A model generated the notes under the pieces. The model saw only the letters and a program-made list of their open reading frames with translations. It had not been told where the DNA came from and searched no databases. The translations under genes were made by a program, and so were the position numbers. Of a stretch of 51,249 nt of DNA, positions 1 to 51,249 are shown one piece after another. Origin of the DNA: Chiloscyllium plagiosum (Eukaryota); the NCBI RefSeq assembly GCF_004010195.1, contig NC_057718.1, positions 50,980,819 through 51,032,067 on the forward strand. The letters are read 5' to 3'. How positions within the stretch are numbered: the first letter of the stretch is position 1; every line of letters begins with the position of its first letter.

Positions 1-530
1 TCTAAACCCTGGAACATCCAGCAACCATTCCTGCCCCTGAGAAACCCATGTCTCTGTTATGGCCACAACATTATAGCACCAGGTACTGATCCATGCTCCA
101 AGTTCATCACTTTTGTTCCTGATACTCCTTGCATTAAAGCAAACACCCTTTAACTGATCCCTTGGTTCCTTGCCAGGAAAATCCTTCCCACTAGCTGGTC
201 TACCTCTTGCTATTGCCTCATCTGCATCAACTCTCACCTCCGGTATACAGCTCAGGTTCCCACCCCCCTGCCATACTAGTTTAAACCCTCTCGAACTACT
301 CGAGCAAACCTTCTACCCAGGACATTGGTCCACTTCCATTCAGATGCAACCCGCCCTTCTTGTACAGGTCCCACCTTCCCCAGAAGGCATCCCAATTATC
401 TACTTATCTGAAGCCCTCCCTCCTGCACCAGCTGCGCAGCCACATATTAAGCTGCGCCCGTTCCCTGTTCCTCGCCTCGCTATCTTGTGGCACCAGTAGT
501 AAACTAGAGAACACTACTCTATTCGTCCTT
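1..530 (-). mobile_element. CR1-clade LINE fragment spanning the ORF1 esterase C-terminus and the ORF2 APE-endonuclease N-terminus
   Basis: Minus strand 1-146 reads GVCFNARSIRNKSDELGAWISTWCYNVVAITETWVSQGQEWLLDVPGFR (APE N-terminal motifs). Upstream is LRSWCRREGFR*VDNWDAFWGRWDLYKKGGLHLN, like the SGNH-esterase ORF1 of CR1. Confidence 0.85.
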
Positions 531-710
531 GTTTTGATTTCCATGCCTTTAGGTACAAAACCAAAATATTTTGGTCTCTTTTCTGACTCAATACCACTCT
601 TAACAACTTGTTTATCTGAGTCTCAAGATCCTTCTGTATTCTTATTTATCAATTGAAATCTTAACACTTAAGATCATTAAAGAAGGGAATGAGTTGTCTA
701 TCTGTAACAG

Positions 711-868
711 CTGAAAATGTGCAGTTGGTTTATGAGAAGAAAGATATGATGATTCATCAGCTTGATTGTGACGATTTAGATATAAATATCGATATTGCTG
801 TTCAGCAACATCCAGTTATTGTCTATGCGGAACTTGCAATGAAACAACGTAATACTGCTGTCAATTAA
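711..868 (+). CDS. Candidate terminal coding exon of an ITIM-bearing receptor cytoplasmic tail (upstream exons would lie outside the window)
   Basis: Acceptor tctgtaacAG at 701-710, then a phase-1 open frame (x)ENVQLVYEKKDMMIHQLDCDDLDINIDIAVQQHPVIVYAELAMKQRNTAVN-TAA(866-868). AATAAA at 874-879. IVYAEL fits the ITIM consensus. Confidence 0.45.
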
Positions 869-1160
869 AAGAAAATAAATTGCTCTTCTTTAACCCTTAA
901 TGGGAATTTTGAAACTCTGCTGTGCAATGTTATCATGCCAATATATTATTATGCTCTTTTAAACTTCTCTCAGTCTCAGTGAAGGGGTTAACTAATTTAA
1001 AAAAAACATTTTGTTAAAACCTTTACAAAAATTAATTTAGCGCAAATGTGTTAACTGTCTGTATGATAAAATTCCTGATGTGGAGACGCCTATTGGACTG
1101 GGGTGGACACGATCAGAAGTCACATGACACCAGGTTATAGTCCAACAGGTTTATTTGAAA

Positions 1161-1197
1161 TCACAAGCTTTCGGAGCGCTGCTCCTTCATCAGGTGA
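1161..1197 (-). ncRNA. Minimal type-I hammerhead ribozyme-like motif (PLE family B)
   Basis: Minus strand tcac-CTGATGA-a-GGAGC-agc-GCTCC-GAAAGCTT-gtga. Core boxes, 5-bp stem II, stem I tcac/gtga, and a palindromic AAGCTT in place of stem III. Confidence 0.7.
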
Positions 1198-1244
1198 CGT
1201 GAAAAGAAGCACACAGGCACAGAATTTATGGGTAGAGAGATCAA

Positions 1245-1515
1245 GGTGGCACAGTGGCTTAGTGGTTAGCACTGCTGTCTCACAGCGCCAGGGACCAGGC
1301 TTTGATTCCAGCCTTGGGCGACTGTCTGTGTGGAGTTTGCACATTCTCCCGTGTCTGTGTGGGTTTCCTCCCACAGTCCAAAGATGTGTAGGTGAGGTGA
1401 ATTTCCCATAGTATTAGGTGCAGTAGTCAGAGGGAAATGGGTCTGGGTGGGTTACTCTTTGGAGGGTCGGTGTGGACTTGTTGGGTTGAAGGGCCTGTTT
1501 TCACAATGTAGAGAA
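1245..1515 (+). mobile_element. HE1-like tRNA-derived V-SINE
   Basis: A-box/B-box head (gtggcttagtggttagcactgct...tttgattcc), central tgtgtggagtttgcacattctcccgtgtctg domain and tail ggacttgttgggttgaagggcctgttt. Matches more than 10 other copies in the window. Confidence 0.85.
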
Positions 1516-2286
1516 TCAAAAATAGATCATACAAGTGGCAGATTTCAAATGAACCTGTTGGACTATAACCTGGTGTTGAGTGACTTCTGACCTGAATAAT
1601 TTCGACAACTAGTTTATTGTTTTGTGCAATCGACATGAAGTAAAAATATAACCATACAAAAGAAGTAGATCAAGAACTGGCAGAAGCGTTTGTTATTACT
1701 TTTTTTGGGGGATTTGTGCATTACTGGCAAGACCAGCATTTGTAACCCATTCCTAAATGCTCTTGAACTGCACGTCTTACAAGGTCATAGCTAATTCTGA
1801 TGAAATTCTGCAAAAACCTTCAAATTCTGATTGGCAATTACTCTGCATCAAGAGCGCTCCAAACAAGTCCCCTACGTCAAGACAATTTAAAGGGTTGACT
1901 CACTTAAACTTAACAGTTACCCGGGAAATGTATTTGACTGAGCACGGCATTAAGGAGCGCAAGCAAAACTGAAGTCATTGGGAACTGGGGGAAGACATTC
2001 CATATTGGAAACAAAGGAAGATGGTTGTGGTTGTTGGAGGCCGATCACCTCAGTTCCAGGACATCTCTGCAGGATTTCATGATCGCACCCCAGGACTAAC
2101 CATCTTCGTCTGTTTAATTAATGATCTTCCCTCCATTACAAGGTGAGAAGGAGATGTTTGCTGTACCATTCAGTACCATTCTCATCTTCGCAGATCCTGA
2201 AGTAATCAACATCCGAAAGCAGCAAGACTTGGACAATATCCAGATATCCATTTGCATCACACAAATACCATGTAATGACCAGCTCC

Positions 2287-2483
2287 GAGTTGAGAGTGTG
2301 TTGCTGGAAAAGCACAAGCAGCTCAGGCAGCATCCGAGCAGCAGGAAAATCGACATTTCGGGCCGGAGCCCTTCATCAGGAAATTATGATTTTCCTGCTC
2401 CTTGGATGCTGCTTGACATGCTGTGCTTTTCCAGCAACACACTCTCAACTCTGATCTCCAGCATCTGCAGACCTCACTGTCTC
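2287..2483. mobile_element. PLE-derived fold-back element (family A)
   Basis: Inverted arms gagttgagagtgtgttgctggaaaagcac.../...gtgcttttccagcaacacactctcaactc. TSD ccagctcc at 2279-2286 and 2484-2491. Confidence 0.85.
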
Positions 2484-2725
2484 CCAGCTCCAATAAGAGA
2501 CAATCTAACCACCACCTCTTGACATTCAAAGATGTTACTATTAACATCCTGGGGATTACCATTGACCATAGACTCAACTGGACTCACCACATATCAATGG
2601 ATACAAGAAAAGTCAGAGACTAGGAATACTGCAGCACTTCCTGAGTCCCCCAAAACCTGTCCACCATCCACTGAGCACAAGTCTAAACGTGATGAAATAC
2701 TGCACACTTGCCTGGATGAGAACAG

Positions 2726-2856
2726 GGAGAAAGTGAGGACTGCAGATGCTGGAGATCAGAGCTGAAAAATGTGTTGCTGGAAAAGCGCAGCAGGTCAGGC
2801 AGCATCCAAGGAGCAGGAGAATCAATGTTTCGGGCATAAGCCCTTCTTCAGGAATG
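2726..2856 (-). mobile_element. Single-arm PLE family A terminus with hammerhead motif
   Basis: Minus strand cattcCTGAAGAagggcttatgcccGAAAcattg...cagcatctgcagtcctcactttctc. Near-TSD atgagaacag (2716-2725) and atgagagcag (2854-2863). Confidence 0.8.
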
Positions 2857-3134
2857 AGAGCAGCTCCAACAACACTCAAGAAGCTTGACACCAACCAGGA
2901 CTTGTTTGGCTCCACATTCACAAATATCCATTCCTTCCACCAGTAAAGCTCAGTAACACCAGTGTATACCATCTACAAGATGCACTGCAGACATTTACCA
3001 AGGATCCTCAGACAGCACCTTCTAAACCCATGACCACTACAGTTTAGGCAAACAAGATACAGCAGAGATATGATAACAGCACGACCCACAAATTTCCCTC
3101 CAAGCCAGTCACCATCCTCACTTGGAAACATGTC

Positions 3135-4620
3135 ATAATCATAAATCATCTAAGCAGAATCAGTATGGTTTCATGAAAGGGAAACGCTGTCTGACAAATA
3201 TGTTAGAGTTTCTTGAGGAAGTTTCAACCAGAGTGACGAGAGGGGAACCAGCAGATATGTTGTATTTGGACTTCCAGAAAGTGTTCGACAAAATGTCCCA
3301 CAAAAAGGTTAAGTCATAAGCTAAGAGTCCACTGTGTTGGAGGTAGTATATTTCCACAGATAAGGAATTGGCTCATGGGCAGGAAATGGTGAGTGGGAGT
3401 AAAGGGTTCTTTTTCAGGTTGGAGACGATTGACTAGTGGGTCCATAGGGATCAGTGCTGGGACCTCATCAGTTTATAATATATATTAATGGCTTGGAAGA
3501 AGGAAGTGACTATGCTAAATTTGTAGGTAATACTAAAATAGGTGGAAAGACAAGTTATGAGAGGGACACAAACAGTTTACAGAGAGATATTGATAAGTTA
3601 ACTAAGTGGGCAAATGTTGGAAATGGGTTGCTATATGGGAAAATATGAATCTGTTAATTTTGGAAGGGAGAAGAAAAGACAATATTATTTAAATGGATAA
3701 AGTTTGTAGAAAGTTACAACACATCAGTTCGTGGGGGTACTTATGCATGAAACACAGAAAGCTAGCACACAGCTGCAGCAGGTAATCAAGAAAGCAAATG
3801 GAATATTGGACCTTAGTTCAAGGAATTTAAGAGTAGGGAAATCGTTCTGCCACTGTTAAGGTGCTGGTGAGACCACATCTGGAGTATTGTGAACAATTTT
3901 GGCCCCCTTTTGTAAGGAAACATATCATTTCAGAGGAGTTTCACTAGGATGATCCCTGTGTCTGGAGGGATTGCCTTATGAAAAAATGGCTAAACCGGTT
4001 GGGAATCTACTCACTGAAATATTTCATTGAAACATGAAGAATTCTTAAGGTGCTTGACAGGGTAAATGCTAAGATAATGTTTCCCCTCATAGAAGAGTCT
4101 AGGTCCAGAAGGCATAGTCTCAGACTAAAGGGATGCCAATCTAAGAGGAGAAAGTGAGGTCTGCAGATGCTGGAGATCAGAGATGGAAATGTGTTGCTGG
4201 AAAAGCGCAGCAGGTCAGGCAGCATCTAGGGAACAGGAGAATCGACGTTTCGGGCATTAGCCCTTCTTCATGCCCGAAACGTCGATTCTCCTGTTCCCTA
4301 GATGCTGCCTGACCTGCTGCGCTTTTCCAGCAACACATTTCCATCTCGGATGCCAATCTAAGACTGAGATGAAGAGAAATTTCTTCTATCGGAGGATTGA
4401 GTGTCTTTGGAACTTCTTTGCACACAAAGCTTTGGGCTAGAATCCTTGTGTATATTTAAGACTTAAATAGATAGATTATTGAACAGTCAGGGAAATCAAG
4501 GCTCATGGGCAAAGAAAGCGGACGTGAGGAATACTGTATTAGCCATAATCCAATTGAATGGCAGAGCAGGCTCGAGAGGCTGAATGGCCTACTGCAAATC
4601 TTACTTCCTATGGCCTTATA
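3135..4620 (+). mobile_element. CR1-clade LINE, RT domain to 3' end, decayed
   Basis: QNQYGFMKGKRCLTNMLEFLEEV...YLDFQKVFDK and LGPHQFIIYINGL..AKFVGNTKIGG, with many frameshifts. Confidence 0.9.
4147..4347. mobile_element. PLE-derived fold-back element (family A), young copy
   Basis: Perfect 78-bp inverted repeat at 4180-4257 and 4270-4347 with a 12-nt spacer. Perfect 16-bp TSD ggatgccaatctaaga at 4131-4146 and 4348-4363. Confidence 0.92.
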
Positions 4621-6944
4621 TCACCATTCCGAAGTATCACTGGGTCAAAATCCTGAAACTTGCTCCCAAAGAGAATTGTAGGGTGTACTTGCAGTCAGTG
4701 AACTGCAGTGGTTCAAGATAGCAGCTCACTATCACCTTCTCAAAGGAAACAAGGGATTGACAATAAATGGTGACCCAGCTGTATTCCATGAATGAACTAA
4801 AAACAAACTCTGGACCTAACACTCTTTGAACAGTTGACACAACACAATCCTCATCCAACCTGATCCCTTGACCTCGCGACCTTACCAACTTACCTGGCAT
4901 CCTGCCCATCTCTGCCACCTTAGCCATTGGCACACTACCCACCACCACACACAGTTACCACTACTCCCTTTTCCCCATCCAACCAACTCCCATGCTATCC
5001 CTACACTTCCCTCACATACTTACCCTTTAATAGGAGATGTCAAAGTGGCTGGCAGTGCTGCTGAATATTTAAATTTCAGAATATAGTGCTGTGATTGGTG
5101 TAAAAGAGCGCATCATAGGTGATGATTCACTCCTCTGCTCATCTGATATTTCTAAGACAGGTCTGTGCTGTTTGGAATGGAAGGCTCCTGTCCAGGAATC
5201 TCCACTGCAAAACTAATATGAAATTAAGTAGTTATTTCTTTAAAGTCAGAGCAGGTCAAAAGTAGGTTTTCCACTTCGATTGACATCTTTGGGCCAATAT
5301 CTATCATGTCCATGTAATGTGCACCTTCTCACTAACATGCAATAAACTGCATCTTGATTAAGAGAATGGTTTTTTCTCATTATACTCATTTGTGGCTTTC
5401 CTCCACCAAACCAGAACTAGCAGGTTCTATAGATCCCTAACCTAAAAGAGAATGGTGAAAGCAAATATACTCCATGGTGAGCAATAGTGCAGACAGACTA
5501 ATACAACAGTGGTCAACGATGATGAATGCTCATATGACAGGGACATTCCCTTTCCATGATCATTTCCCCACATTTATTCTTCAAACTGCCCTGCTGAAAG
5601 ATAAATCTGAATGTATTATTGCACAATTTAGTCTTTACATTTTTGTTGTCTGTTCAACCCAGTTAACTTATGTCCCAATCCCTGAAACCATTCCAGCTTT
5701 AAACCTGTGGACAAAAGCAGTTCAAATGAATGATCACAGACCAGAAACATTCATTCTGTTGTTCGCCTTACAGATGTTGTTTGGCCTGCTGAATATTTAC
5801 AGCATTTTCTATTTTTATTTAGCCTTTAGAATTTGTTGAAGGCTATGTGTCACCTCTGTATGAGGCATTCCATTATTTCGATAGTTATTTCTATGATGAA
5901 TTACTGACTGGACACATTTACCAAGTAGCCATCCAAGAATGTATCAGCTATTCGACGCATCAGGTTGCTAAGCACATCGGAACAGCATCTTGTTGTATCT
6001 GATTATCCACTCAGCATTGCTTTTGCTGTTTGAAAAATGTACTTTTTTTTGCATGCATGTGGTGTAGCATGTCTTAAAAATTCAATCAATGCTTTACTAC
6101 TTTCTTTTCAAAAATCAAGGAGAATTGAAATAATGAAAAGCCTAAAGATAAGGAACTGCACAGTCAACTTGAAAGGAATCACAAGATTTTAGACATTTTA
6201 CCATGAAAATGCTTTCATATTTCCTCTTTTAAAGAAGTAGCATTAATTTTTCCATTTCAGTCAAGATTTTCCAGTGAGATTTACGGTGCCCAGTCCACCC
6301 TGGTTTGCACCAACTTGTGGCCATCATGTCTACTTAATGCCTATTAACCCCTAATCCTCCCAGACTATTTGCCATTTCTGTCCTCTGCATCTCCTATACA
6401 CTCATTGAGGGCACCTCACCATCACTTTTGCTCCTACACCATCGCTATTTGCTTACTCATCCCCATCATAATACTCAAGCCCTCACTTTTTCAGTCTGAG
6501 AGGATTAAGACCAGCAGACTGAGGTGGCGAGGGATTGGCGGACATGGGCTCCACTTCAAAGGAGTAAAAAGTACTGAAACTGGCTGGAGAATGGTATGAA
6601 AATGCAGGTGGAGACAGGAAGACTTCAGCGGATAACCAACCCAAGCTGTATTGCGTCGCACTACTCGCCCACTATCACCAACAATAAATTAATCTTAACT
6701 TGCATGAGCTTTTATCCCTCGTACTCAACTCATTCCCTGCCTTCCCACATGCAGTCACGAATAGTACCTAACAAATATGTCCAATGAGACCAGTACTGGA
6801 GACCCTCAGCGTCATTTCCATATCTTTGGAGAAAGTTACTCAACCTTCAGATCAAGCACTAGCAAGGGTTTCACCTGCGGCCTCTACCAGCTCAGAGGCT
6901 TTCACCTTGGTGGGTTCTCTCTCTAGATTAGACTGGAATACTCA

Positions 6945-7565
6945 GTCGCATTTAGAAGGATAAGAGAGGAATTGATTGAAGTGTGTAAATTTTTAACAGG
7001 GCTGGACAGACTTTTTTATGGTGGATATTTCTCCAGTTGTGGAGTCCAGAACCAGGGGACACTGACAATTTAGGGCTGGGATGAGAAAAAAAATACTTCA
7101 CTCAAACAACAATGAACCTGAAAATTCTCAACTATAGAAGGCTGGGGAGGCCGTGTCATGAATATACTCAAGACAGGGGGATTTCTTTTCGATTTTAAAG
7201 GCATCGGGGGTCTGCTGAGAAAGCAAGAATATGGTACTGAGACAGGAGGATCAGTTCATGATCCTACTGAACGATGGAGCAAGATCAAAAGGCTGAATAG
7301 GCAAAAGTGAGGACTGCAGATGCTGGAAATCAGAGGCTCGATTAGAGTGGTGCTGGAAAAGCATAGCAGGCCAGGCAACATCCGAGGAGCAGGAAAATCG
7401 ACGTTTCGGGCAAAAGCCCTTCATCATGCATATGTCTGGTCATCTTCTTAGTGCGGTTGGTGATTGCCATGGAAACCCAATTCTAATATACATTCCTGAT
7501 GAAGGGCTTTTGCCCAAAATATCGTTTTTCCTCAAAGGGCTGAATAGCCTACTTTCTATATTTCT
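6945..7565 (+). mobile_element. CR1-clade LINE 3' fragment
   Basis: tttagaaggataagagaggaattgattgaagtgtgtaaa...gagtccagaaccaggggacac...ggctgaatagcctact, a typical CR1 3' end. Split by a PLE insertion. Confidence 0.75.
7301..7531. mobile_element. PLE family A fold-back insertion with a captured host segment
   Basis: Left arm 7303-7426, right arm 7491-7532 (cattcCTGATGAagggcttttgccc). TSD tcaaa(a/g)ggctgaatag at 7285-7300 and 7532-7547. The spacer 7419-7492 matches 7838-7911. Confidence 0.85.
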
Positions 7566-9454
7566 ATGAAGCGGGAGCACAATCTAATGAATACATGACT
7601 GGCATGTCTCTTTAGCTAATCAAGGAAGAGACATTTCAGTTTTTTGGTACTTAGAGGACTACTGGAGACCAGGCACCTGCAGAGCCCCAGGTACAAGACA
7701 ATCCCATTGTCTCCATCATTCATGATGTTGTGAAAATGCATAGGTAGACACATGAACCACAAATAGGTTTGTCAGAGCAGTTGGTAAAATGAATTAAGGG
7801 ATGGAAGAGTTTATCGACCTTGTGAGCAACGTGCTGACTTCATCATGCATATGTCTTGTCATCTTCAATGTGCGGTTGGTGATTGCCATGGAAACCCAAT
7901 TCAAATATACACAGTGTTCACCAGATGCTTGTATGGACTTGTACTACATTATTGCAGCCATAGGTGCTCAGCATCAATAGGAAGATGAGTTGGGTACATG
8001 TGATCTTGAATGGACTCCAGATGCCCCTTTCCCTTGGGCAGACAGGTCGGTGTTATTGAGAACCAATAGAGGGTATTTGCAACATAGAGGACTCCAAAGC
8101 ATCTTCTCAGGATATTGGTTCCCACGCCCTCCATCTGCCCCTGGACTGCAATGCCAAAGTCTCCACAAGAGTCAGATGAGGATGGTGAGGCTGCACAGAG
8201 GCAGGACATTCTCAGCAGGTGTAGGCCTCCTAAGCTCAAATACTTCCAGGAACAACTACCCAGATCTATTAGGCCAACATGTTTTATATATATGCACCTG
8301 CACTCTAAAATGTGTGTTTTGGTGTCTTTGTCACTGCTGGGCCTGGTGAAGACGTACCACATGAGAGAGAAACAGCATGTTCAGACATCTTAAATATGAA
8401 AGTTGTTGCAATTGCCAAGCATTGCTCATCTTTCACCAGCAGCTGAACCCTTGACTGAAAATAAGCATCACATATACCAGAGATCCTTGAAACTTGACAT
8501 GGATGACTGAAGCCAAAACATTGCACTTCAAATTAAACATTAATGAGACTAAACTGTGCAGGGATTGTGCTAAAGCATGGACTTGCAAACATTGTTCCAT
8601 CTACCTTGTGAGTAAATGGAAGGAAACAGTGATGATTCCACACATCTCTGTGGGGAAAGGTCCATTCTATGCCTGAGCTTCTCAAGGGAGCACATGAGTA
8701 TTCAAAGTTGGGTGTTGATAATGGGTAGATTACATGTTCACACTACATGTATATTGTAGCACGTTTTGTCAGTGTTCTCGACAAAATGCTGTTTCTTACA
8801 GGTTCAACACTATCCTACAGGATGCTCAAGTATTTCAGGGTGTTCAACAGACTACATGTGCTCTGAAAGGTTGGAGGATTACCAATGATAGAAGGGCTAT
8901 TCCAACCTGCTGGCTATCATGGGAGATTTCACTGCTTTTATTATTCAGACAGTGTATGTGCAGCCTGAAGAGTAAAAAGCAAATTTACCTCAACTTTAAC
9001 CTTATTGCCATACAATGTTAGTGCTTTGTTTCACTAACTGCTCCTTTTCCTCTAATAATGAGTAGGACATGTCATGTGTAGATATCGGAAAGTCAATTAC
9101 CTGGAGGTGGTAATCATCCAGTCAAATGATAAATAGGCATTTAATCAATGACACAAAAAAAATCAGATTTTCAAAAATAACCAGATTTATATGTACATTA
9201 TTCTCATGACAGGTTGTTTGATGTGTAGCCAACAGAAAGTTACACAATTAAAATTAAGTCCAAACCCAGCTCATTTTGTAAGTGGGTTTCAAGTAGGTTT
9301 TCTACTGGCTTATCAAGCTCTGCAATGTATTGCTTTGTCAAGGTCTGTTGGACAGTCATCCCATCAATGTGCTGACCCTCATGCTTCTCTTCATTGTCAG
9401 GAGGTTGATGTTAATCTTTTTCTGCATCCAGAATAATCCCCCACTTTGTCGGAT

Positions 9455-10035
9455 CCACAGCACCACAATAATGACATGGCATGCCTTTTCTGGATTATAT
9501 TGCAAGGTCCCATGACAGCAATTCAGACATTGAAATTTCATTTTTAGGAATCCTATAGTCTTGGTCCACTATGGCTTCGGGTGAAGCATGGACAGTGTTG
9601 TATCTTTAACTGTGCCAGTCTGAGAGCTTTGTAAAAGTGGCATCATCCACATTTGGAAGGAGTAGCCCTTGTCTTCCAACTGCCTGTATAACCCAGGACC
9701 TTGGAAGGATATATGAACCTGAGAGTTCTCTCATACGGATGCAGCGCCCCAGATATCTAGCACAGAAACCTCGATAGAATGGAGGCTTTTCTTGCTGATG
9801 CACTCTCCTGGTGTCACAGCATCTGACACCTGGGAGAAGCCAGCTATGGAGATTGCCACTTGCTCTGACTGCTCGACACTCTTTCTCATCACAAGGGAAG
9901 GACATGAACAGCTATGACCTGGAGAAAATGACATCAGTTGCATCATGGATTATTTATAGATGGAGGTTTGGGAGATGTCACACAAGACCCCAGTTACTCC
10001 CTGAAGCACATCACTGGCATAAAGATTTAAGACAG
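9455..10035 (-). pseudogene. Fossil PIF/Harbinger (HARBI1-like) DDE transposase
   Basis: Collinear motifs across frames: AITVAAVLNLYASDVLQGVTGVLCDISQTSIYK; IAGFSQVSDAV; ISKKSLHSIEV; LEDKGYSFQMWMMPL; MKFQCLNCCHGTLQYNPEKACHVIIVV (compare Harbinger-type IAGFP..GAID, NRKG.HS.NVQ, LGDxGY, RFRCL..SGG.LQYSPEK). Confidence 0.8.
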
Positions 10036-10455
10036 CTGCAACTGTGATAGCTAACACAATGACATGACCAGACAGCCCCTCCGAGAACGAGCCCTGCTCT
10101 AGCAACACTCCCATTGCCCTTGGCTATTCAGAGTTCCCCACTATAAAATGCTGTCTGCCTCTCCCTCTGCACTGACCAGTAAAGTAAGCCACAGAAGCTG
10201 GCTGCCTGCCACCTAGTACTGAACAGCCTGTGATCTTAAACAGCAATACAAGGCACAAAGGGTGTCAGCTTTTGAGTAACTGTAAAGAGAATGAGCATTG
10301 AGAAACAATCGTAACGGCCTCTACATTCACGAGACACATGTGTCCTTGTGTATTAGGAACCGGAAACATACAAACTGCAAGTGTCTCTGAGCTCTGAAGT
10401 CAAATACTGAGGTGTGTTGTAGTGTGAGAGGTAGTCTGAGACCAGGCATAGTGAT

Positions 10456-11196
10456 TAAAGACAAGATTAGAGTGGTGCTGGAAATGCACAGCAGGTCAGG
10501 CAGCATCTGAGGAGCAGAAAAATTGACGTTTCGGGCAGGAGCCCTTCATCAGGAATGAGGCTGGAAGACTCAGGGATGGAGAGATAAATAGGAGGGGGTG
10601 GCGCTGGGGAGAAGGTAGCTGGGAGCGCAATAGGTGGATGGAGATAAGAGTAAAGGTGATAGGTCGGAGAACAGGGTGGAGCCGATAGGTGGCAAGGAAG
10701 ATTGATAGGTAGGACAGGTCATGGGGATGGTGCTGAGCTGGAAGTTTAGAACTGGGGTAAGGTGGGGAGGAGGGGAAATGAGGAAACTAGTGAAGTCCAC
10801 ATTGATGCCATGGATTGAAGGTTTCTGAGGCGGAAGATGAGGCAATCTTCCTCCAGGCGTCGGGTGGTGAGGGAGTGGCAGTAGAGGAGGCCCAGGACCT
10901 GTATGTCCTTGGCAGAGTAGGAGGGGGAGTTGAAGTGTTCGGCCACAGGGCGAAGGGGTAGATTGGTGCAGGTATCACGGAGATGTTCCATGAAGTACTC
11001 TGCGAGAAGGCATCCATTATCCCCAATGTAAAGGAGACCGCATTGGGAACAATGGTTGCTTCTTCATTCCTGATGAAGGGCTCCTGCCCAAAATGTCGAT
11101 TTTCCTGCTCCTTGGATGCTGCCTGACCTGCTGTGCATTTCCAGCTCCACTCTAATCTTGACTCTAATCTTCAGCATCTGCAGTCCTCACTTTCAC
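10456..11196 (-). mobile_element. 5'-truncated Penelope-like element (family A) with GIY-YIG C-terminal half and inverted terminal repeat
   Basis: Minus strand HCSQCGLLYIGDNG...MEHLRDT...PVAEHFNSPSY...RRLEEDCLIFRL. Inverted arms at 10462-10558 and 11064-11160. TSD catagtgat at 10447-10455 and 11197-11205. Confidence 0.9.
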
Positions 11197-12404
11197 CATA
11201 GTGATGAGAGAGACTGATGGTTTGCCAATGGTGCTTGCATTGACAAAGGGTGGGGGAGGACAGTGTCCATAGAGCAGGCAGGCCACTGTGGAGAAGATAG
11301 TGTTGGATGAAGGTCTGGAGAAGTGAGCAGTTAGCTGCTGCCACCAAGTAACCGTTCTAAGTTTCATGTTGAGGACTGGTGCTGCCTAGTCTCTTAGGGA
11401 TAAAAAAAATGGGAGATGCATATAAATAAGGCAAGTTGGGCTAATGAGATTAACGGATTAGCTGTATTTGCCACTTAATCACAATATTTTGAAGTTGTCA
11501 TTTGGATCTTAGGGGGAAAGATTGGCAAACCTTTCCTTGACATTGAGATTGTGCCTTTTTTTTCCATTCTTGCTGTATTTTTCCAACTTTCTCACAATTG
11601 CTCAGGCTGGTTAAGGAAGCAAAATAATCCACCAATAGTTTTGCCTTAAGACTTGTCACCACTTCTGTGTACAATTTTCGAGTTATGTATCTTTATTTTT
11701 GCCTTTCTAATTGTGTTCGAATAAATTTATTTTTAAAAAGTTAAAACTTCAATAGCATCAGGACAAGTTGGTCCTGAAACATAGTAACAGCCAAAATCTT
11801 TTGCTCCCACGACATAGCAACCTAAGTTTAAGACATTATCAGTTCCTCATTATTTGGAGATGGGTTAATATCATTAAATTTCTTATAAGTGTGATAGCAG
11901 CAACATCTGAAAGACTGCAGCTTTCCATGAAGACTTAGCTTCAGCTTCCCAGAACAGCTAATGTTACCTGCATCCGAAGATTAAACTTAATCAAAGAATT
12001 GTTTCATTGATGTGGGAGAATTATACACATTAGATTGAAGATTATTCATCAACTGAGATGGGGGATGGGGCCAGTGGGGGAGCTGCTCATTCCCCAGGGG
12101 GTAGTCATTACTTGCGCTGAAAATGGATTTTCTATTAGAATCAGTTGTGTCTTTGAAATGTCAATTGCATGCAAATCTCACTGATGCTTGTCGGACATTT
12201 CAATGATTGTTCTTGGGAACTAACTATTTAAATTGTAAACCGACTCTCAAAATGAAATGAAACCAAAGATGAGCAAAAGGCCACTATTCACACTTTACCC
12301 ACATGAATGTTAAAGCTTGATAATCTATGTCCACAGTAAGGAAGAACTATTTTGAAGTGGGGCGTTCCATAAATAATCCAGGCTAAAAGCTGGACATCAT
12401 GCTT

Positions 12405-12740
12405 CAGGGGAGGCAAAGTGGAGGGACTAAACAAACAGAGAGGGAAGGAGAATAAAGAAGGGTAAAAAAGAAAGGAAGGGACAGCATATGGGAAATTGAC
12501 AGATAACAAGAACAAAGGAAGAAAGGAGGGGAATGAGAAATAGAAGAGGGGACAGGAAGGGAGAGAACTGGGGATGGAAGTGGAAGGAAGAAAGTAAAAG
12601 AGAGGGGAGGGAAAAGAAGACGAAAAGGAGAAGAGACAGAAGAGGAAAGAAGAGGAGGTGAAGGGAAAGGAGGAATCAGGAATGAAAAGGAGATATAATA
12701 AGGATGCACAGGGTAATAGGGATATGGACAAAAAGAAATG
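12405..12740 (+). repeat. Polypurine (GA-rich) low-complexity tract
   Basis: About 330 bp that is almost entirely A/G on the + strand. It explains the F/S/P/L-rich minus-strand ORFs. Confidence 0.85.
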
Positions 12741-14214
12741 GAGCACATTCTCATCTGACCACAGGGCAGGAAACTATTTGTTCTCAGCGAGTAGAGAGTG
12801 GAAGTGATCCTGTCCAAGTTAGTTGAAAATTATTGAGAAAGAATTCAGAAACTATCTCCGCAAGGAATGTTTTTTACATTTTCACTTCACTGTGTGTGAG
12901 AGGATGGAAGAGAAGAAACTAAGAACCTTCTGGATTGGGTTGAACCAAATACTAGATCCCATCATTTTCCCAGTGAGAAGCGAAGAAGGTTGTCCTTATC
13001 CCTCAGCCCACAAAAACACATATGAAAACCTCCATTTACTTCCCAAGAACTTTTATAAGTAATGAACAGAGGAATTTGCATTCCTTCATAAAGACCACCA
13101 TCAATGTCTTGAAGTGGGATGGTCCATGATTCAGGTTGTGTTGCCCATTGACCTCAAAAGAGAGAGGAAAAAAGGTGGAGGGTGGGGCATTTTTTGTATC
13201 AGAATGACCAACCCAAATTATCCACACTCAATTGGTATCTTTCTTTCAATGAGCTTAATGTCCAAGGGAACATCACAGAAATAGTAGCAGGTGCAGTCTA
13301 TTGCATGACTTTGCAGCATTAAAAAATTCTCTGATGTTGAGGACAAGGGTTACTGTAAATAGAGTTTTATAAGCTAAAGCCAACCAACCTAAAGCTCAGA
13401 TAGAAATTAATAAAGTGGATCTCAGCAGGGTCATAGAGTTGACTAGTTTATAGGTCAGTAGCAGTGGACAGCAGTTGAGGGGAAGGCATGGAATGGCTAT
13501 TGAAATTGAACATCATGTTACATTCAAATTTATCCAAATATTCACATTAACTTTGGGATAACTGGGACGAGAAAGGTTAAAGGCTACTAACTTCTATAAT
13601 TCTAATTACTAGGACTAACCAATAACTATGGAAACAATATACCAAAGTGCACAGCAATTCAGGAAAAAATAAACGTCCTCAATACCAGGATAAAATGTTG
13701 ATACTGTTGGGTTTATGATACATTAAAACCATGTTAGGGCAACTCTTTTAGAATTGTCTTTAGAACAAAATGTTGAATGTTTTCAGTTCAGAAGAATCAA
13801 GAGTTAGTTCAGAAAGTAGAACAGTCTCTGCTAGCAGGAAAACTAAGTTCTGCTTTCTCCAAATTGAGTTCAGGGAAACAAGTTACTGCAGCAGAAGCAG
13901 GCTCTATTGCATGAAGTTTCCAAGCCAAGAATGTTTTGATATAAATCCTCAAGTTGTTGGAACTGAGAATGTTTAAGCCACTAAAATGAGGTGAGGTTCA
14001 TGCTATCAGACTCAGCAAGGAATTGTAAAATTGTCTCTGCAGTCTGAGGGAAAGAAACTGGAAAGCCTGAGTTAACTGAAGACTTAAAGAATTGAGAGAG
14101 GGTCTCTTCAGAGGGTCAGTGCAGACCCAATGGGTCTAATGGCCTCCTTCTGTATTGTAACAATTTTGTGATGAAGAGATGCCCTTAAGGTGTTGTCTTA
14201 CATTTTTTTTTGTT

Positions 14215-14575
14215 CATTGTGCATTGCTAGCTGGGGCAGAATCTATTGCTGTCTCTAATTGCCTTTGAGAAAATGGTGGTGAGCTGAAGCCTTGAATTGC
14301 TGCAGACCATGTGCTATAGGTAGAGTCAATGCCATAAAGGAGGCAGTTCCAGGATTTTATCAAAAGATGCAAAAGGAAGTGGGAAAATCCTGCAGAGATA
14401 TTCTGGAGCTGAGCTGACCAACCTCCAACAACCACCGTCACCTTTCTATGTACTAGGTATGACTCCAACCAGCAGTGTTTTATCCTGATTCCCATTGACC
14501 CCTGCTTTGCTAGGCCTCCTTGATGCTGTAATTGATCAAATACAGCCTTGATGTCAAGCACAGATACTCTTACAC
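14215..14575 (-). mobile_element. Non-LTR retrotransposon RT fragment joined to a 3' tail
   Basis: LDIKAVFDQLQHQG...WLESYLVHRKVTVVVGG (RT LD..AFD motif). Confidence 0.75.
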
Positions 14576-15327
14576 TGGTTTAAGTGGAGTTATTGACCCC
14601 AGCACTGCACAACATTGACAATTTAACTACCAATTTCACAATAGCCCAGCAGTATACACATAACTCCTTCACCTCTCAACAATGGCTAATGACCTCCTCA
14701 CCGTCACTTACAGCTCCCTGATAATGTTTCTTCCCCCCCGCCCCACTATTCCTCCAAAAATGCTCAGGCAACTTCCCAATAATATTCAGTTGCCTTTACC
14801 ACCCTGCAGCTGCTGGTAATGCTTACGTTCCACTATTCTCTTCAAAAAATAGTGAATTTCCCTTCACCATCTCTCCTCCCCTGACAATGCTCAGTGATTA
14901 AGATTGGGAGCACATTGCCTGAGAACGCAACTTTCAGAAGGGATTTGATAATTTTCTGAAGAGATAATTATGCCAGGATAGTGAATCTAGCTGTGTTGTT
15001 CTTGCAGAAAGCTGGATCGACATGACAGGTCAAATGGTCTCCTTCTGTGCTCTAAACATTCTGCAGCTCCATGATAAGTGACTCAGAAAAATAATTTATA
15101 CTAATAACAATATACTCTGTAGGTCACATAGCAGTGACATTTGATATACACAAAGTGCCATGTTATAAAAACACCAGCATTTAAACATCAAGACAAAAAA
15201 CTGAGTTGAAGAATGTAGTGAAATGGAATCATAGAAAACAAAATGAATATCCAGCCTTCCTACAGCACTTCAAGAGTTCAATCAGTGATAAATTACGCTG
15301 GATTTTACCAAACTGACATCCAGTCTG

Positions 15328-15528
15328 GGAGAAAGTGAGGACTGCAGATGCTGGAGATCAGAACTTAAAAATGTGTTGCTGGAAAAGCGCAGCAGGTCAG
15401 GCAGCATCAAAGGAACAGGAGAATCGACGTTTCGGGCATAAGCCCTTCTTATGCCCGAAATGTCGATTCTCCTGTTCCTTTGATGCTGCCTGACCTGCTG
15501 CGCTTTTCCAGCAACACATTTTTAAGCT
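15328..15528. mobile_element. PLE-derived fold-back element (family A), young copy
   Basis: Near-perfect inverted arms of about 80 bp. Perfect 15-bp TSD ctgacatccagtctg at 15313-15327 and 15529-15543. Confidence 0.92.
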
Positions 15529-17014
15529 CTGACATCCAGTCTGCACTGTGATATATTTGCCTAATGTCTTTAGTTAGAAATGACATTCGAGACACCTCCT
15601 ATGTCCTACTTATTATACTTCACTGTGTAGTCACTGCTCAAAGCAACACCTTCATTTTGCCTGAGGTAATTTATCTTCACTTGCACATTTTGCTGAAGTT
15701 TAAGATCTGCAGCAGGAGGAAGAATGTCATTATCTGGAAAACTGTTACATTCCAGCTGAAAGTTTCTGCAGAAGCAATTAAGAACAAAGGACTTCATGAC
15801 ATTTTTAGTCCACCTTCTGATTTAACTTTGCATTTGCCACATTTCTTAAATCTAAATGTATTGTCATAACTGTAACTTGAGGTAAGTTTTACTATTACGA
15901 CCTGGAATGGATACATTTTGGACTATCATTTAATTATGAATGGATATTAATGCAAAACTAAATATTTTCAGGTTCCTAAGTTGATAATTTATTTCTATTT
16001 TACAATGAAATGCAAGTTTTTCTCTAAGACTGAAAGACTCCGAGATGAGAAATGTTTTTGTTTTATTTCCTGAATAGAATCTTTAACCAGTGCAAGTATT
16101 GGTACGAATGAGATGGTTTTATTGATGAAACAGAATAGTAGCTAATGCCCATTCTTCAATCCATTGTTCATTTTGTCTAATTAGATGGTTAGGAAAGAGG
16201 AGTACGATCATCTTTGGTCCTTTACCCACTCCAGCGCTATCCATTCTACTATTCATCCATGGGTCCATACTCTCTGTGCTTAGCTGCATTTTCATAGACG
16301 TATTACCCGGACTGTCTTTGCCCACTCATTATATTATTTCTGTAAAAGACATTTTTGGTATTCCTATTTGGTCAAGCATGGCCTTCTCCTTTGAAATTTG
16401 TGTCAACCTTGTATTTTTAGTTTCTATATCTAATTCTCTATATAGTGTCTCTTGTGTAAAGATTCCATTATTTTATGTATGTCCACCATTAAGTTAATTG
16501 GTCTACCGCTGGATTTATTCTCTTATGAAAAAAAATGAATAATGTTAGCTATCTGCCAAATCTTTAGCATGATATATGTAATGGTGAATGTACAATCGCC
16601 CCCAACCTTTCTATTATTTAGATGAAATCCATCCAGATTAGCAATTTCATTCTAAGGCTGATGAATTTATTAATTATCAAAATACTTTTATTTCATTTTG
16701 ATCTCTTCTAATGTCATGTTCACCATGCTAGTCTCTTTAAAAAGCAAACTGTACCAGTTTGGAAGCATCTTTAAATGTTCACTATTTTAGAGAAGCATTT
16801 ATACTGCTTTTTTACAAAGGACATTTTTGTATAAACATGTGCTCTGCTGCAATATAATTTCAGATTTCCTTAGAAGATGAGAACTATGACAGACCTTGAA
16901 GTTATTACTCCTCTGCTCTCCAGTTGTATTCATCTGATAAATGTGTTCACAACGTTTCCTTTCACCAACATTTCCAATGAAATTGGAAAACGTTGGGCTT
17001 CCACAAATGGTCGA

Positions 17015-17170
17015 GAGAGAAAGTGAGGACTGCAGATGCTGGAGATCAGACTTGAGACTGTGGTGCTGGAAAAACATAGGTCAGGCAGCATCTGAGGAGC
17101 AGGAGCATCCTTTCTCCTACTCCTCGAATGCTGTCTGACCTCCTGTGCTTTTCCAGCACCACACTCTCAA
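17015..17170. mobile_element. Older PLE family A fold-back element lacking the hammerhead centre
   Basis: gagaaagtgaggactgcagatgctggagatcag...ggagcaggag followed by inverted ctcctactcctcgaatgctgtctgacc...cagcaccacactctcaa. Confidence 0.75.
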
Positions 17171-18324
17171 TAACAGCACAGTTTACAGTAGGCTTTGTGA
17201 CAACATTGCGTGGGACATCCATCAGGGCTAACCTGAACATCAGGAGCAACTTACTGCTTCTTGGACTGACTTCTAGACAAGATTTGAGGCAAGATTCTGA
17301 CTGGCAGCAGCCAGTTGCTAATTAAGGAAGATTATTGTTTATTAAACAGCTGCACATCTATTCTCAGTAATATAGAGCTTCCTATCTTATCAAAATACCG
17401 AACATTTCTTGTGATGGAAGTCAGAGTAGGTACTTTATGACTTCAGCTGGACACTGGCAACAAAATGTCTTTGTGTTGCTCACCATGCAATCTCAGGACA
17501 TAACCATGGGCAAGCACCCCTTGTCCATGACATTGACAACTGAGATTTGCCAATTCCTCATGACACTCCTCTGATCAATTTGTGTCTGCTTCAGAAGCAC
17601 AGACTTGCACTGTGGGATGCATCAATGACGAGCATCGAAGGACTGCTACAAGGAAACTTTGCATACAGGGACAGGCACGTAGACTGGAGCAGGCTGCATC
17701 TCAGTGCTGTTTGCTTCCTCTCTCAGCACTTGTACACTTAGCACCTGCATATATGTTCACACCATCCAAGCCTTGACTTGACATGCCAATTAATGCAGTC
17801 ATAACAAGGCAACTTATCATTCTTGTCAGCAGTCCTCAGTCAAGGAGGTATACATCTTGTACAGTATTGTGCTAGGTCAATCTCATACCTGCACCATTTC
17901 TGCACAGTAAGTCAAGTGCAGCCTCCGATCTCAGTCAAGGGGATTGGGGACGGTCAGAAGTCCAGTTGGGGGGTTTGCAGTCAGGAGATCTGAGCATCTG
18001 CAGTCCACAGAGTGGGTCACAGTTCACAGTTGTGTCCTGCAGCCAATTTGGGGAATTAGAGCTAACGTGGTCAGGGAGATATACAGGTATCAGTCAGGGT
18101 GAGGCACTTTTTGTCCAGGGCTGTCTCCTCACATCACTCAAGGTGGTGGACAATGTGAAGTCCTTTGGGTCTGCAGACAAACGGACGCAAAATTGGGTTC
18201 TGAGGTTTCGAGGGAAACCAAGAACCTATCAGTGCGGATTGAGGCTGCAGGCTGGGATACAGAGGAGGGATGACAATTCTGAATGATGGCAGCTGTCCTT
18301 ATTAGTGCACGATATGGGAACCAG

Positions 18325-18890
18325 CAAGTGGGGTCGCAGTTAGGTAGGATAGTGAAGAAGGCATTTGGTATGCTTTCCTTTATTGGTCAGAGTATTGAGT
18401 ACGGAAGTTGGGAGAACATGTTGCGGTTGTACAGGACATTGGTTCGGCCACTGTTGGAATTTTGCATGCAATTCTGGTCTCCTTCCTATCGGAAAGATGT
18501 TGTGAAACTTGAAAGGGTTCAGAAAAGATTTACAAGGATGTTGCCAGGGTTGGAGGATCTGAGCTACAGGGAGAGGCTGAACAGGCTGGGGCTGTTTTCC
18601 CTGGAGCGTCGGAGGCTGAGGGTTGACTTTAAAGAGGTTTACAAAATTATGAGGGGCATGGATAGGATAAATAGACAAAGTCTTTTCCCTGGGGTCGGGG
18701 AGTCCAGAACTAGAGGGCATAGGTTTAGGGTTAGAGGGGAAAGATATAAAAGTGACCTAAGAGGCAACTGTTTCACACAGAGTGTGGTACGTGTATAGAA
18801 TAAGCTGCCAGAGGATGTAGTGGAGGATGGTACAATTGCAACATTTAAGAGGCATTTGGATGGGTGTATGAATAGAAAGGGTTTGGAGGG
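18325..18890 (+). mobile_element. CR1-clade LINE ORF2 C-terminus, relatively young
   Basis: Open frame RIVKKAFGMLSFIGQSIEY...LYRTLVRPLLEFCMQFWSP...LERVQKRFTRMLPGL...TRGH. Ends abruptly at the LTR. Confidence 0.9.
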
Positions 18891-19671
18891 TGTTGGGGAG
18901 ATTTCACTGGGGTGTTTAATGTAGGGCTAGGGAGGGTGACACTAGTTCTGCAACAGACACTTCTAATTCCAGCCCTGAAATGGTTAACAACAGCCAAGCG
19001 AGCTGCTGCTGGCGACTGCATGACTACCTGGCTGGAGCTTTTAAGGGATATGCATAATGTTAATTAAATCTTGGAGCCTGTAAATACTAGCCAGTATCAA
19101 TTGCCCCATCGAAACTCGGGATTAATAAAGAAACCGATCGGAATCTGTAACTGTTAGACAAGTGTGAATTACTCTATCGGAACCTGTAACTGTTAAGTGT
19201 GAATGGCTCTATTTAAGTCTAAAGTTGATAAGTGTAATTGTCAATTTAGTTAAACTGAAACTATTGAAAATGGCTAGCCTGTCAGACGCATAGTAATTCC
19301 TTGAAACAATGAACTATTGAATACGGGATCGGAACCGCTCCCGGGGATGGCTGAGCCACTGTCAAGTACAGCAGGAGCTGGACAGGCACTTCGATGCGGC
19401 CAATAGGAGGACGGATCCCCAGCGCGTGCAGACCAATGGACCAATGGGGAAGGCGAACTGACCGGGGACTCCAGGCAGCGCGAAGTATAATTGTGTCAAG
19501 TTTGAACGAGAAGGGAGAACGCCTTCTCCAACGAATGCATGCTTGTAGATTCGTTGTACCAGTTAAGATTCTGTGAATAAACGGCTGTCTGCGTCTAACC
19601 ATAGTTGCCAGTGTGAGTCTCTCCTTCCGAAAAAGCATGCAAAGACGGGACCCCGCGGGTCCATCTTAACA
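18891..19671 (+). mobile_element. Solo LTR (ERV- or Gypsy-like), 781 bp
   Basis: Termini TGTT...AACA. Three CCAAT boxes at 19400-19445, TATA-like gtataatt near 19485, AATAAA at 19577, an internal direct repeat at 19139-19212, and CpG enrichment. No TSD. Confidence 0.7.
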
Positions 19672-20069
19672 CGCTACACAAGCTTCATTCAGCTTGCATC
19701 CATATGCTGCAGAATGAATACCAATTTGTGCTATATTCTACATGGATGTGAAGTTAGACATCACAATGGGATAGCTACAACTGGAGCAATGCAGAGATTC
19801 AGACAAAGAATGGAATGCAAAGTTATGTAAATTTATAAAAGCGCCAAACTTCATATACAATGCACTGCTAACTGTATCACCAAAGTACTCTCAAAGTGGT
19901 TTTATTTTATTTCTTTCCCTCCCTTTATGTCTTAGGATTATCGCAGGTTCCACAGCTGGGTGGAGACAGCCTGCAAGTCCGATGATGTGCAATGAATGAC
20001 ACAGAGTGTGATTAATGTATGAGTTGAATAGAATGAAGAGGGGTAGTCACTCAGTTGGCTGCAGATGGA

Positions 20070-20660
20070 CGCCTTGGCATCCATGCATCTCAGTACAGAA
20101 CAGGAGGTGAGGAGCCTGATATCCAGAGTCTTATTGCCCAAATGCAGACTGTTTGCTCCTCGAATGAGAAAAAGGGAGAGAATGATTGAGATGAAAGTGG
20201 CTGTTCGTGCTGATGGAGGTGGAGAAAAGGAGGCGAGGTGTCCTGATTGAGTGAGTAGGTGGTGCAGAAGCCATGCAGGGTTAGAGATGTGGAGGGGTTA
20301 TGAGCAACGAGTGCAAGTAAAGTGAGATGCTGCATGTGACAGTGAGAGTGGCAGAGTACAAACTTCAGTGTAGGTGGTTAACAGAGATATAAAGAGTGTG
20401 AAGTAGCAAAGGGAAGACTGTGATACTTAACCAGATGGACCAGACATGATTTTTGAACTTCTGGCAGCACTGCTGGCCATTCCTTTGCACCATGGAAACT
20501 TACTAATCCATGTGGCAGCACTGGGAACAGGCACATCTCCTTGGGACCAGCCCATTCATTTGGTCCCTGCCGTAGAATCACAGCACCATCTTCCCCTTCT
20601 CCAACAGCTTTGGACAAAGTGCTCATCTTCCAACAGGGAAGCCTCAGAACGCCAGTGCTT
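20070..20660 (-). pseudogene. Fossil Myb/SANT (trihelix) domain gene of a Harbinger-type transposon
   Basis: Minus strand VQRNGQQCCQKFKNHVWS at about 20440-20493 (compare RT.QQCRKKFNDL). Downstream are a pyrimidine tract and a DIRLLT segment near 20105-20123. Confidence 0.45.
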
Positions 20661-22894
20661 GTCCGGGAGCACAGTGTGTGCCTGTGATGCAGGTATTTTG
20701 ATAGATATCTGTTCGGTGGCAAAATGATCCAAGAATGATGCACAGTAAGATGGGACCAGAATGGAGTGAGGGGGACAGTCAATAGGGTAAGATACAGTCA
20801 GAGATTTTGTTGATTTTGTAACAAGAAACCATCCAGAAAAACTCAACACATCTGGCACTTACCAAAAAAATAAGGTTTGACCCATTGTTCTTAACTGGGT
20901 CAATAATGTTGCTAGAAATACTCAAACAGAAGAAAAAATCCTATGATATCTTGAATATGCAATGACGAATGAAATCTTTCCCTTACCATTTCAATGTGTT
21001 GGAGAAGCAAAATCAGGATTTCTATTCCGCATATGTTTTTGCAAGGCAATGTTCAACAGAAATACCATTCTGCTTCTGCTTTAATTCAGATTTTGTCTAA
21101 ATTATTTGAATCACATAGTCATAGAAGTCCACAGCTACTGGAAACATAACAGCTTTTATGCATTTAACATGCATTGGACAGTTCAACAGAAATACCATAT
21201 GAAAGATTATGCATGATTCATTTAGTTTAATTAAATTAGAAATTACTGAAGGTGGACGGCATGAAGTCAAGCCAATAGCATCTTCTTTTTCCCATTCTTT
21301 GCTGTTTTCATTCCTCACTCACATCTGATAGTTTGCATTCCATTTACATTCAATGCCCACCCTGCTCTTCTACTTTCAGGTACTGACCAGGACAATGCAG
21401 CTAAAATCAGTTAACAAAATCCAATAGCTAGTGTAAATGATTAGCCAACATAATATTATACAAGTACAACGGAAACAATTCAGTAATTTCAGTCACCCTT
21501 CTTTTAGACACCAATTGGCCTGCTTCTGCTTCTGTCCAGTTGCTTTTATAATGATAAGAATGACAGTTTTAGGGTCTAAATATTAAGAGTAGCCTCATTG
21601 AAACTAAACATGTATATTCTCCAAAAAGAAATAGTGTATGGTTTTCTTAAGTGCAAATCATACTGCTAAGATACTTGGCATGTTAATAATTGGGATGGCA
21701 ATAAAACAAAGATGTTAGTTCCAACTATGCCAAGCTAAAGTAAACCAGTTATTTCCGAATAGTTTTGCATACTAATTAACACAAAACATCGCTGTTTGCA
21801 TTAAAAAAAACATTGGATTTTTACATCCCAAATGGCACTGGAACAGAGGCAGAACAGAAATGGAGTCAATGTCCTTTGTACTGATTTTCTGTCTCTATCA
21901 CGATTCTGATGATTGGTAGGAAAACAGTAAGATGAACAATGGGAGGAACTGAGAAAAGGAACTTGTTGCCTCACTAATTTGAGGGTTTGGGGAGCTTGTT
22001 AGAAGCTTGCCTCTGACCATCAAAGATTTGGATGAGAGTGGCTGTCATGAGGAGCTTTTTAATGTTGGCAAGCTGAGAAATTATGGGAACAGAGGTGGTA
22101 GCACCAGAAGTTTCAATTTATGCATAATAGTGAGAACTTGGACAACAAAAATGACTGAGCGTTAATAGAATTTTATTAATCAACTCTGTTTCAGGTCTCA
22201 TCTCTCCATCCCCTCTGGCCACTTTAAAGATGAAGATTCTCAGTTATGTCAGACCTCACATCGACAGCAGCTACACAATGACTGCCAATTGGAACTAAAA
22301 TGCAGTTTATTTGCTTGGTGTCCCACTTCCTTTCCCTACACGCCCCTCCCATCGCTGTATCAGTTGGCAGGTATATCTCTTGGGTAATTAAGACATTGAT
22401 GCCTGGAAATTGCACTTCATGACAAACTGGAGACAGACTTAAGTACACAATCCAGAATTGAACCTGCCTCAAAATTCTCACTTCCCACTGGAAAATCTGA
22501 CCCTTGGCGCCAAGCATGGGTGATTGATATAATTCCTACTTCAAGGTCAAAAGCTCTTGGCTTCAAAGCATACTCAAGGTAGTCAATCTCAGAATTTAAA
22601 ATCAACTAATCTTGTAACATATAGGAAAGCTACTTGGATCATTGTGTCTGTATGGGTTCTTTGAAAGAGCTGTGCAATTACTCTCGCTCCTGGCTTTTTC
22701 CAAATAGCTCCAGAGTATTTTATTTTAATATTTTGAAAGTTACTATTTAATTCGCGTCAAGATTTCTTTCAAGTACTGTATTCCATAGAACAACTTCCAG
22801 TACAAAAAAAAGTCATCATAATCCCTTGTTTTATTGCAGCGATTATCTTAAATCTAGTTAGCAACCTACTTCTCAATGGAAAAAAATTCTTCCT

Positions 22895-23020
22895 ATCTAC
22901 ACCATGCTGTGTGCTAAATAGCTGCTGCTTTCTCCTATGTTACAACATTGATTACACTTCAAAAGTATTTCTTTGGCTATCCTTAGATTGTGTAAGATAC
23001 TGCATAAATTCAATCTTTTG
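22895..23020 (+). mobile_element. 3' tail of a SacSINE1-like Deu-SINE
   Basis: tgctgtgtgctaaatagctgctgctttctcctatgttacaacattgattacacttcaaaagtatttctttggct. Similar to 30420-30500. Confidence 0.55.
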
Positions 23021-23697
23021 TTCTCTGATGGCGTGAAAATTTTTTTTAAACATTGAAACAGACATGAAAAGGCAAAAAAAATCAATTGGCTGCCTTAAAA
23101 AAGATTGAATTATGTTCCTTGGCTTCAACTGGGATTTGAATAGCATAACATCCTCTGTCAAATGATCTATGCTCCCATATACTGCATCACAGTACTGCTT
23201 CCTCTGAGAAAGCAATGACAAAAATATCACAGAACAGCTCAAGAAGAATTTGGGATTCTTAGCTGAAGGTGATCTGAGTAGTTTGCTCCAATGTTTTTGG
23301 CTGAAAATCTCATGCTGTGTCATTTGGCTTGTATAATAAATATCCTACCTTCACAACTAATATAATCTGAACACTAATAAGGGAGACTGATTAATTACTT
23401 ATCAAGAGACAAAGAAATTAATCAGGTGTACTTCAAGGATATTTCATTTGGCTGCCAGAATATGAAAATGATTTAATTCTTTACAGAATTTAATTATTTC
23501 TCATATACTTATAGATTCTTGTCCATTTAAGATCTTTCCAGCACATTGATATCAAAGGCAACTTGAAGTTAGGAACCCATTTCAGATTGCAAGAATAGCT
23601 ATTAAGGTTAAATTTATCATAACTGGCTGTTACAATTGCCTACTGTTCAATAAAGGTAATGGGCATGCCTGAATGTGAAACACTGTATTCCTTTGCT

Positions 23698-23777
23698 TGT
23701 GTAATGGCTTCAAGAACTTGGTTTAAGCAACCTGATGTTGTTGTCCTGGCACTGTACATCACTGAGTATAAATTGCA
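23698..23777 (+). promoter_or_regulatory. Candidate C/EBP + CRE-like + TATA promoter, copy 1
   Basis: ttgtgtaatggctt...tgatgt...ctgtacatcactgagTATAAATtgca. Homologous to 26549-26625. Confidence 0.35.
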
Positions 23778-23999
23778 GCATGGCTGTGAATATTTTAGAA
23801 CGAGACAGGCTCTTGAAAACACATGGACATGAACACATGAAAGACATAGTTCAGCCCGTAGCTAATGTAACAATGAGTCAGAGCCTGGTAGATACATAAT
23901 TACCATATTTTGCAGTTTTTTTAGTGTTTACTTGGCAAACTCCAAGGCTTTGGATAAGTATATTCAGAGTAAGAGGGTTACCAAGACAACAGTGTGACC

Positions 24000-25950
24000 T
24001 GAGAGACCAGCCTGTGCATGGGACCAGTGGATGTGGGTGAAGTCTTAAATGAATACTTCTCATCTGTATTCACAAAGGAGAAAGACAGTGTAGTCAGAGA
24101 TCTCAGTTGGGATGGTGAGTTTTTAATAAGGAGGTGGAATTAGGTGTTTTAGCAAAGATACAGGTCCACAAATCCTTAGGATCTGATAAGATGTCTCCTA
24201 GACTGCTGTGGGAGGCAAGGGCAGATAAATTGCTGGGGCCCTTGCCGATATATTTACGCTTTGCTGGTCACAAGCAAGGTGTGAGATCACTGCAGGATAG
24301 TTAAAGTGATTCCGTTGCTCAAGAAGGACAGAAGAAATAGATTGTGTAATTATAGATTAGTTAGTCTGACAACATGGGTAGGGAAATTATTGGAAAAAAA
24401 TCAGGATTAATCGATATTTGAAAAGGTGGAGGTTGATCATGGATAGTCAGCATAGTTTGTTAAAGTGAGAGCAATTCATGGATGTCACAGAATCCCTACG
24501 CCAAGGAATCAGACCATTGGCCTATCGAGTCTGCATCAATTCTCCAAACAGCATCCCATCCAGATCCAGCCCTCTATAACCGTGCATTTGCCATGGTTAA
24601 CCCACCTAGCCTGCATATCCCTGAGCATTGTGGACAATTTAGCATTGTCAATCCACCTAAAATTGGCAGGAAATTAGAACACCCAGAGAAACCCACGCAA
24701 CACGGGGAGGATGTGCAAACTTCATACAGTCAGCTACCTAAGTCTGGAATCCAACCCAGCACCTGGCACTGCGAAGCAGCAGTGCTAACAACTGAACCAC
24801 TGTGTTGCCCTATTCAATTCAGTTCAGGTGGATTTTATGAAAAGGTGACTAAATATATTGTTGATGGTAGTTCAGCTGATGCTGTTTATGTGTATTCAGT
24901 AAGGCCTTTCACAAGGTTCCACATGGAAGGCTGATCCAAAAAGTAAGAGTCCACAGGACCCCAGGCAAGTTAGCAAACTGGATCCAAAATTGGCTTACAA
25001 ATAGGATGCAAAGGCTGATAGTGGAGGTCTGTTTTTGTAATTGGAAGTCTGTCACCAGCAACGTACCATGGGGGTTGGTGCCAAGATCCTTGCTGTTTAC
25101 GAACATGAGCGACTTGGATGTGAATGCAGAAAGTTTCATTAATCAATTTGCAGATGACACAAAAATTGAGGATGTTGTCGATAGTGAGCAGGATGGTCTC
25201 AGGTTATAGTCTGATATTGATCAGCTGGTAAATTGGGAGGAGCAATGGCAAAAAAAAATAATTGTGATAAGTGTAAGGTGATGTATTGTGGAAGGCCAAA
25301 TAGGGGAATGATATACACAATAAATAGTAGGTTCTGAGGGAGTATTGAGTAGCAAAGGGATCTTGGTGTAGATGTCTATGGATCTCTGAAGGCATCATTA
25401 TAGGATGACAGGATGGTGAAGAAGGCATACAGAATGCTTCCCTTCATTAGCTGGTGCATGGAATGTAGGAGCAAGAAAGACTTGCTACAACTTTATAAAT
25501 CATTGGTTAGGCCACAGATAAAATTCTGTGACATATTTGCACGAGAGAGGGTGCAGAGGAGATTCACCCGAATGTTGCCTGGGATGAAAAGTCACTGTTA
25601 GGAGGAGAGATTCGATAGACTGGGTTTGTTTTCCTTGGAACAGAGGGGCAGAGACAGAGTGGATTGTGAGAATCTCTTCCCCATGGCAGACATGTCTCAC
25701 ACCAGAGTGCCAACATTTAAACTGAGGAGTAAGTGGTTTTGAGAACATGTGAGATTTTTTTTTGCCAGAGGGTAGTAGGTATATGGCTTATGTTGCCCAG
25801 TAGGGTGGTGATGACAGCACTCTTACAATACTTAAAATGTCAGGGCATGTTAAGCAATTGACCAAGTGCAGGGAAATGGGATCAGTATAATTTGGCATTC
25901 ATTGGTCATTATAGAATTGGTGAGCTTAAGGGCCTGTTTCTGTTCTATAT
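24000..25950 (+). mobile_element. CR1-clade LINE ORF2 (RT to 3' end), decayed, interrupted by a SINE
   Basis: SVTSNVPWGLVPRSLLFTNMSDLD...INQFADDTKI and LYKSLVRPQ...ERVQRRFTRMLPGM. Confidence 0.9.
24484..24810 (-). mobile_element. HE1-like SINE, old copy
   Basis: Reverse complement of the SINE head and V domain (gcagcagtgctaacaactgaaccac; ggaaattagaacacccagagaaacccacg). Confidence 0.8.
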
Positions 25951-26049
25951 GACTCTATCGCTCTTTAATAGAATTTCTGATCCAACAGAAACCAGGAGAG
26001 AAAATACAAGATCACCAATTTTACCTCAGTGTTTCTACACCTTCTCATA

Positions 26050-26400
26050 CAAGGTATACACTGTGGCTCAGTGAGTAGCACTGCTGCCTCACAGCACCAG
26101 ATACCTGGGTTCAATTCCACCCTTGGGTGACCATCTGTGTGGAGTTTGCACAATCTCCCCATATCTGCATGGGCTTCTTCCGGGTTCTCCGATTTCCTCC
26201 GAGAATCCAAACATGTACAGGTTAAGTGAACTGGCCATGCTAAATTGCCTAGTGTCCAGGGATGTGCAGGCGAGGTGGATTAGCCGTGGGAAATGCAGGG
26301 TTAAAGGATAGAGGGGTGAGTCTTGGTGGGATGCTCTTCAGGGGTCAGCGCGAACTCAATGGGCCAAAAGGCTGCTTCCATACTTTAGGAATTTATGATT
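26050..26400 (+). mobile_element. HE1-like SINE
   Basis: gtggctcagtgagtagcactgctgcctcacagcaccagatacctgggttcaattcc head, followed by the V domain and tail. Confidence 0.85.
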
Positions 26401-26548
26401 CTTGCTCAACTATCAACCCAGATGAATCAAGTCAGAACCTTTTGGAGGAGTAAGAGACAGAACAATAACATTTATGGAAAACATTAAAAAAAGTAACTCC
26501 TTTGAAAATGTACATAAATGTGATCCAATGTTTACATTGGGATGGGTG

Positions 26549-26625
26549 TTGTGAAATGGCTTGCAGATACTAGTGAGATTTGGCAATGATGTCATAGAGC
26601 TGCACGTCACTGAGTATAAATAGCA
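26549..26625 (+). promoter_or_regulatory. Candidate C/EBP + CRE + TATA promoter, copy 2
   Basis: TTGTGAAAT, TGATGTCA, then GCACGTCA followed 5 bp later by TATAAATA. Possible first-exon donor cag/gtgaac near 26677. Confidence 0.45.
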
Positions 26626-28254
26626 CTGTGTTGGTGGTACATCACTCAACAATAAGAAAATCTTTACAGCACATCAGGTGAACACACACAAAACTATGAT
26701 ACTTTAGTTCGTATCTAATATAACCATAAGATCAGAGTCTGGTACATCTATGATTACCCACAGTAATATTCAGAATTAACGTTTAATAAATAGTGCTACA
26801 TTGAAGCCTAAGCCTGAAGACAGTTCCTGACAATGTCTTTCCCTTGATTAGTCTGTCTCAAACACAACCTCATGGCGTAGCATTCAACCATACCATAGAA
26901 GATCCTCAGATCAAAATATGTATAAAAAATTTTATTATGGATAATTTTAACTTGTGTTAATTTTGCGCAGTTATTAAATCATAATGAGTAAGTAGAAATC
27001 AATCTTATAACATTCGGAGTGACATTTGTAAGTTAAAAAAGCCCCAAATGGTATAAATCTGAAACAAAAGTGCAACTAATACCTAAGGAACCTAAGATTT
27101 TTATCAATTTAAAAATATTTTCATAGTTCACTTTTTTTCATTTTGGGAACATACAATATATGATTAGTATGCAGCAGACTGTTCAGAATTGAATTATTTC
27201 CTGCCAAGTCACGATTATAGAGTTGTAGTTTGGTTAAACATGCATTCCCTCTGCTTCTATCCTCTCGACCCAACTGAATGAGATGTCAATATAAAAGATA
27301 AAGGATCAACACAAGTTCACCTTGACTTAACCATTAGCATCAGTTTTGCTTTCTGCATTTGCCAGCCTTTGCTCATGTTAGTTTTATACTTTGAGTTGCT
27401 TGGTCACATGAATAAACATACATTCCACTTGGCACTTTTTTCAAGGGATGCAAACATTAACAAACAATCCATACTCAACTATTCAATTGACTGAATTTAA
27501 GTGGCTTTTTCTTTAACTTGGTATCACAGGTAAATACGGATAGCTTGAGGCTATGTTGATTTATGTCATTACATCTGTTTTTTTTAAAATGCAATAATGT
27601 ACATAAATAAACAAAAAACAATCAATCCCATTTTTCAATATTGAAATCAGGATCCTACGACAAGTTAAAAACATGTTTTCTAAATTTGTTTAAACTAGTT
27701 AAGATTTGTGCTGCACTAGTTCAGCCTTTTTTTTGATCAGACTTTGCACAGCACTAACCAGCATTTCTTCATTGAGTATAATTTAAAATAAAACAGCTGT
27801 GCTCCTTCTCCTGAACACTAATAATGTACTGGCCATCCTCAAACATGAACTACAATTGAACAGGAAAAAGGGTGTAACGTAAAGCAAGTTGCTAAACTGC
27901 TAACACCCATCAGTGTTCTCACCGAAAACCAATTTCACCTCCATGAAATCTTAACCAATGCAGACACATAGTGCTGGAAATCTGTTCCATGGGTGCAAAT
28001 GTTCAATTTGTGTTCTCATAATAGGTTAACCCCAGAAATTGAGATATTCACCTAATTTAAACATGAAATATAAACAATTTATAAGACAGGCAATTCAGTC
28101 TCGCACTTCTCTTTCTGGGATAGCTGAAATGCAATAAGAAATGGACAGAAAACCCTTTTCTGGATAAAGTGAAGCACATCTATTAACAATGAAGTCTGCA
28201 CCCAATCCAGTAAGTATTTTTATTGACTAACATAAAATATTATGTACCTCAAAA

Positions 28255-28760
28255 GAACAAAAAAGTGAATTACAGCACAGGAACAGGCCAATCAGCCCTC
28301 CAAGCCTGTGCCCATCATCATCATGCCCTAACTAAAATAAAAATCAAACCTTCTGCCCTTATTCAGTCCATACCTCTCTCTTCCCTCCCTATTCACGTAA
28401 CCATCCAGGTGCCTCTTAAATGGTGCCATTGTGCCTGCTTCCACAGCTCCTCTGGCAGTGCGTTTCAGGCTTCGACCATTCTCTGTGTGAAAAACTTGCT
28501 TCACACATTTTCCTTAAACTTTCCCCCTCTTAGCTTGAAATCGTGCCCCCTCATAATTGAAACTTTAACCCTGGGAAAAAGCCTCTGACTGTCAACATTG
28601 TACATAACTCTCAAAATTTTGTAGACCTCTATCAGGTCTCCTCCCAGCCACTGTCTGTCCAGTGAAAATAATCAGCGTCTTTTTCACCTTTCCTCATAGC
28701 CAATGCCCTCGAGACGAGGCAACATCCAGGTGAACCTTCTCTGCACTCTTTCCAAAGCTT
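28255..28760 (-). mobile_element. CR1-clade LINE 3' end
   Basis: ALERVQRRFTWMLPRLEGIGYEER on the minus strand, plus a CR1 tail. Confidence 0.85.
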
Positions 28761-29103
28761 CTTGTTTATATGCTTTAGAAGCCCACATGCTGAGTTTTGT
28801 TTTATTGAGAGGTAACTGGCTAGAATGTTGGGAAATCTCAGATGAATAGGAAAAGGGTTTCCATTTCAATATATCATCTGAAACTGACAGTTGGAACACC
28901 ATTATCACTCCTCTCTTGCACTTACAATTCATAATAGGCATGAATTCAGCTTCCCTCAGGCTGAAAATTCAATTTTGTTTTTTTTTAATGGAAGTTGTAA
29001 ATTTGGACCTCTGTCAAAATTCACCCAGAGAACTGAAGAAGGAAGCAATTATCTCAGGTTCACAACTTATGTACTTGGCTCAATTTGAATGGAAGTTTGT
29101 AGT

Positions 29104-30545
29104 GTCAGCCTTGGCTCATGTTACATATTATCTGATCACTTCGTCAGATGGCTGTGGGTTCAAGCTTCACTCTGGAGATTCAATAATGTAAATTAAGCTG
29201 ACAATTCAGTAAAGTACTTAGGGACAGATCCACTGCTAAAGATGCCAATTTGCAAATGGGACACTGAACCGAGATCAGATCTGTCCTTTTCGGTCAAGAT
29301 AAAAGATAGAAAATCATAATGGTTACAGCACAGAAGAAGGCCTAGTGAACTTTCACATTGGTGCTGGCTTTCTGCAGCAGCTACTCAGCTGGACCCACGC
29401 CACTGTATGTCTCCATGGAACTGCAATTCCTTCCCATCAAATAATTAGCCCTTTCTGTTTCAAAGGCCTCAATTGAATTTAACTCTGATAGACACATGGG
29501 AAATGCATTCCAGCTTCTAATTTCACACATTGCTTCTTTTACTATTCACCTGAAATCAGTTCTGGACCCTTTCACCTATTTGAAGAGTCTCAAAACTTTA
29601 TCAAAACCTTGCATGATTTTAATATTTCTATGAAATTAGATTAGATTAGATTACTTTACAGTGTGGAAACAGGCCCTTCGGCCCAACAAGTCCACACTGA
29701 CGCGCCGAAGTGCAACCCACCCATAACCCTACATTTACCCCCTACCTAACACTATGGACAATTTAGCATGGCCAATTCACCTGACCTGGACTGTGGGAGG
29801 AAACCAGAGCACCCGGAGGAAACCCACGTAGACACGGGGAGAATGTGCAAACTCCACACAGTCAGTCGCTTGAGGCGGGAATTGAACCCAGGTCTCTGGC
29901 GCTGTGAAGCAGCAGTGCTAACCACTATGCCACCGTGCCACCCAAATGTCCTCTTGATATTTTCTTCTCCAAATAGAACAGCCCTAGTTACTTCAATATA
30001 TCTGCTTAGCTGAAGTTCCTCATCTTTGGAATCATTTTTGTGCATTATCTCTAGTTTCTTCACAGCTTTCCGAAAGTGGCATTCCCAGAACCAGACAAAA
30101 TACTCCAGTGAATCCAAACCAGTTTTTCTTTTGTTCTGGTATATTGCTTGTTTTTGCAGTTTATTCCCTTACATGTAAAGAACAGCTTTCCATAGATTTT
30201 ACAAACTGCTGTTTTAATCTGCCTTGACACCTTCAACGATTTGTGAATGTGTGCCTCCAGGTTCTTTTATCAGTATAATCACCTTTGGAATTATTAATTA
30301 ATAATCAGATCCATGGCTTTACTTAAATCATAATTCTAACTACTGTTTGTTCCTCAAACTACATCATCAAGAACAAATTACTGAATCAATTTATCAGGTC
30401 AATACTCTTATTGCTTTTTATGGAAACATGCATTGCATAAATTAGCTGCCTGCATTACAACAATCACTGTCCTTCTATAATACTTAATCATGTGTGAAGA
30501 ACTTCAAACATGGAATATGTTATATAATGTATAAACTATCTTATA
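29104..30545 (+). mobile_element. SacSINE1-like Deu-SINE split by nested CR1 and HE1 insertions
   Basis: Head cagccttggctca...tcagatggctgtgggttcaagc...gctgacaattcagtaaagtacttagggac (29104-29308). The tail resumes at about 30340-30545. Confidence 0.5.
29636..29942 (-). mobile_element. HE1-like SINE
   Basis: (attag)n tail and full body, very similar to 40389-40706. Confidence 0.9.
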
Positions 30546-32176
30546 TTCAGTAGGAACTGAAAAAAAAACTCAGATCTAGTTTAACTTTGTATTTTGAAAA
30601 CTTCTTAAAACTGAAGTGAAAGATGCACACCCTCTCTCTTTACATTTATTGTGTCAATAGCTTTATCCGTTAAACCCCTAATTAAAATAGACTTCTGGAT
30701 GATTTAGAAATATGTTTAAGTTATTTTTCTGAATAGTACTGTAAGCAAACAAATCAAAGGTGTCATAATTGTTGTGTCAGACCACTCAATGCTCAGGCTG
30801 CTATCAGACTAGATTTGATGAGAACATCGAAGGAAATCAGTGAGGCAAATGATGAAGCGTCAGGCAGTCATGAAAAAAATATTGATTTTTGCCTTTCACC
30901 ATCTACTAAACTTCTACTGAAACGTGATAAAAATGTGTAAATATGTGCACATATTACATGGACTAAACAACTTGACTGCCAATTATTTCATCCCATTAGT
31001 TATGATGCTTGGTCACTATTGAATGTAGTCTAAATTTTGTCCAACAATTATCAAACCAAGCATACTTTGGATCATCAGAACGTTAAATTCTGGATGCAGA
31101 CACGATCAGTAAATTGACCAGTTCCAGAAAACTAAGTGCAATCATTCATGTGTTTCCCAATTAAGGATCTCATCCCACCAGGACGTAACCAGCATTCAGA
31201 CTAGTGTGAAGTCCTGCAAGTTCACCTGCATGAACTGGTAATTTGTGTGGTGTGTCCTGCTCATTGAATTCCTAGGCCCAACAAAAAGGCATCACCTTCA
31301 AGATGTAACCATCCCAATCCCCTGTGAGAAATCCCCTCCCCTTCTGGTCTAAACCTCCACTTCGTTCAAAGGGGCCTGCCACCTGTGGAGACCCAACTCA
31401 CCTGCTGGGTCGCTCCAGTTCAGTGCTGCTCCTCAAACACTGAGTGCAACGCCGGCAGTGGCCACCACGACCAGTGCTGTTGCCAGTGCCAGAAAGCTGC
31501 GGGTCTTGGATTGCCAGACAGCTTTCTGAGGCCGAACTTACTGTTCCTGAGGGTGGAAGTCCTACTACCCTTCTCTTATTTGGCAATTTGGTGAATAGTT
31601 ACATGGAGCAATCATTACTGTATGAATGGGCACGCCTTGACTTTTTACCAAAAGCCTAGAGTCCGTGTGCCCTAAGATTGAGCTCAGCAATGGATCAAAT
31701 GCAATTCAAGAACTTTTCAATTGGATGGCAGCATGATTTATGAATAAAACCTAAAGTGAAAGAGAAGGTAACAACATGTTCAATGTATATATCATAAATT
31801 AAATTTGGACTCAAATCTAGGCGTTTTCAAAAATTTCAACAGATTGTAGAGCAGATGATTCGTTGGCTTATTCTCCACTTTTTAATTACTTGCATATTCG
31901 ATTGGCTTTATAAAGTCACAGACATTTTAAAAATGTGACATATTGATCCTGAAATATATTTCTATCATAACTTAAACATCTTAAATAGTTCTCTTCATGA
32001 TGTGGTTGTGATCCATCAGAATAATATATTGCAGAAAATCTTTCTTGCCTAATCCAAATGATTGATCATTAAAATCACACTGTGTGAATAATCCCAAAAC
32101 AGTTTAATATACTTGCATGAAATTTGTTCATCTGCCTTGTTAATGAAGATGTTGACTCATTAATTTTGGTCAGGTT

Positions 32177-32320
32177 AGCACAGTTCTGAAGAAGGGTCAT
32201 TGAATGAGCAATGTTAACTGTGCTTTCTCTCCATAGGAGCTGCCAGACCTGCTGAGTTTCTCTTGCAATTTGTGTTTCTGTTTCAGATTTTTCTACAAAA
32301 GCAGCTCTTATTTTGTTTAA
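32177..32320 (+). mobile_element. Decayed PLE terminus (third family) with a hammerhead remnant
   Basis: agcacagtt-CTGAAGA-agggtc...gcaatgtt-aactgtgct, then gctgccagacctgctgagtttc. The 9-bp stem I is intact and the GAAA box has decayed. Confidence 0.55.
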
Positions 32321-32759
32321 TTTATTGGGTTTCTTTAAATGAAGAACATTTATTCAATACTATTTTTCACATTTGTAGTTTGATCAACATCCTGTGCCAC
32401 TTATACAAAAACTTGGTTGTATGTTGAAATAATTACAAATCAATAAAAATTAAGTATATTAAAACATTTTTTGTGCACTAAGCATAAATTACTATAATGT
32501 TGATTTTTTTTTAGAAAAGCTACAGTCTCAGTTTTCCCTTTATCTTTATGCTTAAAAAATAAAATTAAACCATTTGACAACAGTAATGCATGTAACTAAT
32601 TATCTTTTCAAAATCAAGTTGGCATTATTGATGAAATTGACACTGAAATTGTTTTTAATCATGATTTGTTTTCTAATCCTGCTTTATTTTCTATTAAAAC
32701 ATAAAACTTTGAAAATATGTGTCCCATCAAACCTAATACACTACACACATGAAATTGGG

Positions 32760-33470
32760 TGATTCTGTATCTCAGTATCATGTTCTCACTTTCTCCCCAT
32801 ACCCCTGGATACCTTTAGCTTCTAGAAATATAGTTATTTCTAAAGTATGTTCAGTGATTTAGTCTCTGCAAACTTCTGTGCTACAGAATTACAGAGGGTC
32901 ACCATCCTCTGTGTGAAGAAATTTCTTATCTCAGTCCAAAACGGCCGACCGCATTCCCTGACACTGTGATCCCTTCATCTGGATCCTACCATCATCCCCA
33001 CCGGGGGAAACATTACCTCTCCATCTGGTCTATCAAGCCCTGATAGGCATTTATGTGTTTCAATAAGATCACCTCGTATTCTTTCAAACTCCACTGAATA
33101 ATGTCCAGTTGATCCAATCTTGCTTTATATCACCAGTAATCAATGCGTTTGGTGAACACTTGCTGCATTCCCTCTACAGAAAACATATCTTTTCTCAGAC
33201 ATTGAGGCCTAAACTGCACACAATACTCCAGGTATAATCTCAGAGAGTCCCCTTTCAACCGCAGTAAGACTTCCTTGCTCCTGCATTCAAACCCACTTGC
33301 AACGAAAGGTCAACATATCTTTTGCCTTCATAATGGCTTGTAGTACTTGAATATTTGTTATCAATTATCTGTGTAAAAGGACATCCAAGTCCCTTTTTAC
33401 AGAAACATTTTAAATCTGTCATCATTTAAATGATATTCTGCCACTTGGTTTTTCCTCTGAAGTGGACAAC
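32760..33470 (-). mobile_element. CR1-clade LINE 3' fragment
   Basis: aaactgcacacaatactccagg (LEYCVQF on the minus strand) and a CR1 tail. Confidence 0.75.
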
Positions 33471-33968
33471 TTTATATAAATAAAGAAAAACTGAATTATG
33501 GGATTTAATATCATGATTATAGTCTGTAGACTAACCTTTCTTCATTAATTTGTAAAATAGGTGACAGATACACCACTGAGGCCTAGAAGGCTTGCATCTT
33601 AATTCTTTAATGCTCAGTGAAAGGTTAGCATGGCAGTAACTCTGATGCTTGGACAGACTAATTTGAAGCTTTGAATTTCCATTTATCTAACCATTGATGT
33701 GCTTCTTAATAATGTCAGATCAATCTGCTATTATCAGAAGAGTTCAGATCTTAAGTTCAGAATGAGGTTTTATACAACGAGAAGTGGCAAATCTATTGTC
33801 CTGTTAAAATATTATGAGGTAATTTTCTTCTGGTCAAAAAAGACAGCAGGTAACCTTTAAGCTTCAATCAATTTTAGTTTTGATTGACTCCCATTTAGTT
33901 TACATATTACAAAAACCGTCTTCACTCAGCACCTAATAATGTGACCATTGGGCTGCTCATAACACGCT

Positions 33969-34253
33969 TTAGATTAGATTGCTTACAGTGTGGAAACAAA
34001 TCCACACCGACCCTCCGAAGTGTAACCCACCACCCTCTGACTAATGCACCCAACAACTATAGACAATTTAGCATGGCCAATTCACCTGACGTGCACATCT
34101 TTGGAATGTGGGAGGAAACCAGAGTACCCGGAGGACACCCGCGCAGACACGGGGAAAATGTGCAAACTCCACACAGTCGCCCAAGGCTGGAATCAAACCT
34201 GGGACCCTGGCGCTGTGAGGCAGCAATGCTCACCACTGAGCCACCAAGCCACC
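33969..34253 (-). mobile_element. HE1-like SINE
   Basis: ttagattagatt tail, V domain and head. Confidence 0.88.
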
Positions 34254-34989
34254 CCAACATAATCATAAACCGCCAACATAAAAGACTGATGTGGCAAGTC
34301 AGATGCTGTTGATGCTACTCAGTAGTATTAGCAGCATCTGAATTATGAAACAATCCATTTCATTTGATCAGACACTCACTGTCCTGACTTCAGAATTACA
34401 ACCTCATGAAACTTCTAGCTGATTGGAGAATTGGCATTGCATTCCATAATTTGAAAATGCCCACATTTCAGGCAATTCTGGGATAAAACTTAAGTTTAGG
34501 TAAAGAAGTGATTCTTGGTAACAAGCCTGGTAGGTCTAATCAAAGGTCGAAATTGCTGAGGACCAAAATTACAGACAATGACACACTACTCAGCTTGGTT
34601 TAAGGCACTGTGAATTGTGAATGCAAGCTTTGCAAGAAAATTGTAAACAAGCAAGAAACTGACAAAAATGCGAGCTTAGAAGCTAGTTAACCCAACATTT
34701 GAAATAATTGTGACATATTTTGTAATTATTGAACTTCTCAGAGGGGCATGTTAGTCAATGAAATGAAATTTGAACCTTAGCAGCAATGGCCTTTTCATAT
34801 TTATCATAGTGAGCCAAATGTGTTTGGAATTTCCATCAATTTATTGATTCTATTCTGGTCTCAAAGCAGCATTAATGCAAATTTGATAATAATATGATTA
34901 TAGAATAGTTGTCATTCATTCTATTATGATCATGCTGCTGTCTACAAGATCAACTTAGATAGGCATAATTTTCCACAATTTCTCCCAGC

Positions 34990-35890
34990 TTTGCAAATTT
35001 CATCTGTTCAGATAATTATCCAGTTCCACTTTGTGATGATTGAACTTATTTCCAGCACACTCTTCAGCAGTGCATTCAAAATGTTAACTATTCACTATAT
35101 AAAACATTTTTTCCTCATATTGCTTTTGCTTCTTTTGCCATTCAGCTTAAAGCAGTGCTCATTGATTTTTGACACTGCCCCCAATGGGAACAGTTTCTCC
35201 CTACTTTGGTTTTGAAAGCCCCAGTCAAATCTCCCCTTAATTTTCTTTTCTTGAAAGGAGAACAACTCAAGCATCTTCAATCTTTCCATTCAACTGAAGC
35301 TCCTCATCCCTGAAACCATTCTCATTAATCTTTCTGCACCATTTTTCAAGTCTTCATATCCTTCCAAAAGTGCATTACCCAGCATTGGACACAACACCTT
35401 AGCTGAGGTCAAAATAGTGCTTTATAAAGGTTCATTGCAATTTCCTTGTTTTTGTATTCTCTATCTTTAATATTACATTCTAGGATACCAAGGGCCTAAT
35501 TAACCACTTCCTTTCCTCTGTTTTCAGTGATCAATGCACATGAATCCTTACCCCCTCTGTTCCTGCATCCTGCTTTAGAATTATGCCTCTTATCTTGCAT
35601 GGCCTCTTTCATTCTGCCTATTAAAATATATAATAGAATCATAGAATTTCACAGTTTAAAAGTAGGCCCTTCAGCCCATCATGCCTGTACCAGCTCTTGG
35701 AAGAGCTACCCAGCTAGTTCCACTCTCCAGCTTCATCGCCATAGCACTTTGAATTCATCATTATCAAATATATATCTAGTTCTCTTTTGAAACTTCCTAA
35801 GGAATCCACCTCCACCACTTTCCCTGGCAGTGCATTCCGAATCCTAACAACTCTCCAAGTTTCTCTGCATCTCAGTCTTAGATCTTGCTG
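34990..35890 (-). mobile_element. CR1-clade LINE 3' fragments
   Basis: MERLKMLELFSFQEKKIKG and cattggacacaacacc on the minus strand. A second tail lies at 35635-35890. Confidence 0.65.
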
Positions 35891-36085
35891 ATAATCTTAA
35901 AAGATCCATCAATCCAGTTTCTTCTTTGAATTCAAAATTATTTATTTATTATAAATAAACATTATTCTACATCAATACAAAACTAGTTAGCACACTTAAT
36001 TTATAATTTGAAAATATAAATCTTGCCTCTCTAAATAAATCAAAACACACACACCAGGTAATGTGGAAATAGATAGGTGAATCCC

Positions 36086-36585
36086 NNNNNNNNNNNNNNN
36101 NNNNNNNNNNNNNNNNNNNNNNNNNNNNNNNNNNNNNNNNNNNNNNNNNNNNNNNNNNNNNNNNNNNNNNNNNNNNNNNNNNNNNNNNNNNNNNNNNNNN
36201 NNNNNNNNNNNNNNNNNNNNNNNNNNNNNNNNNNNNNNNNNNNNNNNNNNNNNNNNNNNNNNNNNNNNNNNNNNNNNNNNNNNNNNNNNNNNNNNNNNNN
36301 NNNNNNNNNNNNNNNNNNNNNNNNNNNNNNNNNNNNNNNNNNNNNNNNNNNNNNNNNNNNNNNNNNNNNNNNNNNNNNNNNNNNNNNNNNNNNNNNNNNN
36401 NNNNNNNNNNNNNNNNNNNNNNNNNNNNNNNNNNNNNNNNNNNNNNNNNNNNNNNNNNNNNNNNNNNNNNNNNNNNNNNNNNNNNNNNNNNNNNNNNNNN
36501 NNNNNNNNNNNNNNNNNNNNNNNNNNNNNNNNNNNNNNNNNNNNNNNNNNNNNNNNNNNNNNNNNNNNNNNNNNNNNNNNNNNNN
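36086..36585. other. Assembly gap (500 N)
   Basis: Run of N. Confidence 1.
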
Positions 36586-36664
36586 CTGTATCCAGCTTTA
36601 CCTTAATTGTATCCTCCTCTTTATCTCTTTTCCCCCATTCTCACCCCTCCACACATCAGCATAT

Positions 36665-37395
36665 CATCAGATGAGAGGAGCAGAAATTATGCCATTCAGC
36701 CCATTGAGTCTGCTCCACCATTCAATCATGGCTGATAGGTTTCTCAACCCCATTATCCCCGTAACCTTTGATCCACTTGATACTCAAGAACCTAGTTATC
36801 CCCATCTTAAATGTACTCAATGATCTGGCCTCCACAGCCTTCTGGGGCAGTGAATTCCATAGATTCACCATTCTCTGGCTGAAGAAGTTTGTCCTTCTCT
36901 CCGTTCTAAAAGATCTTTCCTTTACTTGAAGGCTGAGCCCTCAGGTGCTAGTTTCTCCTGCCAATGGAAACATCTTCCCAACATCCACTCTATCTAAGCT
37001 GTTCAGTATTCTGTAGGTTTCAATTAGTTCCCTCGTCATCTTCTAAACTCCATTGAGTGTAGACCCAGAGTCCTCAAATGTTCTTCGTATGTTAAGCTTT
37101 TCAATCCTGGCACCTTTCTCATCAACCTCCTCTGAACATGTTCCAGGGCCAGTACATCCTTCCTGAGATATGGAGACCAAAACTGTGTACAGTACTCCAA
37201 TTGTGGCCTGACTGGAACCTGAAAGATCCTCAGAAGTACATCCCTGCTTTTATATTCAAGTCCTGTCAAAATAAATGCCATTGTTGCATTTGCCTTCCTA
37301 ACTACTGACTCAGCCTGTAAGTTTACCTTGAGAAAATCCTGGGCTAGAAGTCCCAAGTCTCTTTGCTCTTCGGATTTCTGAATTTTCTCCCCATA
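36665..37395 (-). mobile_element. CR1-clade LINE 3' fragment
   Basis: QRDLGLLAQDFLK...VRPQLEYCTQFWSPYLRKDVLALEHVQRR. Confidence 0.9.
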
Positions 37396-37554
37396 ATCCT
37401 TCTGTTCCAGGGTAGCAGCAGAGACTTCCAGACACACTGATATGTATTCCGGGATATCCAGGGATCTCAAGAACTGCCAGTATCTCAGGAGGAAACGTTA
37501 ATCTGGGAGGAGGCAGATAGGAGCGTGGTGTTCACCAGTAAACTCCAGAGCTTC

Positions 37555-38003
37555 NNNNNNNNNNNNNNNNNNNNNNNNNNNNNNNNNNNNNNNNNNNNNN
37601 NNNNNNNNNNNNNNNNNNNNNNNNNNNNNNNNNNNNNNNNNNNNNNNNNNNNNNNNNNNNNNNNNNNNNNNNNNNNNNNNNNNNNNNNNNNNNNNNNNNN
37701 NNNNNNNNNNNNNNNNNNNNNNNNNNNNNNNNNNNNNNNNNNNNNNNNNNNNNNNNNNNNNNNNNNNNNNNNNNNNNNNNNNNNNNNNNNNNNNNNNNNN
37801 NNNNNNNNNNNNNNNNNNNNNNNNNNNNNNNNNNNNNNNNNNNNNNNNNNNNNNNNNNNNNNNNNNNNNNNNNNNNNNNNNNNNNNNNNNNNNNNNNNNN
37901 NNNNNNNNNNNNNNNNNNNNNNNNNNNNNNNNNNNNNNNNNNNNNNNNNNNNNNNNNNNNNNNNNNNNNNNNNNNNNNNNNNNNNNNNNNNNNNNNNNNN
38001 NNN
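37555..38003. other. Assembly gap (449 N)
   Basis: Run of N. Confidence 1.
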
Positions 38004-38013
38004 TTGTCAATAC

Positions 38014-39375
38014 TGTTATAAAGCGAAGGCTGAACCCCAACCCCAAACATCTCAAACTGAAACGTCCAAAGAGTGGCACGTTGCCCTTTAATCTGTAAAG
38101 TCAGTGTGATAAGTGGTGTAACCTGCTGTAGTATTCAAAGTAAACCCCTGACACTTTAAAATCAACAATCAGCAATTTATTTAACCAACTCTCACGGTAA
38201 ACAAATGAATGAAACTACTAACAAACTGAATAAATCCTTCCTAACTACTGAGTATTCTGGAATAAATCAAGATTCTTCTGACTTTAAAATCAACAATCAG
38301 CAATTTATTTAACCAACTCTCACGGTAAACAAAATGAATGAAACTACTAACAAACTGAATAAATCCTTCCTAACTACTGAGTATTCTGGAATAAATCAAG
38401 ATTCTTCTGGTATGCTGTTCCAATCAATACATGTCCCACTCAGATAACACAAAATAGAATTTAATATCTCAGATTACAGCCAGGTTAAGTGTCTTCCGGA
38501 ATATTCTGTGCTACCTTCTGTCAGGGATGTCTCCTCCGATTCCTCTCAGGAATGCTAATTTAAATTGGTGAAATTGAAAACCTGTTTTCTTCTCCTGCTA
38601 ACTGTACAGCCTTTTGATACAAATGTTTCAGTTCAGGTGCTGTCTGTTGTGATGCTGCTCCTTTAAGAAGATTATGTTGTTCTTGGTTTATTTTCAGGAG
38701 GGGTTGTAAAAGGCAGAGCTTCCCATTCGTCTAGGATTAAGGATTTCGCAAATAGCTAACATACTGACTAAGGCAACAATCAGGGAAAAGGGTTTAACAT
38801 TTTTTTTTCTAAAACCCTTCTACAATGAAAGGGCAGTTGTCCCAATTTTTTTTTCCCCTGGTTTGGGTTTGGGTTTTCGCAAGCAGTCTGTCCGAAGCTG
38901 CTGCAGGAAGAGAAGTTTCCTGATTCAACAGATGTTTCTGGCTGACTCTGTCTCTAACATTTCTCCTGTAAGAACGCGTGTTTGAACTGTTTTTTTTTTG
39001 CCAAAGGGGTGTGTTTATGAGAATGTTGCATGAAATCAGAACAGCTCCTTTCTTAAGTTGCAGGGAGATCGTGATGGTCGGATTTTCAAACGGCTGCTAT
39101 TCTAAATTCTGTTTTCTTTTGCTTGTGTTTGTTTAGTGGTGTGTAAGTTTTTGTTTTACTGTAAGCCAAGTGGTTTCACCAGCTGCATCACAGCTGGGAT
39201 ACCTCGACCTAAAACACCTCAGGGTTGAAGAGTGTGTTGCTGGAAAAGCACAGCTGGTCAGAAAGCATCCGAGAAGTGGGGGAATTGATGGTTCAAGCAT
39301 AAACTCTTCATCAGGAATGTTTATGGTGTGGGCTACCTTAGAATATTTTGAGGGAGTCCGGCTTGGTCCATAACA
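38014..39375. mobile_element. Probable LTR fragments (Gypsy-like), possibly two in opposite orientation
   Basis: Begins TGTTATA and ends CATAACA. AATAAA on the minus strand near 38176. No TSD. A PLE arm is inserted at 39222-39320. Confidence 0.4.
38153..38409 (+). repeat. Tandem duplication of a 128-bp unit
   Basis: 38153-38280 and 38281-38409 differ only by one A in a homopolymer. Confidence 0.9.
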
Positions 39376-39632
39376 CTGTACGCCTGCAAATTGTATCTCC
39401 AGGAAGGATGTTGTAAAACTTGAAAAGGTTGAGAAAAGATTTACATGGATTTGAGGAAGAGGCTGAAAATCATGAGAGGGGCATGAGAGTCGAGTGTGTG
39501 GTGTTGGAAAAGCACAGCAGGTCAGGCAGCACTCAAGGAGCAGGAGAATCGATACTTCGGGCATAAGGATGTCCACACGAACATCTCACTAAATCATGCT
39601 GAATAAAATCTGATCTCATTCGTCAACTCTGC

Positions 39633-39837
39633 TGCGGAGGTGCTGGTGTTGGATTGGGGTGGACAAGGTCAGAAGTCACACGACACCAAGTGAGAATCCC
39701 AACAGATTGATTTGAACTCTTAGCTTTCGGAGCACTGTTCCTTCATCAGGTGAAGTGATGAAGGACCAATGCTCCTAAAGCTTGAGATTTTAAATAAACC
39801 TGTTGCACTGTAACCTGGTGTGGTGTGACGTCTGACT
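39633..39837. mobile_element. PLE-derived fold-back element (family B) with back-to-back hammerhead remnants
   Basis: agctttcggagcactgttccttcatcaggtga then tgatgaaggaccaatgctcctaaagct. Near-TSD tcaactctgc (39623-39632) and tcaactgtgc (39838-39847). Confidence 0.8.
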
Positions 39838-40388
39838 TCAACTGTGCATTCATATTGAACTTGATGGGATACTTTATCCAACTTGGTATATTTGAATCAT
39901 ATCACTTGGAGAGATTCATTTGAAACCTTTCAGGAGGTGAACTCAACAAGATTGAATAATTAAAAGTTACTTGGAAACAGCATGGAAACAGATCTTTCGG
40001 TCCAATTCATCCATGCTGACCAGATATTCTAAATTAATCTAGTCCCATTTGCAACACTTGGCCCAAATCCCTCTAAACCCTTTCTATTCATGTCCCAAAC
40101 CAAATGCTGTAGTTCTACCAGCCTCCTCCACTTCCTTTGGCAGCTTATTCCATACATGCAACACACTGCGTGAAAAGTTTGCCCTTTAAGTCCCTTTTAA
40201 ATCTTTTCCCCCCTCACACCCTAAACCTATGCCCTCTAGTTCTTACAACATCCTGAAATTGTTTCTGATGGAGAAGTCAATATTTTGGGTAGAACCCTTC
40301 TTCAGTCCTAAGGGTTAATACCTGAAATGCTGATTCCTCCACCTCCTGGTGCTGCCTGCCTTGTTATACCTAGCCTCCTACTTGTGTT

Positions 40389-40706
40389 TTAGATTAGATT
40401 AGATTACATTACAGTATGGAAACAGGCCCTTCGGCCCAACAAGTCCACACCGACCCGCCGAAGCGCAACCCACCCATACCCCTACATTTACCCCTATACC
40501 TAACACTACGGGCAATTTAGCATGGCCAATTCACCTGACCTGCACATCTTTGGACTGTGGGAGGAAACCGGAGCACCCGGAGGAAACCCACGCAGACACG
40601 GGGAGAACGTGCAACTCCACACAGTCAGTCGCCTGAGTCGGGAATTGAACCCGGGTCTCTGGCGCTGCGAGGCAGCAGTGCTAACCACTGTGCCACCGTG
40701 CCGCCC
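40389..40706 (-). mobile_element. HE1-like SINE, best-preserved copy
   Basis: ggcggcacggtggcacagtggttagcactgctgcctcgcagcgccagagacccgggttcaattcc with intact A/B boxes and CpGs, and a (tctaa)n tail. Confidence 0.93.
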
Positions 40707-40902
40707 ACTTTAGATTGTCTACTTTAGATTCCAGCATCTACAGTTTTTATTGTCTCTAACAAATGGTGGAGCAGATTCGATGGGTCAAAATGGCTTACCT
40801 TCTGCTCCAATGGTCTTCCGGTCTTAGGTTTGTGCAGATCATTTCAGTGGGAACGTGCAGCTCTGGGCTCAATGCGCAGCAGCGCCCACTGGAAGCAAAG
40901 TT

Positions 40903-41256
40903 CATAGAATCGTAGAATCCCTACAGTGTGGAAACAGGCACTTCGGCCCAACAAGTTCAGACTAACCTTCTGAAGAGTAACTCACCCATTCTCCTACCCT
41001 ATTACTCTACACTCATCCCTGACTAATGCATCACACCTATGCATCCCTGAACGCGATGGGACAATTTAACTTGGCCAATACACCCGAACCTGCACAATTT
41101 TGGACTGTGGGAAGAAACTGGAGCACCCGGAGGAAACCCATGCAGACACAGGGGAGAACATGCAAACTCCACACAGACAGTCACCCTCAGGATGGAATCA
41201 AATCCAGGTCCCTGGTGCTGTGAGGCAGCAGTGCTAACTACTGAGCCACCATGCCC
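40903..41256 (-). mobile_element. HE1-like SINE
   Basis: Head, V domain and ctatga tail. Confidence 0.85.
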
Positions 41257-41369
41257 CACTCCCACCCCCATGCATATTGGGGTTGGGTTGCAGTCCAGCA
41301 GAAAACAAAAAGGCCCACCAACTCTCCCACTACCCCCAGTATCAGAAAAGGTAGGAAGTTCCGTCCTGG

Positions 41370-42062
<693 letters not shown>

Positions 42063-44857
42063 GCCCGAAGCTTCAGCCGCACACAAACGTGTGTACCTCC
42101 CCTCCCTGCCTTCAATTCCTCTTTCCAGGCCGTATAACTATTTTACTGCAATAGTAGGGTCTCTCATCCGGTCCCACTGATGCTGAACACACACTGAAAC
42201 AGGAACCTATTGGATCATAGTTGAAAATCGTTGCAGTCCCGGTGGATTCAGTGACTGACAAATGTGGAGAGTCAGAGATGAAAACTGCAGGTCAGACAGC
42301 ATCCGAGGAGCAGGAGAGTCAATGTTTTGGGCATAAGCCCTTCATCTGTTGATTTTGAAACTTCCATCTTGAGAACGTCAAATATTCTGTACAAAGAGAT
42401 TACAAAAGTTATCACTATCAGTCCAGGGTAAAAATTCAGAACAAGCAATTCTACTTTCTGTGGAACATTCTTTTCTTTTGTTAATCCACAGAATTGAAAG
42501 CAACATCCCACTCTCACTCTCTCTCTCTCTCTTCCTCTATTCTCACTCCATTCTAACTAATTCTCCTGAAAGTGCTGATTCAGGATCTGGCAGGGACAGA
42601 AAAGCAAAACAGTCAAGACTGACATCTCTTTGAATTTTGGATAACTTCACCTGAAAATTAATATCTTCCACAACATTGGGATACTGCTGAGAGTGAGCAG
42701 GTCTGATTTTAGGAAGCAAAAATATAGCGTGTAAATTCAGGATGAACCTGAAAGGCAGGTTCTTGACCAACAACCAGACTCAAAATGGTTAATTTGCCCC
42801 TGTGTGAGGGGGGGGGGGTTGGAATGAGACATCAAGGCAATGACACCGACACCACAGCGAAACTGAACAAACTGACGTAGCAAAGGTTAATGGCATGCTA
42901 GAGTCATAAAGAAAGAACAGCACAGAAACAAGCCCTTTGGTCCAACTGTTCCATGCTGACAAAATATACCTGAATCTACTCTCATTTGCCAGTATTTGGC
43001 CCAGATCCCTCTAAACCTTTCCTATTCATATAACCATCCAGCTGCCTTTTAAATGTCATAATTATATCAGCATCCATCACTTGCTCTGGCAGCTCTTCCC
43101 TTAAACGCATCATCTTCTGCATGAATTGCCCCTTAGATTCCTTTTAAATCTCCCCCCGCCTCTCCACCCCAACCTCACCCTAAACCTACTATCCTCTAGT
43201 TCTGTTCTCCCAGAGAAAAGGCCTTTTCTATTTATCCTATCCATACCTCTCTTGATTTTATAAATGATGGAAGCATCAATGGCTCAGTGCAGGGGTGGGG
43301 AGGGGGGGAAAGGAAGCGGAATGTGCCAGAGCCAACATGAAAGAACAGACGATGTAAAGCCTTGAAGCTGCAATTTTAAGTGAGACCGATTGTATTTCAA
43401 AGTGGAATTTACAAAATATCACATGTATTGACTGCCTACAGATTGTGCATTTTTGAGCAAAATTGAATGTATCTGCAATATAATTCTGCAAATACAAATA
43501 CACCCCATAGACTTATATCTGTATACACGTGCATGAGAGAGAGAAAAGTCTATTTCCGTGCTGTATATCTGTCTATTTGATAACAGATGCTTTATTTCTG
43601 TTGATGTAAATATTATTATAAGTCATAGCTGGGTACTAATAGTTAGATGTAAGGGAGAGAGAATTCCTCAAATAGAGCACTATAAGAACCCTGGGAGACC
43701 CATATTTCTGGTTTACCTCCTAATGAACAAACATTAAGCACAAGCACCTATTTATTTCTAATTTTGGTTCATTTTTCTTGTTTTGTTCCCTGCAATGATG
43801 ACCCTCTCTGTCTGGATGATTGACATCTAGGAGATTATGGGTTGGGCCTTAATTGACTGATCATTTTATTGTTTGAAAAGGTGCAAAATGGGGTCAAATC
43901 ATCAGCAGAAAACCAGCAGATCTGAGAACAGATGACATCTAACTGTGGGAACAGGGAGATCAACAGAGGACAGAGAAATCAGGACCTGAAATCCGAGCTT
44001 ACACCAGATTACTCTGTGATCAGTGTTTTAATTAGCAGTGCCAACCCTCTACCTTTACAGACCTTCCCATTCGACTCGAATACTACATGCCCGCCTCGAT
44101 ATTCAGGACGCAATCCTTGTCATCCTAAAGCCATACTCTGTAAGGAGTCTCAGATCATAATTATTGTCTTCAACCTGTGCAGCGGATTCATTCACTTTTG
44201 TTACGATGCAGCACACATTTAGATACTGACCTTTTAGTTATATTTTTTGTGATCTTTAGAATCTAGCTTTGATTGCTGTTACATTTATTCTCCTTGTCCC
44301 TTTCTATTGTTCTCTGACGTTCAGTTTCCACATCACTACATTGTTCACCTTGATTTGGATTGGCCATGCTAAATTTCCCATTGTGTCCAAGAATGTGCAG
44401 GTTAGGTCTGTTAGCCATGGGAAGTGCAGGGTTATAGTTTCACAGAAATAGAAGGACTAAGCTATGCTCCTTCTACCTGCATTATCTCGATGACCTTTAA
44501 TTCCCCTATCCTGCAAAAACCCACCCAACTGTGTCTTTAACATACTTAATGATGCTGACTCTACTGCTTCCTTACGGCAGAGGATTCCATAGATTCACTA
44601 CTGTTTGGGGAAAGCAGTTCCCCTTCATCTCTGTCCTAAATCTCCTCTCCTTAATCTTGAGGCCTAGTCTCAGCCACTAGCAGAAACAACCTGATAGGGT
44701 GGATAGGGGTGGGGTCTGTGTGGCATGCTCTTCGGAGTGATCAGTGTGGACTTGATGGGCTGAATGGCCTGCTTGCACACTGTAGGGAGTCTACCATTCA
44801 GAATAGAATGGACTACTGCAAGGAAGTGTCCAAGCAACTGACCAGGAGCACGACAGG

Positions 44858-45066
44858 CACCTAACACTATGGGCAATTTAGCATAGCCAATTCACCGAAC
44901 CTGCACATCTTTGGACTGTGGGAGGAAACCGGAGCACCCGGTAAATTGCCCGTAGTGCTAGGTGAAGGGATAAATGTAGGGGAATGGGTCTGGGTGGCTT
45001 GCTCTTCGGAGGGTCGGTGTGGACTTGTTGGGCCAGAGGGCCTGTTTCCACACTAAGTCATCTAAT
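44858..45066. mobile_element. HE1-like SINE with an inverted 5' segment
   Basis: 44858-44941 is SINE body on the minus strand and 44942-45066 is the SINE 3' part on the plus strand. A 23-bp segment is present in both orientations. Confidence 0.8.
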
Positions 45067-46352
45067 CGTATATTGACGACATTTCTTCCTCCTGACCCAT
45101 GGTGAGGAGTCACTGAAACGATGACACAGTGATATCAACAAATTTCATCCCACCATCACACTCACTGTGAACTACTCTTTAGTATCTGTCTCATTCTTGG
45201 ACACATGCCGGTTCCAATGTGCCACAGCGAGAAACTGTAATGACCTCCTTAGGAGACAGACACGAGCTGCAACCAAAATGGTACCCTTTGTTGTCCAGTA
45301 CTTCTTGGGAGCCGAAAAACTACGCCACATTCTTCGCAGCCTGCAACACATCATCGATCAGGATGAGCACCTCACCGAGACTTCCTCCACTTCTCACCTT
45401 CAAACAACCAAACCTTAAACAGATCATTGTTTGCAGCAAACTGCCTGGCCTTAAGGCAACATGATACAACCCTGTCATGGCAGATGCTGCAAAATGTGTC
45501 AGAGTTTACCATCATTACATATGGAGATACCACACCCAATGAGTTTGCCAAGTACTCATGTGACTCAGCCAGCATTGTTTATCTCATACACTGCAAGCAA
45601 TGATGCCCTGAGGCATGGTATATTGGCGAGACCAAGCAGAGGCGACAGCAGCGGATGAATGGACACTGCACAACAATCACCAGCCAGGAGCGTTCCCTCC
45701 CAGTCGGGGAACACTTCAGCGTCCGGGACATTCAGCCTCGGACCTTCGGGTGACCATCCTGCAAGGCAGACTTCAGGACAGGCAAAAATGAAAGTGGCCG
45801 AGCAGAGTCTGATAGCCAAGTTCGGTGACCTTGGGTTCATGTCACACTACAGGGAACTCCACTACACTATACACTCTCTCAGACACACACACATGCGCGC
45901 TCCTCCAGACCAACACACTCATGCAGATCCTCTATCATACACATGCGCTCGCTCATATGCTCACACACGCGCGCGCACCCTCTCACAGACTTATACCCCA
46001 TTACACTCACACACATTCACACCTTCCCACATACACACATAGAATCAATCTGACCTAACATTGGGACACAGACTTTAACTGTGCATCTTCAATGTATTAC
46101 TTGAGCTGAGATGACATCTATTGTTAAAAGCTATCTTGAGAATGTAACTTTAAAAAAGTTCTGGGATTTACATATGAAGGAACCGAAACTAGCATGATCA
46201 TTCTAAAAGACGTAAGCTCAATTTGTTTAACAATACATTCCATGACACTGTAATCCTGTTGCTATAAAGTCTATGTCTAATCATTCTGCTCCACTACCAC
46301 CCGATGAAGAAACAGCGCTTCGAAAGCTAGTGGTTCCATACAAACCTGTTGG
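45066..46352 (+). mobile_element. Penelope-like element (family B): RT C-terminus, Cys-rich linker, GIY-YIG, 3' hammerhead
   Basis: RYIDDI...INKFHPTITLTVNYSLVSVSFLDT; PFVVQY..; PCHGRCCKMC; IVYLIHCKQ*CPEAWYIGET..QRMNGH..PVGEHF. CA-rich tract at 45880-46040. Hammerhead motif at 46297-46333. Confidence 0.92.
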
Positions 46353-46639
46353 ATTCGTGTTCGTTCGGGGGATCAACGGTTACAGGGAAAGGGCAGGAAA
46401 GTGGATGTGGGGAATGTCAGATCAGCCACGATCCTACTGAATGGAGGAGCAGGCTCAATGGCCTTCACCTGTTCCTATTTCTTATGGTTCCCGTGACCTT
46501 ACCTCTGATCCAAGGCCCTGGCTTGAGTATGTGCCATTACTGAGAGTGCTGGTTTTCCCTTGTGCAATACCAACAGTGCAGCAGCTGCTGAAATCTCTTG
46601 CTCCTTTGTTAGCTCTATGTGTGATTTTTACCTTTGAAA

Positions 46640-46970
46640 ATCTGTCAGTCATAACCAGCATCTCCATACTGCGCATGCTCCTCGGTGTCAACAACCACTA
46701 CGCATGCTCGCGGGTGTCAGTAAAACACTGCGCATGGCCCTATTACAAACGACAGCGTCCCAAGACCTTGTTTTGATGGACCAATGGGACGCACTGGAGG
46801 ACCGGATGGAGATTGGTCCTCCTGCCAATCGCAGCAAACCCATAGTCTGGATGCGGAAGTTGGACCATGAGCTTTTGAAGATGGTGTTGCCCCTCTCTCT
46901 GTCTAAATTCAGGTTGAGCTTCACCCCAGACTGCAATTTTCTTCCTCTCTCCAACATCTGTGAGTACAGC
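46640..46970 (+). promoter_or_regulatory. Housekeeping-type promoter and probable non-coding first exon
   Basis: Three NRF1-like (T)GCGCATGC motifs at about 30-bp period, three CCAAT boxes, ETS GCGGAAGT near 46853, YY1-like AAGATGG near 46878, and donor ct/GTGAGT near 46960. Confidence 0.55.
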
Positions 46971-47399
46971 ACTCTCTTTTCTCAACCCCTTTTCCATTCC
47001 GGGGTTCGCTGTTGACTTGCAGGAACGGAAGGGAAACGGAGTGAATCCAGGGAGGGGTCGGACTCATGAAAGTTAGTCCAGGCCTGTGTCTCAATTGAAA
47101 AGCACAGGAGAATTGACATTTCGGGCAGGAGACTTTCAACAGGAATGATGTGTGGATGTACAAAAGGGCCTCGGCATCCTTCTACACCAGTCAGTGCCAG
47201 TTGTCACACAGGTGCAACAAACAGTGAGCAAGGCAAGTGGTATATTAGCAAGAGGAATTGAGTTGAGAAAGTGGGGATGTCTTCCTGAAATTAGGGGGTC
47301 ATTGAATATATTGAAGGCTGAGTTAATCTGATTTTTGAACAACAATGAAGTGGATGGTTATGGGGGAAGGCAGGAAAATGGTTTTAAGATCAATAAAGA

Positions 47400-49060
47400 T
47401 CAGTTACAAAAACAGAACCTTCAGTCCAATTAGTCCACGCTGACTATCTTCTCAAAATAAACTAGTCCCACTCTATGTTTAGCCCATATCCCTCTGAATC
47501 TTTCCTGTTGGAGATGTGCAGCACAGAAACAGACCCTTTGGTCCAACTTGTCCATGCTGACCAGTTATTCCAATCTCGTGCTATTTGCCAGCACTTGGCC
47601 CATATCCTTCTAAATCTTTCCTAAATCCAGATGCCTTTTAAACTGTGTGATTATACCAGCCTTCACCACTTCCTCTGACTGATCATTCCATACACACACC
47701 ACTCTCTGTGTGGAAAAAGCTGCCCCTTGGAGGTCCCTTTTATGTTTTTTCCCTCCTCACCCTAAACCTATGCTCTCTAGTTCTGGACTCCCCCACCCCA
47801 GGGAGAAGACTTTGCCTATTTACCCAACCATGCCCCTCTTAAAGTCACCCCTCAGCCTCTGATGCTCCAGAGAAAACAGTCCCAGCCTATGCAGCTTCAC
47901 CCAAGTGCATAAATCTTTCAAACTTGGCAACATCCTGGTAAATCTTTTCTAAACCCTTTCAAGTTTTACAACATCCTTCTGATGGGAAGGAGACCAGAGT
48001 TGCATACAATATTCCAAACGTGGCCTCACCAATGTCCTGTACAACTGCAACATCACCTCCCAACTCCTTTACTTAATGCTCTAACCAATAAAGGAAAGCA
48101 TACCAATACCAATATGCTGCCTTCACTATCCTATCTACCTGTGACTCTATCTTCAAGGAAATATGAACCTGCACTCAAAGGTCTCTTTGTTCAGCAACAA
48201 TCCCCAGGACCTTACCATAAAGTGTATAGGTCCTACTCTGATTTACTTTTCCAAAATTCAGCAGCTCACATTTATCTAAGTTAAATTTCATCATTCATGT
48301 GCTTATCCAAATGTTTTAAAAATCTTTTAACTATACCTGTATCCACCTGTTTCTCTGGACATTCATTCCATGCACAAACCCCTCTCTGTGGGGGAAACAA
48401 AATGATGCATCTGATGTCTTTTTAAAATCTTTCTCCTCTCCAAAATTTGCTCCCTAATCTTGAACCCCCACCCTAGGGAAAGGATATCTGCTGTTCACCT
48501 CATCTATATCCCTCATAATTTTGTCATCCTCTATAAAGTCACCTCTCAACCTCCTCTGCTCCAGTGAAAACATTTCCAGTCTATTCACTGACATGTATAT
48601 ATTCATGTTCATATCCATTTATGATCTGTTCAATGCTGGTGCAGGCTCGACAGGTTAAATGGCCTCCTCCTGCTCCCAATTCTCACTCCTAGTCCAGGAC
48701 AGTAAGAGACCATAAAACACAGGAGCAGAAATTAGGCCTTTCAGCCATCGGGACTGCTCCGCCATTAAATCCTGGCTGATAAGTTTCTCAATCTCATTCT
48801 CCCACTTTCTTCCCATAAACCTCGGTTCCCCTTTGATACTCAAGAACCTATCCATCTCCGTCTTAAGTATACTCAGTGACCTGGCCTCCATAGCCATCTG
48901 TAGCAGTGAATTTCATATGTTCACCACTCTCTGGCTGAAAACGTTTCTCCTTATCTTTGTTCTAAAAGATCTTCCCTTTATTACCAATGGAAGCATCTTC
49001 CCCACGAGCACTCTGTCCTGGCCGTTCAGTATTCTGTCTGTTTCAGTTAGATTCCCTCCT
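47400..49060 (-). mobile_element. Cluster of nested CR1-clade LINE 3' fragments
   Basis: Several CR1 tails and ORF2 C-terminal remnants (ttgcatacaatattccaaacgtggcctcacc = VRPRLEYCMQ on the minus strand). Confidence 0.8.
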
Positions 49061-49199
49061 GCGTGTGGGCCTGTGTATCAGCATGGACCAGACCCTTTAG
49101 GATGAGGTACAGCAGGGATTAGGTTCAACAAAGTGAGTGTGGAGGGAGTGTGTGTGAGTTGGAGATTTTCAGCTTTTTGGGGATGAGAAAGGAAAGAAA

Positions 49200-50195
49200 G
49201 TCCGGGTGCTATGGTTTCCTCTCAATGTCCAAAGATGTGTAGGTTAGGTGAATTAGCCATGCCAAATTGCCAGTAGTGTTCGGTACACTAGTCAGGGGAA
49301 TGGGTTTGGGTGGGATGCTCTTCGGAGGGTCGGTGTGGACTTGTTGGGCTGAAGGACCTGTTTCCACACTGTAGGGAATCTAAACTAAACATAAATTAGA
49401 ATTGATAGGTTGAGCTGGTGGCCCAAAGGAGTGGCAGAATGAGTTTAATTTAGATAAATGTGAGCTGTTGCATTTTGGTAAGGCAAATCAGGGCAGGACT
49501 TACACAGTTGATAGGGAGTGCTGCTGAACAAAGAGACCTTGCAGGTTCATAGTTCCTTGAAAGTGGAATTGCAGGAAGACAGGATAGTGAAGAAGGCATT
49601 TGGTACACTTTCCTTTATCAGTCAGAGTATTGAGTACAGGAGTTGGGAGGTCATGTTGCGGCTGCACAGGACATTGGTTAGGCCACTTTTGGAATTGTGT
49701 GTGCAATTTTGGTCGCCCTCCTATGGAAGAATGTTGTGAAACTTGAAAGAGTTCAGAAAATAATTACAAGGATGTTGGCAGAGCTGAAGGGTTTGAGCTG
49801 TAGGGAGACATTGAATAGGCCAGGGATAATTTCTTGGAGCAGCAGAGGCTGAGGGGTGACCTTATAGAAGTTTATAAGGGGTATGGATAGAGTGAATAGC
49901 CAAAATCTTTTCCCCAGTTTGGGGAGTCCACAAAACTAGAGGGCATAGTTTCACGTGAGAGGGGAAAGATTTAAAACTTACCTGAGGGGCAACTTTTTCA
50001 CACAGCGGTTAGTGCATGTTTGGAATGAGCTGCCAGAGAAAGTGGTGGAGACTGCTACAATTACAACATTTAAAAGGCATCTGGAATAAGAAGGGTTTAG
50101 AGGGATATGGGCCAAATGGGATTAGATGAGTTTAGGATATCTGGCTGGCATGGGTGAGTTGGAACGAAGGTACTATTTTTGTGCTGTATGACTCT
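49200..50195 (+). mobile_element. Partial HE1-like SINE followed by a CR1 ORF2 C-terminus and tail
   Basis: SINE 3' part at 49200-49385, then DRIVKKAFGTLSFISQSIEYRSWEVMLRLHRTLVRPLLELCVQFWSP. Confidence 0.85.
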
Positions 50196-51249
50196 AATCA
50201 TCTTCGGTGAAAGCAGAAGCATTGTTGTGAAGACTGGACTTTCAGAGCAGCTTTCAAAGAGGTTTTGCCCTTACTGGGAGCAGAAGAAGTTACAATTAAA
50301 CTTTTCATTTGTGAATAAGTGAGTATGTCTGGGATTTTGGTGGAAAGTGAGAATTCATTGCATTGTGGGGATCGAGTGCTTTAAGGTTTACTGGCAGTAA
50401 GTAAAGTGTGCTGAGCGGGGAGCTCAGCGAAGGGTTAGGTGGGTTTTTATTTTAAACTGCTCATTTTTTTCCAGACTCCAATATTGTATTTCCAATGCTG
50501 TGCATCAGAAGGAGCGGTGAATTAGTAACTGGTATCATTAGAAGCCTTATGATTTTCAGTACTGCAGGTTTTGCATTGTTTCATCAGCATTGTAAAGGTT
50601 ACTGGCAGCAGCGGGAGGTGTGGGCTGTATTCTCTAGAAACGATTAAGCAGTTAGATAACACATGTACGAGAGGGCAGGGTGGGACTTGTCTTTCGATTT
50701 GCAGAAGGTGGGAGTTTCTGGCTGCAGTGGTCCGGGTTGCAGACAACTGCGGTAAATCATAGAAGTCCTATAGTGTGGAAGTCGGCCATTCAGCCCATCA
50801 AGTCCACACTGATCTTGAGATCTTTTGAATCCAGTTTTGATTGCTGGTATGTTTATTCTCCTTGTTCCTTTCTATTGTTCTCCGACGTTCATTTTCCACA
50901 TCACTACATTGCTCACCTGCCTTCATTTCGATTGGCCATGCTAAATTGCCCATAGTGCCCAGGGATTAATAGGTTAGGTGGGTTAGCCAATGGGAAATGC
51001 AGGGTTATAGTTTCATTGTAATAGCAGAAGTAGGCCATTTGGCCTGTTGAGCCTGCTTCACCATTTATTAAGATCGTGGCTGATCTATCCATCATCTCAG
51101 CTCTTCTTACTTGTGTTATCTCAAACTCTTGATTCCCTAAGGGGTGGGGGCGCAAGGGGTGTATGAGCAGGATGCTCTTCGGAGGGGTCAGAATGGACTT
51201 GATGGGCTGAATAGCCAGCTTCCACACTGTAGGGCTTCTATGATTTACC

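What the first reader, a model, noticed from the sequence alone, without database searches (positions are those of the whole stretch)
7285..7911. Fold-back element that captured 74 bp of nearby genomic DNA between its arms
Seen: the spacer between the two PLE arms (7419-7492, cttcatcatgcatatgtctggtcatcttcttagtgcggttggtgattgccatggaaacccaattctaatataca) is a near-identical copy of 7838-7911, about 300 bp beyond the right TSD. The left junction has 8-nt microhomology (cttcatca, the complement of the hammerhead TGATGAAG) and the right junction shares 'ca'. The whole unit sits inside a 16-bp TSD. Inference: this is a microhomology-driven template switch onto local host DNA or RNA during integration or hairpin repair. 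It would be a direct footprint of how PLE inversions form and a route to local templated duplications.
Basis: partly seen in the sequence, partly recalled or inferred. Interest (0 to 1): 0.75.

Follow-up and report, generated by a model that had tools for sequence, protein, structure and literature searches.

The report
Local DNA filler in Penelope fold-back
An old, dead, two-armed insertion of a Penelope-like jumping gene in a shark genome has a short copy of neighbouring DNA exactly where its arms meet, most likely filler copied while the insertion was being sealed, a kind of scar already known from other retrotransposons.

Summary
Real. 7419-7492 matches 7838-7911 at 69 of 74 bases, in direct orientation, 290 bases beyond a 16-bp TSD (15/16). 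It shares 8 bases with the left arm and 2 with the right. The arms are ends of a Penelope-like element (RT + GIY-YIG). A related species (two studies) has both outer junctions. The spacer keeps an ancestral base that this genome's source copy has lost, which argues against misassembly. No listed contig spans the spacer in any of 4 runs, so the centre itself is not read-confirmed. Each arm holds sequence the other lacks, so one-strand snap-back cannot explain it. Best reading: two cDNA ends were joined by microhomology-primed copying of nearby DNA (0.62); later repair of the hairpin centre is not excluded (0.2). Enzyme and template (DNA or RNA) are untested. The right arm is about 58 bases shorter than usual, unexplained. 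One of 8 two-armed units in the window has such a filler. Templated insertions are described for L1 and zebrafish LINEs, and host capture between pLTRs for rotifer PLEs. This scan already noted similar local captures at other loci of this genome (unchecked).

The parts
6932..7284 (+). Host site: decayed 3' end of an older LINE (CR1-like by recall), resuming after the insertion to about 7570
   Evidence: 60-65% matches to window copies at 33109-32760, 48966-48786, 36899-36694 and 46351-46458; the CR1 label is recalled, not from a call
7285..7300 (+). Left target-site duplication, 16 bp
   Evidence: 15/16 to 7532-7547; single copy in uninterrupted host-repeat relatives; present in organism B contigs 7123-7317 and 7223-7320
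7301..7426 (-). Left arm: PLE terminal repeat with the one-sided tail; lacks the 6 bases that normally precede the hammerhead core
   Evidence: 82-87% to other full-length window arms; alignment A1; 6 listed differences from the family majority in 126 nt (table 3)
7419..7426 (+). 8-nt microhomology shared by the left arm end and the source start (7838-7845)
   Evidence: P about 1.3e-4; nearest match of 8 nt or more in the searched range 2300-12500 outside PLE copies
7419..7492 (+). Templated filler: direct copy of 7838-7911 (64 nt between the two microhomologies)
   Evidence: 69/74; carries T at 7484, the base that organisms B and C have at the source position 7903
7491..7532 (+). Right arm: first 42 nt of the PLE terminal repeat, starting at the family's usual 5' boundary; stops about 58 nt before the place where the short arms of other copies stop; shares 2 nt with the filler and 1 nt with the TSD
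   Evidence: organism B contigs 7495-8291 in two studies
7532..7547 (+). Right target-site duplication
   Evidence: spanned by organism B contigs
7838..7911 (+). Source of the filler; continuous, orthologous DNA in organism B; no dispersed copy of 87% or more laid on it in run X6
   Evidence: tables 2, 3, 8; no protein relative found for the frame over it
10453..11197 (-). Reference copy, not part of the event: same terminal repeat joined to a GIY-YIG C-terminal body fragment plus an inverted arm, 9-11-bp TSD; ties the arms to a PLE
   Evidence: 60% identity over 104 aa to P0001, which has RVT_1 and GIY-YIG hits below the curated cut-offs and falls among RT/HTH_animal/GIY-YIG clusters

Best explanation
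A one-off templated insertion made while a two-ended PLE insertion was being sealed. (1, inferred from PMC11167929) The PLE protein nicks both strands 16 nt apart and extends both 3' ends on element RNA, giving two cDNAs that point at each other. (2, shown in sequence) The left cDNA ends at CTTCATCA, 6 nt short of the usual end; the same 8 bases occur 290 nt into the right flank. (3, inferred) The left cDNA end annealed there on the bottom strand of the opposite break end, which 5' resection would expose, and was extended by about 66 nt. Priming in trans on the other end gives a direct copy, as seen. (4, inferred) The extended end let go and was joined to the 3' end of the right cDNA through 2 shared bases; fill-in left the TSD intact. 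The polymerase could be a host theta-type end-joining enzyme or the PLE RT using DNA; the reverse order (2-nt jump first, 8-nt closure last) gives the same sequence. The product is dead on arrival and has no proposed function.
For: The filler sits exactly at the arm-to-arm joint inside an intact TSD. The 8-nt microhomology is significant and the nearest available. Each arm has sequence the other lacks (tail and about 85 nt on the left, CATTCC on the right), so two RNA-templated syntheses are needed; the same holds for copies at 2281-2484 and 10453-11197. In 4 of 4 other well-aligned two-armed copies of this family the short arm stops at the start of the tail, matching the two RT start sites reported in PMC11167929. 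Other copies in the laid runs show variable trimming (7368-7427 joined to 7490-7493) with short fillers at this joint (tables 5 and 5c, of which only the best-supported rows were shown), the pattern of end joining. The right arm keeps the family's usual 5' end (576-819 contigs per run continue with those letters behind 7426, table 7). Divergence of filler from source (5/74) fits an age like the insertion's (expected about 7, P(5 or fewer)=0.30). Four differences not shared with organism B's source are all transversions and include a 3-nt cluster, against 26-40% transversions in the background: weakly suggests error-prone copying.
Against: No listed contig spans the filler in any of 4 runs, including the run of the same species. 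The age test also fits a filler added after the A/B split (P(3 or more events)=0.41). The right arm does not end at the usual second start site, so it is not a clean example of two-ended priming. Theta-type inserts in C. elegans are mostly under 25 bp and primed within 10 bp of the break by one base pair (PMC5068794), and L1 templated insertions lie typically within 15 bp of the site; 74 nt from 290 nt away is atypical of both. The transversion signal is only P=0.14 when counted as two events.
Confidence: 0.62

Rival explanations
1. Later repair: the insertion first formed a near-perfect hairpin; a nick or break at its tip, in a later generation, was repaired with a templated patch from nearby DNA, trimming 6 nt from the left arm.
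For: The divergence counts do not exclude a younger filler. Organism B's source contig runs unbroken through a 42-nt stretch that would be shared with a filler like A's, as expected if B lacks it. Earlier unchecked notes report templated copies in this genome away from any PLE (e1-7858567, e1-7858040). The short right arm could be a second sign of later hairpin remodelling (a 58-nt loss between two CT dinucleotides would give the sequence seen; inference).
Against: Needs a second event exactly at the original joint that spares the right arm's usual 5' end. The unbroken B contig is weak evidence: no run, including species A, shows a filler-spanning contig, and graph cleaning can drop short paths next to very high-copy repeats (inference). 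The filler predates the change at 7903 in this genome's source.
Confidence: 0.2
2. RT jump onto host RNA: the PLE reverse transcriptase ran off the 5' end of its RNA, jumped to a nascent transcript of the locus through 2 shared bases, copied it, and the 8-nt match then closed the joint with the other cDNA.
For: The right arm ends at the usual template end, where an RT would jump. Template jumps are proposed for PLEs (PMC3846280, section 11). RNA needs no 370-nt resection.
Against: No host gene or transcript was found over the site: of 270 frames of 58 aa or more, none near the site gave a convincing host-gene hit; this scan misses short exons and no RNA run was laid. Copying stops at exactly the point that gives 8-nt complementarity, which both models explain.
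Confidence: 0.12
3. Not a local capture: the 74 bases come from another copy of an old dispersed repeat or from a master element, or are an assembly error.
For: The source lies about 1.4 kb from a decayed Harbinger-type transposase (DDE_Tnp_4, E=0.0038, below the curated cut-off), and depth rises on both sides of it (7616-7717, 7922-8023), so it may sit in an old repeat. No whole genome was available to count copies. The centre is not read-confirmed.
Against: Depth over 7718-7921 in run X6 is flat at one contig (15.4); X5 shows only a small unexplained excess. The filler has the ancestral base at 7484 and four private differences, which an assembler could not make from this genome's source. 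0 of the other 7 two-armed units in the window carry it. Both outer junctions exist in organism B in two studies.
Confidence: 0.06

Closest known systems
Complex insertions of endonuclease-positive Penelope-like elements: inverted 5'-truncated copy plus one-sided 30-40-bp tail (Craig et al. 2021, PMC8557442, passages; Frangieh et al. 2024, PMC11167929, main text parts 1-2 of 4)
   Same: Head-to-head terminal repeats, tail on one arm only, TSD, minimal hammerhead motif, RT + C-terminal GIY-YIG parent.
   Different: The passages read do not describe filler copied from the flank at the inverted joint; the right arm here stops well inside the usual second start site.
Host DNA captured between pLTRs in Adineta vaga (Arkhipova et al. 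2013, PMC3846280; passages and sections 9 and 11)
   Same: Unrelated non-coding sequence between solo pLTRs inside a TSD; microhomology at a 5' junction.
   Different: There the captured pieces are long or of unstated origin and the model is mobilisation in trans or self-priming; here the donor is identified, local (290 nt), short, direct, and the arms cannot come from snap-back of one strand.
L1 templated insertions (bioRxiv 10.1101/2024.08.27.596794, passages: 22 instances, with 3,598 insertions cited in the figure legend; typically under 250 bp and within 15 bp of the site) and end joining at L1 twin-priming junctions (PMC11702581, passages)
   Same: Non-element template under 250 bp duplicated into a retrotransposon insertion; proposed cDNA release and pairing with nearby DNA; preserved TSD.
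   Different: Different element class; donor 290 nt away; both arms copy the same RNA segment, which L1 twin priming on one RNA does not usually give.
5' extra nucleotides of zebrafish LINE ZfL2-2 derived from flanking DNA (Yamaguchi et al. 2014, PMC4245944, abstract and passages; the primary Kajikawa 2012 paper was not read)
   Same: Flank-derived filler that stabilises the join during integration.
   Different: Filler there is at the LINE 5' end/target junction; here it is between two cDNA ends in the middle of the insertion.
Polymerase theta-mediated templated inserts (PMC5068794, passages)
   Same: Prime on the other break end, extend, release, re-prime; direct orientation for priming in trans; raised error rate in the insert.
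   Different: Those inserts are mostly under 25 bp, primed by one base pair within 10 bp of the break; this one is 74 nt, 8-nt primed and 290 nt away.

Membership tests
EN+ Penelope-like element insertion | Parent encodes RT plus C-terminal GIY-YIG endonuclease | tested here: met
   The same terminal repeat is attached to a body fragment (10558-11064) 60% identical to P0001; P0001 has RVT_1 (E=0.0077) and GIY-YIG (E=0.00025), both below curated cut-offs, and nearest Atlas clusters are RT/HTH_animal/GIY-YIG. The reference copy is of a slightly different subfamily (87% in the arm).
EN+ Penelope-like element insertion | Inverted terminal repeat with a one-sided 30-40-bp tail | tested here: met
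   Left arm has the tail, right arm is inverted and lacks it.
EN+ Penelope-like element insertion | Short arm ends at the second RT start site (start of the tail) | tested here: not met
   4 of 4 other well-aligned two-armed copies do; this right arm stops about 58 nt earlier. This is a usual feature, not an obligatory one.
EN+ Penelope-like element insertion | Target-site duplication | tested here: met
   16 bp, 15/16; single copy in uninterrupted host-repeat relatives. A true orthologous empty site was not seen.
EN+ Penelope-like element insertion | Minimal hammerhead motif in the terminal repeat | tested here: inconclusive
   Core letters and the stem II hairpin are visible by eye and in folds, but Rfam gave no hammerhead hit at E up to 1. 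In this copy the left arm has lost the first core base and the right arm has decayed GAAA/cleavage letters. Activity not testable.
Templated insertion at a retrotransposon or break junction | Insert is a copy of identifiable nearby DNA | tested here: met
   69/74 to 7838-7911; only match in the window; single contig depth on the source in X6.
Templated insertion at a retrotransposon or break junction | Microhomology at the priming and closing junctions | tested here: met
   8 nt (P about 1.3e-4) and 2 nt (P about 0.16).
Templated insertion at a retrotransposon or break junction | Formed in the same event as the insertion | tested here: inconclusive
   Counts fit both a coeval and a younger filler; filler not seen in contigs of any run.
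Polymerase theta-mediated end joining | Short insert (under about 25 bp) templated within about 10-20 bp of the break | tested here: not met
   74 nt from 290 nt away against the ranges in PMC5068794. It works like TMEJ; it is not filed as TMEJ.
Polymerase theta-mediated end joining | Dependence on POLQ | not testable with these tools
   Needs de novo PLE insertions in POLQ-deficient cells.

The most novel reading that the evidence does not exclude
PLE fold-backs are routinely made by two independent cDNAs, one from each nick, whose 3' ends are then joined by an error-prone, microhomology-primed step that borrows DNA hundreds of bases to over a kilobase away. In this very high-copy shark family that would be a frequent, countable signature (1 of 8 two-armed units in this window; several more in unchecked notes on this genome), would overturn the self-priming explanation of head-to-head PLE repeats, and would make PLE integration a steady source of small local duplications.
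Probability: 0.35. Interest if true: 0.6.

Novelty: new variant of a known kind. Interest (0 to 1): 0.32.

Why it matters
How PLEs make their inverted ends and finish integration is still open: the in vitro work stops at first-strand priming (PMC11167929) and an older model invokes self-priming (PMC3846280). Copies like this one, where each arm holds sequence the other lacks and the joint carries traceable filler, favour two separate cDNAs joined end to end, and the side, orientation and distance of fillers can be counted across a genome in which the family is very abundant (tens of thousands of contigs laid per run). As a single old locus it has no evident function and adds one case to a known class of junction scars.

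Tried and rejected
Whole-genome copy count and genome-wide spacer census: no genome is held for this window, so only the window was surveyed. Read confirmation of the filler: 4 of 24 listed runs were laid, all contigs; none of the 32 listed pieces spans the filler, which proves nothing either way. Organism C (X13) covers both flanks (6800-7245, 7880-8291) but neither junction, so no empty site was seen. Simple snap-back of the left arm: rejected, the right arm begins with bases the left arm lacks. Secondary structure at the source as the cause of start or stop: rejected, the source folds worse than shuffles on both strands (z=+1.5 and +2.0). Source as a coding exon or named transposon ORF: no Pfam hit for the frames over it and no relative among 444 candidates (weak negative). 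Host gene over the site: none found among 270 frames of 58 aa or more. Local capture at other PLE junctions of the window: 14 centres and ends queried, 1 long local match, this one. Rfam: only miRNA hairpin matches below gathering score, treated as chance. Dating the filler against the A/B split: uninformative. Look-ups of earlier notes by sequence, near place and words returned nothing. Paper searches for a description of flank-derived filler at the PLE inverted joint found none; the single 'templated insertion' in PMC11167929 refers to RNA-templated product. The library lacks most subscription papers, and supplements were not read, so this is not proof of absence.

Full report
OBSERVATION. 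The described features are all present. Bases 7419-7492 match 7838-7911 in direct orientation at 69 of 74 positions; this is the only match of the spacer in the 51,249-base window and far beyond chance. A 16-bp direct repeat (15/16) bounds the unit at 7285-7300 and 7532-7547. It is a true target-site duplication: the unit interrupts the 3' end of an older LINE-like repeat, and uninterrupted relatives in the window carry the 16-mer once, for example the copy at 36899-36682 that aligns to the left flank through the TSD and on into the right flank (the name CR1 is recalled). The source starts 290 bases after the right TSD. The left junction shares 8 bases (P about 1.3e-4 for a random junction); the right shares 2 (P about 0.16).

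WHAT THE ARMS ARE. The same terminal repeat occurs at about a dozen places in the window. At 10453-11197 it is attached to a body fragment whose frame is 60% identical over 104 aa to P0001, a 486-aa protein named by its source as from Chiloscyllium punctatum. P0001 has RVT_1 and GIY-YIG matches below the curated cut-offs and its nearest Atlas clusters are RT/HTH_animal/GIY-YIG proteins. So the arms are ends of an endonuclease-positive Penelope-like element in a shark-type genome. The left arm (7301-7426, minus strand) carries the one-sided tail and lacks the 6 bases that usually precede the hammerhead core. The right arm (7491-7532) has those bases but is only 42 long. Rfam reported no hammerhead; the motif is recognised by eye and by a stem II fold.

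INDEPENDENT DATA. No whole genome is held. Of 24 runs listed I laid 4, all contigs, on 6800-8300: X15 (organism A, this species label), X5 and X6 (organism B, two studies), X13 (organism C). In B, contigs cover left flank, TSD and arm start (7123-7317; 7223-7320 with no differences) and right arm, TSD and source (7495-8291; 25 and 26 differences, 8 gap letters). The insertion is therefore shared by A and B, which differ by about 3.1% here. C covers only the flanks (6.2% apart). None of the 32 listed pieces spans the filler in any run, X15 included, so the centre is neither confirmed nor refuted by reads. Two facts still argue against misassembly and for direction source-to-filler: the source is continuous orthologous DNA in B, and at 7903 both B and C have T, the base of the filler, while this genome's source has A. 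No rows were listed at 7857 or 7867-7869 (37 rows were hidden, but rows with weaker support were shown), so those four differences probably lie on the filler or predate the A/B split. Depth on 7718-7921 in X6 is flat at one contig, so no dispersed copy of 87% or more was laid on the source; X5 shows a small unexplained excess at 7820-7870, and X15 has no cover at 7833-7921. Against my reading: B's source contig is unbroken across a 42-base stretch that a filler like A's would share, which could mean that B lacks the filler, although graph cleaning beside a very high-copy repeat can give the same picture (inference).

OTHER COPIES. Of 8 two-armed PLE units in the window, 1 has a long filler traceable to local DNA; 14 centres and ends were queried. 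The others join by short overlaps or a few untraceable bases. In the laid runs other copies of the family show joints from 7368-7427 to 7490-7493 with fillers of 1-12 bases (tables 5 and 5c; 15 joints and 12 fillers shown, 493 and 788 hidden), and 576-819 contigs per run continue behind 7426 with the letters this left arm lacks (table 7). In 4 of 4 other well-aligned two-armed copies of the family the short arm stops at the start of the tail; this right arm stops about 58 bases earlier. Either it was primed at an unusual place, or it lost its outer part between two CT dinucleotides; I cannot tell which.

MECHANISM. Shown in the sequence: position of the filler at the joint, direct orientation, donor on the right, 8- and 2-base overlaps, intact TSD, and that each arm holds sequence the other lacks (also true at 2281-2484 and 10453-11197; not at 4147-4351 or 15328-15545, which snap-back could explain). 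Snap-back of one strand therefore cannot make this copy unless the left arm was trimmed afterwards. From the literature: the anole Poseidon protein nicks and extends both strands and starts at two sites that bracket the tail (PMC11167929, main text parts 1-2). Inferred: two cDNAs, one per nick, had to be joined; the left one, trimmed by 6 bases, annealed at the nearest 8-base match (nearest match of 8 or more in 2300-12500 outside PLE copies, allowing trims of 0-15 bases) on the bottom strand of the right end, was extended about 66 bases, released and joined to the right cDNA through 2 bases. Priming in trans gives direct copies in theta-type repair (PMC5068794, passages). All 5 filler/source differences are transversions, three adjacent, against 18/48, 20/50 and 14/54 in the species comparisons; P=0.02 for four sites but 0.14 for two events, so only a hint of error-prone synthesis. 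I give 0.62 to formation during integration on a DNA template, 0.2 to later repair of the hairpin centre (the age counts fit both), 0.12 to an RT jump onto host RNA (no host gene found in 270 frames; no RNA run laid) and 0.06 to a dispersed donor or artefact (a decayed Harbinger-type transposase lies at 9359-10100, but no relative of the source frame was found).

KNOWN SYSTEMS. Inverted copy plus tail is the standard PLE pattern (PMC8557442, passages). Unrelated sequence between solo pLTRs inside a TSD, and a self-priming model for head-to-head repeats, are in PMC3846280 (passages and sections 9, 11). L1 templated insertions are reported as 22 instances, typically under 250 bp and within 15 bp of the site (bioRxiv 10.1101/2024.08.27.596794, passages); L1 inversion junctions are resolved by end joining and ORF2p can use DNA templates (PMC11702581, passages); much of the 5' filler of ZfL2-2 comes from flanks (PMC4245944, abstract and passages). 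It works like these. It is a PLE insertion by the tests met; it is not filed as TMEJ because length and distance fall outside the reported range. PMC9977147, PMC6155905 and bioRxiv 10.64898/2026.07.22.740005 (passages only) added nothing on filler. Searches found no description of flank-derived filler at the PLE inverted joint; supplements were not read and subscription papers are mostly missing.

EARLIER NOTES. After stating my reading I saw that this scan had noted similar captures at other loci of this genome: 236 bases from about 1 kb, 143 from 1.3 kb, 85 from 0.7 kb, a neighbour PLE from 1.1 kb and an R2 fragment, and also templated copies unrelated to PLEs. They are unchecked leads, not support.

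VERDICT. A real, old, single templated filler at the joint of a PLE fold-back; a new variant of a known kind of junction scar. Its value lies in the genome-wide count that it suggests. Interest 0.32.

Noticed in passing
window 9359-10100, minus strand: Decayed Harbinger/PIF-type transposase over several broken frames (DDE_Tnp_4 E=0.0038, below cut-off). The filler's source may lie in the other half of this old element; a protein search found no relative.
   Followed up: partly
window 10453-11197: Longer PLE insertion: terminal repeat, about 500 bases of GIY-YIG-coding body, about 9 untraceable bases, inverted arm with the tail, 9-11-bp TSD.
   Followed up: yes
window 2281-2484: Fold-back whose second arm starts at or next to the predicted hammerhead cleavage site after about 5 filler bases, while the first arm is complete; each arm again holds sequence the other lacks.
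   Followed up: partly
window 1085-1600, 39640-39860, 46298-46353: A second hammerhead-type terminal repeat family, with one compact fold-back (10-bp TSD) and one unit interrupted by another repeat.
   Followed up: partly
window 41391-41996, minus strand: C2H2 zinc-finger array relic, 84-bp period, split over at least two frames.
   Followed up: no
window 38153-38409: Two tandem 129-bp units at 99% identity close to a run of N; possibly an assembly overlap.
   Followed up: no
window 7464-7478 and 7883-7897: Filler and source both keep an imperfect palindrome that resembles an RFX X-box (resemblance recalled, from no call); no function implied.
   Followed up: no
window 7495-7717 in organism B: Both B contigs are 8 letters longer than the window over 7495-8291, at a place not listed (probably under repeat pile-up, possibly in the right arm).
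   Followed up: no
window 7491-7532: Three of the four differences between the arms are at CpG sites of the right arm, while the left arm keeps those CpGs.
   Followed up: no
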